Part shown: positions 1 to 64,000 of the stretch, piece by piece | Numbering within the stretch: the first letter of the stretch is position 1 | Layout: each line of letters starts with the position of its first letter | NCBI GenBank assembly: GCA_965217895.1 | Contig: CBDCJV010000002.1 | Coordinates: 1,024,001 to 1,088,000 of the forward strand | Reading direction: 5' to 3' | Length of the DNA stretch: 64,000 nucleotides | Source: Waterburya sp. | GTDB taxonomy: Bacteria; Cyanobacteriota; Cyanobacteriia; Cyanobacteriales; Xenococcaceae | Notes under the pieces: model-generated | The model's database searches: none | Told to the model about the DNA's origin: nothing | The model's input: only the letters and a program-made list of their open reading frames with translations | Made by a program: the position numbers and the translations under genes

Positions 1-1
1 A

Positions 2-133
2 AAGGTTCTGCAAGAAAATCGTCACATTCTTGATCGCTTAGCTGAAATGCTAATTGAGAAAGAAACAGTAGAAGCAGATGAACTACAGGATGTTTTATCT
101 AACAATGATGTAAAAATGGCATCTTTAGCTTAA
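2..133 (+). CDS. ftsH: 3' end of ATP-dependent zinc metalloprotease FtsH (partial, runs off window start)
   Basis: Manual translation KVLQENRHILDRLAEMLIEKETVEADELQDVLSNNDVKMASLA*, a typical cyanobacterial FtsH C-terminus. Confidence 0.85.
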   Translation, partial: KVLQENRHILDRLAEMLIEKETVEADELQDVLSNNDVKMASLA

Positions 134-163
134 GTTCAATAATTCTATAAATTTAATCCAATA

Positions 164-196
164 GGCAGTACTCATTACCTGAGTGCTGCTTTTTTG
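164..196 (+). terminator. Rho-independent terminator after ftsH
   Basis: Hairpin gcagtactca-ttacc-tgagtgctgc followed by a T run. Confidence 0.75.
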
Positions 197-214
197 TTTT
201 CTATTGTGAATCTA

Positions 215-430
215 ATACCATTTTAAATTTATATGAAATACTTAAATGTTTGCTACAGATAAATAAAGTACACACAGCCAATAATTTCTTCTGCCCTCTG
301 CCTTACAAGACCTATTTGTAGCATTCTTTTTTCTATTTCATATTACAACATGACACATCGTTTTCTGTAGGGGCGAACGGGCCGTTCGCCCTTACAATTA
401 ATCTGTAGCGGATACAATTTAATTTGGTAT
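215..430. mobile_element. MITE with internal REP-like palindrome and a nested ~113-bp element
   Basis: Ends atacca../..tggtat. Near-identical to 40651-40751 apart from an extra segment 231-343, which is bounded by atatgaaata/tatttcatat. Confidence 0.8.
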
Positions 431-1474
431 CAATTGGTTGAGTATTTGTAAAAGCTTTTGATTTTGAGCGTCGGTGCCAACGGTAATACGCAGCTTATCG
501 TCTAATCCAGGCAAGTTGAAATAGCGAACTAGAATGTTTTGTTGCTTTAAAGATTGATAGATTGTTTCGGCTCGATTATTTGGGGGAGTAACTAATAAGA
601 AGTTGCCTTGAGAATCTCTTACTTCAAAACCAATTTGTTTTAGATCTGTGGCTAATAAAGAACGCGATCGCTTTACTTTGGCTACACAAGCATCTTTATA
701 CTCCTGATCTTCCATTGCTGCTGCACCGACTAAAATAGCAACAGCATCAACGTTATAGCTATCTTTAACTTTAAATAAGCCTGATAGTAACTTGGGGTTG
801 GCAATGCCAAAACCCAGGCGTAAACCCGCTAGGGAATAGCCTTTAGAAAGGGTGCGTAGGATAATTACGTTAGCAAATTCTTGAACCAAAGATAGTGCCG
901 AACGCTCAGCAAAATCTACATAAGCTTCATCTATAGCTAATACACCCGATAGTCTACTAGCCAGTTGGCGTAAATCATCTAACGGGACAAGATGACCAGA
1001 AGGACTATTCGGAGTTGCAATTAGAGTGAGCGCACCAGCAGCAGCAGCTAGTTCTTCAATTGGTAGTTGATAATCTTCGGCATAAGGCACTTCTACTACA
1101 TCTGCGGGCTGGATTGCTGCCAACGTGCGGTAAAGTACATAGGAAGGCATAGGATATACTACCTTGCGTTCTTTCCCCTCAGCACAGGCGCGGATCAGAA
1201 TGTTCAAAAGATCGTCGCTACCATTGGTCACAATAATCCAGTCTTCAGGTACTTCTAAAGCTGTACTAACTGCATGGCAAAAATCTTTAGAGTAAGGATC
1301 GGGGTAACGACGCAACCATTCACTATCTAGATTGCGTAATACTTCTATCGCTTTTGGTGACGGGGGATAGGGATTTTCATTAGTATTCAGCTTAATAACT
1401 GACGTGCCTGGTTTGGGCTGTTCTCCAGGGGTGTAGCCCTGCATCGAGGCGATCGCCCGACGAAAATAGTCCAT
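419..1474 (-). CDS. hisC: Histidinol-phosphate aminotransferase
   Basis: KLNTNENPYPPSP, NGSD, DEAYVDF and RTLSKGYSLAGLRLG motifs. Confidence 0.9.
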   Translation of the reverse strand: MDYFRRAIASMQGYTPGEQPKPGTSVIKLNTNENPYPPSPKAIEVLRNLDSEWLRRYPDPYSKDFCHAVSTALEVPEDWIIVTNGSDDLLNILIRACAEGKERKVVYPMPSYVLYRTLAAIQPADVVEVPYAEDYQLPIEELAAAAGALTLIATPNSPSGHLVPLDDLRQLASRLSGVLAIDEAYVDFAERSALSLVQEFANVIILRTLSKGYSLAGLRLGFGIANPKLLSGLFKVKDSYNVDAVAILVGAAAMEDQEYKDACVAKVKRSRSLLATDLKQIGFEVRDSQGNFLLVTPPNNRAETIYQSLKQQNILVRYFNLPGLDDKLRITVGTDAQNQKLLQILNQLIPN

Positions 1475-3123
1475 TACTTAAGCCTTCCTGAACGGATGAT
1501 ACTCGCAATTAACCATAGTCCCAGAAAACTAGCTACTGCAAAAAGAACATTACTCAAAATAGAGACTTGAGTAGTAGATGAGCCTGTAGAGATAATGGCT
1601 GCACCCATAATGAGAGAGCCAACCAAAATACTAAAGGAAAGACGATTAGCCGAATCTTTAATGCTTAAAGATAAAGTGTCTAGCTGACGGAGATTAATAT
1701 TCCATTGCAGCGTTTCTGAAGTGATGCGATCTAACAATAATTCTACCATTCGCGGCGATCGCAATGAAAGGCTCTTAAAATCTAAGCCAATCCGTAATAA
1801 TGTCTCAACGGGTCTTTCTCCTAATAGTTGGCGACGAAACACATCTGCCACTAAAGGTCTAATTTGATCGAGCAGATTTACTTGGGGATAAAAACCCCTG
1901 GCTACTCCTTCTAAGTTAGCTAGAGTTTTGGCATACAGTCCCATGTTGCTAGGCAGACGAATTTTATTATTGCGAGATACCTGTAAAACCTCATAAATTA
2001 CTTCGCTAAAATTGATCTCGGAAATGCTGCGGTTATAGTATTTACGCAGCATCTTGTCGTAGTCATTAGTTAAATTCTTTAAGTTTACCTGCTGACCACC
2101 TTCGGCTAGTTCTAAGGTTAATTGACTACAGCGACGACCATCGAGATCGACAATTGCCAACAGCATTTCTGTCAAAATCTGCTGGGTTCGCGGATCTAAG
2201 CGACCAACCATGCCACAGTCAAGAATCGCCAAGCGACCATCCTGAAGATAAAATAAATTGCCTGGATGAGGATCGGCATGAAAAAATCCGTCTACATATA
2301 CCTGTTTAAAAAAAGCTCGAAACAAAAGAGTGGTTATTTCACTGCGCTGGCTATCTTCATCTTTGCCATCTTTTATTTGAGGTAAACGAGCTTCTAAAAT
2401 TGGCACGCCATCTAACCATTCGATAGTCAATAACCTAGTGCTGGTCAAATCGTCATATACCTGGGGAATAACTAACTGGCTCGAATCAAACCATTTGCTG
2501 TCAGTCAGATTTTTGCGTAACTGATCGGTATATTTAGCCTCGGTGGTGAAGTCTAATTCAGCCGTTATAGCATTACTAAATTCTTCTGCTAAACCAACAA
2601 TATCAAAATTTTTACCAAATTCCGTTAGGGAAGCCAATTCCGCCAGGCTTTTGATTAGAGAAATATCTCTAGCAACTACTGCCTCAATGCCAGGACGCTG
2701 CACCTTAAGAGCTACCTGTTGACCAGTAACTAATACGGCGCGATATACCTGACCAATTGAACCTGCGGCGATCGCATTACGGTCAATATCATTAAATACA
2801 GTTTCTAATGGTTGAGAGAGTTCTTTTCTAATTAAAGCTTCTACCTGTGACCAAGGCACGGGAGGAACGTTAGTTTGCAGGTCGGTCAAAGTGTCTACGT
2901 AGCGTCCAGGCAAAAGATCTGGGCGAGTCGAAAGCAACTGACCAAGCTTGACGTATACAGGTCCTAATTCAATCAGAATGTTGCGCAGAACCTCTGGAGA
3001 AGGCAGACGAGGTTCATCTGACTTATTACCAGTTAATAAACCCCGCGCATAATCCCAACCGTTACGCAAGACTACTTCAGCAATTTCTCTTTGGCGAGAG
3101 GTGTTTTTGGTTAAAGCAAACAT
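1474..3123 (-). CDS. AarF/ABC1/UbiB family atypical kinase
   Basis: LGPVYVKLGQLLSTRPD, AAGSIGQVY, VALKVQRP, FFHADPHPGN motifs; C-terminal TM helices. Confidence 0.92.
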   Translation of the reverse strand: MFALTKNTSRQREIAEVVLRNGWDYARGLLTGNKSDEPRLPSPEVLRNILIELGPVYVKLGQLLSTRPDLLPGRYVDTLTDLQTNVPPVPWSQVEALIRKELSQPLETVFNDIDRNAIAAGSIGQVYRAVLVTGQQVALKVQRPGIEAVVARDISLIKSLAELASLTEFGKNFDIVGLAEEFSNAITAELDFTTEAKYTDQLRKNLTDSKWFDSSQLVIPQVYDDLTSTRLLTIEWLDGVPILEARLPQIKDGKDEDSQRSEITTLLFRAFFKQVYVDGFFHADPHPGNLFYLQDGRLAILDCGMVGRLDPRTQQILTEMLLAIVDLDGRRCSQLTLELAEGGQQVNLKNLTNDYDKMLRKYYNRSISEINFSEVIYEVLQVSRNNKIRLPSNMGLYAKTLANLEGVARGFYPQVNLLDQIRPLVADVFRRQLLGERPVETLLRIGLDFKSLSLRSPRMVELLLDRITSETLQWNINLRQLDTLSLSIKDSANRLSFSILVGSLIMGAAIISTGSSTTQVSILSNVLFAVASFLGLWLIASIIRSGRLK

Positions 3124-3993
3124 TTTTTATTATACGCTCAATGTAAATTTCGACTAGATGTGGCGACGGTCATCACACCATGATTAACGAGACCTCGCGC
3201 ATTCGTGACCTTAACTATGCGCCCTTGGAAAATAAATAACTCACCGATATAAACAGAATTAGTATGATACTGATTAAAGTCAATATAGCCTAAATCTCTG
3301 GCAATCATAAGCTAGCATCTTAGCTCAAACCAGCCTCTATGCACTGACTGGTGCTGCTTATTAAGCTTTGAAAATCGTCTTAAGCCTCTCCTTGTTAAGA
3401 CAATTTTAAGGGCGATTTTAAGGAATAGTATTTTCAGCCAACGAAATAAAAACTTTTGATGAAGTTTTTCTCTAGTTTTTTAAAGGGTCTATGAATATAT
3501 ACCTACGTAAGTAGTATAGATATTAGTATTAATATTACTTGTTTGGGAATTTTATCCCTGTGGGACGAGACTCTAGGCTTAAGGCTTAAGGACTAAACCG
3601 AGTCCTGTTTTCTGGGTTCGGTGACTCTTCCTTTGAAGGAGTAAATTTTTATTTGAGGTTCAACAAGGTAATTAGACAAAGGCGTGAGCCGCATATACGT
3701 CCTCCAAGACAACTTCGCCCTCTCTCTACCTTCAATCCTCTTTTAAAAACTAGAGCAAGCGAGCCTCAAGCCTATTAATCGGTAAATACCTCATGTTATG
3801 AAACTCAAATATACCTATGTTTAATATACCTAAAACATAAGTATATTTGCTTAATTTCATAGTCGAAAATCGTTTAGTTTTCTGCTTTGCTTTATAGCTA
3901 TCTCATACCTTATATAGATTAAGAACCAAAATTTTATTTATATATCAACTATAAAAACAGCTTAAAAGATAGTTTTAATTTAAGGAATAAAAA

Positions 3994-6665
3994 ATGAGGC
4001 TCAAAAAGCTAAATAACCAACTGCTAAATCTAGATAAGGGACTGCTTAGTCTTAATAATCGTCACTTTTTGCTCTTTGATGCAATTATTTTTTCTTTAAC
4101 TCCATTATTAGGAATAAGCCTAAGACTAGATAATTTAATGCGACTGCATGAGTATAGAAGTGGTTTAATCATTGCAACTTTCATTTTTTCTTTAATTAAG
4201 CTGATAGTCTTTACACTTGGTAGTTTTTACAAACGATATTGGAAGTATGCCAGTATCGATGAGCTAACTCAGATGACAGCTTTAACTGCATCTGCGGTCA
4301 TAATAGAGATTATTATCCTCAGTCTTTTAGAATATGTATTTGGTTTATCCAACTCTATAGCCAGGGTCAAATTTTTATGCTTAATATGGGTCAACCAGTT
4401 AAGATTGTTGACTTGGCTAAAGACTTAATTCGTCTTTCAGGATATGAAGTGGGCAAAGATATTGAAATTATCTTTACAGGATTGAGACCAGGAGAAAAAT
4501 TATTTGAAGAATTGCTGGTTGAGGGAGAAGAATATGAATCTACTAACCACGAAAAAGTGTTAGTAGTTAAAAATGCTAGTCGCATTATTCCCGAAAATCT
4601 TGAGATCAGCATTGAGGCAATGTGTAACGCAGCCAAAAACAACGATATTAATCTGATTATCTTTTTGTTGGATCGATTAGTAGTTGGCTATAACTCCAAG
4701 TATCAACGAATCAACGTCGATCTCGCTCAGGAAAACCTAGCCAAAATAATTAGTGAAGCCTGTAATCTTAATTCACTTAACCTGAGTTTACAGACAAAGT
4801 TAAACCCTCGTCTAAGTTTACCCAGTTCTGGCTCTTCAAGCCGTTTGACCGAAAAAGAGCTAGAACGAGGTCTAAAACGAGCATTAGAAAATGAAGAATT
4901 TTGTCTTTGCTACCAACCAGTTATCAATTTGCAAACTGGTGAGGTGAAAGAGTTTGAGGCTTTGTTGCGCTGGAATCATCCTCAATTAGGATTGATTCCA
5001 CCCCAAAAATTTATTGCCATAGCAGCAGAATATGGAATTTTAATGCCGATACAACACTGGATTATCGAAACGGTTTGTCAAAAGTTAAAGCAATGGCAGC
5101 AAGATAGTAGTCTAAATCCCCAAGTTGCCATTAGTATTAATCTGCCCAATCAACAGCTATTCCAAGCAAGCTTGGTTAAAAATTTACAGTACAACCTGGA
5201 AAAATATTGGGTCGATTCTAAATTGATTGCGTTGGAAATATCAGAACACTTACTAAGAGAAAGTCCCCAAATTGCGATCGCAATTTTGCCTCAGCTAAAG
5301 CATTTAGGTATTCAACTGCAAATTGATAACTTTGGTCGCGTAGCTTCTAAGTGGTCAAGCAAAATTAATTACACTGGTAAATAGAAAGTCAAAACGAGAG
5401 TGAAAAGAGTGCATTTAGAGGGAAAACTGAGTTCAGAAACAGTCAAAATATTATGGCGATTGTATCGTCAACACCGCGATTAGAGATGCTTTCTGACCGA
5501 AAGCCTCTCTCGCGGCCAAAGTAAAAACTATCAAGTAAGAGCTAGAGCGCACTGTATATTGCTGATCGACTCAAGATACGAGCTGGAAGAACTAATTGAA
5601 ATCTTTGGAGTTAGCCGAAAAACAATATACAACTGGAAAAATAACTGGTCAAAGTACAAATTAGTAGGTTTGTATAATCGGCTTGGAAGAGGAAGAAAAG
5701 AAATTTTTAGTACGCCACAAAAACAGCAGATTAAAAAGTGGGTTACACAAAATCCGAAAAACCTTAAGCAGGTAATTGAAAAAATCAGAGAAGAATGGGG
5801 AATAGTTGCTAGCAAAGACACAGTTAAAAGAATTCTAAAATGTCTGGCAATGAAATGGAAGAGAGTGAGAAAAGTAACCAATGGGCAACCAGACAAAAAG
5901 ATGTACGAAGTCAAAAAGCAAATTCTCAAAGCTTTACAAAGGTTATCACAGCAGGGAAGTATAGATTTAAGCTATTTGGACGAAACAGGATTCTGTCTCA
6001 CTCCTTATGTTCCCTACGCTTGGCAAGAAACAAAACAGCAAGTGGGAATAGATAGCAAACAAAGTAAACGACTAAATATTCTAGGTCTTTTAAATAGAGA
6101 AAACGAGTTATATTCTTACATTAGTGAAGTAGTAATTAAATTTTTGGATTTATATGTTCAACAAATCAACAAATCCACGGTAGTAGTTTTAGACAATGCC
6201 CCCATTCATCGCTCACTAGCATTTCGGAAAAAGATAGCACAATGGCGTAAGCAGAAAATGGAAATCTTTTGGTTGCCAACCTATTCTCCTCAACTGAACT
6301 TAATAGAAATTTTGTGGCGATTTATGAAATATGAATGGATCGAAGCTCAAGCTTACACAAGCTGGAAGCATTTAACTCATCACGTCGAACATATTTTGCG
6401 AGATTTCGGCGATCGCTATGTAATTAATTTTATTGACCAAGATCAATTGGCTTGGGAATTTTTTCAAGACTTAGTAGCCGATCTCGAAAACTATGGGCTA
6501 GATATTACAGTTGCGGGAATTGAAAATATACCGCAGTTAAATAAGGTCAAAAAAATTGCCTGTGACTATGGTCAAGGATATTTTTTGACACAACCTTTAA
6601 GTAGCAAAGATCTTAATAAACTTATGGAAAATGACAGTAAAGCTTTGTTTAAAAACAGCAATTAA
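3994..6665 (+). pseudogene. Disrupted CapD-like polysaccharide biosynthesis protein fused to a C-terminal EAL domain
   Basis: CapD N-terminal TM part (YKRYWKYASIDEL) is joined out of frame at ~4360-4365 to the CapD C-terminal motif GQIFMLNMGQPVKIVDLAKDLIRLSG...GLRPGEKLFEEL. The EAL domain (YQPVINL, EALLRW, IDNFG) is interrupted by IS630 at 5348 and resumes ~6431 (CDYGQGYFLTQP). Confidence 0.8.
5348..6431 (+). mobile_element. IS630-family insertion sequence, copy 1 (tip of right TIR deleted)
   Basis: Left end TAagtggtcaagcaaaattaattac; DDE motifs YLDETGF, VVLDNAPIH, LPTYSPQLNLIE; near-identical to 52176-53272 but stops after gtaattaatttt. Confidence 0.92.
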
Positions 6666-6811
6666 AAATCAGCTTGTTCTGATAGAATACTCACTACGTA
6701 TTTATACTTATTCTTTTAAAATTGAAGCAATAAAAAAAATCTGAAAATCAAATAGCTATGGCTATCTTTTTTTGCCAAAAATAACTAGATGAAACATACA
6801 GAACTATCAAC

Positions 6812-7927
6812 ATGAAAATAACTTTAGTCATCTCATCTCTTGGTTGTGGAGGTGCAGAACGTGTTTTAGTTTTACTTGCCAAAGGATTTATAGATAAGGG
6901 TCATGATGTTGCTGTAGTTACTTTTTCAGATAAAACTACAGATTTTTATCAATTACCGCCAGGATGTTCCCGTGTGGCTTTGGGAGTTATGGGTATTTCT
7001 TCTGGATTAAACGAGGCGATTAAGAACAATATTAACCGAATTAAAATCTTAAGAGAAGCTATTCAATTGACTAAACCAAATGTAGTAATTTCTTTTTTAA
7101 GAATTACCAACATTATCACCATTCTTGCTCTTGGAGGCAAAAAAATTCCTCTTATTGTTACCGAACATAATGACACAAAAGTTTTTTCCTACGGAATATT
7201 ACGGGAAACTCTACGACGTTTGACTTATCCTTATTGTTCTCTAGTTGTAAGCGTTAGTAAGGGAGTCGATCACAGTTTTGACTTGTTACCAAAAAATAAA
7301 AGAGCAGTAATTTACAATCCCATAGTTGTTAATGATAATGGGTACATTGATCGACTACCTAAAGAAGTCGATCCAGATAAAAATTGGCTTGTTGGTATGG
7401 GTAGATTAACAAACCAAAAAGGACACGATCTTTTATTGCAGGCTTTTCAGAAAGTTGCTTCCAAATATCCCCATTGGCAACTACTCATTTTGGGAAAAGG
7501 AGAGCTAAGAGATCGGCTAGAACAAATGAAGGACGATTTGGGCTTGTCGGGTCGAGTTGTTTTCACTGGCGCACTGAAAAATCCTTTCGCAGTACTCAAA
7601 AAAGCCAAACTATTTGTGATGGCTTCTCGTAATGAAGGTTTCCCGATGGCCCATGGAGAAGCATTAGCCTGCGGTTTACCTGTAATTGCGACTGATTGCC
7701 CTAGTGGACCAAGGGAAATGGTTCGTCATGAGGTAGATGGTGTTTTGGTAGATAATCATGATGTAGCAGGATTAGCTATGGCAATGGATAGTTTAATGTC
7801 TAATGAACAAAAGCGATCGCAGCTTGCCTCTAGAGCCTCAGAAGTCACTGAAAGATTTGGTCAAGACAAAATAATAGCCGAATGGGAAACTTTGATTGAA
7901 AAATTAGTTAAGGAAAAAGTGGCATGA
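6812..7927 (+). CDS. Glycosyltransferase family 4 (GT-B, PglH/PglJ-like)
   Basis: GGAERV, GRL..QKG.DLL, SRNEGFPMAHGEALACGLPVIATDCPSGP. Confidence 0.9.
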   Translation: MKITLVISSLGCGGAERVLVLLAKGFIDKGHDVAVVTFSDKTTDFYQLPPGCSRVALGVMGISSGLNEAIKNNINRIKILREAIQLTKPNVVISFLRITNIITILALGGKKIPLIVTEHNDTKVFSYGILRETLRRLTYPYCSLVVSVSKGVDHSFDLLPKNKRAVIYNPIVVNDNGYIDRLPKEVDPDKNWLVGMGRLTNQKGHDLLLQAFQKVASKYPHWQLLILGKGELRDRLEQMKDDLGLSGRVVFTGALKNPFAVLKKAKLFVMASRNEGFPMAHGEALACGLPVIATDCPSGPREMVRHEVDGVLVDNHDVAGLAMAMDSLMSNEQKRSQLASRASEVTERFGQDKIIAEWETLIEKLVKEKVA

Positions 7928-9027
7928 TCGCTAGAAAACGGATCGCCTTTTTTCTCGATGCCCTACATGGTGGTGGTGCTGAAAAAGTCGTAGTTAATCT
8001 ACTCAAAGGTTTAGCAAAACGAGACGAGTTCGATCTAGATTTAGTTTTAGCCACGCTAGAAGGTCCTTATTTAGATCAAGTACCGAAGGAAGTACGAATT
8101 GTCAATTTAAATACTGGAAGAGTAATAACCGCTATTTTACCCCTAGTGAATTACTTAAAGCAAAATCGTCCCTGGGCTTTAATTGGCAATATGGGTCATG
8201 TCAATGTAATAGCGTCAATTGCTAAAGAACTATCTCGAATCCAGACTCGATTAATTTTAGTTGAACATAATACTTTATCCGCCAACAAAAGTGATTTGAT
8301 CCGCGCTAAATTAGTGCCACCCTTAATGAGATTTCTTTTTCCTCGTGCTGATGCTGTTGTCGGAGTTTCTGTTGGTGTTGCTAGAGATTTAGAACGTCAA
8401 TTAGGACTTGGTTTGGAAACAGTCAAAGTACTCAATAATCCAGTAGTGAATGAAGATTTATTTGCTCAAAGTGAAGCTGAATTAGATCATCTTTGGTTTG
8501 TTGAAAATTCTCCTCCTGTATTTCTAGCGGTGGGCAGACTAAACCCGCAGAAAGACTTTCCCAATTTATTGAATGCTTTTGCCCAGGTAAGGAAACGAAA
8601 AACTGCTCGTCTGATTATTTTAGGGGAAGGTCAAGAGAGAAAAAAATTAGAGAAAATCATTGATGAATTATCTATTGGTGAAGATGTGCTAATGCCTGGT
8701 TTTGTCAAAAATCCTTATGCCTATATGAAACGAGCTAGTTGTTTTGTTTTATCTTCTAGGGACGAAGGACTACCTACAGTCTTGATTGAATCAATGGCTT
8801 GTGGTTGTCCTGTTGTTGCCACTGATTGTCCTAGTGGGCCAAATGAAATTCTTGATAATGGAGCTTATGGTTCTTTAGTGCATATAGAAAACTCTCAAGA
8901 GTTATCTGAAGCAATGCTTAAAACATTGGAAAACTTACTTCCAAAAGATACTCTAATAGAAAGAGCTAAAGAGTATTCAACAGACAATATAGTTGATAAG
9001 TATTTATCTTTACTTTATGCTCTTTAG
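7924..9027 (+). CDS. Glycosyltransferase family 4 (GT-B)
   Basis: GGGAEKV, VGRLNPQKDF, SRDEGLPTVLIESMACG; 4-bp overlap with the upstream gene. Confidence 0.9.
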   Translation: MIARKRIAFFLDALHGGGAEKVVVNLLKGLAKRDEFDLDLVLATLEGPYLDQVPKEVRIVNLNTGRVITAILPLVNYLKQNRPWALIGNMGHVNVIASIAKELSRIQTRLILVEHNTLSANKSDLIRAKLVPPLMRFLFPRADAVVGVSVGVARDLERQLGLGLETVKVLNNPVVNEDLFAQSEAELDHLWFVENSPPVFLAVGRLNPQKDFPNLLNAFAQVRKRKTARLIILGEGQERKKLEKIIDELSIGEDVLMPGFVKNPYAYMKRASCFVLSSRDEGLPTVLIESMACGCPVVATDCPSGPNEILDNGAYGSLVHIENSQELSEAMLKTLENLLPKDTLIERAKEYSTDNIVDKYLSLLYAL

Positions 9028-9179
9028 ATTTAACCAATTATTAGTTAGCTGATAGCCTAATAATTAGGAGAGGGCGATTATTTTTAATTTTATGATGTGA
9101 ATATTTATTTTTCAGATACTTCCAATAACCATTATAAATACAATTTTTAATACATTTATAAAAAAGAGCAATTATTATA

Positions 9180-10094
9180 ATGAAATTACCTAATTTGGTC
9201 ATTGCAGGTGCGCCTAAAGCAGGGAGTAGTTCTTTATTTTACTGGCTAGCATCTCATCCAGAAGTTTATGGCGCACCATGTAAAGAGACATTTTTTTTTA
9301 TCGATCGCGATAGCTCGTTATTACGACCAAAAGCTAATTATCATCTTCATGGTTTAGATTTATACGAATCTTTTTTTCCAGACTGTCCTGATGATGCCAA
9401 GGTTATTCTTGAGGCTACTCCTCACTATATTTACCAAAAAACGGCATTAGAATTTTTTGCCAACTGCGATCCTCAACCTCACGTAGTTTTTCTTTTGCGT
9501 AATCCAGCTAAAAGAGTTTTTTCCTCGTTTAGCTTTGCGCAAAATTATCTAAATCGCCTAGATAGCAATTTGACCTTTGAAAAAGTTACAGATTTACTGC
9601 TTGATACAACAGGGAAATTAGCAAGAGATATAGATTATGAGCCTGATAGTTTTTTCTGGGAATGGCTTAATACACAATTACCAAACAATCGCTATTACGA
9701 TTTTATTGTCCCCTGGACAGAACATTTTCCACCAGAAAAAATACACATTATTCTATTCGAGGAAATGGTCGCTAATCCCAGAGACACCCTCATGAATCTC
9801 GCCAATAGTATGGGCATTGACGCTAATTTCTATCAAGGTTTTTATTTTGAAAAAAGGACTCAAACTGTAGCAGTCAAAAATAAGTTTGCTCACGCACTGT
9901 TGCTAAAACTTGCTCCTTATTATGCGTCTGCTGGTAAGCTTAGAAGCGTTTTAAAATCTTTGTACTTCATGCTCAATAGCACCAAGCCAAAACCTGCCTC
10001 ATTAAACTCAATACAGAGATTAGATAAATATTTTCAACCGTACAATCAAAAGTTAGCCGACAAATTTAATCTCAATTTAGATTTTTGGAGATAA
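9180..10094 (+). CDS. PAPS-dependent sulfotransferase
   Basis: 5'-PSB motif IAGAPKAGSSSL, KET.FF, EATPHY, LRNPAKRVFS. Confidence 0.88.
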   Translation: MKLPNLVIAGAPKAGSSSLFYWLASHPEVYGAPCKETFFFIDRDSSLLRPKANYHLHGLDLYESFFPDCPDDAKVILEATPHYIYQKTALEFFANCDPQPHVVFLLRNPAKRVFSSFSFAQNYLNRLDSNLTFEKVTDLLLDTTGKLARDIDYEPDSFFWEWLNTQLPNNRYYDFIVPWTEHFPPEKIHIILFEEMVANPRDTLMNLANSMGIDANFYQGFYFEKRTQTVAVKNKFAHALLLKLAPYYASAGKLRSVLKSLYFMLNSTKPKPASLNSIQRLDKYFQPYNQKLADKFNLNLDFWR

Positions 10095-10098
10095 CCTT

Positions 10099-11463
10099 AT
10101 GTCGCTGTATCAAAAAACTCGACATATTTGGTTATCCATGACCAAAAACCGCAGTGATTTTGCCAAAAACTTTATTAAAGCTGCAACAGGAAGCTTCGGC
10201 ATAAAAGTTTCCAGTATTAGTCTAGCATTTGTTACTAGTTTAATTTTAGCTCGGTTATTGCAAACCAAAGATTTTGGGATTTATACTTATGCCTTAGCAT
10301 GGGCAAATCTGTTAAGCATTCCTGCCACATTGGGCTTTGACAAGCTGCTGATCCGCGAAGCTTCCGTTTATAAAGCCCGCGCAGAATGGACGCTAATGCG
10401 AGGAATTTTGGGCTGGACAAACTCCATTGTTCTAATTGCCTCAACTGGACTCGCAATCTTGGCAGGGATAGCCGCCTGGATCATCTACGGTAGCTCTAAT
10501 CCTCTAACTATGTGGGCAATTTTGGTTGGTCTGTTTGCTTTACCAATTAATTCCTTACGCAACGTCAGACTCGGTGCAATGCAAGGATTGAGTAAGGTTG
10601 TGCTGGCAATGGTACCCGAACTTCTAGTATCGCCAATTATGATTTTAGGGGCTTTGAGCGGTTGGCAACTACTCTATGATAATCAGGAAAGAGTGCTGTG
10701 GATTTTGGGGGTTAGAATAATGGCGATCGCTGTTTCATTTGCATTAGGAGCAAGATGGCTATATCAATCTATCCCAGCACAGGTAAAACAAGCATCGGCG
10801 CAATACAACGCCCGAACCTGGCTAACTAGTTCTCTTCCTTTTATGTTCTTAGGAGTTACAGAAATAATCAATTCTCAAGGAGATATCTTGATGTTGGGGG
10901 TAATGAAAGACGTTAGCGTCGTGGGAATTTATGGAGTTGTTAGCAGAATAAGTATTTTAGTTATTTTTATTCAAGCAGCAGTTAATAATGTTTTGGGTCC
11001 AATAATAGCTAGTTTTTATGCTGATAATAAACTGGCCGATCTCCATAAAATAATTGTCAAAAGTGCGCGTATTGTATTATTGATTTCTTTAGTTGTTTCT
11101 AGTATTTTATTTTTGTTTGGTCGTTCAATTCTCTCGTCTTTTGGCTCTGATTTTGTTATTGGCTATAGTGCTTTATTAATTCTTACTATTGGTCAATTAT
11201 TTAACTCTGCTTTAGGGCCTGTGGGACTATTACTTAATATGACTGGTTATGAAAAATTGACCGCTATCAGCATTTTTTCTAGCGCAATAATCAACATTAT
11301 TTTGAATCTTTTATTGATTCCTAAATTAGGGATTAACGGTGCTGCGATCGCCACAGCTAGCAGTATCACCGCCGTCAATTTTTTTAATATGTTTTTGGTA
11401 AGTCAAAAGTTAAAAATGACCCCATTTATTTTAGATATAATCAAACTTAAATCAGCTAAATAA
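10099..11463 (+). CDS. Wzx-type polysaccharide flippase
   Basis: About 12 TM helices; LARLL...FGIYTY; LNLLLIPKLGINGAAIAT. Confidence 0.88.
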   Translation: MSLYQKTRHIWLSMTKNRSDFAKNFIKAATGSFGIKVSSISLAFVTSLILARLLQTKDFGIYTYALAWANLLSIPATLGFDKLLIREASVYKARAEWTLMRGILGWTNSIVLIASTGLAILAGIAAWIIYGSSNPLTMWAILVGLFALPINSLRNVRLGAMQGLSKVVLAMVPELLVSPIMILGALSGWQLLYDNQERVLWILGVRIMAIAVSFALGARWLYQSIPAQVKQASAQYNARTWLTSSLPFMFLGVTEIINSQGDILMLGVMKDVSVVGIYGVVSRISILVIFIQAAVNNVLGPIIASFYADNKLADLHKIIVKSARIVLLISLVVSSILFLFGRSILSSFGSDFVIGYSALLILTIGQLFNSALGPVGLLLNMTGYEKLTAISIFSSAIINIILNLLLIPKLGINGAAIATASSITAVNFFNMFLVSQKLKMTPFILDIIKLKSAK

Positions 11464-11503
11464 AAACATATTAATAAACTATATAAATAACTTAACAAAA
11501 AAC

Positions 11504-12433
11504 ATGACCAAACCAAACTTTTTTATTGCTGGCGCGCCTAAATGTGGCACAACCGCCCTAAGCGAATACTTAAAAGATCACCCGAATATTTACTTCAGCC
11601 AACCAAAAGAACCCCATTACTTCGCTTTTGATTTTGAACAATATCGTGTGGCCAAAACTTTAGAAGAATATCTCAGCTTATTTGCCGATAGCATGACAAA
11701 ACATACGGTAATTGGAGAAGGGTCAATATTTTACCTTTATTCTTCGGTGGCGTTAAGCAAGATATATGAGTTTAATCCCAAAGCCAAAATTATTGTCATG
11801 TTGCGTAATCCTATTGACATGATTTATTCGTTTCATTCTCAGCTACTATATTCGGCAGATGAAGAGGAAAGTAATTTTGAAAAGGCATGGCGACTACAAA
11901 GTATACGCCAACAAGGGCAACAGATTCCCCGTCAATGTCGAGAAGTTGCCTTTTTACATTATGCTGCCATAGGTCGATTAGGAGAGCAGATAGAACGCTT
12001 ATTTACAATTTTTCCCAGTGAGCAGATTGAAATAATCTGGTTTGAAGATTTTATCCAGTCTACTAAGCAAGTATACGATCGCGTTCTCAATTTTCTAGAA
12101 GTAGATAATGACAATCGCCTAGATTTTGCCAGAATTAATGAAAACAAAAGCCATAAATTAGGTGCATTAGGCAGTTTCTCCGAAAAGCCTCCCGTGCTGC
12201 TTTCTACCATTGCGCTCAAAGCCAGAGACATACTAGGAATTGAAAGGCTAAATATACTTGACACTATTCGTTTTTTGAACACCAAAATTGCTTCGCGCAA
12301 ACCTCTTAACGATCCTTTACGAGTCGAGATGATATCAGAATTTGCCCCAGATATTAAAAAATTATCTCAACTGTTAAACAAAGATTTAAGCCACTGGATT
12401 TCTTTATCAGCTAATACGCCCATCTTTAAATAA
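11504..12433 (+). CDS. PAPS-dependent sulfotransferase
   Basis: PNFFIAGAPKCGTTAL, KEPHYF, LRNPIDMIYS. Confidence 0.9.
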   Translation: MTKPNFFIAGAPKCGTTALSEYLKDHPNIYFSQPKEPHYFAFDFEQYRVAKTLEEYLSLFADSMTKHTVIGEGSIFYLYSSVALSKIYEFNPKAKIIVMLRNPIDMIYSFHSQLLYSADEEESNFEKAWRLQSIRQQGQQIPRQCREVAFLHYAAIGRLGEQIERLFTIFPSEQIEIIWFEDFIQSTKQVYDRVLNFLEVDNDNRLDFARINENKSHKLGALGSFSEKPPVLLSTIALKARDILGIERLNILDTIRFLNTKIASRKPLNDPLRVEMISEFAPDIKKLSQLLNKDLSHWISLSANTPIFK

Positions 12434-12519
12434 CTATTGGGGAATTTCTGGAAAAAGCTAGCTTATTCTACAAATATATCGTTGATCGACTAAAACAAAA
12501 CAGTTTATCAATAGTTTTT

Positions 12520-12774
12520 TTGCTTGGTTCACTATCAGATAAAAATATTCAAGCTAGTGATTCAGTAGAATTTACGAAGACGATAATTACGGTAGACAGT
12601 AGCGATCGCATTTCTCTGATTAGCTGGCTGTTTTTAATTGGCTCATTAATTTTTCTGGTTAATAGATTTTCAAAACTAACAGAAGGTATTTCTATTCATG
12701 CACTGCTTCATCTTGGTGCTAGTTTTCTCTTTACTATTGGTTCAGCTTTATTTATTCCCAGCGATAACGATTAA
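12520..12774 (+). CDS. Small membrane protein (YrhK-like); start uncertain
   Basis: Two TM helices with LFLIGS and LFTIGS motifs. Confidence 0.5.
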   Translation: MLGSLSDKNIQASDSVEFTKTIITVDSSDRISLISWLFLIGSLIFLVNRFSKLTEGISIHALLHLGASFLFTIGSALFIPSDND

Positions 12775-12827
12775 TGGTTGCTGCGAGTATCCGACTCCAA
12801 CATATTATCAATTAAGCAATATAGTTC

Positions 12828-14237
12828 GTGACTTTAATGACGCTAAACTCTTCAACTCGTACTGAAATCAAGAATTTTTTACAGTTAGCTATTCCTTTAG
12901 CCAGCGCGCAAGTAGCTCAATCTCTGACAGGATTTTTTGACACGATTATGATGGGCAGACTAGGGGTAGAAACTTTAGCAGGTGGGGGATTAGCTGCGTT
13001 AACCTTTTTCGCCATTGTCAATGTTGCTGCGGGAATAGTTATGGCAGTAAGTCCTCTAATTGCCCAGGCTAACGGCGCAGGAAACCAAAGAAGGATTGAG
13101 GATCTAGCACGACAAGGATTTTGGTTGTCTTTACTGCTATCAATACCAATTATGATCGCGATCGCTCATTTCGACTCAATCATGCTGCAATTGGGGCAAC
13201 CAGAAACAACCGTAACTCTAGCCAATACCTATTTAGATATCATTCTCTGGGGCGTATTTCCAGCCATCGGTTTTGCTATGCTGCGGGGCGTGGTGTCTGG
13301 ACTATCTTATGCTCGTCCCGTAATGTATATCGTAGCCATAGGAACATTATTTAATATTATTGGTAATTATGTCTTGAGTTTCGGAAAATTCGACTTTCCT
13401 CGTCTAGAATTGGCAGGATTAGCTCTATCTAGTACTGTAACGTTTTGGGGGATGTTTTTTGCTCTACTAATCTATATTCTCAAACATCTGCAGCTGAGAA
13501 ATTATCAGATTCTCAAGCAGCTACATTGCCTAAAACCAAGAATTATCTGGGAATTAAGTAAGATTGGTCTGCCGATTGGCATATTTCTCGCCTTAGAAAT
13601 CGGCTTGTTTACGGTTGTAAGTTTTCTCATGGGGACATTAGGCGCAGAAGTGCTGGCTGCACATCAAATCGTCTTCCAAACTATTATCATAATCTTTATG
13701 ATTCCTCTAGGAATGTCTTATGCAGCTACAGTTAGAGTCGGACAATGGCTGGGACAAAAAAACTTAGCGGGAATTAAGCGAGCGGGATATCTGAGTATTG
13801 GCGCGGGAGCGATATTTACGATCGCCATTACCATCGTCATGCTTTTGTTTCCCAAGGCGATCCTTAGCCTATATATCAATGTTGACGATCCTGCTAATGC
13901 AGAAATTGTACGTTTGGCTTTGCCAATGCTAGCGATCGCTACATTGTCTCAGATATTAGACGCGGTGCAAAAAATTACCTATGGTGCGCTGCAAGGACTG
14001 CAAGATACTCGGATTCCAGTACTGCTAAACATTCCCGCTTTTTGGGTTGTTGGATTAACGTCAGGTTATCTGCTGGGCTTTTCTTTTGATTTGGGTGGTG
14101 TCGGTCTGTGGTTGGGACAGTCGGTCGGCGTGGCGGTTGCTGCATTCTTGTTCTTGATTCGTTGGCAACAAAAATTATGGCAGATTTCTCAAGTAATTAG
14201 CGTAACTGATAGCAAGAAGAAATTTACAGTTTTTTAA
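12828..14237 (+). CDS. MATE family efflux transporter (NorM-like)
   Basis: LAIPLASAQ, DTIMMGRLG, LAAHQI, RVGQWLG, LQGLQDTRIP; 12 TM. Confidence 0.92.
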   Translation: MTLMTLNSSTRTEIKNFLQLAIPLASAQVAQSLTGFFDTIMMGRLGVETLAGGGLAALTFFAIVNVAAGIVMAVSPLIAQANGAGNQRRIEDLARQGFWLSLLLSIPIMIAIAHFDSIMLQLGQPETTVTLANTYLDIILWGVFPAIGFAMLRGVVSGLSYARPVMYIVAIGTLFNIIGNYVLSFGKFDFPRLELAGLALSSTVTFWGMFFALLIYILKHLQLRNYQILKQLHCLKPRIIWELSKIGLPIGIFLALEIGLFTVVSFLMGTLGAEVLAAHQIVFQTIIIIFMIPLGMSYAATVRVGQWLGQKNLAGIKRAGYLSIGAGAIFTIAITIVMLLFPKAILSLYINVDDPANAEIVRLALPMLAIATLSQILDAVQKITYGALQGLQDTRIPVLLNIPAFWVVGLTSGYLLGFSFDLGGVGLWLGQSVGVAVAAFLFLIRWQQKLWQISQVISVTDSKKKFTVF

Positions 14238-14471
14238 AGCGATCGCATTTCAGTACTACGAAATAGACTGCTGGGTAAAAGCAATCAAAAAGTATGATCT
14301 TTTGAGAGCTTTAGAATGGAACAGACAATATGTAATAATGCGGTAATTGCAGATAAAACCTTTATTAATATTGCTAAAGTTTAATATGGTGCTAACTTTA
14401 GTTTAAGTCCCAGTCGAAAAATATTAAAATATGCTCTACTGAGTAAACAGTAAAATTAAATTAATATTTCA

Positions 14472-14687
14472 GTGTTAGAGAAGGCAAGAAAATTAGGTTT
14501 TCTGACTCAACTTAGTCAAGGAAATCGCTGGCAAATTACATCGTCCCAACAACATGATACTTGGAAGTTAATTCAAGAAGATTCAAGATGGATTCTTTGC
14601 GTTAAGGATGTTCCTCAACTTTATTTAAATTCAGAAGAAGCGATCGCTTTTTTATCAGCTCATCAAAGAAAATGCCCACAAACTTAG
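14472..14687 (+). CDS. Small hypothetical protein
   Basis: 71-aa ORF followed by a strong hairpin; no function recognised. Confidence 0.5.
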   Translation: MLEKARKLGFLTQLSQGNRWQITSSQQHDTWKLIQEDSRWILCVKDVPQLYLNSEEAIAFLSAHQRKCPQT

Positions 14688-14701
14688 TTTGTGGGCATTT
14701 T
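14668..14701. terminator. Perfect hairpin, probable terminator
   Basis: aaatgcccacaaact-t-agtttgtgggcattt. Confidence 0.65.
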
Positions 14702-14936
14702 CTGACGTTGCCTAATTCCTTAGTTAAATAAGTAAAATTTAAGTATGCTCCGATCGAAAGCGTCGGGTCGCCATGCCGTTAGGCTTATCGCCTGATTGAA
14801 ATTACGAGATAAGTTATTAAGAATAAGTAATCAGTTAAGGACAAATGGTTGTTCGCCCGTACAGAAGTAATAAGGTAATCAGTTAGTTATTGGCTGCTTT
14901 AGGGGAACACTAGTAATAATCATCGTCTTACAATTT

Positions 14937-15893
14937 ATGAAAGCAAACTCATTTTTCTTTTATCTGCGCTCTTATAAGCTTATAATTGTTGTTTCGACTG
15001 CGATCGCCCTTTTTATAGTGGTATTAAATCAATGGCTGCAACACCAAGATAAAACTGTTAATGTTTCTTGTGATGTCAAATATGCTCACCAAAGCTTGAA
15101 TCAATGTCTGAGCCAAAATATAAATATAGCCCCCAAAAGCATTGTCCCAGAAAACCAACATCCTCTTCAAGCACCAGAAATAGCCAAGCCAGCTCCCCCA
15201 GCCAAGGAGAAGGTTCAGCCTCAGTCTCCCCCCAAAGCCAACCCCAAGGTGTCTTCTGTAGTCCCAGCTACGTTTAAGACTACTCAAGCCTTTAAAGAAT
15301 ATAAGCCTAAGTATACAATCGCCATTGCCGATTCTAGTAATTACGGCGATCGCTTTAGTGCTGACATTTATGGTCATCCTGTACATAATTCAGCGATCGC
15401 TGTGCTGCATGAAACCGTTGGTTCGGCTATGAGTGCTATCAATACTTTTAGAACACCTCATAACGATCTTAGGAAGCAAGTTAGTTACCATGCTTTAATT
15501 ACCCTTGATGGCATTATTATTTATCTTGTCCCATCTGATAAACGGGCTTTTGGGGCAGGAAACTCGGTATTTGAGAGTAGTCAAGGAATTGAAACAGTTA
15601 AGACTAATATTGATTTACCGCCATCAGTAAATAATTTTGCCTATCATATATCTTTAGAAACACCACTAGATGGACGCAAAAATCAGCCTAGCCACAGTGG
15701 TTATACAGATGCACAATATAAGGCTTTGGCTTGGCTGTTATCCCTGAGCAATATTCCAGATAACCGCATTACTACCCATAAAAATGTAGATCGATCTGGT
15801 CAGAGATTTGACCCTAGAAGCTTTGATTTTGATAAATTTTTTCAGATTTTACATATTTATCGTCAACCAAGCCAAAGCAAAGTCTCTACCTAA
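14937..15893 (+). CDS. N-acetylmuramoyl-L-alanine amidase (Amidase_2), membrane anchored
   Basis: VLHET, VSYHALI, RAFGAG, YHISLE, ITTH..VD...RFDP; N-terminal TM and Pro-rich linker. Confidence 0.85.
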   Translation: MKANSFFFYLRSYKLIIVVSTAIALFIVVLNQWLQHQDKTVNVSCDVKYAHQSLNQCLSQNINIAPKSIVPENQHPLQAPEIAKPAPPAKEKVQPQSPPKANPKVSSVVPATFKTTQAFKEYKPKYTIAIADSSNYGDRFSADIYGHPVHNSAIAVLHETVGSAMSAINTFRTPHNDLRKQVSYHALITLDGIIIYLVPSDKRAFGAGNSVFESSQGIETVKTNIDLPPSVNNFAYHISLETPLDGRKNQPSHSGYTDAQYKALAWLLSLSNIPDNRITTHKNVDRSGQRFDPRSFDFDKFFQILHIYRQPSQSKVST

Positions 15894-16053
15894 ATTAATT
15901 GATACCATAGTAAAGTAATAAAACCAAAAAGCGGCAAGTTTAGTAGTAAGAGATCGCTCATTGTTTAGCTATCCTAGAGATGATGCTTTTGAGGGAACAA
16001 TAAATTGGCTAGCATAGATCATAACTTATCAAAATAAATACAGAATTAGAACA

Positions 16054-17343
16054 GTGACTCAAACAAATTTAGATTTTCTGGCTCAAACAGACCCAGCTAT
16101 TGCGGAAATTATCGATTTAGAATTAAAGCGTCAGCGATCGCACCTGGAGCTAATTGCCAGCGAAAACTTTACCTCGCCCGCAGTTTTGGCGGCACAGGGT
16201 TCAGTATTAACCAATAAGTACGCCGAAGGCTTACCAGGCAAACGCTACTATGGCGGTTGCGAATTTATTGACCGTGCCGAACAGCTAGCCATCGACCGTG
16301 CCAAGCAGCTTTTTGGTGCAGCTATGGCAAACGTACAACCTCACTCTGGCGCACAGGCGAACTTTGCCGTGTTCCTGACTTTGCTAGAGCCTGGAGACAC
16401 TATTATGGGTATGGACTTGTCCCACGGTGGACATCTAACCCACGGCTCACCTGTAAACTTCTCAGGAAAGTGGTTTAACGTCGTTCAGTATGGCGTAAAC
16501 AAAGAGACAGAACAGCTAGACTTTGAGCAAATAAGAGAATTAGCTCTGGCTGAACGTCCTAAACTGATTATTTGTGGTTATTCGGCATATTCTCGCACTA
16601 TAGATTTTGCTAAATTTAGAGAAATTGCTGATGAGATTAACGCATACTTACTAGCTGATATTGCTCATATTGCTGGTCTGGTGGCTACAGGTCATCACCC
16701 TAATCCTGTTCCCCATTGCGACGTAGTTACCACCACTACCCATAAAACTCTTCGAGGGCCTAGAGGCGGTTTGATTTTGACTCGCGATCCTGAGTTAGGG
16801 AAAAAATTAAATAAATCAGTATTCCCTGGTACTCAAGGAGGCCCCCTTGAACACGCGATCGCTGCTAAAGCAGTGGCGTTTGGCGAAGCACTCAAGCCAG
16901 AATTTAAAGAATATTCGGCACAGGTAATTGCCAACGCTCAAGCAATGGGAGAAGCTTTTAGAGCCAGAAACATCAAGCTTGTGTCTGACGGTACAGACAA
17001 TCATTTACTTTTACTTGACCTACGTAGTATCGGTATGACAGGTAAAAAAGCAGATGCTTTAGTTAGTCAAATTAATATTACTGCCAACAAAAACACTGTT
17101 CCCTTCGATCCTGAGTCTCCTTTTGTGACTAGTGGGCTACGTTTAGGTTCTCCTGCGATGACAACAAGAGGAATGGGGGCGACAGAATTCCAAGAGATTG
17201 CTAATATTGTCGCAGACAAATTACTTAGCCCCGAAGATGAGGCTATTCAAAGTGATTGTCTAAATCGGGTAGCAGTATTATGCGATCGCTTTCCTCTTTA
17301 TCCTTATTTGGAGATTCCTGTACCTACCAAAATTAAAGGTTAA
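16054..17343 (+). CDS. glyA: Serine hydroxymethyltransferase
   Basis: [41 protein letters not shown]. Confidence 0.97.
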
Positions 17344-17436
17344 GAAAACAAAAGCGTTATCTTGTTAAAGATTACTTGGTCTATATAGCATCGAGTAATC
17401 TTTGACGGTTGGTCTACTTTGTACTTTTATTTTTAG

Positions 17437-18516
17437 GTGTTCGAGAACTCCTATCAGATGTCTATGGAACTATATCATCTGATTGCTTTTCTGATTTCTG
17501 TAACTTTTGTGTTATGGACTATACCCGACGTTAAAACCTTGGGTTTGAAGTTGGGTATAGTAGATCGACCAAACGCTAGAAAAATTCATAAAGACCCCGT
17601 TGTACGTGTTGGCGGGGTTTCGATTTTTGCTGGAACAATGACTGCCTTACTAATTGTTTGGCTTTTGGGAGGATTTTCTGCCTTAGCTCCCCACAAGTTG
17701 ACTGAAATTAAGGTCGTTATTGTTGGCAGCATTCTTTTCTTTGGGATTGGTTTTGCCGATGACCTATTTAATCTCACTCCTATTTCGCGGCTGTTGATGC
17801 AAATTGCTGTGGCAACTGGCTGTTGGTATCTGGGGGTTCGCATCGAATTTCTGTCTTTCCCCGTATACTCTTTAATCAAGATTTACTGGCTTAGTCTGCC
17901 TATTACCGTAGTTTGGTTAGTAGGTATGGCTAACGCGATCAACTGGATTGATGGCGTTGACGGTCTAGCCGCAGGAGTTTCTGGGATTGCTGCCTTTGTG
18001 ATGCTGGTAGTAACCCTATTTATGAATCAGCCTGCTGCTGCTTTGATTGCTGCTGCTTTGGCGGGCGGAGCTTTAGGTTTTTTGCGCTATAACTTCAATC
18101 CTGCTCAAATTTTTATGGGGGATGGGGGAGCATATTTTATGGGCTTTACCCTGGCAGCAGTGGGCATAATTGGTCTGGTTAAGACCACTTTTATCACCGC
18201 TGTTGTTTTACCTTATCTAATTTTGGCAGTGCCTATTTTAGATGCGTCAGCGGTAATTCTTTCGCGAATTAGCAAAGGTAAGTCCCCTTTTGTTGCCGAT
18301 AAAAGCCATTTTCATCACTGGTTGCTCAAATCAGGCATCTCTCAACGTCAAACTGTTTTATTGATTTACACCCTGACTTTTTGGGTCGGCAGTTTGGCTT
18401 TAGGTTTTTCTAATATTCCTAGTGGCTGGGGCTACGCTATTGGTGCAACAATGTTACTAGTCTGGCAGGTTTGGCAAGTTTGGCAAGTTTGGCGATCGCG
18501 TCATAGCCATAAATAA
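17437..18516 (+). CDS. MraY/WecA/TagO-family undecaprenyl-phosphate GlcNAc-1-phosphate transferase (start may be 17458 or 17464)
   Basis: DRPNARKIH, GFADD, NAINWIDGVDGLA, YNFNPAQIFMGDGG, DKSHFHH. Confidence 0.9.
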   Translation: MFENSYQMSMELYHLIAFLISVTFVLWTIPDVKTLGLKLGIVDRPNARKIHKDPVVRVGGVSIFAGTMTALLIVWLLGGFSALAPHKLTEIKVVIVGSILFFGIGFADDLFNLTPISRLLMQIAVATGCWYLGVRIEFLSFPVYSLIKIYWLSLPITVVWLVGMANAINWIDGVDGLAAGVSGIAAFVMLVVTLFMNQPAAALIAAALAGGALGFLRYNFNPAQIFMGDGGAYFMGFTLAAVGIIGLVKTTFITAVVLPYLILAVPILDASAVILSRISKGKSPFVADKSHFHHWLLKSGISQRQTVLLIYTLTFWVGSLALGFSNIPSGWGYAIGATMLLVWQVWQVWQVWRSRHSHK

Positions 18517-18645
18517 TACACAAATATTAAATGTAGGGTGGGCAAAAATATTTTTCAAGTGTGTTTTTGAATCACAATTAAATATTTACCCACCTTCTCA
18601 ACTACTCTCTTTTTTGACAGATATAGTTTTTTATAAATAAAATCA

Positions 18646-19896
18646 ATGAGCGCGGAAATTATTTGCATTGGTACAGAATTACTTTTAGGCGATATCCTTA
18701 ATACCAACTGTCAGTATTTAGCTCAGGAGCTAGCCAGTTTAGGTATTCCCCATTACTATCAAACAGCAGTTGGTGATAATGTAGAACGTATCCATCAAAT
18801 ATTAAATATTGCGTGCGATCGCTCATCGATCTTAATTTTTACTGGTGGTTTAGGCCCAACGCCAGATGATTTAACCAACGAGACAATTGCTAGCTTTTTT
18901 AATACTCCCCTTGTCGAAGATCAGGCGATAATTCAAGACATTGCCAGCAAGTTTGCTTTAGTGGGGCGAGAGATGACCCCCAGCAACCGCAAACAGGCAT
19001 TAGTACCCCAAGGGGCAAAGACTTTACCTAACCCTACAGGAACAGCCCCAGGTATTATCTGGCAGCCAAAAGATGGCATTACCATTATGACTTTTCCTGG
19101 AGTTCCTTCAGAAATGCACCGAATGTGGCATGAAACCGCCGTTCCCTTCTTGAAAAGTCAAGGTTGGGGCAGAGATATCATTTATAGCGAAATGATGCGG
19201 TTTCGCGGTATTGGCGAGTCGGCTTTAGCAGAACAGGTCAATCATCTATTTGAATCTAATAACCCTACGGTTGCTCCCTATGCAGGTAAGGGAGAAGTTC
19301 GTCTGCGAGTTGCTGCCAAAGCTGCTTCTCAAGCAGAAGCTTTAGCCTTAATTAAGCCTGTAGCTACAGAAATAAAAAATATTGCGGGACTTAATTATTT
19401 TGGCAGTAATGAAGAAACTTTAGCTTCTGTAGTCGGAAAGCTATTGCAAGCTGCCCAGCAAACTTTAAGCGTGGCTGAATCTTGTACAGGTGGAGGCTTA
19501 GGATCTATGCTGACCGAAACTCCTGGAAGCTCCAGCTATTTTTTAGGGGGAATAATTGCCTATGCCAACCAGATCAAGGAAGGTTTATTAAACGTCAATT
19601 CTCAAGACTTAGTCAAGTATGGGGCAGTTAGTGAAACTGTTGCCGAGCAGATGGCTTTGGGAGTTAAGCAACAGCTACATACCGATTGGGGTATTAGTAT
19701 CACTGGTATAGCAGGCCCAGGGGACGATACAACCAATAAACCTGTGGGTTTAGTTTATATAGGTCTTGCCACTCCAGAAAATAAGACTATTATTCAAGAG
19801 TATAAGTTTGGTCATCAAAGAGGGCGCGAATTGACTCGTTACTTGAGTTCTTGTTCTGCCCTCGATTTGTTGCGTAGAACTATGATGAAAAATTAA
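18646..19896 (+). CDS. cinA: Competence/damage-inducible protein A (MoCF-like domain plus NMN deamidase)
   Basis: IGTELLLG, GGLGPTPDDLT, SVAESCTGG, ITGIAGPG, KPVGLVYIG. Confidence 0.93.
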   Translation: MSAEIICIGTELLLGDILNTNCQYLAQELASLGIPHYYQTAVGDNVERIHQILNIACDRSSILIFTGGLGPTPDDLTNETIASFFNTPLVEDQAIIQDIASKFALVGREMTPSNRKQALVPQGAKTLPNPTGTAPGIIWQPKDGITIMTFPGVPSEMHRMWHETAVPFLKSQGWGRDIIYSEMMRFRGIGESALAEQVNHLFESNNPTVAPYAGKGEVRLRVAAKAASQAEALALIKPVATEIKNIAGLNYFGSNEETLASVVGKLLQAAQQTLSVAESCTGGGLGSMLTETPGSSSYFLGGIIAYANQIKEGLLNVNSQDLVKYGAVSETVAEQMALGVKQQLHTDWGISITGIAGPGDDTTNKPVGLVYIGLATPENKTIIQEYKFGHQRGRELTRYLSSCSALDLLRRTMMKN

Positions 19897-20004
19897 AAGA
19901 TTAAACACTAAAGCGCAGCAAACCAAGTTAAATAAGCCTAGCCATGTAAAGGGTTAATTTTTGCTTGCCAAATACTAGCTTATCGTCTCAATCATTTATT
20001 ATCT

Positions 20005-20214
20005 TTAGCTGATGTCAAATTTGGTTTTGCTGTATAGCCAATCATAAATACGGTCTAGCTCTTCTAAAGTAACTAAACCATACTGCCACAAAATCATGGG
20101 AATAGGCGCGGGCTGATCTTCCACAGCGCGTTGGACAATATTAATGGAATCGTTGGAAAGAGATAATTCTTCTTTCAAAAACTTAACAAAATTCTTATAC
20201 ATGGCTGGTTTCAT
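20005..20214 (-). CDS. DUF2949 family protein
   Basis: FLKEELSL...PMILWQYGLVTLEELDRIYDWL signature. Confidence 0.85.
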   Translation of the reverse strand: MKPAMYKNFVKFLKEELSLSNDSINIVQRAVEDQPAPIPMILWQYGLVTLEELDRIYDWLYSKTKFDIS

Positions 20215-20661
20215 GACTATTAACCTTTTATTTTAATTTCTCAGATTGATTCGTAGATATGACGTATTGCTCAAATAGCAAAAATTAAGCTTATGCTGCA
20301 CTAAGTTTGAATTCTTACTATTGTTGAAAATAAATAAAACTTTGCCTGTGTTTCAAATCACACTCGCCTAAAACTTCAATTTTCTTAGCAATTAATTCTT
20401 CGCGGTTCAACAAATTAAGAATTTCTATAATGACATATATTGGTCGGTAATATCACTTAATTTCAGCAAGTATAAAAAAGATAATATTTAATCCTCTTCT
20501 TTGCACTCTACCTATTGATAGAAATCTGGTCTGGAGTGATAAACGTGCCAGCAAAATTAATCGTTACTAAACAATATCTCCTCGCCAACAATTAAGTTGC
20601 TCAATATTAGCTTAATTGTTGGCGATCGCCCTATAATGCTAGATTTACTTTAGATTTCGAT

Positions 20662-21156
20662 TCAAGAATCTGATTGGCGAATCGTTATTTTATCCCCTGC
20701 CTTGATTCCTAGCTCCTTAGCTCTTCCGCCTCTTAATTCAATTACTTTATTCACCAAAGCATCAGGCCCATATATAGGACATGGTTCAGCTTTGCAAGGA
20801 GGTACATCAGCAGCAATGCTGACAATCTGGTTGCTATTTAGAAAAATCATATCTAAAGATATAGATACATTTTTCATCCAAAAGCTGGCTAGTCGCTCTT
20901 GGGCAAAGGGAAATAACATTCCTCGATCAGCTGCTAAAGACTCGCGATACATTAAGCCTATAGCCTGTTGTTCGGAAGTTTGAGCGACCTCTAGTTGAAT
21001 AGTTTTTCCTGCCATCTCAGCAGCAGCAGTAATAGGTAACATCTGTCCTTGTTGAATCTCTTCTGAAGCATTGGCTATAGTTTTTTGGGTATTCGCCAAG
21101 GAAGAACAGCTAGATAATAAAATCAAGAATATAAGGCTAATTTTTAGTTTAATCAT
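20662..21156 (-). CDS. DUF192 family lipoprotein
   Basis: Lipobox LSSC; GLMYR...GMLF...FWMKNV..SLDMIF...VIELRGG. Confidence 0.88.
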   Translation of the reverse strand: MIKLKISLIFLILLSSCSSLANTQKTIANASEEIQQGQMLPITAAAEMAGKTIQLEVAQTSEQQAIGLMYRESLAADRGMLFPFAQERLASFWMKNVSISLDMIFLNSNQIVSIAADVPPCKAEPCPIYGPDALVNKVIELRGGRAKELGIKAGDKITIRQSDS

Positions 21157-21840
21157 TTAAGGCTCTCGTAAAACATAACCAATCCCTCTAACCGTTTGGA
21201 TCAATCTTTTATGGTTTTGGCTTTCTATTTTAAGTCGTAAATAACGAATATACACTTCGATGACGTTAGATTCGCCACGATAATTGTATCCCCAAACGTT
21301 TTCAATTATTTCTTCTCTGGTCATCACCTGTTGAGGATTAGACATTAAGTATTTGAGCAGTTCAAACTCTTTCATGGTTAAATCGATGAGCCGATCGCTT
21401 CTAACTACCTGACGAGTACTCAAATCTAAGACTAATTCTCCAAACCTCAACTGTTGGGAGCTACTAACTTCTGGCTGGAGATAAAGATTAATTTGCTCTA
21501 ACAGCTTGTCCCGTTGATAGGGTTTGAGCAAGTAATCATCTGCCCCAGCCTCCAAACAAGCTACTCTTTCGGCAACTGTTTCTTGTTCGACTAACATCAA
21601 GACAGGTATTCGCTCTTGAGCATTTCTCAATTGACGACACAAATCAAGTCCTAGTTGTCCTGTAAAAACCTGGTCAAAGATGACCATAGCTGGTTTGTAC
21701 TGACTTAGCCTTGACCATCCTTTGGTAACTTTTTCGACAACGACAGAATAACCAACAGCTTGAATATCCTGACTAGCTGCGTGAGCAAAAGTACTGTCGG
21801 TAAGTAGGAGAACTAACGATGGATCTGTATTAGCGATCAT
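21157..21840 (-). CDS. nblR: OmpR-family response regulator NblR
   Basis: Atypical receiver domain plus winged helix (LTMKEFELLKYLM, ESNVIEVYIRYLRLK); located between nadK and DUF192 as typical in cyanobacteria. Confidence 0.8.
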   Translation of the reverse strand: MIANTDPSLVLLLTDSTFAHAASQDIQAVGYSVVVEKVTKGWSRLSQYKPAMVIFDQVFTGQLGLDLCRQLRNAQERIPVLMLVEQETVAERVACLEAGADDYLLKPYQRDKLLEQINLYLQPEVSSSQQLRFGELVLDLSTRQVVRSDRLIDLTMKEFELLKYLMSNPQQVMTREEIIENVWGYNYRGESNVIEVYIRYLRLKIESQNHKRLIQTVRGIGYVLREP

Positions 21841-21925
21841 AAGTTTACCATTCTAGGTTGAGAGAATCATCGGTAATCATTCAACAGCTAGCAATAAATA
21901 TATTTTTGTCGCTGTTTGTTTAAGT

Positions 21926-22849
21926 TTAAGGAAGCTCAACCGAAGTTGGTTTGGCAATATGCGGCAGTCCCCAACCTAGCTTTTCTCTTAGGACACGGAA
22001 AAACTCAGGGGATTGGAGACGGATAAAACGAGCAGGATAGACTGATTTTTTGATTTGAATATGATCGTCAGGCAAAATATAGCATCCACCGTTGCCATCT
22101 ACCACCATTACCATGCGATTAGCAGTGGCGGGAAATATTTTAACAGGTTCGCGATCGCTAAATACCAATGCTCTAGAAGCCAGGGAATGAGGGCAAATTG
22201 GCGCAAGCTGCAATACAGGAACTTCAGGAGTGACTACAGGCCCTCCTGCACTTAAGGAATAGGCGGTAGAGCCTGTAGGAGTAGAAATTATAATGCCGTC
22301 TGCTGCTACATCTACTGGCGCGTGTTCACCAATTTGGATTTCAAAATGACACATACTAGTAAGTGGTTCTCGATGCAAAACCATCTCGTTAAGGCTCAAT
22401 GCTTCCCATAATAAAGCCTGATTGCGAAATACTCTGACCGCGAGCATAGAACGCTCCTCTATCTTGTAGTCTTGAGCTAAAAGCTTTTCTATGGCTTCGT
22501 CTAAATGACTAAGGAAGGTTTCGGTCAGAAAACCCATGTGACCTGTATTTACAGTTAGCAAAGGTATTCCACAGGGGGCGAGTTGCCTACAGGCAGACAA
22601 GACTGTGCCATCTCCACCTAAGACCACGGCAAATTTGACATCTCGATCAAAGTTGGATGGGGTCAATTGTTCAATTTTGGTATGACAGACTGGGCTTCCT
22701 GGAGTTGAATATTCCAGAATACCTCCTACTCCTGTGGTCATACGCACATCCCAGCCAGCAGCAGTGAGTTTTTCTTCTATTTCCGAGGCAATTTTGCAAG
22801 CTACTGGCTTGATATCGTTATAAACAACGCCGGCTTTTGGCTTTGGCAC
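21926..22849 (-). CDS. nadK: NAD(+) kinase
   Basis: [35 protein letters not shown]. Confidence 0.95.
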
Positions 22850-23237
22850 AACTAACTATCCTGTGTAATAATCTGGTCGCAATTAAACAAAGCTATGGGC
22901 TAAAAATTAATGGTCAATAGCAAATTTACAATCACCATAATCTGAAATTTAGATAACTTTTTAACAAAGCTTTTAGCTATTAGCTAAACGGGTCTAAGCC
23001 CCCTTTTCTATCTCGAAGAGATAAAAAGTCGCACAACGCGAAGCGTTGAGTCGCGTCTGCGACGCTCTGGGCGGGAATCGCCCTGCATTAAAAGTAGTTC
23101 GGGCGGTCAACTCTTAAATTACTATTATCTAGCCTATCGTGGAGCAGCTAAAAATCATAGTCTAGTTTGCTGATTTTAAAAAGATATTTAGACAGATATT
23201 TAGACAGTAAGCAAGCAGTCTTATTTTTTACCGAAAA

Positions 23238-23478
23238 TTAAGCGTTGCTGAATGTGTAATGCTAAAACATTATTTACTCTAGCCGTTTGCAAACAAGAAC
23301 TTCTCAAATGCTAATAGCTTAAAGCTTAAAGTTACGGACAGTGTTCTTTTATGTGTCATTACTGTCTTGAACGAGTTGCTCATTGAGGGAAAGCCAAGGC
23401 GCGTTTTGAGTGAGAAGTTTCCCACTCAAAAGCCGCCGTCCCAAGACCGCACTCGTTCGCTAAATCAGCAACGCCTAA
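23238..23478. mobile_element. MITE with nested small palindromic repeats
   Basis: TIRs ttaagcgttgctgaat and aatcagcaacgcctaa (14/16 match); nested hairpins 23369-23458. Confidence 0.7.
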
Positions 23479-23855
23479 AATAGTATCCGATTAAGCGATC
23501 GCCATTTTTTTTGCCTGATGAGATAGCTTGCCAGCCTTGTTGTTTGAGTCTTACTAGCTCTTAGATTTTGGTTAATCCTGATTATGTGTCACTGTCGATA
23601 AACCAGGATCTAATTTCATTACTTCTCTTATTTTATAACTGGCAACTTGAGTTAGATATAAATAAATTAAATTTTTACCTAGAATTAAGATTTTGTTTGT
23701 AAAATTAAGCTAATTGAGTATTGTGTCAAATATAAAGGTGTCATACTACGAAACTTTGGCGATATTTAAGAGCTTTATTATCGTTTCACTAAACTAACTT
23801 GGCAGTATGACACTTTTGAAACATTAACATTAGTAAAGTTAGGAAATTATCTCAG

Positions 23856-25109
23856 ATGGCAAACACGGAACATTTGGCATTAATCAAAGAAGATGTATCA
23901 GTATGGAATAACTGGTATAAGAAAAATAAAAAGGTAGTTCCGGACTTATCTAATGCCAATCTTAGTAATATTAACTTGAGCGGTATCAACCTTCACAAGG
24001 CAGATTTAAGATCTGCCAATCTTAGTAATACAGATCTGAGTAAGGCTCAACTAGACAATGCTAACTTGGAAGGAGCAAATCTTTTAAAAGCAAATTTACA
24101 AGATGCTAATTTAAAAGGGGCAAGTCTTGACTTTGTAATTTTTTCTCAAGCTAAAATAAATTCTAAAACGATAATTGCCGATAAAAACCGTTGTGTTTAC
24201 AATATTATCAACAATACAGCAGAGAATAAAAACTTTACAGGTGCTGATTTAAGCAATTCTAATTTATTTCGTGCTGATTTAAACAATGCCGATCTTAGCA
24301 ATGCCAAATTAGTTAACGCTAATTTAAATAGTGCAAATCTTAGTAATGCTTATCTTTATCGAGCAGATTTGACTAAAGCCAATTTGCAAAATGCAGACTT
24401 AAAAAATGCTTATTTAAGTCAAGCCAATTTAACTAATGCCAATCTAGCTAAAGCATCATGTAATGGCACATATTTAAAAGATGCAGAGCTAAAGTTTGCT
24501 AATTTAAAGACAACCAAACTTAGTCACAAAACTATGATCGATTCCAAATGGTACTCAGTTTGGGAAATAGTGAATCGGGGTGCAGTTGGCAAGAATTTGA
24601 GCGGTATGGATTTTAGTCAGGCAAATCTGCAAGGAGTCAACTTCGAGAAAGCTAATTTAAGCAACGCTAAGTTAACTGAGGCGATTTTAAGTCATAGCAA
24701 CTTAACCGATGCTAATCTGACTAATACCGATCTTACAGGGGCAGATATTCGTAACGTTGACCTAGATAAGACTAATCTGCAAAAGACAAAATCAAAGTCA
24801 GCAGTTGGTAGTCATGATAATCATTTACCTGCTACTAAAAGTTTCGATCAGTCTAATGTAATGATTAAGGAAAAACCTATAGCTGAAACCAGAACTCTAA
24901 ATCGGTCTACAGCTACGTCTAAGACAACTGAACAAGTTTTAACTAAAAACAATCAGAAACAAAGCAAAAATAGAAGCATCATCAGTATATTGTCATTAGG
25001 AATTATTGTTACTTTTGGGGCTGCCAGCTACTTATTTTTACAGCAAAGCCCCAATTTTTCTGGTCAATCTTGGCAACAAAAGCTAGAACAATTAATTCCA
25101 GCAAAATAA
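23856..25109 (+). CDS. Pentapeptide repeat protein with C-terminal TM
   Basis: Long A(D/N)Lxx repeat tracts; MANTEHL...WN.W start. Confidence 0.92.
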   Translation: MANTEHLALIKEDVSVWNNWYKKNKKVVPDLSNANLSNINLSGINLHKADLRSANLSNTDLSKAQLDNANLEGANLLKANLQDANLKGASLDFVIFSQAKINSKTIIADKNRCVYNIINNTAENKNFTGADLSNSNLFRADLNNADLSNAKLVNANLNSANLSNAYLYRADLTKANLQNADLKNAYLSQANLTNANLAKASCNGTYLKDAELKFANLKTTKLSHKTMIDSKWYSVWEIVNRGAVGKNLSGMDFSQANLQGVNFEKANLSNAKLTEAILSHSNLTDANLTNTDLTGADIRNVDLDKTNLQKTKSKSAVGSHDNHLPATKSFDQSNVMIKEKPIAETRTLNRSTATSKTTEQVLTKNNQKQSKNRSIISILSLGIIVTFGAASYLFLQQSPNFSGQSWQQKLEQLIPAK

Positions 25110-25238
25110 GTTGCCAATTTTGGACATGAGATTAATAGTAATAAATCAATAGTAAGACTGTTGGCGAGTCCAAGCTTTTGAACTACCGGCACAAATTACT
25201 ATATAGAAAAATATTAAATTAGTTCTCGCCTATAGAAA

Positions 25239-25880
25239 TTAGCGAGGAAACTTCAAGCCAACATAGCCCATAATGCTATCTCTGCCAGGATTAGCTCCAA
25301 ATAAGTCTGCATGGGAAATATGATACCAGCGCAACCCTAACATCAGCCTTCTTTCATGCTTGAGCTTAAAACTTATCCCGCCTCCAGCTTGGGGGGTAAA
25401 GTTAAAGCTCGCTCCTTTACTGGGAACATCGCTAGTTGTACCCAGGACTCCCGCACCCCCATCAACATAAAGCGACCAATTGGGTTTACGAATAAAGTGC
25501 CATCGCATCAAAAGGGCTAGATTAAGTCCAAGAGCATCGTTATCTGATTGATTGAAATAAATAGTGTTTAACTCTAGATTGATGCTATGACCATTAAATA
25601 AAAATTTAGATATTCCTGCACCAACTAAGGCAAAGCGAGCAGGATCGGGTTCTTTATTATCCAAGGTAGTTGCTACTGCACCCTGAATATACCAGTATTT
25701 TTGTCCTTTAGTACCAAAAGTAACAGGGGAATCAGCTTGAAGCTGTTTAATTGGAGTCGAATCTGCCTGGGGCGATTGCAAAATTAACAACAGCACCGAT
25801 AATAGAAGCACTGTGCCATGATAGATGTTGTTTTTATTCCTTGGAACTGCGGTTTTATGCTTCAAAATTAATGATGGCAT
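25239..25880 (-). CDS. Outer-membrane beta-barrel, PagL/acyloxyacyl hydrolase family
   Basis: FNFTPQAGGG...RWYHISHA...NPGRD motif. Confidence 0.78.
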   Translation of the reverse strand: MPSLILKHKTAVPRNKNNIYHGTVLLLSVLLLILQSPQADSTPIKQLQADSPVTFGTKGQKYWYIQGAVATTLDNKEPDPARFALVGAGISKFLFNGHSINLELNTIYFNQSDNDALGLNLALLMRWHFIRKPNWSLYVDGGAGVLGTTSDVPSKGASFNFTPQAGGGISFKLKHERRLMLGLRWYHISHADLFGANPGRDSIMGYVGLKFPR

Positions 25881-25928
25881 TAGATAACTTTTTAAATCAC
25901 AGTTTATATTAGCTTTTTTTGATGATAA

Positions 25929-27683
25929 ATGTCTTTTGAAAAGTATCGAAAAATTTTTGCTCCGTCTCCAGTAATTTTATTAGTAATTATATTATTACTA
26001 GGATTTTTTTTTCGCTTTACTAATTTAGAAAGTAAAGTATTTTGGGTAGATGAGGTTTCTACTGCAGTTAGAGCTTCTGGCTACACTATTCCAGAGGTTA
26101 CTAATGATTTAATACAGCAGGAAATCGTCGATCGCGAGGCTTTGTTTTCTTATCAGAGATTAAGTCCTGATAAAACTTTTAGAGATAGTTTTAATGCTTT
26201 GACTAAAAGCCCAGAACACGCTCCGCTTTATTTTTTATTAATTAGAGTATGGATGCAGCTATGGGGAGATTCAATATCTATTATACGGAGTTTTTCCGCT
26301 TGCATAAGCTTATTAGTTTTTCCCAGCTTGTATTGGCTATGTCAGGAATTGTTTAACAGACGGTTAGTTAGCTGGTTAGCTGTCATGTTGATGAGCGTTT
26401 CACCTTTTTATGTGGCTTATGCTCAAGAAGCCCGCCCCTATAGCTTGTGGACGGTGGCTATATTATTAATGAGTGCGAGTTTTTTAAGGGCAATTAAATT
26501 TAACAATAAGCAGTCTTGGATACTATACAGCTTTAGTTTGATAATAGGTTTTTATACTTCCCTATTTTCTTTATATGTAGCTTTTTTCCAAGGTATTTAT
26601 TTATTGCTTACATTATCTAAAAAGCGTTTAAAGGTATGCAAAAACTATCTATTGTTTTCTATTGTTTCTCTCATAGCTTTCATTCCTTGGATAATAGTAA
26701 TTATTAATAATATAAATTTATTACATAAGAATACTAGCTGGATGAGAGGCAATTTTAATCTACCTGATATTATTGCTGTCTATTTTGGTACAAATTTATT
26801 AATATTTGGCGATTTACCCATATCCCAAAACTCTAATTCGATCCACACAGCCATAGCCTTAATTACAATTACTATTTCTAGTTTAGCTGCAATAAAAGTA
26901 TCTTCAAGCTGGAAAAAAAAGCTGGCTAAATTTGCCTTATGGTTAACTGTTATTGGCAGTATATTACTATTATCTAACTACATATATTTAGATTGGACAA
27001 CTATAATTGGTGCATTAGTTGCCTTATGTATCTTTAGTTTATCTATTTATTCTATATATTATTTGATAGTAAATACCAAACGAGATCGCTGGCTTTTTAT
27101 TATTACTTTGATGCTTTCTCTACCAGTGCCGTTACTGCTAACCGATATTATTAATCAAGGGCAAAGTTCAACTGCACCCAGATATTTAATTCCCTTACAG
27201 TTGGGAATTTTAATTGCAGTGGCATATACATTAAGCAGTAAAATTATAGCTATTCAAAGACAAAATTTTTGGCAGTTTGTGATTGTATTTTTTTTAACAT
27301 TAGGCGTTTTTTCTTGCGTACGTAACTTAAACCTGTCACCATTTTATCAGAAGGGAAGAAATATTAATAATCCTGCGATCGCCAAAATAATTAATCAAAA
27401 CAATTCAGCTTTGTTAATTGCAGAATATAATAGTACTATGGATTCTTTTTCTTTAGCCTATTCCTTATCTCCACAGGTAAAGTATAAAGTAATTAGTCAG
27501 GGAGAAAACTTAGATAAATACACGAACAACTTTGAAAATGTATATGTCTTAAAGCCATCTCTACAGTTAAAACAAAAATTAAAATATAATAGGCAAATTA
27601 ATTTAAACCAGGTATATAAAGCTCATGTATTTAGTGCTGATGAATTTCCTTTAGATCTTTGGAAGGTTAATTCTACGAGATAA
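25929..27683 (+). CDS. GT-C (family 39/PMT-like) membrane glycosyltransferase
   Basis: FWVDEV, EHAPLYF, YAQEARPYSLW, PRYLIP; many TMs. Confidence 0.85.
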   Translation: MSFEKYRKIFAPSPVILLVIILLLGFFFRFTNLESKVFWVDEVSTAVRASGYTIPEVTNDLIQQEIVDREALFSYQRLSPDKTFRDSFNALTKSPEHAPLYFLLIRVWMQLWGDSISIIRSFSACISLLVFPSLYWLCQELFNRRLVSWLAVMLMSVSPFYVAYAQEARPYSLWTVAILLMSASFLRAIKFNNKQSWILYSFSLIIGFYTSLFSLYVAFFQGIYLLLTLSKKRLKVCKNYLLFSIVSLIAFIPWIIVIINNINLLHKNTSWMRGNFNLPDIIAVYFGTNLLIFGDLPISQNSNSIHTAIALITITISSLAAIKVSSSWKKKLAKFALWLTVIGSILLLSNYIYLDWTTIIGALVALCIFSLSIYSIYYLIVNTKRDRWLFIITLMLSLPVPLLLTDIINQGQSSTAPRYLIPLQLGILIAVAYTLSSKIIAIQRQNFWQFVIVFFLTLGVFSCVRNLNLSPFYQKGRNINNPAIAKIINQNNSALLIAEYNSTMDSFSLAYSLSPQVKYKVISQGENLDKYTNNFENVYVLKPSLQLKQKLKYNRQINLNQVYKAHVFSADEFPLDLWKVNSTR

Positions 27684-27806
27684 AAGTTTTTGGGCTGACA
27701 GAAATTTCCGCGCCCAATCTAGTTATATCAACCCCTCTCTGTCAACTCCCCAATTCTCTTATTTTTCAACGCCTCGATACTTTAATCTCACTTTTTTGCC
27801 AGTCAA

Positions 27807-29132
27807 TTAGGGTAAATATTTAGCATATTTTTGATAAACATTTATTCCTGGTATATCTGCTTCAAATTCTTGCGGTATTTGATATTGTTCTGATGTATAT
27901 TCTTGACGTACCATAGCAATATTTTTGTAAGTTTTCTCCCACCTTTTTAGCAGTTCAACTAATTGCTCAAACTGAATATACGATTTTCCATGTCGATTCA
28001 TTAGACCTAATATTTGTAAAACTCGTGCATAAGCTTTAGCAGTGTTTTCTGCTTCAGAAATACCAAGAATAGGAGCAAGTTTTTCAAAAGCCTCGTAATG
28101 TTCTAAAACTGAAGAAATTAGATCTTGAGGGGACAACAGTTCTTTTGCCTGAAGACTTTCTACTACGTCAGATACTTTTTTTAAGATAGAAAAATCTTGT
28201 AATTCATATTTTTTGAATAGAGCTAAAAGTTTTAAACCTAAACTATACTGACTCAAAACATTAATTTCTTTAACATAAGCATCAATTGCTTCTTTTCCTT
28301 CTTCGGTATTAATCAAAGGCAAAACTTCTGCTTGTTTCTTTTTAACTTGTTCCGCAAAAGCTTCTTTATCAATGTCTTCTACTAAATTGTCAGCAACGTA
28401 ATTATAAAATTCTTGTTGCTTGCGACTACGATATCGTAATTCTGTTGATTCTAGCTTTAAAAAACTTTTTTGAGCAATAATCGCTGCTTTTAATAGTTCA
28501 ACGCTGCTATTAAGCTCTGGATAACCTTCAGTTTCTTTGACAACATTAATATTAAACATAATTAATTGTTTAAACTCTTCATTACCAAATTTTTCATCAT
28601 TAATTTTTTCGGCATTATTACCAATAACAGTAATTTCTTTAAAGGCGCGATTGTGCAATATAACTGAACCTCCAGGAACTTTTGGCTTACCAAATTTTTC
28701 TTCTATATTACTTTTAAATACTCCTCCCAATCCTTTGACAAAAGGAATGCTTATTAGTATGACTAAAAGAGTTGCTGGTAAACCAATCGTCAGCATTTTA
28801 AACGCTAAAGACTGTGGTAATTTAGATGATTCATCCCTAGATAAATTTCCAGAATTATCTTTTTGCTGTAAGTCCTGAAGTTTATTAAAGTTTTCAAGTT
28901 TTTCCTGTCTCTTTTGTAAGGCATCAACCATCTCATCTTCCGTTTGAGGAGAATTTTCATTAGTTGAAGTTGCTGGTTTTTGTGCCAACTCTACCGTATT
29001 TTTGGCACTTTGTACCGAAGATAAAAGCTTGAGCTTATTATTAGAAGTTAAGGCATCAGCATTAGGAATTTCCATAGTGCTTAAACCTAAAATTGAAACG
29101 GCAACCAAGCTGATATTTTGCAAATTCCCCAT
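27807..29132 (-). CDS. Hypothetical membrane-anchored protein
   Basis: 441-aa ORF with signal-like N-terminus, one TM and a helical C-terminal domain; function not recognised. Confidence 0.7.
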   Translation of the reverse strand: MGNLQNISLVAVSILGLSTMEIPNADALTSNNKLKLLSSVQSAKNTVELAQKPATSTNENSPQTEDEMVDALQKRQEKLENFNKLQDLQQKDNSGNLSRDESSKLPQSLAFKMLTIGLPATLLVILISIPFVKGLGGVFKSNIEEKFGKPKVPGGSVILHNRAFKEITVIGNNAEKINDEKFGNEEFKQLIMFNINVVKETEGYPELNSSVELLKAAIIAQKSFLKLESTELRYRSRKQQEFYNYVADNLVEDIDKEAFAEQVKKKQAEVLPLINTEEGKEAIDAYVKEINVLSQYSLGLKLLALFKKYELQDFSILKKVSDVVESLQAKELLSPQDLISSVLEHYEAFEKLAPILGISEAENTAKAYARVLQILGLMNRHGKSYIQFEQLVELLKRWEKTYKNIAMVRQEYTSEQYQIPQEFEADIPGINVYQKYAKYLP

Positions 29133-29204
29133 AATAATTTATCTAAAAACTTAAAAACTACAGTCTCAAGTTATTGTTCCCATTTACCATTAGGGATTTA
29201 CTGT

Positions 29205-31670
29205 TTATTCTTCAGTTTCTAATATTGTGTTGGTTAGATTGGCGTTGTCTAACTGGGTATTGTTGAGATTGGTATTAAATAAATTAGCACCAATTAGCTT
29301 GGCGTTGGTTAAGTTGGCGTTGCTTAAATCGGCTGCAATTAATTTGGCATTAGTTAAGTTTGTCCCTGCTAAGTTGGCGTAGCTTAAGTCTGCTTCGATT
29401 AGATTGACGTTAACTAAACTGAGGTGAGATAAATCTGCCTTATGTAAATTGGCATAGCGAAAATTAGTTCTACCCAAAGCGTATCCCTGGATTAAATTGG
29501 AGCGATCGCTTATTCTTAATTCTCTTTGAGGTAAACTTTTTACAGTGAAGGTTATTTTGTTTTCGCTCTTAATTAATTGCCATAACTCTTGATAAAGAGC
29601 ATAATCGCCGATACCGCTAATATTTACCCAGGCTCTAGTACGAGTCAAGGCGACAAATAACTGGTTACGTAGAAATATATTACCTTCATCTTGAGCAATC
29701 CGATCCAAGCCAATCAAATAAACAAAATCCGCTTCTTGTCCTTTTGCACGGTAGATAGTAGAAATAGTAACTGCCCCTGAATGCCAAAATTGATTTGCAT
29801 TACGTTGTTCGGCGGGAGTATTTAAACAGTTAACTGTGCTTTGGGTAGGTAGATAAATATTTATTCCCTGGTTAATTAAAAAGATTGCAGTTTGTTTTAC
29901 CAAGGAAGAAAGATCATAAGAATTACCCAAAACTATAATTAGAATTTCTCGATCTGGCTGTAAATTATCTTGAGTTATATTGTGTTTAATTTTAGAAGCT
30001 AAGGTAGTTAATTCTTGTTGGCGAGAAGAAAAGCTATCAAAGCCAATCATTTCTCCTTGCCATAGCTCATTAATAATATTAGGTGAATTATGTCTTTGCA
30101 GAGTAATGGTGTTTCCTAATTGCCAATTACCAGTTAGCCGATATCCTAATGCTTGCCATTCCTCAGTACAGCTAGAGCCTGTTAGTATACCTTTATTTCT
30201 TAATAATCCCATAGCGATCGCATGAGCGATAATTATGATCTGTTGGGGTGTACGATAACAGCGGGAGATTATTTCCGTTTTACTTATTTGCTGATTATAT
30301 TGCCCCGTCACTAAATGCCCTAATTTCTCACCAAACAATTCTACGGGTTCAGGAATATTCAGACTATCCAAGCTTTGTAGTTCATCATAAGCCCAAATCA
30401 GTCGTCGTTGCTGAGGAGAAATTGGATTGACGGGACGCAAAGATTGATAGGCTAACCAGTAAAAAGGTTGTTTATTTTGATATTTCCAATTGTTAATAAT
30501 TAAATCTTGTCCTTCGTCTATTAAAACCGCATCAAATAGCTGAGGAATTGTTTTATTTTCTAGTAACTGTACACAAGCTTCTGCCAATGCCTCATTCGGT
30601 TTTTTACTACTAGTGAAAGGCACAGCTAGAGGTAAAGTACCCGTAGCTTTACAGACGGTGCTATAAAAACCAGGCTGTTGTTTACTTCCCCAGGCATGAA
30701 ATATTTTTAAATTAGATTTTTCTGGATTATAGCTTAATTGCTCTTGTGTAAAATGCCGTATCCATTTATTGACCTGTTGAGTAATAGACTCATATAAACT
30801 TCGCGAAAAAAAGACTAAGGCAATCTGCCATTCTGGATATTTGACGGTCATCAAAGCTGCTTTTTGACAGAGTAAAATAGTCTTTCCCGAACCAGCAATT
30901 CCTCTAATTCTTTGCATTCCTGGCGGAATTTGTTTAGCAATCTTTTCCTGTTGCAAATCTAACTGATTTAGACGCGATCGCACCTGTTGCAAAATTTGCC
31001 TACGGCTATAGGGTGAACAAGACAAACGCTCACACGCTGGGGTATAAATAGGAGTGCCACCCAAAACTGCTAACAGTAATTCCCATTGAGTAGAGGTTAA
31101 ACTATCGCCTGCAATAACAGGATTTGTATTGCTAATTAGTTCTATAATTAATTGTGATGAGGCAAGATGTTCTGAAAATAATATTGGAGGAGAATAAGGT
31201 AGTTTATTAAAACCTTTCTCTTGCCATTGCATTTTAGTAATATAGGGTAAGGCGACAATTGCTCTAGCAGTAACTTTCTGCCTTAATAAAGGTTCGCGAT
31301 CGCTATACTCTAACAAAGCAAGTAATTGATTTTCTGCCTGTTGATATGGATTGCCAAATTTAGTATAAAAATCTTTATATTCCCAGCGATGTCCTTGAAT
31401 ATTAACGAACTGTTCAATCCTAACTGCTTTAACTTCAATTACAATTAATCCTAGTTTATAATCAGCAATCAAAATATCAGGTTCTTTGCGAAACTTGCCA
31501 GCCCGAGAGAAAATGGGATAACGCCAATATGCAATACAAATACGGGATTCAAAGGCTCTTTTAACGCTATCCCAAACTAGTCTCTCCCCTACTTCTCCTT
31601 TATTTTCTAATGCTTCTGTTTGAATAAACTTATTTAGATTATTCATTTGAAAATATATTGCTAAAATCAA
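29205..31670 (-). CDS. NERD-like nuclease / superfamily I helicase / pentapeptide repeat fusion
   Basis: EPDILIAD...VIEVK (PD-(D/E)XK); Walker A GIAGSGKT; Walker B VLIDEGQD; AKGQEAD; FVALTR; C-terminal pentapeptides. Confidence 0.85.
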   Translation of the reverse strand: MILAIYFQMNNLNKFIQTEALENKGEVGERLVWDSVKRAFESRICIAYWRYPIFSRAGKFRKEPDILIADYKLGLIVIEVKAVRIEQFVNIQGHRWEYKDFYTKFGNPYQQAENQLLALLEYSDREPLLRQKVTARAIVALPYITKMQWQEKGFNKLPYSPPILFSEHLASSQLIIELISNTNPVIAGDSLTSTQWELLLAVLGGTPIYTPACERLSCSPYSRRQILQQVRSRLNQLDLQQEKIAKQIPPGMQRIRGIAGSGKTILLCQKAALMTVKYPEWQIALVFFSRSLYESITQQVNKWIRHFTQEQLSYNPEKSNLKIFHAWGSKQQPGFYSTVCKATGTLPLAVPFTSSKKPNEALAEACVQLLENKTIPQLFDAVLIDEGQDLIINNWKYQNKQPFYWLAYQSLRPVNPISPQQRRLIWAYDELQSLDSLNIPEPVELFGEKLGHLVTGQYNQQISKTEIISRCYRTPQQIIIIAHAIAMGLLRNKGILTGSSCTEEWQALGYRLTGNWQLGNTITLQRHNSPNIINELWQGEMIGFDSFSSRQQELTTLASKIKHNITQDNLQPDREILIIVLGNSYDLSSLVKQTAIFLINQGINIYLPTQSTVNCLNTPAEQRNANQFWHSGAVTISTIYRAKGQEADFVYLIGLDRIAQDEGNIFLRNQLFVALTRTRAWVNISGIGDYALYQELWQLIKSENKITFTVKSLPQRELRISDRSNLIQGYALGRTNFRYANLHKADLSHLSLVNVNLIEADLSYANLAGTNLTNAKLIAADLSNANLTNAKLIGANLFNTNLNNTQLDNANLTNTILETEE

Positions 31671-31776
31671 TTTTCAACAAAATTAGAAATATAAAAATAT
31701 TTGAAATAGACTACGCTTTAACAATATATTAACTTTTATTGTCATATAGTAAACGAAAGCTGCATTAGAAGAATTA

Positions 31777-32508
31777 ATGAACACCCCAAAACAGATTGTT
31801 GAACAGTGTGTAGAAAAATCTGACTCTAGATTCGATCTATGGATTCGTCTGGTAGACTCCTACAAGGTCAAAAGTATGGCAGAAGTGGGAGTCTATAAAG
31901 GTGATTTCGCTTATCAACTGCTCCAAAAGTGCGATTCAATCGAAAAATACTTTATGATCGATCCTTGGCGACACCTAAGGGACTGGAGTAAACCAGCAAA
32001 CAAAAATAACAATACTTTTGAAAAATTCCTCTTAGAAACAAAGGAAAAAACCAATTTTGCAGCTAATAAAACAGTAATCTTACGTGGCAAAACCACAGAG
32101 GTAATTGAGAAAATTCCCAATAATGCCCTGGACTTTGCCTATATCGATGGCGATCATACCCTCAAAGGAATTACGATTGATTTAATTCGTTTATTTGACA
32201 AAATTCGAGTTGGGGGCTGGATAGGAGGAGATGACTTTAGCCAATCAATTTGGCAGCACACTCCCAATTATGAACCGACTCTAATTTTTCCCTTTGCCGT
32301 ATATTTTGCCGAAGCTGTAGGGGCTAAAATATATGCCTTGCCTTATTCACAGTTTCTAATTGAAAAGAACGAAGTTGAATCATTTTCTTTTATAGATCTA
32401 ACAGGCAAGTATAATAATTTAGAACTTAAAAGCCAATTTAATCCCTTGGAAATTTTGAAAATTAAAATGATGGATGTATCTACTTTCCTGACTGGATTAG
32501 CAAAATAA
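31777..32508 (+). CDS. Class I SAM-dependent methyltransferase (Methyltransf_24-like)
   Basis: AEVGVYKG, DFAYIDGDHT, GGWIGGDDF. Confidence 0.85.
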   Translation: MNTPKQIVEQCVEKSDSRFDLWIRLVDSYKVKSMAEVGVYKGDFAYQLLQKCDSIEKYFMIDPWRHLRDWSKPANKNNNTFEKFLLETKEKTNFAANKTVILRGKTTEVIEKIPNNALDFAYIDGDHTLKGITIDLIRLFDKIRVGGWIGGDDFSQSIWQHTPNYEPTLIFPFAVYFAEAVGAKIYALPYSQFLIEKNEVESFSFIDLTGKYNNLELKSQFNPLEILKIKMMDVSTFLTGLAK

Positions 32509-32682
32509 ACCGCTTCCAGTTTGAAAGCCATAGTTCTTAGGTCAACTGTTCGCGGGATTAGGGACTAGAGACTAGGAAGATAAGTTGTTGGTAAAAACCT
32601 ACTGTTTTCTATGTAGTCGCGGTTTAAACTAAAAATTCAGTGTTTGAATCAAATATTTGAGGAAAGTAGCATTCAGTTCAAC

Positions 32683-32801
32683 TATAGTCATTTTAATGAA
32701 TTGACCTATGGTAGTTTGGTATTGATAACAAGGTTAAACGCTACTCGTTACTCGTTACTCATTACTTTTTTCAAAGACCACCTGGACTTAAAATGACTAT
32801 A
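32683..32801. mobile_element. MITE containing heptameric STRR-like tandem repeats
   Basis: Perfect 14-bp TIR tatagtcattttaa/ttaaaatgactata; internal (ttactcg)n at ~32741-32766. Confidence 0.7.
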
Positions 32802-32815
32802 AGTTGCTACCTTTC

Positions 32816-33526
32816 TCATCCTTCATTCCTTACCTTAACTGCTTCTAAGATGCGAGAATAGTAAAAGCTAACGCTAGTCATTCCCGTACGCTTAATTTCA
32901 AAACCATTGTCTTGTAAAATAGCAATGATTTCTGATTCTTTATGTTGATAAGCTCTCGTAGTTTTGGAAGGCCCTGGAAAGAACTCCCCAATTTTCTTCA
33001 ACACAAACAAGAAACAAGTCTTAGGCGCAAAGCTAAGAATTAAACGAGACTCTGCCAAAGATGCCAAGTGAGCGATCATTTTGGCAGCATCAACCGTAGG
33101 ATAGTGAATTAAAACATCTAGACAGATAACAGTATGATAATTACCAGTCAAGGTTTCTAGATCTGAGACTGTAAAATTAACCTGATTAGAATCGCTTAAC
33201 TCTGACTTTGCCTTTTCTTGGGCTTCTCCTACCATTTTTTCAGAGATATCGCTGGCAGAAACAGTCGCACCAGCTTTTGCCAAGGGAATACTCAGGCTAC
33301 CGACACCACACCCCGCATCACAAATTGAAATATTAGCTAAATTATCATCATCTTCTAGCCAGCCAAGGACAGTATCAATAGTTTGTTGATGTCCTTGGCG
33401 AATCTTTTTTTGAACCTTGTTGACATCTTCTGTTTTGCCGTAGATTCTCCGCCAGCGATCAAATCCCGTCTGGTTAAAATAATCTTTGACAATGGCTTTA
33501 TCGTTTTGTTTATCTGCTGTCTTCAT
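32816..33526 (-). CDS. chlM: Magnesium-protoporphyrin IX methyltransferase
   Basis: YFNQTGFDRWRRIYG, CDAGCGVGSL, CLDVLIHYP, FPGPSKTTRAY. Confidence 0.96.
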   Translation of the reverse strand: MKTADKQNDKAIVKDYFNQTGFDRWRRIYGKTEDVNKVQKKIRQGHQQTIDTVLGWLEDDDNLANISICDAGCGVGSLSIPLAKAGATVSASDISEKMVGEAQEKAKSELSDSNQVNFTVSDLETLTGNYHTVICLDVLIHYPTVDAAKMIAHLASLAESRLILSFAPKTCFLFVLKKIGEFFPGPSKTTRAYQHKESEIIAILQDNGFEIKRTGMTSVSFYYSRILEAVKVRNEG

Positions 33527-33831
33527 AAATTAATTTAAATATTACTCCCGACTCAGTATTGTATCTTGCTTATCTCCTCTCAAACAGCGAATTTTTGGCA
33601 GACTGTTACTAAATGCAAACATAAGTTAAAAATTTCTATATAGCCGAGAATCATGGTTTAATATCTCTTTAAGAAGGTCTTAAGATAAACAGCATGACAG
33701 TTTTTGGCGGTATTAATTTGCGAATGCTTTAAACAGGCAATAAATCTTCTCCTCGCTTTGTAAAGTACTTTTTCTTCTTAATTTCATATTTGTTTTTACT
33801 TTTTTATCTCTCATCACCAGGAGTTTATACG

Positions 33832-34041
33832 ATGAACCTTGAGTCAAATCAGTTGTCTTTAGAACAAGAATTTACCCACGAAGTTTTTGCGAACAAGATC
33901 CAAAATTTATCTTGTGAAGAAACAAAAGAACTATTAATCAAATTTCACAAGCACACACTGTTTAAAGAGAACTACTACAAAAAACTATTCCGTAAACAGG
34001 ATAAAAAGTTTGTTAACCAATTAATTGAAAGGAATAATTAA
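33832..34041 (+). CDS. nblA: NblA/Ycf18 family phycobilisome degradation protein
   Basis: LSLEQEF...IQNLS.EE.KELL motif. ATG 33832 follows an aggag RBS; the ORF-track start at 33790 is probably too long. Confidence 0.7.
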   Translation: MNLESNQLSLEQEFTHEVFANKIQNLSCEETKELLIKFHKHTLFKENYYKKLFRKQDKKFVNQLIERNN

Positions 34042-34187
34042 AGAGTCAAGTATGTTTAAAGCTTGCTTCTGTAAAAACAATAGATAGGCAAAAGCGTCTT
34101 GTTTGTAGGTTAAATATTTGTTTTGTTTTAGATAAACTGAGGCCAGATATTTTATAATCTACATCGCCCCACAGTTTCTAAAACACC

Positions 34188-35327
34188 ATGAACGATCGCA
34201 ATTCTTTTATCCGTTCAGATCTACTAAGGTTAGCTGTATATACACCCCACCCAGGAGGCGAAACTCCTGCATCTATAGATCGTCTGGATACAAACGAAAG
34301 TCCTCTAGATTTACCAGCCGAAATTAAATCTAAGCTGGCTTGGGCATATCAACAGGAGATAGAAGCTAATCGCTATCCTGATGGCAGTCATGAAGAATTA
34401 AAACAGGTGATCGCCGAATATGCAACCGAGTCGGCTAACGTTACTCAAGATCTGACTACCGCTAATATTTCTGTAGGCAATGGTTCTGATGAGCTTATTC
34501 GCTCGTTATTAATCGCTACTTGCTTAGGCGGCGAAGGATCTATTTTAGTGGCAACTCCTACCTTTTCTATGTATGGAATCCTGGCGCGAACTTTAGGTAT
34601 TCCTGTTGTCAGCATTAATCGACAAGAGTCAGATTTTGCTCTAGATCTAGAAATGGCGCAGCAGGCGATCGCCCACACCGATAGCCCACCTATACGAGTA
34701 GTGTTTGTGGTGCATCCTAATTCTCCTACTGGTAATGCCTTGGTTGCCAGAGAACTAGATTGGTTAAGAAGTCTACCAGAGAATATTTTAGTAGTTATAG
34801 ATGAAGCCTATTTTGAATTTAGTCAGACATCCGTAGTAAACGAATTGACTAAGCGTCATAACTGGATTGTGTTGCGCACCTTTTCCAAAGCCTTTAGGTT
34901 AGCTGCCCATCGTGTAGGATATGCGATCGCCAATCCTGATTTAATTAAAGTATTAGAGAAGGTGCGCTTGCCCTATAATCTGCCTAGTTTCTCTCAGACA
35001 GCAGCAAAGGTAGCCTTGCAGCAAAGGCAATTACTATTACCTTTAGTGACAGAAACCATCAAAGAAAGAGAGCGAGTATGGTCAATTCTTAAAGAGGAAA
35101 GCAAGCTGCAAGTCTGGCAGAGCAACGCTAACTTTTTATATCTCCGTCTTCAAGATATATCTTCTGACAAACATGAAAATGCTTTGGCGCAAATCACCAG
35201 CAAACTAAAAGCAGAAGGGACTTTAATTCGTCATACAGGGGGAGGTTTACGCATTACTATTGGTACTTCGGCTGAAAATAACCGTACTCTTGAACGATTA
35301 ACCGCATTTTTATCAGCAAAACTTTAG
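34188..35327 (+). CDS. hisC: Histidinol-phosphate aminotransferase-family protein (second paralog)
   Basis: [43 protein letters not shown]. Confidence 0.82.
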
Positions 35328-35375
35328 TTTTCGTTTCACAGACTAGGATTTGTATCTAAAAATTTGCTAACTAAA

Positions 35376-35402
35376 GGCAGACTAGATAGATCCAGTCTGC
35401 CT
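35376..35402. terminator. Hairpin between convergent hisC2 and iscA
   Basis: aggcagact-agatagatcc-agtctgcct. Confidence 0.6.
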
Positions 35403-35441
35403 AAGAAAATTATTCAATTCGCTAACTATGTCTTTTTGTTC

Positions 35442-35798
35442 CTATACGCCAAAAGACTTGCCGCAACCGCAGGTTTGAGCAGCATTAGGATTAGTAAATT
35501 CAAAACCGCCACCAATCATGGCGTTGCTATAATCTAAAACCAAGCCATATAAATATAAAAGGCTTTTTGGATCACAGACGATTTTAAATCCGTCATAATC
35601 AAAGACTTCATCGCCAGGTTGAATCTTATCTGGTTCTTCAAAGTCCATCATGTAAGACATTCCTGAACAACCACCTTGGCGCACTCCTACTCGAAGACAC
35701 AATTCCTGTCCCTGCTGCTCTTGCAGCATTTTAATATGCTTAAAAGCAATTGAGGTTAATTGAATGCCTCTTTCAACCGTTTTAGTAGCTTCTGTCAT
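35442..35798 (-). CDS. iscA: Iron-sulfur cluster assembly accessory protein (IscA/HesB)
   Basis: [28 protein letters not shown]. Confidence 0.92.
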
Positions 35799-36056
35799 CT
35801 GTGTTGATAACTCCTTATGTGCTTATGTAAATCAGTAAAATACGTAATTTTATCCAGTTGCCAAAATTACTAAGAAATTTGTATGTTTTTGGTTTTAATT
35901 TCTTTTACTGTTTACGACTCTAATGTAATGATAACTCGGTAATATAATGCAAGTGTATCTAGAATCTTTAAGTAATTACTGGTGGAAAACTAAAAATCAA
36001 GCACATTTTAACGCTGAGTTTAAATAACCTTAATCTAGTTTTCCACCCTAAAACTT

Positions 36057-36392
36057 CTATTCGGCGACGCTATTAACGCTTAATGGTACTAAATCGCCAT
36101 AAATAGTAAACCCAAGCAGCATAGGTTCATTCTCTTGAATTAGCTTACCTGTAAGAGCGCAACTTTCATCTTTGCGGGCAGTTGCTTCAACGGTAGCGCG
36201 AATATCAGAACGAGCAAACTGAGGACGATAATCACCAGATTTCTGATGAACATAGTTCCAAAGAATATCTCTTATTAAAGCTTGATAACCCTGATTACCA
36301 GATAATTCTTTCAGCTTGTCTTTGAGACTACGCTCCAAGCGAATACTGGTAACTTCCATTTCAGTCGTAGATGTGCGAGTTAGGGTTCGCAT
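36057..36392 (-). CDS. Ribbon-helix-helix domain protein (conserved cyanobacterial)
   Basis: VTSIRLERSLKDKLKEL...GYQALIRDIL pattern typical of RHH. Confidence 0.72.
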   Translation of the reverse strand: MRTLTRTSTTEMEVTSIRLERSLKDKLKELSGNQGYQALIRDILWNYVHQKSGDYRPQFARSDIRATVEATARKDESCALTGKLIQENEPMLLGFTIYGDLVPLSVNSVAE

Positions 36393-36738
36393 TTTTTTTC
36401 CTCTAGATACTAGATATACACGGTACTATAAGTGTAGTATTAAAAACCCAGTTTGCAAAGCTTTTTCGAGAAATTTAATCTTTTTATTATCTCTTTTTGA
36501 GCGGATCTCTAATATAGCCAAAATATCGTGCCTTTGTGTAGATTAAGTTGCGATCGCTAATATTATCTCTTTAACGCTGTCCAAAAAGAACTTCGCATAT
36601 TCTTTAAATCCCAAACATATAAGAGCCTGTAGCCAACAAAATCTCAAGTATCGTCGCTGGAAAAAAATTACTAGCAGCTAGATAAAACCAAAGCTAAATA
36701 GCGGGGCAAATTTGCACTGAATAGCCATCTTACGAATA

Positions 36739-36865
36739 CAGGGTAATCGCCTCAAAATCTCAGAATGCTTAGCTAGCAAGGGTTTTCAATTTTTACAATT
36801 TTACGAACCGATTTGCCGAAAGCCCTGTCTTGTATGAATTTTAAAAATTAGGTGCGATTACCCTG
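36739..36865. mobile_element. Probable MITE (127 bp)
   Basis: Perfect 12-bp TIR cagggtaatcgc/gcgattaccctg; no clear TSD. Confidence 0.6.
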
Positions 36866-36904
36866 CTGACAAATAGGCTGTTAATTTAACAAAAATTTAC
36901 ATTA

Positions 36905-36938
36905 TCCGTTAGCAGATTTTGGCTAGCGGGTTTTTTAT
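36905..36938 (+). terminator. Rho-independent terminator-like hairpin with no coding gene upstream on this strand
   Basis: ccgttagc-agattttg-gctagcgg followed by gtttttt. Confidence 0.5.
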
Positions 36939-37105
36939 TGCTCAAATTCACTTTTAACAAAATGAACAATTAAACAGTGATTTGTGTCAATGTCAATAGC
37001 ACAAAAATAGTCAACAGTTAAGTATGGACTTAAACCAAATGAATATCAAAAAAACCTAAATCAATTATTAAACAAAAATTATATGCCGAGGGAGCAGAGT
37101 ATCTC

Positions 37106-37486
37106 ATGTTAAAAATCACTTATTTAGAAGAAGCAATCTACCTCGAATATTTAGAAGAATCTATTGAAGCCTGGAAAGCCAACAGAATTCTAGTTAGTTT
37201 ACGTGCAGGAATAAACATTTTTATAGAATCTAGTACTGCTTGCTTAGTAATTCCGATAGATAGCCGTTATTTAATAGACATAGCTGAACTAGAAGCAAAA
37301 CAACTGATCGAAGTATTTCCCTGTGATGAACAATATCTAGAAGTTGTTGTACCTGGGGCTTGGGTAAGCCAAAGTGAAGATAGTGAAGAAGGTATCTTTG
37401 TCTGCGATCTTAGTCTTGGTGGCGAATATCTGCTGTACAGTATATGGCAGGAATCTCAAGTAGGTTCTTCACTCTTTATTGATTAA
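37106..37486 (+). CDS. alr0857-family conserved cyanobacterial protein
   Basis: MLKITY.E...LE...E.W...R...SLRAG...ESSTA...G.W......EEGIFV pattern. Confidence 0.7.
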   Translation: MLKITYLEEAIYLEYLEESIEAWKANRILVSLRAGINIFIESSTACLVIPIDSRYLIDIAELEAKQLIEVFPCDEQYLEVVVPGAWVSQSEDSEEGIFVCDLSLGGEYLLYSIWQESQVGSSLFID

Positions 37487-37555
37487 ACGATGTTTTTGTA
37501 AATATCTTGCGGCTTTAGATATTGTCTATTTCATTCTCTCTATCTCCAGTAAAAT

Positions 37556-39001
37556 TTACCCGTCTAACTCACCTTCCATAGCGGTTGATAAAGCTTTGGT
37601 TGTGGTTTCTTTAAATTCGCTGACGTTAACGTTTGCCAAAATAACTATTGCCAAAACCATGAATACCGCTTGAATCATAAATACCAAACTGTAAGCCAAA
37701 AGAGGCGTAGCAAAGAAGCTTTTACCAAGATCTAAAACAACTCCACCAGCAAGAGTAGCCAAACCTCTAGACATTGCTTGAGCCAATCCCCAAGCACCAA
37801 TAAAAGTACCAGCAGTTGCAGCAACGGTTAAATCCAACATTAAGCTAATACCGCCGACAGTAGCTATTCCCGCAGCTATCCCAAATAAGGCGATCGCTGT
37901 TTGCAGCATTTTTGGCTGTTGGGTAAAGCCAGCAGCAATAATTAAAGCAAAACAAATAGCAACGCCAATACAGCCAATCTTGGTAGTAGGTTTTTTGCCT
38001 AGATTGGGGATAATCAAAAATCCTGTAACTCCATAGCCGAGTAAAATTCCTATACCCCAAAAAGAATTTAACTTAGTCGTTTCGCCGATACTCATCCCAA
38101 ATACTTCCCCGCCATAGGGTTCAAGTATCGCTTCCTGCATAAATAAACCAATTGTCAGAATAGACAAAAAAGCGAAGAAAATGCCTGTTTGACGGCTGGT
38201 AGTTAGAACTTTAATTGCTCTACCAATAGTGATGCTGTCTTCCCTATTGGCTGCAATATTACTAGTAAAGCGTGAATATTTCTTTTCTACTCCCCAAGTG
38301 GCAATTAAAGCTAACCCCAAGACTAAAAAGGGAACAAAACTAAAGACAGAATTAATCGGTGGCTGAAGTATTTCCAAAGGAATATTACCTGCTGAGATTC
38401 CTTCTATTTCAATCTTTTTAAAGACGACGCTGCCTGTAATTCCACCAATGACTATACCTATCATCAACATTGACCAAACTACCGCGATTAATTTAGAACG
38501 CCTTTCTTCTTCGGTGATGTCTACAAGTAATGCCGTAAAAGGTGTTGAACTACAGCTAATCCCCAAACCATAAATAGCCATAATTAAAGCTAATAAAGCA
38601 CTCCAGCCAATAGTTTGCGTATTCCAAAGCCAACCGCCACTCTTTTCTACCACAGTACCCAATTGCCACATTATCTGTACAGCCAACCAGACTGCCAAAC
38701 CAAAAATTACAGTTCCCACAAGAACATAATTGGTTCGGTGTTTGCCTAGTATTGGCTTGTTATCTGAGAGTTGTCCAAACCATACTCGTGCAGGAGCAAC
38801 AAATAAAGATGTAGCTAAAATTCCGCCAGTAATGGTTGCTGGAATACTAAGCTCACTAATCATTACCCGATTTAAGACAGCTAAGGTTAATACCGCCATC
38901 AATCCTAATCCCAGATTAAATAAACCCAGACGGAAGATGGTTAGCATTCCTATCGGACGCTTGGGACGAATGGTATCTAGATTTGACTCAGAAATTGTCA
39001 T
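37556..39001 (-). CDS. BCD/PucC family MFS transporter
   Basis: FRLGLFNLGLG, LNRVMISEL, LEPYGGEVFGM, AGTFIGAWGLAQA. Confidence 0.9.
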   Translation of the reverse strand: MTISESNLDTIRPKRPIGMLTIFRLGLFNLGLGLMAVLTLAVLNRVMISELSIPATITGGILATSLFVAPARVWFGQLSDNKPILGKHRTNYVLVGTVIFGLAVWLAVQIMWQLGTVVEKSGGWLWNTQTIGWSALLALIMAIYGLGISCSSTPFTALLVDITEEERRSKLIAVVWSMLMIGIVIGGITGSVVFKKIEIEGISAGNIPLEILQPPINSVFSFVPFLVLGLALIATWGVEKKYSRFTSNIAANREDSITIGRAIKVLTTSRQTGIFFAFLSILTIGLFMQEAILEPYGGEVFGMSIGETTKLNSFWGIGILLGYGVTGFLIIPNLGKKPTTKIGCIGVAICFALIIAAGFTQQPKMLQTAIALFGIAAGIATVGGISLMLDLTVAATAGTFIGAWGLAQAMSRGLATLAGGVVLDLGKSFFATPLLAYSLVFMIQAVFMVLAIVILANVNVSEFKETTTKALSTAMEGELDG

Positions 39002-39291
39002 TTTATTATTGATTTAATTTATAAGTTTCCAAGGTATTAATATTCAAAACCTTGGAGTCTAAGCTTTTCGATTATTCTACATAAACAAGGCGGATGAATT
39101 ATCGCGATCGCTCGTTCGGCAACTGGAACGAGTCATGGAAAACAGCAATTACCTTGTCAGGATCGTGGCGATTATAAAATTATTGGTCAAACGGTGAATT
39201 ACGCATAACTTAATCTGTAATTATCTTATTTTTCAAAATTGTTTAGTAAACTAGATAACCATATATATATTTACTTTTATCGCTGCTGGTT

Positions 39292-40581
39292 ATGATCTAC
39301 GAATCAAAATTAGATAATCAATCTAGTAAGCTGATTAATCCAGCACAGCTATGTTTACTAATATCCCTTGTTCTGCATCTGCTGGTTCTCAAGTTTGGTT
39401 TACCCAGCCTAAAATTCAACAATGACTCTAGCAAGAGAAAAGTTTCTGTAATTGAGCTTAACCCAGAACAACAAGCTCGTTTACCCAATTTATCACCTCA
39501 GTTAAATACTCCCAATATCAATAATCTGCCACCAGTTGACGATAGCGAACCTGCTGCACCTTTTGCCATACCTCGTTCTTTATTTCCTGGGTTAGGAGAT
39601 CCTTCTAATTTACCTCCTGTTGCTATTCCTCCTCCTCCTAATTTTGATAATCTTCCTCCTCTGCCTCCCATAACTGATATTACTTTGCCTCCTGTTAGCA
39701 ATTTATCAAAACTTCCCTTACCACCAAAGATCGATCCTGGTGATTTTAAGGTAGATCCATCTAAAGTTTCGCCTGCTAACCCAACTAAAAAACCTGGACA
39801 ACCTTCTAAGCCAGAAAATGCACAACAAGCTCAAAAATCACCTCAAACAGCAGCTAAACCAGATCCAAGACCTCAAGAAAAACCAGAGCCAAAACCTCAA
39901 ATAGAGCCAAAACTCACTCCTAAACAGGTTGCAGCCAAAAAGGTTGATAATTCTCAAAAGCGCATTGCTAATTTGACTCAAAGCTTGACTAAAAATGAGG
40001 AGGGTATGACCGATGAGGATGCCAGCAAAAACTATATTGCTTGGCTAGCCAAGGTAAAAGAAGTAAAGCCTGACGAGATTGAAGCAACAGGGACTTATCC
40101 ACGAGATGCCTGCATTAGAAGACTCAAAGGGACTAGTGTATTTGGAGTTGTCGTCAATGCCAAGGGTGAAGTTGTCGATCTAGATTTAATCAAAGGTGCA
40201 AAATATCCTATTTTTAATATACAGGGGGTAGAAGATCTCGCTCAGCTTGTTTTGGAGAACAAAACAAAAAAACCAAAGCCCTATCAGGTAACGCTCAATT
40301 ATGAATATGACCCCGAAGTTTGTCCTTCTTTGACATTGCCATCTATTGAAAGAGCAGAAGAGAAACAAAAAGCTGCACCAGCACCAGCACCGAAACCAGA
40401 GCCTAAACCTGAACCCAAACCCGCACCAGCACCAGCACCGAAACCAGAGTCTAAACCCGAACCTAAACCTGAACCACTGCCATCATTACGAGATCAGATA
40501 AGAAATATAAAACTTCCTAATCGCAAACCTTCAGATTTGAAAGACACCCCCTTGCCTGAAAAACCAAAGTTTGAACCATAA
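39292..40581 (+). CDS. Proline-rich TonB-like protein
   Basis: TM with S..LH (ISLVLHLL), Pro-rich linker, YP..A....L.G TonB C-domain motif, PKPE repeats. Confidence 0.72.
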   Translation: MIYESKLDNQSSKLINPAQLCLLISLVLHLLVLKFGLPSLKFNNDSSKRKVSVIELNPEQQARLPNLSPQLNTPNINNLPPVDDSEPAAPFAIPRSLFPGLGDPSNLPPVAIPPPPNFDNLPPLPPITDITLPPVSNLSKLPLPPKIDPGDFKVDPSKVSPANPTKKPGQPSKPENAQQAQKSPQTAAKPDPRPQEKPEPKPQIEPKLTPKQVAAKKVDNSQKRIANLTQSLTKNEEGMTDEDASKNYIAWLAKVKEVKPDEIEATGTYPRDACIRRLKGTSVFGVVVNAKGEVVDLDLIKGAKYPIFNIQGVEDLAQLVLENKTKKPKPYQVTLNYEYDPEVCPSLTLPSIERAEEKQKAAPAPAPKPEPKPEPKPAPAPAPKPESKPEPKPEPLPSLRDQIRNIKLPNRKPSDLKDTPLPEKPKFEP

Positions 40582-40650
40582 ACTCAAAGCCCACTTAAAC
40601 GGCGAGACACATATTGCTTACGTCTTAATACCGTTCGGTTAGTAAATCTT

Positions 40651-40751
40651 ATACCATTTTAAATTTACAACATGACACATCGTTTTCTGTAGGGGCGAAC
40701 GGTCGTTCGCCCTTACAATTAATCTGTAGCGGATACAATTTAATTTGGTAT
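40651..40751. mobile_element. MITE (101 bp) with central REP-like palindrome
   Basis: ataccattttaaat...atttaatttggtat ends; gtaggggcgaacggtcgttcgcccttac core; second copy at 215-430. Confidence 0.8.
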
Positions 40752-40810
40752 TAGAAGCTTAAATTTAAATACTTTTGACTTTTGACTGTGGAAAAATTCT
40801 AAATATCCAA

Positions 40811-43800
40811 CTAAATATCCAAGCTTAGCTGAAGATAGTTATATTTTGCCTCAGCAGCTTTTGACATAGACATAGAAAGATTATCAGTTTGCTCGGCAGA
40901 CCAAAACAAGGAATTGCCAGGACGTTGGTGGTCTACTTTTAACCAGTGGCTAAATATTTGTTCTCGTCGATCTATGGGGGATAGTATTTGATAGACTCTA
41001 ACTCTCTTTTTGTTGATGCTTTCATAACGCATACATTTAAGTTTGTAGCCAATTTTAGCGAGAAGACGACTGACTATGGTTACAGGAGTGAAATTCTTAG
41101 CGATGCCAATGTTGAGGATTGTTTTGATTTCTGAACGATTATTATGAGCGATCGCACTGAGAGACTGTAAATCAGCATCGGTATTACGTAATTCTCTCTT
41201 TGTATCTTGTAACAAGACGGGAATACCCATTAGCTCTAATGTGCCAACAATCGCCCCAAGCTGGGAGTTATTAAAATCAGGTAAAAATAAACTGCCATTT
41301 CCCTGTTCAATTAGCTTGCGGGCAACCTGAGTATCGCGATCTGCTAGGTAAGGACGACCAACTGTTAAAAAGTAATGTAGCCTAATTTTTTCATACCATC
41401 CTTCATCATCTAAAGATACTAACTCAGGAGTGATCGGTAGATTGTAGCGTTGATGCAGTTCGTGTTTTTTGAGTTGACGGCGATTGCTTAAAGACTTGAT
41501 TAAGCGTTTTTTGAGAGTCTGATACTGGCGAGTATTGAGATCGGTAGAACAGGCGATCGCTTTACATTCTGCTAAATAGTTTTGGGTACTGATTTCGGTG
41601 ATCGCTGCGACTAAACTATTATCGGCTTGAGATTCTACTTGATTTTCTAACTCCTCAAACTTAATCGTAGCTGCGTCTACTATTTGATGTCCTTCGGCTT
41701 TTAAGCCCGCCAAAATAGAGTGGCGATAATTGCTTGCGCCTGCATTAAAGCGTACTGCCATTTTTGCCCAACACAGCAAAGATTCTGCTTGAAAGCCTGT
41801 GTCTAGGTCATCTAGATAGGCAAAGTCTGACTGCTGTAACAAGCGGATATTTAGCTGAGTAAAACGCTGACTAGAGCTAAGTAAAGCAGGAATGGAAGTT
41901 GAACCATTACCGATTTTATTAAAACTATAGTTGGCGCACCAAAGATGTCGAGGGACATTTTGCCGTAAACGGGATAGAGTCTGACGGACGGCGTTTTCTG
42001 CCTGGATGCCTTGAGCGATCGCCCAAACAGAGGTAAAGTGATTTTTTAGTTCAATGGATATGCCTGTTTCAATTGAAGGACTAGCCACCACGATATCGTA
42101 TTGCCATAAAACTTGTTCTAGCTGAGCAAGAGAGCCATAAGCAACGTGGCTAAGATCGGCAAGGGACTCGGAATCTAGACGCAGAATTTTTTTAGCGGGA
42201 AACTTCTGTTTTAAATAAGCTTCTAAAGTTTGAGTACTCCATTTACTAGTCAGCTTTTGTGCCGAGAGACAAATAAATGGTTTGCCTCCTTGTTGGATAT
42301 GGGTTTCTAGATTAGCGACTAGTTTTTTTGGACTTTTGCCCTCATAGTTGTATACCTGCCATGAGGTCTGCTCGTCATGTTGCCAAATATTATGAACAAT
42401 ATAGGGCTGAATCTCTACTCCTGATAAAGCAATCAAATAATCTAAGGCAATATTGCTCAAGTCCGCATCCGCTATGTATACCTGTCCGCGATCGCCTAAA
42501 ACATTCTGGATCAAAGTTTTAAATGACTTTAAAATCTCAACTCGTCTGTCTTTACAAGTACTAGAATTTAAGCCATGCCACAATACTTGCTCTACTTCAT
42601 CAATAATTACTAGGCTATTTGACCAGCGATCGGGGTTAAATTTTGCTTTAGAAGAGCCATGCAAAGAATCAATACAAAGACCATAACCTAAAGCTGCTCG
42701 ATCGCTACAGTCTTTGTCGGTGACGTAACTAAGTCCAAACCTGCTGCATAATTCTTTGACTAACTGCACTCGATGCCCAATGACTAAAACTTTTTGCCCA
42801 CGAGCGATCGCTTGAGCGACTATTTTCTCAAGAAATCTTGTTTTACCAGTGCCTTTAGCTGATTTAATACCGACTAACTTGGTTCTGGGTGGTATATCTA
42901 ACTCTGGCAAATAACGGCTATTTAGCTGAACATCCGTAGAATGAGTCAAATTTGTCCAAGATTTTGCTTTCCAGGTTTCTAAATCTACCGCCTCATCAAA
43001 AGCCTGGGCAAAATATTCTTGACCATGATTAATAATTAGATCGTCTACACCTTTGCCTAGCTGACTATTCCAGGTAACAACTTTGACTTGACAACCAGCT
43101 TGCTGTAACAAATAGCCTGTTTTTCTAATTGCTGCATTGACTGCCTGAACGGTTTTTGGTTTAGAATCTCGGTCAAAGACAATGTATATTTCTCGTCCAG
43201 GGGTAGCCAAGGTAGCCAACTGAGGAATCAAATGAGATTTAGCGATCCGTTTACCATCGGCATCTTTAGGAGTCCGATAACCATTATTAATGCCTGGTAA
43301 AGCGATCGCACTATAGCCAGCAGACAATAATGCTCCTGCTTTTTTTGCTCCCTCGGTAATACAGAGAGGAACTTGAGGATTATTTTTTAACCACTGCCAA
43401 AATCCCAAGTCAGCCTTGTTTTGAACAATATCCTGTAGAGTAATTTTAACTTGAGCGCGATCGGCAATTTTCTGCCACAAACTAAGAGGAACTTTAAGCG
43501 CGAATAAGCCTGTGGCAGTTTTAGGGGGATGCTCATACTTAATAATTTTATCAGCATCATGGCGCGGGCGATCGGGCTTAAAACAACCCCAGATATCTTC
43601 TTCGCCACTCAAAATATCGATGCCAGAACACCACCATCCTCCAGCATCAATATGGGCATAACGTTGAAGAAATCTTGCATTAATTCTGCCGTCATTTCTT
43701 CTAGGGATAGAATTTGAGTATAGTAAATATTCCCCAGGGGATTCTCCCTCAAGGTTAACTACGTTTAAGCGGGTTAACTCTTCGTCTACGCCACTTGCTT

Positions 43801-43828
43801 TCCATTCCCGTAAATGATCCATCAACAC
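40811..43828 (-). CDS. CyRepA1-family replication protein (DUF3854 Toprim-like primase plus helicase)
   Basis: GGWWCSG, IKYEHPP, ITEGAKKA, IVFDRD, KGVDD (DUF3854); KSAKGTGKT, IIDEVEQV. Confidence 0.88.
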   Translation of the reverse strand: MLMDHLREWKASGVDEELTRLNVVNLEGESPGEYLLYSNSIPRRNDGRINARFLQRYAHIDAGGWWCSGIDILSGEEDIWGCFKPDRPRHDADKIIKYEHPPKTATGLFALKVPLSLWQKIADRAQVKITLQDIVQNKADLGFWQWLKNNPQVPLCITEGAKKAGALLSAGYSAIALPGINNGYRTPKDADGKRIAKSHLIPQLATLATPGREIYIVFDRDSKPKTVQAVNAAIRKTGYLLQQAGCQVKVVTWNSQLGKGVDDLIINHGQEYFAQAFDEAVDLETWKAKSWTNLTHSTDVQLNSRYLPELDIPPRTKLVGIKSAKGTGKTRFLEKIVAQAIARGQKVLVIGHRVQLVKELCSRFGLSYVTDKDCSDRAALGYGLCIDSLHGSSKAKFNPDRWSNSLVIIDEVEQVLWHGLNSSTCKDRRVEILKSFKTLIQNVLGDRGQVYIADADLSNIALDYLIALSGVEIQPYIVHNIWQHDEQTSWQVYNYEGKSPKKLVANLETHIQQGGKPFICLSAQKLTSKWSTQTLEAYLKQKFPAKKILRLDSESLADLSHVAYGSLAQLEQVLWQYDIVVASPSIETGISIELKNHFTSVWAIAQGIQAENAVRQTLSRLRQNVPRHLWCANYSFNKIGNGSTSIPALLSSSQRFTQLNIRLLQQSDFAYLDDLDTGFQAESLLCWAKMAVRFNAGASNYRHSILAGLKAEGHQIVDAATIKFEELENQVESQADNSLVAAITEISTQNYLAECKAIACSTDLNTRQYQTLKKRLIKSLSNRRQLKKHELHQRYNLPITPELVSLDDEGWYEKIRLHYFLTVGRPYLADRDTQVARKLIEQGNGSLFLPDFNNSQLGAIVGTLELMGIPVLLQDTKRELRNTDADLQSLSAIAHNNRSEIKTILNIGIAKNFTPVTIVSRLLAKIGYKLKCMRYESINKKRVRVYQILSPIDRREQIFSHWLKVDHQRPGNSLFWSAEQTDNLSMSMSKAAEAKYNYLQLSLDI

Positions 43829-43860
43829 TTATTCTTTGCTCATTAGGAATAAGTATCATA

Positions 43861-43917
43861 ACACTATATGTAGCGTAGCCAAAAAAATAAGTTATAAATA
43901 TACGCTATATATGGATA
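43861..43917. promoter_or_regulatory. Tandem NrdR-box-like sites
   Basis: acactatatgtagcgt (43861) and acgctatatatggata (43902) compared with consensus acaCwAtATaTwGtgt; 41-bp spacing. Confidence 0.6.
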
Positions 43918-43974
43918 TAGACAGAATGAATAATCAAACCAAGCTTAAATTTGGGGTAGTCGTTTTATATAAGT

Positions 43975-44718
43975 ATGAGTAAAAATCTTGATGACATTAA
44001 GAATTCAAACATCGTGAAACCATATCATCAGATTCCTATTCAAGAGTGTAACGAACGTTTAATTGCTATTCCTCTAGACAACTTCGCCGTTGAACTACCT
44101 CATCCTTACATGAACTTGGGGGCAGACTATGGAAACAAATCACCGTACTGTTTACGCCAAGGAGTTGTTCGAGCTTTACTCGAAGCACAATTTTTATTAG
44201 AAAAACGTTATCTTCATTGGAAAATCAAGATATTCGATGCGTACCGTCCTGTGGGGGTGCAACAGTTTATGGTTAACTATACCTATAATTCACTGTTAAA
44301 AAAATACAGCCTAAGAGAACAACAGTTAACGGCACATCAACGTCAAGACCTATGGAGTCAAGTATATAAGATTTGGGCTGCACCTAGCTTGGATAAAAAA
44401 ATGCCGCCTCCTCATAGTACAGGAGCAGCGGTCGATGTAACCTTAGTTAACGATCGCGACGAAACTTTAGATATGGGAGGAGAAATTGATGAACTTTCAG
44501 AGCGATCGCAACCAGACTATTATTTAAGCGATCGAGACGGCGAAAATCAGCAGTATCATTTTCATCGTCAACTACTAAATCGGGTAATGACCAATGCTGG
44601 CTTTCAACAACATCCTGGAGAGTGGTGGCATTTTTCTTGTGGCGATCAGATGTGGGCTTGGATTCATAGTCAGAATAATCCTACCGATCCAATGGTAGCC
44701 CGCTACGGTAGAGTTTAA
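43975..44718 (+). CDS. D-alanyl-D-alanine dipeptidase (peptidase M15D, VanX/DdpX-like)
   Basis: IFDAYRP, PPHSTGAAVDVTL, EWWHF. Confidence 0.88.
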   Translation: MSKNLDDIKNSNIVKPYHQIPIQECNERLIAIPLDNFAVELPHPYMNLGADYGNKSPYCLRQGVVRALLEAQFLLEKRYLHWKIKIFDAYRPVGVQQFMVNYTYNSLLKKYSLREQQLTAHQRQDLWSQVYKIWAAPSLDKKMPPPHSTGAAVDVTLVNDRDETLDMGGEIDELSERSQPDYYLSDRDGENQQYHFHRQLLNRVMTNAGFQQHPGEWWHFSCGDQMWAWIHSQNNPTDPMVARYGRV

Positions 44719-44814
44719 CTAGATAAACTTGCAAGAATAAATTTGAATGATTTAGAGAAAGACTGGCGAGGTTAAGAAAATATCTTTCTCTATCTATAAA
44801 TCTATTACCTTAAT

Positions 44815-44994
44815 TTAAACGTTAACTTCACGTTCAGACTGCTTGGAATAAATCCAGAGTGCATGAATAATGCCTGGAACATAACCTAGTAGTGTCAAAA
44901 GAATATTGATTAGTAAAGCTGAACTAACGCCAACTGTTAAGAAAACTCCTAGAGGAGGCAAAGCGATACTAGCAATAATTTTTAAAAGTTTCAT
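44815..44994 (-). CDS. YqaE/Pmp3 family small membrane protein (59 aa; absent from the ORF track)
   Basis: Manual translation MKLLKIIASIALPPLGVFLTVGVSSALLINILLTLLGYVPGIIHALWIYSKQSEREVNV*. Confidence 0.9.
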   Translation of the reverse strand: MKLLKIIASIALPPLGVFLTVGVSSALLINILLTLLGYVPGIIHALWIYSKQSEREVNV

Positions 44995-45249
44995 GATTTT
45001 TAAAAGGTAATTTTATTCAGATAAATTCATTCTTACTAGTTAGATTTACAGATATTTCTCTATATATCTTCTATCTTTAGACATAAATATTGAGCTTACG
45101 TCAGTTTATATCTATCTATAAAAGTATTCAAAAATCTATCCTTTAAGAGATACAAAAATATCTAGAAACACTGAATAATAAATAAACATAAGAATCTACG
45201 CTTAAAAAGCAATTAAATAATAATTAGTATATATCAGGAGAAAATAGAT

Positions 45250-45615
45250 ATGTTAGGAACGCTTTTAACCCTTTTAGCCACAGCCTTAAGTCTTTTAGTA
45301 GTTGACATCATTTTTGCTGGAGTTAATTTAGCTAACTTCCCTGCTGCAATGGTAGCTGCGTTAGTTATTGGTGCAGTAAACAGTGGTGTTAGACCAATTT
45401 TATCAGTACTATCTTTGCCAATTAACCTTTTGACCCTAGGCGCATTTACTTTGGTAATTAACGGCTTGTGTTTCTGGTTGGCTTCTCTATTCGTACCAGG
45501 ATTTCAAGTATCTGGCTTGCTCGCTTTCTTGATTGCCCCTATAGTATTATCGTTTGTCAATACCTTTATCAGTAACTACTTTGCCGAAAAATTCCCCGAT
45601 TTAAAGAGCAACTAA
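45250..45615 (+). CDS. YvlD-like 4-TM membrane protein (phage holin family 4_2)
   Basis: ALVIGAVN...RPIL..LSLPINLLTLGAFTLVING. Confidence 0.85.
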   Translation: MLGTLLTLLATALSLLVVDIIFAGVNLANFPAAMVAALVIGAVNSGVRPILSVLSLPINLLTLGAFTLVINGLCFWLASLFVPGFQVSGLLAFLIAPIVLSFVNTFISNYFAEKFPDLKSN

Positions 45616-45661
45616 GAGTTTTGTCGGCATAGCTGACATTTGCATTTTTGGCGTTAATTTT

Positions 45662-45690
45662 GGTAGGGGCGAACGAACTTCGCCCCTACC
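45662..45690. repeat. GTAG-type REP palindrome
   Basis: ggtaggggcgaa-cgaac-ttcgcccctacc; same family as the cores at 367-395 and 40689-40716. Confidence 0.8.
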
Positions 45691-46085
45691 ATTTTGTGTT
45701 TAGGAATCGCAAGTTAACATTCTTTGCTGAATGTTGCTGGTTATATTGCCAAAAAAAATGTAGGTAAGTCTGTCGCCTATTCCCTACCTCCTACTTCTTA
45801 TTTCCTTTCCCTCTTTACCTTTCTCCAATCTCAAGTAGGAAATTTTTTTTGCACTACTATTTAAGTACTTATTTTGGCTGCTAGGCTTTAAATTACAAAT
45901 TATGCTTTTCCATTATCAGCATCTTCATTTATGATAATGAAAAGCAAAAACCTAGCTCGCTGAATAACCAAAATCAAACAGGCAAAACAAAACAAAGTTG
46001 GCGAAATTTAGTTTATGTGGATTTTGCCTTAAACGTGGTGTCCCTAGCTAAAATCGTTGGCGGTCAGAAAAAACAGTAAAAATCA

Positions 46086-47417
46086 ATGGCAAGGGCGGAA
46101 AATTACGGGGAAGATTATTATTTAACTTTGGGAGTATCCCAGAGTGCGACATTAAAAGAAATTAAGATAGCTTTTCGTCATTTGGCGCGCCAATATCATC
46201 CCGATCTTAATCCAGGCGATTTTGCTGCTGCTGAGAAATTTAAACAGATTTCTCAGGCATATGATGTATTATCAGATAATTCTAAACGTCGTCGCTATGA
46301 TCGCCGTGTTCCTTTTGAAAGCAAGTCACGCACAACTACGAGCCAGAATGATAACCGGTCTAGCCAAACAAGCGATCCTAAAACAGCTAAAGATTTTTAT
46401 AATAGAGGCTTTCATTACACTCAAGTTAAAGAATACAGCAAAGCCATTAATGATTATTCTCAGGCAATTAAACTCAATCCCAAATTTATTGATGCTTATC
46501 TCAAAAGGTGCGAAATGCGATATAAAATGGGTGATAATCAAGGGGTTTTAAATGATTGCCAGCAAATATTTACTATCGATAGCCAAGTTGCCAAAGCTCA
46601 CTACTATCAAGGAAGAGCGCGCTACAGTCTAGGTTACGCCGAACCTGCCATTGAATCTTACACTATGGCGATCGCTCAAGACAACAATTATCCTCAAGCA
46701 TACTACTATCGAGGTATTGCTTATAAAGAGCTATTCAAAATTTCTTTTGCCATACAAGACTTAAATAAAGCTGCCGATCTTTTTCGCTTGCAAAAAAATT
46801 ACGAAGCTCATCGTCGTACTAAAAATATAGTCAGTGACTTAACAAAAAGCAACCATAAAACTGGTCGGTCAAATCGCCCAATTCAAAATTTTTTGATGAC
46901 GCTAAGCCTGTCTTTTTTAAATCCTGGAGGTGGTTTATTACCTGCATTTTCTCGATTAGAAAGAAGACATTTAAAACAAGTTGGCACGATCTATGGTGTA
47001 TTTTCTAGCTTATGTTTTGTCTGTAGTTATTTTATGATTGGGTTGCCGTTAGAAATACCAATATGGGAACTATTTTTAGTTGGTATAATTCCTTTTATGA
47101 GTTTTATAATTACAGGAATTATAGTACGTTTTTTTCTGCATTATAAAGGTGATTTGACAACGGATATATTCATAGCTGGAACAGCGATCGCTCCTCTGGC
47201 ATTCTTCTTTGTCTTAACCGCGTTTATTCCCATTTCTATTTTAGCTTTATCAATACCTTTAGCCCTTGTCGGAGTTTCTTACACTACGTTAACTCTGCAA
47301 GCTAGCTATTCTCAATTACTAAACGTTAGCGAATCTAGAACTGCTTTCACCGTGGCTTTGATGCTAATGCTAAATAGTTCTATTTGCTATGTATTGATAC
47401 CATACTTTATCGCTTAA
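46086..47417 (+). CDS. DnaJ domain-TPR repeat-membrane domain protein
   Basis: J-domain HPD (QYHPDLN), TPR repeats, C-terminal TMs. Confidence 0.88.
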
Positions 47418-47569
47418 ATAGTTAAATAGCTCTAAGCACTAAGCCAATAGCTTTTGGGAAGAAGAAATGCATCGAATATCTAAAATTACTGAGAAATATA
47501 GTTTTGCTCGACTGTATGGGCAACATAAAGAGGAAACATCACTAACCGTATCAAAACAAAATAGCTATT

Positions 47570-48532
47570 GTGACTCAGATAAATTCAGTAATCAGCGGTG
47601 TTGCTGGTAAAGACATATATGAAAAAATTTATCACAACATTCAACGTGTAATGCAAGGGCAGTCAACTGCTATTAGAAACCTGTTGGCTGGTTTTGCGAG
47701 TGGTGGTCATGTTCTTTTAGAAGATTATCCTGGTACAGGAAAAACTACCTTGGCAAAAGCTTTAGCTTATTCTATCGATGCCAAGTTTAAACGGATTCAA
47801 TTTACCCCCGATCTTTTACCGTCAGATATTACGGGTATTTCTATTTTTGACCAGCAAGAAAGTTCTTTTAACTTTCACCCAGGACCAGTTTTTGCCAATA
47901 TTGTTTTAATAGACGAAATTAACCGTGCCTCCCCTCGCACTCAGTCTGCCCTGTTGGAAGCAATGGCAGAGTCTCAGGTAAGCGTAGATGGTCAAATTAA
48001 AAAACTAGAGAACTTGTTTTTTGTGATCGCTACCCAAAATCCAGTGGGTTCTCACGGCACGTATCCTTTACCCGAAGCTCAAATGGATCGTTTTGCCCTT
48101 CAGTTTAGTTTAGGATATGTTTCTCCTGCCGATGAGGTGCAAATTTTAGCCGACCAGATGCAAAGTCATCCTCTTAATAATATTAAACCCTGTATTTCTT
48201 TAGCTGAAGCGATCGCTCTTAAACAACAGGTAGAACAAATTAGAGTCAGCCACACCATGAAACAATATTTAGTCGATCTAGTCAACGCTACTCGTACTGC
48301 TGAAGGAGTGCAGTTAGGAGGGAGTCCTAGAGGCTCTTTAGCACTGATGAAGGTGGGGCAGGCTTTGGCGTTATTTGATGGTTATGAATTTGTCACCCCC
48401 GAACATATTCAGGAATTAGCGGTGTCCGTCATTGCTCATCGCTTAGTTATGCAGCCTCAAGCACGCTTTTCGGGTCAAACTGCTGCTGGGGTAGTGCAGG
48501 AAATTTTGAACAACATTCGAGTACCAGCTTAG
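47570..48532 (+). CDS. MoxR family AAA+ ATPase
   Basis: GHVLLEDYPGTGKT, RIQFTPDLLPSDITG, DEINRASPRTQSALLEAM. Confidence 0.93.
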   Translation: MTQINSVISGVAGKDIYEKIYHNIQRVMQGQSTAIRNLLAGFASGGHVLLEDYPGTGKTTLAKALAYSIDAKFKRIQFTPDLLPSDITGISIFDQQESSFNFHPGPVFANIVLIDEINRASPRTQSALLEAMAESQVSVDGQIKKLENLFFVIATQNPVGSHGTYPLPEAQMDRFALQFSLGYVSPADEVQILADQMQSHPLNNIKPCISLAEAIALKQQVEQIRVSHTMKQYLVDLVNATRTAEGVQLGGSPRGSLALMKVGQALALFDGYEFVTPEHIQELAVSVIAHRLVMQPQARFSGQTAAGVVQEILNNIRVPA

Positions 48533-48642
48533 ATTTTGGGCTTTTCTGCCAAAACTTTAGCAAAATGTGCAAAAAAAACGCTTTGAGGAGTCAGCTTTTG
48601 GGTACAATACCCCATTAGTTATCAAAAGGGGCAAAATTAATT

Positions 48643-49848
48643 ATGGGACGCGCAGACAAAGTTGTCTTAGCTTATTCGGGTGGAGTAGACACCACTGTAT
48701 GTATTCCTTATCTTAAGGAAGAATGGGGAGTCAAAGAAGTAATTACCCTGGCTGCTGACTTGGGACAAGGAGACGAACTAGGACCAATTCAGCAAAAGGC
48801 ATTGAAATGTGGTGCATCTGAATCTCTAGTAGAAGATGCCACCGAAAGCTTTGTACGCGATTACGCTTTTCCAGCAATTCAAGCTAACACTCTTTATGAA
48901 AATCGCTATCCTCTGTCTACGGCTTTGGCACGCCCTCTAATTGCTAAATTATTAGTAGAAGCCGCCGAAAAATATGGGGCAGATGCGGTAGCTCATGGCT
49001 GTACAGGTAAAGGTAATGACCAGGTGCGCTTTGATGTAGGCATTATGGCACTAAACCCCAGTCTAAAAGTATTAGCTCCTGCTAGAGAGTGGGGCATGAG
49101 TCGAGAAGAAGCTATTTCTTATGGTGAGAAGTTTGGTTTTGAATTTCCCGTGAAAAAGTCTTCTCCTTTTAGCATCGATCGCAATTTACTTGGTCGCAGT
49201 ATTGAGGCAGGACCTTTAGAAGACCCGATGGTAGAACCTCCTGAAGAAGTTTTTGTGATGACAAAGGCGATCGCCGATACTCCTGATGAGCCAGAATACG
49301 TTACCATCGGTTTTGAACAAGGTCTACCCGTCAGCATCAACGGTGAAAAGCTTGCCCCTGTTGCCCTCATAACTAAGCTAAACGAGCTTGCTGGCAAACA
49401 CGGTGTAGGACGCATCGATATGTTAGAAAACCGTGTCGTCGGTATTAAATCACGGGAAATCTATGAAGCACCAGCTTTATTAGTTTTGATTCATGCTCAT
49501 CGTGACTTAGAAAGTCTGACCCTAACAGGAGATGTTACCCAATATAAACGGGGTATTGAACAGTCCTACGGCGAATTAGTTTATCGTGGCTTGTGGTATA
49601 GTCCTCTCAAAGCAGCTTTAGATGGCTTTATCCAAAATACTCAAGAAAGAGTCACAGGCGAAGTCAGAGTTAAGTTACATAAAGGCAATGCCATAATTGT
49701 TGGTCGTCAGTCGGATAATTCTATCTATGCTCCCGATCTTGCTACCTATGGTGCAGAAGATGAATTTGACCATAAAGCAGCAGAAGGCTTTATCTATATT
49801 TGGGGTCTACCCACTAGAGTTTGGTCACAAAAAACCAGAGGGCTTTAA
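48643..49848 (+). CDS. argG: Argininosuccinate synthase
   Basis: [35 protein letters not shown]. Confidence 0.97.
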
Positions 49849-50042
49849 TTAGGTCACTGGTGTTACGTACTAATTGATTCTTAAAGATTAGGTAGGAGGT
49901 ATGAGGAGTGGGTAATAATACTAAATCCCGATTGACAAAGATAATTATCCACTTTCTGACCTCTGACCTCTCAAACAAGCGAGAGATTGACAGCTACAGC
50001 AATTTGTACGCTCAGTGCAGCTCTTTAAAGTATGATTAAATA

Positions 50043-50417
50043 ATGACTAACAAGTTTCGTACACCCAGTTACCGCCCCATACGAAAGCTAAAGGTTATCT
50101 TATCGGGTCTTCAGGTTGCAGTAGTAACTGATTTTAGTGTTGCCTATAAAGTGATTTTATCAGTTCCAGTGTTAATTGCTTCCTTTTTTTTTCGACAATG
50201 GGTAGATGTCAGCTTAATATTACTCGCAATGGGGCTGATGCTGATTTCTGAATTGTTTAATAGTGCGATCGAAGTTTTGTGCGATTTTGTAGAGCCTCAG
50301 CAAAATGAGCAGATCCGAATCACTAAAGATATTGCCGCAGCAGCCACAGGTCTTAGTATCTTGATGTGGGCAGCAATTTTACTTATTGAAAGCATCCGTC
50401 TTTTTCAGCTACGGTAA
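50043..50417 (+). CDS. Diacylglycerol kinase family (DgkA-like) membrane protein
   Basis: SELFNSAIEVLCD...KDIAAAA. Confidence 0.8.
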   Translation: MTNKFRTPSYRPIRKLKVILSGLQVAVVTDFSVAYKVILSVPVLIASFFFRQWVDVSLILLAMGLMLISELFNSAIEVLCDFVEPQQNEQIRITKDIAAAATGLSILMWAAILLIESIRLFQLR

Positions 50418-50445
50418 ATGTCCAGTTGCTGGTTAGCTAACACGT

Positions 50446-50633
50446 CACGACAGCTAAATCTGTTAAAAAAGCTTCGATTTCCTTCCCTCCCATATCTTTG
50501 GGATGCTGTTTATTATAAAAAAAATGTAGCGTTTAATCCAATTAACGTAGCTTTTTTCAATTTTATAAGAATAATGCTTTAAACGAATGACATCGCTAAC
50601 CTATTCGAGCAGTTTTTTAGGAGGGTTTTCCAG
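50446..50633 (-). pseudogene. intI: Integron integrase N-terminal remnant (intI-A)
   Basis: Manual translation (CTG)ENPPKKLLE*VSDVIRLKHYSYKIEKSYVNWIKRYIFF, frameshift, NKQHPKDMGGKEIEAFLTDLAV. This is the IntI N-terminal signature with a lost start, a stop and a frameshift. Confidence 0.88.
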
Positions 50634-50638
50634 AGAAT

Positions 50639-50814
50639 GATATCCAGAAAAATTCTTGATATTATGACTATCTGGTGTAATATTAAGAAAGTTTCTCGAT
50701 ATCACCGACGAATATACCGAAAGTTTCTTGATATCATTCTACATAGGGTGAATATACGGAAGTTTCTATTTTTTGTCCTATATAGGGTAGATATCCAGAA
50801 AGTTTCCGTATAAT
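50639..50814. repeat. Five imperfect ~24-bp palindromes between intI and attI
   Basis: ATATnnnGAAA(g)TTTCnnnATAT-like units at 50639, 50679, 50711, 50751 and 50790. Confidence 0.8.
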
Positions 50815-50827
50815 AATATAGTTGTGC
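50800..50827 (+). other. attI-like site of integron A
   Basis: aagtttccgtataataatata-GTTGTGC; the core is the reverse complement of GCACAAC at the start of attC1. Confidence 0.75.
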
Positions 50828-51025
50828 CACTTGCATTCTGGGTTGTTCTTGTAGTCTTGAATCTATTCTTCAACCACTCAGCGTCAAGCGATTTTGAAGT
50901 TATCGATAGGAGATAACGTAAAGAAACATTAAAGCAATGTGTTTAAGTTAAAATCGCACTGATTAGACTACAAAACTAAGTAATGAAATAGCTGTTCATT
51001 CGCAGTTACGATCAAGAGTCAGCGC

Positions 51026-51394
51026 ATGAAAGTCTATGCTATTGATCACGTTCAACTCGCAATTCCTCCGAATAGCGAAGATTTAGCAAGGGTATTTTAT
51101 GGAGAAATTCTTGGACTTAGAGAAAAGCCAAAACCTGAGCATCTAGCCGAACGCGGAGGGATTTGGTTTGAGCAGGGTGACTTGAAGCTTTATTTGGGTG
51201 TCGATCACAATTTTCGTCCAGCTACGAAAGCTCATCCTGGACTGTTGGTCGAAGATTTAGATGAGCTTATCCGTCAATGTGAGGCATCTGGCTGTAGCAT
51301 TATGATGGGTGAAGGAGTTGAAAGTCACCGACAAGTTTATGTAATAGACCCATTTGGTAATCGCTTAGAGTTGCTGGAGTTTATCGGCACGTAA
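51026..51394 (+). CDS. VOC/glyoxalase family protein (cassette 1)
   Basis: IDHVQLAIP, FYGEILGL, HPGLLV, DPFGNRLEL; attC begins 5 bp after the stop. Confidence 0.9.
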   Translation: MKVYAIDHVQLAIPPNSEDLARVFYGEILGLREKPKPEHLAERGGIWFEQGDLKLYLGVDHNFRPATKAHPGLLVEDLDELIRQCEASGCSIMMGEGVESHRQVYVIDPFGNRLELLEFIGT

Positions 51395-51399
51395 TCGCA

Positions 51400-51483
51400 G
51401 CACAACACGGCGTTAGAGCAGTGAGCAGAATTTCTCGCCTACGTTTGTAATTTACCTGTTGCTGCTCAACTGTGTCGTTCTGC
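51400..51483 (+). other. attC site 1
   Basis: GCACAAC...GTTCTGC; inner arms gtt(a)gagcag and ctgctcaac with an extrahelical base. Confidence 0.82.
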
Positions 51484-51562
51484 CGTCGCAAGCAGCTTGA
51501 TAATGCGCGAAAGACAGTGAAGATTGAATACCACAGGTCAAGATGAATGAAAGGAGATTAAA

Positions 51563-51922
51563 TTGGCTATACAGGAAGCATTTACTAGTGTCGCAGTAGA
51601 TAACCTTCACTCTGCACTAGTTTGGTATGAGCGTCTCATGGGACGGCAGCCCGACATGATTCCCAACGATAATGAGGCCGTTTGGCAATTATCAGGAAAA
51701 GCATGGTTATACATAATCGGTGATGCTCAACGTGCTGGTAAGACGTTGATAACGCTTATTGTGGATGATCTTGATGGTCACGTTGCTGAGTTTAACGAAC
51801 GAGGAATTTCATTTAAGTTTGTTGAAAAAGATTCAAAGATTTATCGAAGGGTAGTCGTTACTGATCCCGAAGGCAATACGTTTCAATTCACCGAACTCAC
51901 AAGCCAAAACAATCAAGCGTAA
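51563..51922 (+). CDS. VOC/glyoxalase family protein (cassette 2)
   Basis: WYERLMGR.PD, LIVDDLD, DPEGN; aaggag RBS before TTG. Confidence 0.85.
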   Translation: MAIQEAFTSVAVDNLHSALVWYERLMGRQPDMIPNDNEAVWQLSGKAWLYIIGDAQRAGKTLITLIVDDLDGHVAEFNERGISFKFVEKDSKIYRRVVVTDPEGNTFQFTELTSQNNQA

Positions 51923-51936
51923 CTCGTCTAACAACG

Positions 51937-52027
51937 GCACAACAACCGCGCTGCACCAGAACGTTGTGATATGGTATGGTCGGTTTGCTCAAAGGTTGTC
52001 TGCGTCCGGTGAGCGCGAACGTTAGGC
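51937..52027 (+). other. attC site 2
   Basis: GCACAAC...GTTAGGC; arms gcgct(g)cacc and ggtgagcgc; acggcacaac mirrors cassette start gttctgccgt (9/10). Confidence 0.85.
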
Positions 52028-52032
52028 CGTAT

Positions 52033-53320
52033 ATGTCACGCATCCAGGATCTTTCAATTTGCACTGCACTACCCCTTAATTGCAATGCTTGAATAGCGAT
52101 CGGATGGCTAGAGCAAGGATCGACTTTGTTCCATATGAAGGGTTTCTTTATACATCTCCAACCGCAATCACTTATTAAGTGGTCAAGCAAAATTAATTAC
52201 ACTGGTAAATAAAAAGTCAAAACGAGAGTGAAAAGAGTGCATTTAGAGGGAAAACTGAGTTCAGAAACAGTCAAAATATTATGGCGATTGTATCGTCAAC
52301 ACCGCGATTAGAGATGCTTTCTGACCGAAAGCCTCTCTCGCGGCCAAAGTAAAAACTATCAAGTAAGAGCTAGAGCGCACTGTATATTGCTGATCGACTC
52401 AAGATACGAGCTGGAAGAACTAATTGAAATCTTTGGAGTTAGCCGAAAAACAATATACAACTGGAAAAATAACTGGTCAAAGTACAAATTAGTAGGTTTG
52501 TATAATCGGCTTGGAAGAGGAAGAAAAGAAATTTTTAGTACGCCACAAAAACAGCAGATTAAAAAGTGGGTTACACAAAATCCGAAAAACCTTAAGCAGG
52601 TAATTGAAAAAATCAGAGAAGAATGGGGAATAGTTGCTAGCAAAGACACAGTTAAAAGAATTCTAAAATGTCTGGCAATGAAATGGAAGAGAGTGAGAAA
52701 AGTAACCAATGGGCAACCAGACAAAAAGATGTACGAAGTCAAAAAGCAAATTCTCAAAGCTTTACAAAGGTTATCACAGCAGGGAAGTATAGATTTAAGC
52801 TATTTGGACGAAACAGGATTCTGTCTCACTCCTTATGTTCCCTACGCTTGGCAAGAAACAAAACAGCAAGTGGGAATAGATAGCAAACAAAGTAAACGAC
52901 TAAATATTCTAGGTCTTTTAAATAGAGAAAACGAGTTATATTCTTACATTAGTGAAGTAGTAATTAAATTTTTGGATTTATATGTTCAACAAATCAACAA
53001 ATCCACGGTAGTAGTTTTAGACAATGCCCCCATTCATCGCTCACTAGCATTTCGGAAAAAGATAGCACAATGGCGTAAGCAGAAAATGGAAATCTTTTGG
53101 TTGCCAACCTATTCTCCTCAACTGAACTTAATAGAAATTTTGTGGCGATTTATGAAATATGAATGGATCGAAGCTCAAGCTTACACAAGCTGGAAGCATT
53201 TAACTCATCACGTCGAACATATTTTGCGAGATTTCGGCGATCGCTATGTAATTAATTTTGCATAGGTACTTATATATGCCGCACATTGGTACAAGCCTCC
53301 AGAAATCTTTATCCGCATCA
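52033..53320 (+). pseudogene. Decayed cassette-3 gene interrupted by IS630
   Basis: ATG 12 bp after the GTTAGGC start: MSRIQDLSICTALPLNCNA*IAIGWLEQG, then FVPYEGFLYTSPTAITY, the IS, then AAHWYKPPEIFI; no attC remains. Confidence 0.55.
52176..53272 (+). mobile_element. IS630-family insertion sequence, copy 2 (both ends intact)
   Basis: TIRs taagtggtcaagcaaaattaattac and gtaattaattttgcataggtactta with TA at both ends. Transposase runs GTG 52228 to 53265 with an in-frame TAG at 52309. Confidence 0.93.
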
Positions 53321-53343
53321 GCCCAAGAGCAAATTTCTGCATT

Positions 53344-53386
53344 GCTATCCACATTAAGCGAGACAATAGAGCTTAATGTGGATAGC
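53344..53386. repeat. Perfect 16-bp inverted repeat overlapping a HIP1 site
   Basis: gctatccacattaagc-11 nt-gcttaatgtggatagc. Confidence 0.8.
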
Positions 53387-53438
53387 GATCGCTTTGCTGC
53401 CAATCCCTGATTACAAAGTTTCGGTATTTCTGCTTCAT
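53385..53438 (-). pseudogene. N-terminal fragment of a probable GNAT acetyltransferase
   Basis: MKQKYRNFVIRDWQQSDR, ending at HIP1; resembles the cyanobacterial GNAT start (F.IRDWQ.SDR). Confidence 0.45.
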
Positions 53439-53478
53439 TATTACGATCTTTTTATTCAATCCTTCTAGTTAAAAATTT

Positions 53479-53579
53479 TCAAGGATCGAGAGGACTTCTC
53501 ACGCCTTTACCCCCGCGATTTAAATCATGGTTGTTTTCACATCTTTATGCCCTAATAACTCTTGTACTTGTTCTATAAG
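53479..53579 (-). pseudogene. intI: Collapsed integron integrase remnant (intI-B)
   Basis: LIEQVQELLGHKDVKTTMI, frameshift, LNRGGKGVRSPLDP*. This is the IntI C-terminus without the YTHV segment that holds the catalytic Tyr. Confidence 0.85.
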
Positions 53580-53602
53580 TTCTGTATGATAAATAGTTAT
53601 GC
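53577..53602 (+). other. attI-like site of integron B
   Basis: aagttctgtatgataaata-GTTATGC resembles attI-A; gttatgcagc is the exact reverse complement of gctgcataac at attC3. Confidence 0.72.
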
Positions 53603-53701
53603 AGCTTAGATTGTTGGTTAGGACAGCGATCTGAAGTTGTCATTGGGGTAATTAATCTTTAAAGTGGTGTAGAGTTTAAGCAACTATTTAGAGGAGGCTC
53701 A

Positions 53702-54163
53702 ATGATTCGAGTGATTCTAGCCCTGCTCCTGAACTCTGCTCTTCTTACAGGCAACGAATTTGCTGTAGCTGCGTTTATACATCCGTCCTTATCTCGTCAA
53801 GATCATCGTTCAAATCTTTCTGCGATACAGCGTTTTGCACATCTTTATGGCGGAGTAATGCCGATATGGATGGCGGTAACTACAGCACTACACATTTTTG
53901 TATGCGTGATGGCATGGTTCTACTCTCCATCCGCGTTTCCTTGGCTATGTGCTGCTGCCCTAATTTGGGTTATTGTGATTCCCTTCAGCCTCATCTTTCT
54001 AGTTCCTTTGAATAATCAAGTTAAGGAATGGGATCTCAACAATTTACCTTCAAATTGGGAGAGTATTAGGATCAGATGGGACTTCTATAACTGGCTCAGA
54101 GTCATACTTTTAATGTCTGCATTTGTTTTATTATCAGTGGGATTGAAAAACTATTCTTCTTAA
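53702..54163 (+). CDS. DUF1772/anthrone oxygenase-like membrane protein (cassette of integron B)
   Basis: 4 TM, VPLNNQVKEW....P.NW...R.RW..YNWLR; gaggagg RBS. Confidence 0.8.
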   Translation: MIRVILALLLNSALLTGNEFAVAAFIHPSLSRQDHRSNLSAIQRFAHLYGGVMPIWMAVTTALHIFVCVMAWFYSPSAFPWLCAAALIWVIVIPFSLIFLVPLNNQVKEWDLNNLPSNWESIRIRWDFYNWLRVILLMSAFVLLSVGLKNYSS

Positions 54164-54239
54164 GCTACTAAATCTAAAGCTCTAAAATCGAGTTTTAGTA
54201 AGCGTGGGAGGTAGTCTGTTTTGTAAGTACGAGGTCGCT

Positions 54240-54327
54240 GCATAACAACGCCCATGCACACCAACCGTCGAGAGGTGATCGGTATGATGCAAAGATAGTC
54301 TGCCGCAGGTGAAGCGGAACGTTAAAA
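54240..54327 (+). other. attC site 3
   Basis: GCATAAC aac...gaac GTTAAAA with imperfect internal arms; same layout as attC2. Confidence 0.75.
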
Positions 54328-54393
54328 TAAATTTTCCCAATTATTTTTTAGTATCCCAAACTGATTTATCTTAAAGCGATCGCATTTTTCAAC

Positions 54394-54864
54394 TTATTTA
54401 GATTCGGAATTAATATATTTCAATATATCGGGATTATTTTTATCTATACTATAGACATATCCCAGGTCGATCGCTATTCTTCTTCTCAGACCAAGAGTAG
54501 GATAAAGTGGAGCTCCTAATCCCTTAATAGCGTGTAAATCAGCCGATTTAACCAACTGTAAAGCGACGTCTTTCGATAAATTGTTGCCGAAGGTATTCAA
54601 AACATCAGTGGCACAATCATTTTTATACACTTTTTTTAGTTCAGCATTGCGTTTTTCATACGCCAATAAAATTACGTCCAAACAAGCAGCATAATCATAG
54701 CTATTATTAAAATCAAAGACAAATTTTTTAGCTTGGCTATTCTGGGGTTGAGACTGGGCAAGATTGGGCTTAGTTTTGATTTCAGCGTCAGATGAAATTG
54801 ATAGAGCTAAGGGAATAGCGAAAGCGATTCCTATTATTAATGATACTTGTAAGAGCTTTTTCAT
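54394..54864 (-). CDS. Hypothetical secreted protein
   Basis: Signal peptide, two Cys; no function recognised. Confidence 0.6.
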   Translation of the reverse strand: MKKLLQVSLIIGIAFAIPLALSISSDAEIKTKPNLAQSQPQNSQAKKFVFDFNNSYDYAACLDVILLAYEKRNAELKKVYKNDCATDVLNTFGNNLSKDVALQLVKSADLHAIKGLGAPLYPTLGLRRRIAIDLGYVYSIDKNNPDILKYINSESK

Positions 54865-55037
54865 TTTTTGCAGTTAAATAATTATAAATTTAGATTGATT
54901 TTGTTACTGGTTTTTTCCTAATCTCTTAATGTGAAAGAAAGCTGACAACAATTCTATCCGAACTCAGATCATAATTGAAAAAAATAAATGTGTGCGATCG
55001 CTATCAACTATGAAGATAGTGAGGCGCAAATCAAAAG

Positions 55038-58000
55038 TTACTGAGCAATCAAACTGCCTAAAGTTTGTAGCATTTCCTGCTCGTTAAAAGGTTTAGAGAA
55101 ATAGGCTGATGCACCTAGTTTCATTGCCAGCTTGCGGTGCTTATCATTACTACGAGAAGTCAACATGGCAATGGGTATATGTGCCAAACTTGGTTCGGAC
55201 TTAACTTCTGACAATACGCCATACCCATCTAGACGAGGCATTTCTACATCACAGATTACAGCCTGAACTTTTAACCCACCAACTAGTTTGTCCACTGCAT
55301 CTCGACCATCCTTTGCCTCTTCGACTCGATAACCATTACGCTCTAAGATTCCTGCTAGATAACGCCTAACGTTTACAGAATCGTCTACAACTAGCACCGT
55401 TGAAGTATTAGAGACAGAGAAAGCAGAGCTGGCAATATTATCTTTGGTAGTTAAGGTAGAGAAAGTAGTTGACTGTTTAGCGAAGCCTTTAATCAAGCTA
55501 CTTGGTTCAATTAAAGGAATAACTCGCCCATCTCCCAAGACAGTAGAACCAGTAAAGCCTGGAAAAAGAGTAATGGAAGTTTTAACTGGTCGAATAACAA
55601 CCTCTTGTTCATTCCAGTATTTTTCGAGATAAATACCTTTTAATTCATCGTTGTCTTCAAATATTAATATAGTAGGAGCTTGAATTTTAGCCGTACCTTC
55701 CATCTCTAAAGGTTTGCTGGGACGTTCAAATCGAAGATGTTTCTCTAAACGGATTAGATCGATAGATCCTAGTAAATTTATTTGTTCTTGTTGCCCATTT
55801 GAGGTGACTAATTTAGAATCAAAACTAATAATCTCTTTAATACTCTGAACAGGAATAGCAAAAACCATTCCTGCGCTTTCAACTATGACTACCCGCAGTA
55901 CCAATAAAGATAGAGGAACAGCAATAGTAAAAGTTGTGCCTTTGCCTGATTCAGTTTTGACCTGAATATCACCGCGAATTTGCTGCAAGTTTTGGCGAAC
56001 AACGTCCATACCAACTCCACGACCAGATAGTTCGGTAACTTGATCGGCAGTACTAAATCCAGGTTCAAAGATCGCATCCAGTACATCTGTTTCAGAAATA
56101 TTATTAACTTCCCCTGAGAACATTCCCATTTTGAGCAGGCGATCGCGAATTTTGCTAGTATTAATTCCCCCACCATCATCAGTAATAGTAATAATAGTTT
56201 GGTTGCCCTTTTGAACCGCTTTTAAGACAATTTTGCCCTCGGCGGGTTTACCTGCTGCCAAACGAGTTGCAGCATCTTCTAGACCATGATCGAAGGCGTT
56301 TCGCAAAAGATGAGTTAAAGGATCGCTGAGTAATTCTAGTGCTTGGCGATCGATGTAGGTTGTCTCTCCCTCAATTTTGAGATTGACTTGTTTGTTGTGT
56401 TTATCAGACAAATCGCGGATTAATCTGGGGAAACGCCCTACTAGTTCTGAGAAAGGACGCATCTGCGATCGCGTGACATTCTGTTGTAAGTCTCGGGTAG
56501 TATAGCTAAGGTCACGAATTACTTGACCCATTTCTCGAATACCCAAGTCCATATCTGCGGTTACTTCCTGTAGCTGCACAATGGTTTCCATTTGTTCTTG
56601 AGATAACAGGTGCAGATCGGTATAACGATCCATTTCTAAAGCATCAAACTTTTCTTCTGTCGCCAAGCCTGAACTAGGCTGCCAAGCCACCTTAGCAGCT
56701 ACAGGCTCGGCTTGTGCTGTAGGAATCATCCCCTCTAAAGAAGCCCAATCATATAGCTTTCGTAGTTGATTGCTAGACTGTTCTAAACGGCGCATTCTTT
56801 CTCTGGTCAGACTGACAAAGTTTTGTAGTTGATTGAGACGTAGAATTGCTGCATTACGCTCTAGAATTAATTTACTTGACAAGTTATTGAGACTTGCCAG
56901 TTGCTCTGCGGGAACTCTTACCATTCTGCCCTTGTCAGGTTTTGACTGCTTTAGGGAAATGGCAGAAGGTGGAGGAGAAACTGCTTTTTGTTGCTCGGAG
57001 CTATCTGTATCAATTTGTAAATCAGGCTGAGGAACATCTAATGCTGCAAAAGCTGCATCTAAGTCTGACAAATCTGCTACATCAGGAGCAAGCTCGTCTA
57101 AGTTGGGTGCTGAAGATTCTAAAACAGCATCATTCTGGATAAAATCTTCAACTTGAGGTTCAGAAGCAAAATTATCTGACAATTCAAAGGCTGCATCTAA
57201 GTCTGATAACTCTGCTGCATCAGGAGCAAATTCATCTAAATCAAACTCTGAGTCAAAGCTAGCAGTTGACTCCAATGCTAATTCTTGAGCCGCGAACTGT
57301 TGAATTGTATCTAGCTCTGCTGAATCAACGATACTGCTAATCTCTAGAGCAGCAACAGCTTGATTTGGATCGCTACCTAATCCTAATTGTGTTGGCAGCT
57401 TATCTATTCTACCGACTAAAACCAAAGCGTGCGATCGCTCCCACAGTTTAAACGCTTCACGAGCCAAGTCTTTAACACCGTTTAAAGACACGATTGCCAA
57501 CTGTTGCTGAACAGATTGGCATAGCTGTACAAAAGGTTCAATTTGGCTCATTTGACCAAATTCAGCTAATTGTTCCGCCTGTACAGCCAATTCTGCTTTA
57601 AGCTGAGTAGGTTCTAAAGCCTCTATTTGCGCTTCAAAACTCTCTAAGCAATCTTCTACTCCACTTTGAAAAATAAGAGCAGAAACATCAACCTGTTCCT
57701 CTTCGGCTAAAAGGTTATCTTCGTCTTCTGAGCTTAAGTCCCCTAGTTTATTATGTAGAGCATCAAAAACTGGATTGGCATTGGCAGCTAACCAATCTTC
57801 TCCAATAGAGTCTTGCTGTTGATGCAAATTGCCAATTTCCCGCAGACAATCAACCCCCCGCAGCAATAAAGTTGTTGTCTCTTTATCTACTAAGGTATCG
57901 TCTCTACGAACTCGAAGAATCTTTAAGAAATCTTCTAGACGGTGAGCAACTTTACTCAAGGTCGAAAACCTCATCATTGCTGCACCTCCCTTGAGAGAGT

Positions 58001-58184
58001 GTGCTGCTCGCATCGCTGTATCAAGCAAGCTAGGTTCAGCCCCTTGAGCATCTAAATTGATTAGCAGCGACTCAAGATTATCGAAATATTCCTCTGCTTC
58101 CTCTAGAAAATCGAATCTTACCTGTTGTTCCGTATCCATTGTGATCTCGAATTTATATATTTTTATGGGCAGCAATTGAGGCAA
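55038..58184 (-). CDS. CheA-like hybrid histidine kinase (Hpt-dimer-HATPase-CheW-receiver); true start probably MDTEQQ at 58139
   Basis: RAAHSLKG, HLLRNAFDHG, DDGGGI, GRGVGMDVV, C-terminal receiver CDVEMPRLDG. Confidence 0.93.
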   Translation of the reverse strand: MPQLLPIKIYKFEITMDTEQQVRFDFLEEAEEYFDNLESLLINLDAQGAEPSLLDTAMRAAHSLKGGAAMMRFSTLSKVAHRLEDFLKILRVRRDDTLVDKETTTLLLRGVDCLREIGNLHQQQDSIGEDWLAANANPVFDALHNKLGDLSSEDEDNLLAEEEQVDVSALIFQSGVEDCLESFEAQIEALEPTQLKAELAVQAEQLAEFGQMSQIEPFVQLCQSVQQQLAIVSLNGVKDLAREAFKLWERSHALVLVGRIDKLPTQLGLGSDPNQAVAALEISSIVDSAELDTIQQFAAQELALESTASFDSEFDLDEFAPDAAELSDLDAAFELSDNFASEPQVEDFIQNDAVLESSAPNLDELAPDVADLSDLDAAFAALDVPQPDLQIDTDSSEQQKAVSPPPSAISLKQSKPDKGRMVRVPAEQLASLNNLSSKLILERNAAILRLNQLQNFVSLTRERMRRLEQSSNQLRKLYDWASLEGMIPTAQAEPVAAKVAWQPSSGLATEEKFDALEMDRYTDLHLLSQEQMETIVQLQEVTADMDLGIREMGQVIRDLSYTTRDLQQNVTRSQMRPFSELVGRFPRLIRDLSDKHNKQVNLKIEGETTYIDRQALELLSDPLTHLLRNAFDHGLEDAATRLAAGKPAEGKIVLKAVQKGNQTIITITDDGGGINTSKIRDRLLKMGMFSGEVNNISETDVLDAIFEPGFSTADQVTELSGRGVGMDVVRQNLQQIRGDIQVKTESGKGTTFTIAVPLSLLVLRVVIVESAGMVFAIPVQSIKEIISFDSKLVTSNGQQEQINLLGSIDLIRLEKHLRFERPSKPLEMEGTAKIQAPTILIFEDNDELKGIYLEKYWNEQEVVIRPVKTSITLFPGFTGSTVLGDGRVIPLIEPSSLIKGFAKQSTTFSTLTTKDNIASSAFSVSNTSTVLVVDDSVNVRRYLAGILERNGYRVEEAKDGRDAVDKLVGGLKVQAVICDVEMPRLDGYGVLSEVKSEPSLAHIPIAMLTSRSNDKHRKLAMKLGASAYFSKPFNEQEMLQTLGSLIAQ

Positions 58185-58205
58185 TCAAGTCAATGTTCAA
58201 ATACT

Positions 58206-60518
58206 TTAGGCAATCGTTTTGGACATCAAGACAGAGCTTTCAATTTCTTCAATTTCGCCTTCTTTGACTTTAAACTGACCCACAGAATCCTGTAGCTGTT
58301 TAAGGATTGTGGTAGTTGCCAGCATCGCTTGAGCTACCTGACCAGAAGATTCAGAACGCTCTTTAGAAGTTTGGCTATTGAGCATCATGACTTCGGTTAC
58401 GGCTTGAGATGTCTGTGCCTGAGAGATGGTAGCTTGAGAAATTGATTTCATTAGCTGGTCAATCTCTTGAGATTTAGTTAAGACATTACCCAAACTAACC
58501 TTAGTAGCCTCCACCAAACGGGTACTGTCAACCACCTGACTAGTTCCTGTTTCCATGGCTGCTACCACTTCTTGAGTCTCCTGTTGAATGCCTGTAATTA
58601 GCTGGGCAATTTCTTTAGTTGCTGTGGCTGACTGTTCTGCCAATGCACCCACCTGTTCGGCAACCGCCGTAAAGCCTTGACCCAATTCTCCGGCGCGGGC
58701 TGCCTCCACACTAGCGTTAATTGCTAGCAAGTTAGTTTTAAGAGCAATCTCATCAATTAAGGCGACTACCTGAGAAATCTGCTGTGCCGATTCCCCTAAA
58801 CGCTTAATTTTTTTCGCCGTATCACCAATAGTAGAGCGCAAACCTTGAATACTATCTACCGTTTGTTCCATGACGGTATTCCCTTCTTTAGCACTGGTAA
58901 AGGCATCGTTGGAGATACTGGCAGTTTTCTCAGCGTTGGCGGCTACTTCCCGAATTGAGTTTGACATTTGCTCTACCGATAATAGAGTAGCCTGAATTTG
59001 TTCAGCTTCTAGCACCGACTGTTCGGCAATTTGTCTTACAGAACCCTCGTTTTGCTGCAAAGAAAAGTTTACCTGTCCTGCGGAGTCTTTTACCTGGAGG
59101 GCAATATCTCGTAGGTTTTCCACAATGGCGTTAAATAAATCGGCAATAATCCCTACGTCCCCTTCTACTAGCTGAGCGCGCACAGTTAGATCGCCCTCTG
59201 CTGCTGGCTCTAGTGCTTCCATTAACCCAACTACAGCGTTTTCTAAATCTTCTCTCTGTTTTTTTTGTTCGGCTGCACTTACTTCTAAGGATTTGTTTAA
59301 TTCATTGAGAGATTCTTGGTCAGATTTCTGCTGAATAAGTGCTTTTCTTTGAGCATAGAAAATATAGGCAGCCAAAGTCAAGATAGCTGCGCCTATCCCG
59401 ACCCCTATCCAGGGATACTTTTTAAAGAAGCCAGCAATTGTTACCTGACCAATTTCATCGTAGGGTGGAAGCCCTAGTTCAATAAATAATTCGTGAATAG
59501 GTCGATAGTTGAGAGGCACAGTCCAGCCTGCCGATTTAGAAGCTTGAGCAGCCTGACTGTCTTTGGGCATATTTAAAAGAGCTTTAGCTACTGATTCATT
59601 TAGCTCCGCGTCATTACCTTTAGCTGCGGCAAAAGGCCATTCAGGATATAAACGGGTACTGTGTACAAAAGGAAATCCTTCGTCTGTCTGCGGATTAATA
59701 ATTTTGAAGTCTTCTTGTTTAAATTCTCCCCGCTTAACGGCATTTTCTAAAGCGTCTGTCCGAATTGTACCCGCGTCTACTTCTCCACTAGCAACTGCTC
59801 TAATAACGTCATCGTGAGTTCCCTTTTCGCTAAATTTTAATTCTTTAAAGAACTTATTAGGTTGTTTAATTCCCGCATCAAACAAAACCCCTTCAGCCAT
59901 TTGCCAACCCCCAAACGCATCGGGAGCTACGGCCATAAAAGTTTTCTTTTTGAGATCCTGAAGATCGTTAATGTCATTGCGGTTAGCTTTAGTCAGAATT
60001 ACCCCACCAAACTCGGTATAAGGCTTTCCTAATCTCAAGGTTTTAAGGGTGGCAATACGGTTAGCTCCATAGCTTGCTTCAAAATCGACATACAGCCCAG
60101 AGTTAATCAGATAAAAATCAACTTCCTTCGCCTCTGCTAACGCAGTCATATCTTCAATACTTCCTGGCACCATCTCAAAAGTATATCCAGGAATAGTTTT
60201 GGAGAGATAGTCTATAGTAGGTTTCCATTGAGCAATGGCTTCTTCATTTCCTTGGATGGCTAGTACTCCTACTTTGACAACTTTATTTTCTTTTTGAGCG
60301 GTTGCGGGAGGGGTTTCTTGAGCCAATACTCTGCCAGATAATGCTGGCTGCAAGTTATCTGAGATAGGAGAAAAACTAATCGTGGGCAAAATCAAGCTGC
60401 TAAGACCCAACAATAAAATACTTGATTTCCAACTATTTTTTATTACCTTATTATTTTTAGCTTGCGTACTTGAATTAAGTTGCTGAAGTGGATTTTTTTT
60501 CATGAGTTTAAGCTTCAA
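58206..60518 (-). CDS. Methyl-accepting chemotaxis protein with PhnD/TtrS-like periplasmic binding sensor domain
   Basis: KVGVLA...[66 protein letters not shown]. Confidence 0.88.
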
Positions 60519-60547
60519 TAGTAATTAACTTAATTTCGCTACCAAAT

Positions 60548-61126
60548 TTACTTTTGGGTCGAAATCTTGGTCGTGATTAATGTAGAAATATCAATTAGAA
60601 AAGAGCGTTCTGAAGCAGTCGATAGACGCTCAGATTCTTTGCTTGCTTGCATCACATAACTTTTGACAAAAGGAGATAATGGATCTGGCATTGCCGAAAT
60701 ATCTGCACTAAATTGCTCAGGCATAATGCGAGAAATACCCTGAATGCTTTTAACAGTTAATCCAAATAAACTTGCCCGATCTGAAGCAATATTGTTCTGC
60801 TCAGAGTTTATCTGTACAACTATTGTCTGGTACTGTCTTAAATTCACTGTCTCAGGCGGAAATCCTGTTAAATGAGCGAGATCGACAGCTAAGAAAACTT
60901 GGTTTCTTGAACTCATCAATCCCACTACGTATTCTGGTAAATTGGGAACTGCCGTGATCCGATCGCCATCAACGGTTAAAGATTCTTGAACATACTTTAG
61001 GTCGATCAACCCTGAGATTCTATCGGTTAGTTGAAATCTCAGGTAATAATCCCCTCTGCGCTGCTGTTCGCTAAATAACTGGGGTAATAAATTCTTAAGC
61101 CTGTCTGTGGTAGTTAAACTGCTCAC
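60548..61126 (-). CDS. CheW-like adaptor
   Basis: ITAVPNLPEYVVGLMSSRNQV..AVDL; operon context. Confidence 0.85.
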   Translation of the reverse strand: MSSLTTTDRLKNLLPQLFSEQQRRGDYYLRFQLTDRISGLIDLKYVQESLTVDGDRITAVPNLPEYVVGLMSSRNQVFLAVDLAHLTGFPPETVNLRQYQTIVVQINSEQNNIASDRASLFGLTVKSIQGISRIMPEQFSADISAMPDPLSPFVKSYVMQASKESERLSTASERSFLIDISTLITTKISTQK

Positions 61127-61131
61127 TCTAA

Positions 61132-61509
61132 TTAACCTGCTACTGAGTTTTTGACGGCACTAATCATTTCCTCTTTAGTAAAGGGTTTAACCAAATAAGC
61201 AACAACCCCTTGTTTCTTTGCCCACTTCTTATCAATATCTCGATCTTTGGTGGTACAGGCAATTACTGGTATTTCAGCAGTTGCAGGGTCTTTCTTTAGC
61301 TTGCGACAAAATTCTAAACCACTCATTTCTGGCATTACCAAATCAGTAATTACTAGATCGGGTGTTTGAGCGCTAGCTTTGGCTAGTGCATCGTTGCCAT
61401 TTTCTGCCGTTACGACTAAAAATCCTTCCTGTTCTAAATAACCTGAAATTAAATTTAATTGAGCTTTTAGATCGTCTACTACTAATACAGTTTTCATAAT
61501 ATTTGACAC
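61132..61509 (-). CDS. CheY-like response regulator
   Basis: VLVVDD, TDLVMPEMSGLEFCR, YLVKPF. Confidence 0.92.
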   Translation of the reverse strand: MSNIMKTVLVVDDLKAQLNLISGYLEQEGFLVVTAENGNDALAKASAQTPDLVITDLVMPEMSGLEFCRKLKKDPATAEIPVIACTTKDRDIDKKWAKKQGVVAYLVKPFTKEEMISAVKNSVAG

Positions 61510-61584
61510 CCTTTATACGGTTAGAATTAGGTTAATGTTTGCAAAAATAAAAATGAATTTGGCTTTGAGAAAATTTTAATTAGA

Positions 61585-62793
61585 TCATGTTATTACTCCT
61601 GCTGTATCTAAGTATTTATTCACCACAGACAACAGTTCTACCTGCGTAAATGGTTTAGTTAAATAGTCGGTTGCACCAACCATTTTGGCTCTAGTTTTAT
61701 CAATAAAACCAGTTCTGCCAGACACCATAATGATTGGAGTTGTTTTTAAAGAAGCACTGCCTCGAAACAAGCTACACAGTTTATAACCATTAATATTGGG
61801 CATAGAAATATCCATCAAAATTAAATCTGGTTTAAGCCTTAATAAAATGGGTGCTGCTTTTAGAGGATCCTCGATTTTAGTAATTTCAAAAGCATCACTC
61901 GCTAAAAAACGCTGCATTTCATCCAAAATTGTCGGACTGTCATCAATACAGGCAATTTTTAATTTTGCCTCCAGGTTTCCTGAAGATACCGAAGTTGTAG
62001 CTGCATTTTTGGCAGGAACTTTAGGTAAAGAATTCCAAGGTTCTGGTGGCTCACGAATAATAATTTCGCCACTTGTGATGAAGGGTTGCAGCAGTTTAGC
62101 AATTTTGAATTCATCTTGATTGAGTATTAAGGCTAGCTGACGAAAACTTAGCCCTCTGAGAAACTTAGCTAGTTTTAATAAAATTGGCGGAGAAGATTCA
62201 TTTAAGGCTTGAGGGTTGTTCAGATATGGGCATTGATAAGGAGATAATATGGAATTGCTAAAATCTTGCCAACTTAGAATGCGTCTTTCTATATCTTGTA
62301 CTAAAGGAGATATATCAAGATTTTGAAAGGTAATTCTAGCTGCTAAAGCGTGCTGGGGTAGATCGATATTTTTAATCCACTTATAATCACCCGATCTAAT
62401 CCAGAGAAAGGTTTCAATTGCTTCTTCTGTAAGGCTGTTGCAAATTTGCTGTGCTTGGCTTCGCTGAAGATGTTCACGTAATACTAGCCAGTTAATTGAA
62501 GGAATTATGCGTCCTCCCTCTAACCAACTCATTTCTGCTTGATCCTCTGGGGATGTTGCATTAGGAATAGATTTGGCAGCAGCAGCAGCATCTTGGAAAC
62601 CAAGATGCCGTAAATGATGATCCAAGGTAGCCATCATCTGCTGAACTGTATTGGCCGCACATTTTATCTGACCTTCTTCTATATATATATTCCAGCGTAC
62701 TTGACCATCAAAAACTTCTAGCCTGCCATTGTTATTAGGACTTGAAAAATCTGTTAGTAATTTTACTGGGTCTAAAATTTGACTCATATTCAA
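61585..62793 (-). CDS. PatA-family response regulator
   Basis: N-terminal PATAN-like region plus receiver (CIDDS, MDISMP, DYLTKPF); first gene of the taxis operon. Confidence 0.85.
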   Translation of the reverse strand: MNMSQILDPVKLLTDFSSPNNNGRLEVFDGQVRWNIYIEEGQIKCAANTVQQMMATLDHHLRHLGFQDAAAAAKSIPNATSPEDQAEMSWLEGGRIIPSINWLVLREHLQRSQAQQICNSLTEEAIETFLWIRSGDYKWIKNIDLPQHALAARITFQNLDISPLVQDIERRILSWQDFSNSILSPYQCPYLNNPQALNESSPPILLKLAKFLRGLSFRQLALILNQDEFKIAKLLQPFITSGEIIIREPPEPWNSLPKVPAKNAATTSVSSGNLEAKLKIACIDDSPTILDEMQRFLASDAFEITKIEDPLKAAPILLRLKPDLILMDISMPNINGYKLCSLFRGSASLKTTPIIMVSGRTGFIDKTRAKMVGATDYLTKPFTQVELLSVVNKYLDTAGVIT

Positions 62794-63072
62794 AACTCTT
62801 TGGTCAAATATTTCAATAACTCTTGTTAGCTATTGTTCCCAAATAAATAGCAATATTAAACACTATGGTTCAAACAATTTCTATCTAAAGTCCAAAACCT
62901 AATGTTTCTTATGTATTAAGCAAATTAAAATAGTACAGTTAACAGCAGTTAAATACAAAAAAGCATCAGAAAGATTCTTTTTGCCTACTATCTTATCCAT
63001 TCTCATTCCGATTGAAAATCAGCGAGGTCGCACAGCTTTTTTTCAAGAGCGAAATTAATTTTTAGTTTTTAC

Positions 63073-63104
63073 TTGACTCTACAGTCGACTAGAGAGTTTA
63101 GGCT
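63073..63104 (+). promoter_or_regulatory. MerR-family-type promoter/operator
   Basis: TTGACT-20 bp-TAGGCT with dyad actctacagtcgactagagagt. Confidence 0.8.
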
Positions 63105-63138
63105 AAATCTATAACTAAATAAATAGAGATACAATCTT

Positions 63139-63558
63139 ATGTCTCATCCCCAATGGTTAACGATAATTGCAGATATATCCTTAATTGCTGCCTTCGCTAG
63201 TGCATTTGCGATTCTTGGCGATATTATTGCCGAGTGGGGAGTATCTCTAACTGGTTTTACTCTGGCATTTTTACTGGGCATTATCTTTCAGTATTTTGCG
63301 ATCGCCTCCATGCGCGATCTCTCATTTGGCGAAGGATTAAAGGCTGCTATCAAAGCAGATACATTTTCTCTAATTGCTTTTGAAATTGGGCTGTTTGGCT
63401 GGATGGCATTAATGCGTTTTGTTTTTTTCAACCCACCTTTAGAACCAAATGATCCCGTTCACTGGTTCATGATGCAGATTGGGATGGTAATTGGCTTTGC
63501 GACTAGCTATCCGATGAATTGGTTTCTGATTAACAAAGGAATTAAAGAAGCAATGTAA
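63139..63558 (+). CDS. DUF4396 family membrane protein, apparently shortened by in-frame deletions
   Basis: LGDIIAEW, LGIIFQYF, AIKADTFSL, WFMMQIGMVIGFATSYPMNWFLI..GIKEAM. Confidence 0.75.
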   Translation: MSHPQWLTIIADISLIAAFASAFAILGDIIAEWGVSLTGFTLAFLLGIIFQYFAIASMRDLSFGEGLKAAIKADTFSLIAFEIGLFGWMALMRFVFFNPPLEPNDPVHWFMMQIGMVIGFATSYPMNWFLINKGIKEAM

Positions 63559-63646
63559 ACCACGGTTTGCTAAGTATCGCTGTTACTAGTCGATCATCAT
63601 TTCCGTTGAAACTTTTTTCCAAGATTGAAAAAATTTCCCTTACCCC

Positions 63647-63678
63647 TTGACTCTATGGCCGACTGTAGAGTTTAAACT
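63647..63678 (+). promoter_or_regulatory. MerR-family-type promoter/operator
   Basis: TTGACT-20 bp-TAAACT with dyad actctatggccgactgtagagt. Confidence 0.8.
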
Positions 63679-63710
63679 AACTTTAGAACTAAGTAAACGA
63701 GATAAAAATT

Positions 63711-63905
63711 ATGACCATCGAATTAAAAGTCCCAAACATGGCTTGCGGTGCTTGCGCTAAGACTATTACTCAAGCACTTATTAATATAGACCCTAGAGCG
63801 ACTGTTAAAGTCGATCCCAAAACCAAAAAAGTAACCGTAGAGAGTAACGCTTCCGAGTCATCCGTCCGAGAAGCGATCGCTGCTGCTGGCTATCCTGCTG
63901 CTTAA
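63711..63905 (+). CDS. Heavy-metal-associated domain copper chaperone (Atx1/CopZ-like)
   Basis: 64 aa with MACGAC motif and AAAGY end. Confidence 0.9.
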   Translation: MTIELKVPNMACGACAKTITQALINIDPRATVKVDPKTKKVTVESNASESSVREAIAAAGYPAA

Positions 63906-64000
63906 AACATTGAACATTTATCAGTAAGTTTAATTAGCAAAATGACAAATGCTGAATAGAATTCTATTCCTTGCAAATCATGAATACGAAAACAAATGTA

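Follow-up and report, generated by a model that had tools for sequence, protein, structure and literature searches.

Integrons were called little studied in cyanobacteria by the earlier note on this DNA; this is fair, but they have been catalogued, and, going by the available text of the surveys, cyanobacterial integrons, intI pseudogenes, CALINs and a Cyanobacteria attC model are already in print (PMC4889954, PMC2426708, PMC8352920). In these surveys pseudogenes make up about one third of intI genes, and Cyanobacteria are among the hosts (PMC4889954, PMC2426708). The closest described elements are CALINs with an adjacent intI pseudogene and pseudo-integrons, which like the present locus contain two attC sites or more but no working intI; the present locus differs from those described in the available parts of the surveys in that it keeps two attI sites and consists of two nested platforms (PMC4889954, PMC2426708). 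Note that Cury 2016, in the portion available, required 50% profile coverage and placed 95% of CALINs "not close to an intI pseudogene" (PMC4889954); because the intI stumps reported below are far below 50% coverage, loci of this kind would fall among that 95%.

Three other systems share some of these traits. In SALIN/attG insertion (Loot et al., 10.1101/2022.09.11.507474), as far as the available text goes, the integrase acts at genomic secondary sites, scattering cassettes, and can rearrange flanks, as seems to have occurred here; in our case pieces of attI and intI belong to the unit that is scattered, and five of the eight attC matches of the source genome lie behind an attI (150 candidates scored). 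Xanthomonas integrons with inactivated intI (10.1101/2025.06.18.660453) likewise show repeated intI decay within a genus and CALINs at conserved loci, with mobilisation in trans mentioned in the available text; there, one ancestral ilvD locus is involved and the arrays freeze once intI is inactivated, whereas here a genome has several platforms, and the first cassettes at an orphan attI common to several genomes differ. Finally, delta-attI-type cassettes of mobile integrons also carry attI pieces within arrays, where IntI1 can recombine them, but those are clinical class 1 and 2 arrays and their abstract mentions neither intI fragments nor chromosomal relocation (PMC12901181).

We studied a window of 64 kb (G000:C2:1024001-1088000; unprefixed coordinates are those of the window) from a 5.29-Mb genome, G000, which is 99.9% complete. 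The locus consists of two decayed integron platforms in tandem, A and B, each with an attI, a destroyed intI and captured cassettes. The earlier note had described the segment 50446..52027 as canonical integron architecture: its coordinates for the intI stump, the attI, the two VOC ORFs, attC1 and attC2 all hold, but the element is decayed and not a working canonical integron, and it extends to 54327. Beyond attC2 we found a broken cassette 3 with an IS630 element, then the 3' remnant of an intI, another attI, and a DUF1772 cassette with a third attC. The locus is a CALIN with two attI sites and not a complete integron: three attC sites are clustered within 2.9 kb with no detectable intI, as judged with our own covariance model and the TIGR02249 cut-off, and no intact intI adjoins either attI, both genes being stumps. 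It is a known kind of element that resembles a frozen integron array and, taken as a single locus, an ordinary decayed integron. Contigs of the probable source-sample run span its junctions (50454, 53385, 53596 and 54321) without differences, which is not independent support. The features are as follows.

50435..50454, plus strand: likely the left half (R'' and the beginning of L'') of a truncated, older attC that follows dgkA; 3/20 mismatches to the cyanobacterial attC start.
50449..50633, minus strand: intI-A pseudogene, codons 1 to ~63 (TIGR02249 positions 1-35; PF13495; DNA identity to G027).
50634..50814, no strand: five 25-bp dyads with spacings of 40, 32, 40 and 39 bp; four above threshold, the fourth with a 1-bp deletion.
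50803..50827, plus strand: simple site attI-A, with its L arm at 50803-50813, a central region of 8 bp and the crossover at 50821/50822 (G/TT).
50822..51477, plus strand: cassette 1, 656 bp, VOC/glyoxalase-like ORF 51026-51394 (PF00903).
51400..51483, plus strand: attC1, 84 bp; 34.1 bits, E 6.7e-6; atypical extrahelical T and A (bottom strand).
51478..52021, plus strand: cassette 2, 544 bp, VOC/glyoxalase-like ORF 51563-51922 (PF00903).
51937..52027, plus strand: attC2, 91 bp; 56.5 bits, E 2.9e-11.
52022..53384, plus strand: cassette 3 remnant, starting at the attC2 crossover; broken ORF split by IS630, no attC left.
52176..53272, plus strand: IS630-family element, transposase 52387-53265 (DDE_3 and HTH domains).
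53385..53439, minus strand: 5' end (first 18 codons) of a GNAT-type gene, presumably a GNAT acetyltransferase, interrupted at a HIP1 octamer; the complete gene lies from C2:1623175 onward.
53479..53581, minus strand: remnant of intI-B, frameshifted, in which a few codons of the N-terminus are joined to the last ~30 (TIGR02249 positions 279-308).
53579..53602, plus strand: attI-B, minimal, repeat array deleted; crossover 53596/53597; same site and same first cassette in G020 (92% identity).
53597..54321, plus strand: cassette 4, 725 bp, DUF1772/anthrone-oxygenase-like ORF 53702-54163 (PF08592; cluster names DUF1772).
54240..54327, plus strand: attC3, 88 bp; 52.4 bits, E 2.8e-10; crossover 54321/54322.

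The intI-A gene has lost its start codon (GTG to CTG), carries a TAG at codon 11 and a frameshift from one missing base near 50519, and is deleted after codon ~63. Together with its upstream spacer it showed 81% DNA identity to the intact intI region of G027, whose product scored 472 bits against a TIGR02249 cut-off of 265; the nearest intact relatives scored 472 and 488 bits. Read through the breaks, with X at each, intI-A matched 71 of 72 IntI-type proteins (best E 1.8e-30) and none of the 7536 other open frames of its own genome, tyrosine recombinases included. The minus-strand IntI N-terminal pseudogene described earlier is thus real, and the concern that it might be nearer to non-integron tyrosine recombinases was settled in favour of IntI. 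In intI-B the deletion joins matching V-Q codons, and both stumps have lost the part where the IntI-specific additional domain near patch III would lie. An intact intI elsewhere in the genome, which the earlier note proposed to look for, was absent from the profile search of the 99.9% complete sequence: there were seven TIGR02249 matches, two of them inside the window, and none exceeded the cut-off.

Five other platforms aligned with the window through the G at 50821 and diverged beyond it. The same pattern, with homology ending and variable cassettes starting at G/TT, was seen when attI-A was compared with run X3 and attI-B with G020, so that the divergent attI-like site suggested at 50821 was borne out by the platform homology that stops at the crossover. 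In 30 called attI sites the central region measured 7 bp (24 sites) or 8 bp (6 sites). The space from the intI-A start to attI-A is filled by the dyad array, and the right arm of the last dyad is the L arm of attI-A. We collected 76 spacers, from the window and from 75 loci at which the intI match starts within ten residues and has 150 bases upstream; kin among them not being independent, at least two dyads were present in 45 and none in 22, and 67 of 100 dyad intervals were 39-41 bp as compared with at most 0.1 in shuffles. In G000 all nine matches to the dyad matrix at 18 bits or more were located at four attI loci (a shuffle gave 4), as were all six at 21 bits or more (shuffle, 0). With no match of at least 18 bits outside the attI loci and 15-bit matches near chance (18 vs 14), a host regulon was rejected; the dyads could still be sites of a regulator with few targets. 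The 40-bp dyads may be extra IntI binding arms covering the intI promoter, possibly autorepressing intI. Against the IntI-arm reading, dyad arms were nearer to their own attI arm than to those of others in only 19 of 30 loci, and this covariation was rejected as too weak an argument. Four spacers upstream of intI (L063, L064, L112 and L117) form a second subtype that escaped the dyad matrix, in which the conserved unit is a palindrome between facing arms and not a back-to-back dyad.

The class 1 attI1 site, according to the available text of PMC8946536 and PMC3146285, is likewise a simple site with upstream core-like repeats, DR1 and DR2, thought to hold extra IntI. In contrast to these two direct repeats (PMC8946536, PMC3146285), the window has about ten putative arms in back-to-back inverted pairs with a 40-bp period that reach the intI start. 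Cyanobacterial intI genes are reported to have no E. coli LexA box, and an arm array over the intI promoter would suggest a restraint of integrases outside E. coli-type LexA control, a gap named in the available part of the same paper (PMC3108266). A promoter scan gave 11 sites against 10.5 expected and therefore we claim neither Pc nor PintI from it. Our literature search, which covered few subscription journals, found nothing on cyanobacterial attI structure or arrays, orphan attI turnover or platform relocation; its limited reach could affect how new the dyads, and the extrahelical C described below, are.

To avoid circularity, attC candidates for modelling were picked by a pairing rule in the arrays of other integrons. 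The rule gave 50 candidates in 210 kb, whereas the reverse strand yielded 6 and a shuffle 5, and 38 of the 50 (84-89 bp, score of at least 10.5, three non-cyanobacterial loci excluded) served to build a covariance model from other cyanobacteria. Applied to the 64-kb window with filters off, the model gave exactly three matches up to E = 1, which are the attC sites listed above; all three are full-length and have AAC/GTT boundaries, paired L boxes and bottom-strand extrahelical bases. The two sites first noticed, attC1 and attC2, are therefore upheld, attC3 is added to them, and the possibility that the sites would fail an attC covariance model was not realized with this independent cyanobacterial one. 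In the training set 8 of 14 structure pairs showed changes on both sides, although a set chosen for pairing leans toward structure. Folding of the sites, also proposed earlier, did not help: the energies of the three attC could not be told from those of shuffles (z -0.12, 0.25 and -0.63). Folding energy was dropped as proof for this reason, and the support for the attC sites rests on the model and the comparisons. The R-box pairing probabilities of the window sites were 0.52, 0.67 and 0.03 (the last for attC3), versus a median of 0.9 in the 38 others. The cyanobacterial attC class of Ghaly 2021 (PMC8352920), as described in its available text, has the same clade-typical sequence and fold as the window sites of 84-91 bp; these were scored with our separate model as a stand-in for attC-taxa, and that text carries no mention of C as first extrahelical base.

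The likely attC half-site at 50435..50454 was also found in G023, and its last bases are the 6 bp of microhomology to the break in intI-A. A 20-base resemblance to the attC start of this degree occurs at 12 places of the chromosome, counting both strands, four of which are model-confirmed attC sites. No attC was found behind dgkA in 10 homologous loci; consequently dgkA was rejected as a cassette and only the half-site is recorded after it. The dgkA-like gene itself (window 50043-50417) was present in 10 of 38 other genomes of the genus at E 1e-20, in varying contexts, and does not follow argG in G017, G019, G020 and G028.

By established integron biology, each cassette will have entered by recombination of attI with attC, the newest standing first. 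Cassettes 1, 2 and 4 begin at G/TT joints matching their own attC ends. It had been proposed that the first bases of every cassette are complementary to the core at its own end; this is so at 7/7 positions in cassette 1, and likewise in cassette 4 (attC3 end), but only at 6/7 in cassette 2 (GTTCTGC vs GCACAAC). Both predicted VOC genes were confirmed, and the third cassette start was found at 52022, as that of a broken cassette. AttC-like ends were present behind two of six homologues of cassette 1 in other families, and cassette 2 had a 97% homologue with attC in another context and other flanks in runs X3 and X6. Within the genus, cassettes 1 and 2 were not found in the 38 other genomes save for three short matches, two of which were to attC2. 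The ORF of cassette 3 has an in-frame stop and its frame resumes across IS630, and it is probably a pseudogene; its four pieces had no Pfam match and no informative tblastn match in the fetched loci. The IS630 element has four other near-full copies in the genome (99.5-99.9% identity), and another copy in the window (5348-6431, 99.9%) is missing its final right-end bases. At the junction between cassette 3 and platform B, a near-perfect 19-bp inverted repeat with an 11-bp loop (53341-53389) ends in the HIP1 site; no other copy of it was found in the genome.

Comparison with relatives gives some insight into the history of the site. In G023, whose flanks are ~90% identical, position 50454 is joined almost directly to 54322 and the block 50455-54321 is absent. 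On the right the missing block stops at the attC3 crossover; on the left it is bounded by 6 bp that the target and intI-A have in common, within the 20 bases that resemble an attC start. In G028, a more distant genome, argG adjoins a gene of 156 aa with nothing between. Integron remnants lie upstream of the GNAT gene in both G000 and G020, and in G020 the GNAT gene, an intI stump, the repeat array, attI and the DUF1772 cassette stand together, 92% identical to 53580-54324. Because all these pieces, with the same cassette, are found together in G020, platform B appears to come from the GNAT locus; its GNAT/intI-3' part is only 78-80% identical to the copies in G020 and in its own genome.

We consider it probable that the two tandem decayed platforms were brought by IntI and can no longer move cassettes unless an integrase is supplied from elsewhere. 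Platform B, and probably A, would have arrived as part of a circle, excised by cuts at an attC downstream and at a secondary site past the intI 3' end; the resident array would have taken up this circle at its last attC. Both intI genes would then have lost most of their length, and the upstream attC sites one half, through short deletions at microhomologies, and the IS630 insertion would be the last event. Recombination of attC with genomic GWT sites by IntI, and excision at nearby sites, have been demonstrated, according to the available text (10.1101/2022.09.11.507474). Some observations count against this course: neither left junction is a clean G/TT, so that the start of the circle is not visible; G023 may have lost the block, its joint having 11 bases in common with the cassette-4 leader and C, not G, before the TT; the GNAT/intI-3' part of B has the low identity of 78-80% given above; the duplicated clpB ends in related arrays do not start at GTT, and no clean G/TT start was found among them; and the right end at attC3 could also be explained if B came by another route and was trimmed later by attC x attC excision.

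Since the left joints are destroyed, the platforms might have been moved or duplicated without IntI, by homologous, HIP1- or microhomology-mediated events or by DNA uptake from a relative, IntI having only inserted cassettes and trimmed the right end. The left end of platform B is in fact a HIP1 octamer, one of 5798 on the chromosome, and that of platform A is a 6-bp microhomology; the tandem copies of flank and attI seen at the clpB locus and the GNAT locus do not begin with GTT; and A is nearer to G027 (89%) than to the other long spacers of its genome (82-84%). We nonetheless regard this course as unlikely, given that the right end of the block coincides with an attC crossover and its left end lies within an apparent older attC, and that platform B requires a distant move and not a local duplication. 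It is highly improbable that a single ancestral integron was scrambled in place, the stumps being halves of one intI and G023 having lost the block. In its favour, the array has just one 5' stump on one side and one 3' stump on the other, and there are the 11 bases common to the G023 joint and the cassette-4 leader; but B has its own N-terminal codons and its own attI of the G020/G015 type, the spacer of A is of the G027 type, and argG is not directly followed by an integron in G028 or in three closer relatives. The reading of the earlier note, a single canonical integron whose GTTGTGC and GTTCTGC cores define a lineage-specific attC type, can hardly be correct. In its favour, the R'' GCACAAC of both VOC cassettes occurs in none of the 38 training sites; against it, attC3 and other G000 sites have TAAC ends, 28 of 38 cyanobacterial ends break GTTRRRY, and the core follows the cassette across families.

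The strict consensus GTTRRRY fits only 10 of the 38 cyanobacterial right ends, and RYYYAAC fits 13 of the 38 left ends; position 5 of the core is T in 13 sites, and position 4 is G in 3 and C in none. The conservation of attC has been described as generally limited to AAC and GTT, in the available part of PMC2727003. GTTCTGC looks like a probable point substitution in this copy of cassette 2, since the 97%-identical copy elsewhere starts with GTTGTGT and likewise ends with GCACAAC. Cores of the GCACAAC type accompany both VOC cassettes into other families, and because they recur with homologous cassettes there they appear to be traits of the cassettes and not marks of a lineage. The extrahelical base noted earlier in the attC arms is present, but there are two per site: C and T in attC2 and attC3, and T and A in attC1, where the family has C and T. 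Among the 38 cyanobacterial sites the first extrahelical base is C in 37 and the second T in 36, so that C in first position is apparently a better mark of the clade than the core. It departs from the rule, given in the available text of PMC2727003, that this base is almost exclusively G, with C tolerated by IntI1 and T harmful, lowering excision 68-fold.

Spacer-attI DNA matched 31 of 39 genomes of the genus, up to eight times each, and a full-length uninterrupted intI was present in 3 of 36; a renewed search of five near-complete relatives found no full-length intI. Besides the window, G000 has three further attI loci. One orphan attI lies behind a gene that we take to be clpB-like and is common to G000, G019, G020 and G023, with the same intI deletion, and absent from G017; its five copies carry four different first cassettes. 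With precise G/TT entry of these cassettes apparently following the shared loss of intI, the arrangement suggests use of the site by an integrase acting in trans. A rival explanation is that recombination placed the intI deletion before different arrays. We tentatively propose, at somewhat less than even confidence, that the integrons of the genus form a dispersed system in which IntI moves its own platform in attC-ended circles and intI is soon lost, leaving orphan attI sites with putative phased arms and a -10 box that are reloaded in trans by a passing integrase. If so, many cyanobacterial CALINs and SALINs would be attI-anchored platforms unseen by current tools and not random insertions. 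The stronger claim that most attC sites are attI-anchored was abandoned: 5/8 attC matches were behind an attI in G000, but only 5/19 had a dyad within 1.5 kb in five relatives (150 candidates per genome scored).

The main interest of these results is that orphan docking sites are common in the genus and likely still receive genes via a recombinase encoded elsewhere. The clpB orphan attI with its four first cassettes offers a natural test of activity in trans, and a readable cyanobacterial attI motif permits counting the CALINs and SALINs that keep a docking site. Comparisons of this kind make testable both the origin of integrase-less cassette clusters and whether they are still turning over.

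Other traces of integrons were recorded in G000, where the attC model gave eight matches (150 of 828 candidates scored). Three are single attC sites: one at G000:C2:283746 with no platform trace, one at G000:C2:3262053 with a worn L-box-like motif upstream, and one at G000:C2:3795621, downstream of an intI 5' fragment, at a locus where G023 keeps an attI. At G000:C2:1379926 (minus strand) 20 bases have one mismatch to the attC start, outside the eight matches. The clpB locus of G000 (L157, G000:C2:3673234-3675150) comprises the clpB-like 3' end, the orphan attI, a cassette, a duplicated clpB piece, a two-gene toxin-antitoxin-like cassette and a partial second attI; it is orthologous in G019, G020 and G023, with other first cassettes there. 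In the GNAT-locus platform (L155, G000:C2:1621440-1619960) the last 13 intI codons are fused to the repeat array, the attI is damaged, and a methyltransferase-like cassette with attC precedes a second cassette, whose attC is presumably aadA7-like; an IS605/tnpB-like element lies between the platform and the GNAT gene. The fourth attI (L156, G000:C2:1692709-1691550) has three dyads and no intI; behind it stand a cassette of two genes and an attC that has degenerated. In two relatives, the upstream flank together with the platform was also found in tandem copies inside cassette arrays, at G023:C1 ~2646900-2648060 (L153) and G020:C1 ~1991400-1993140 (L207).
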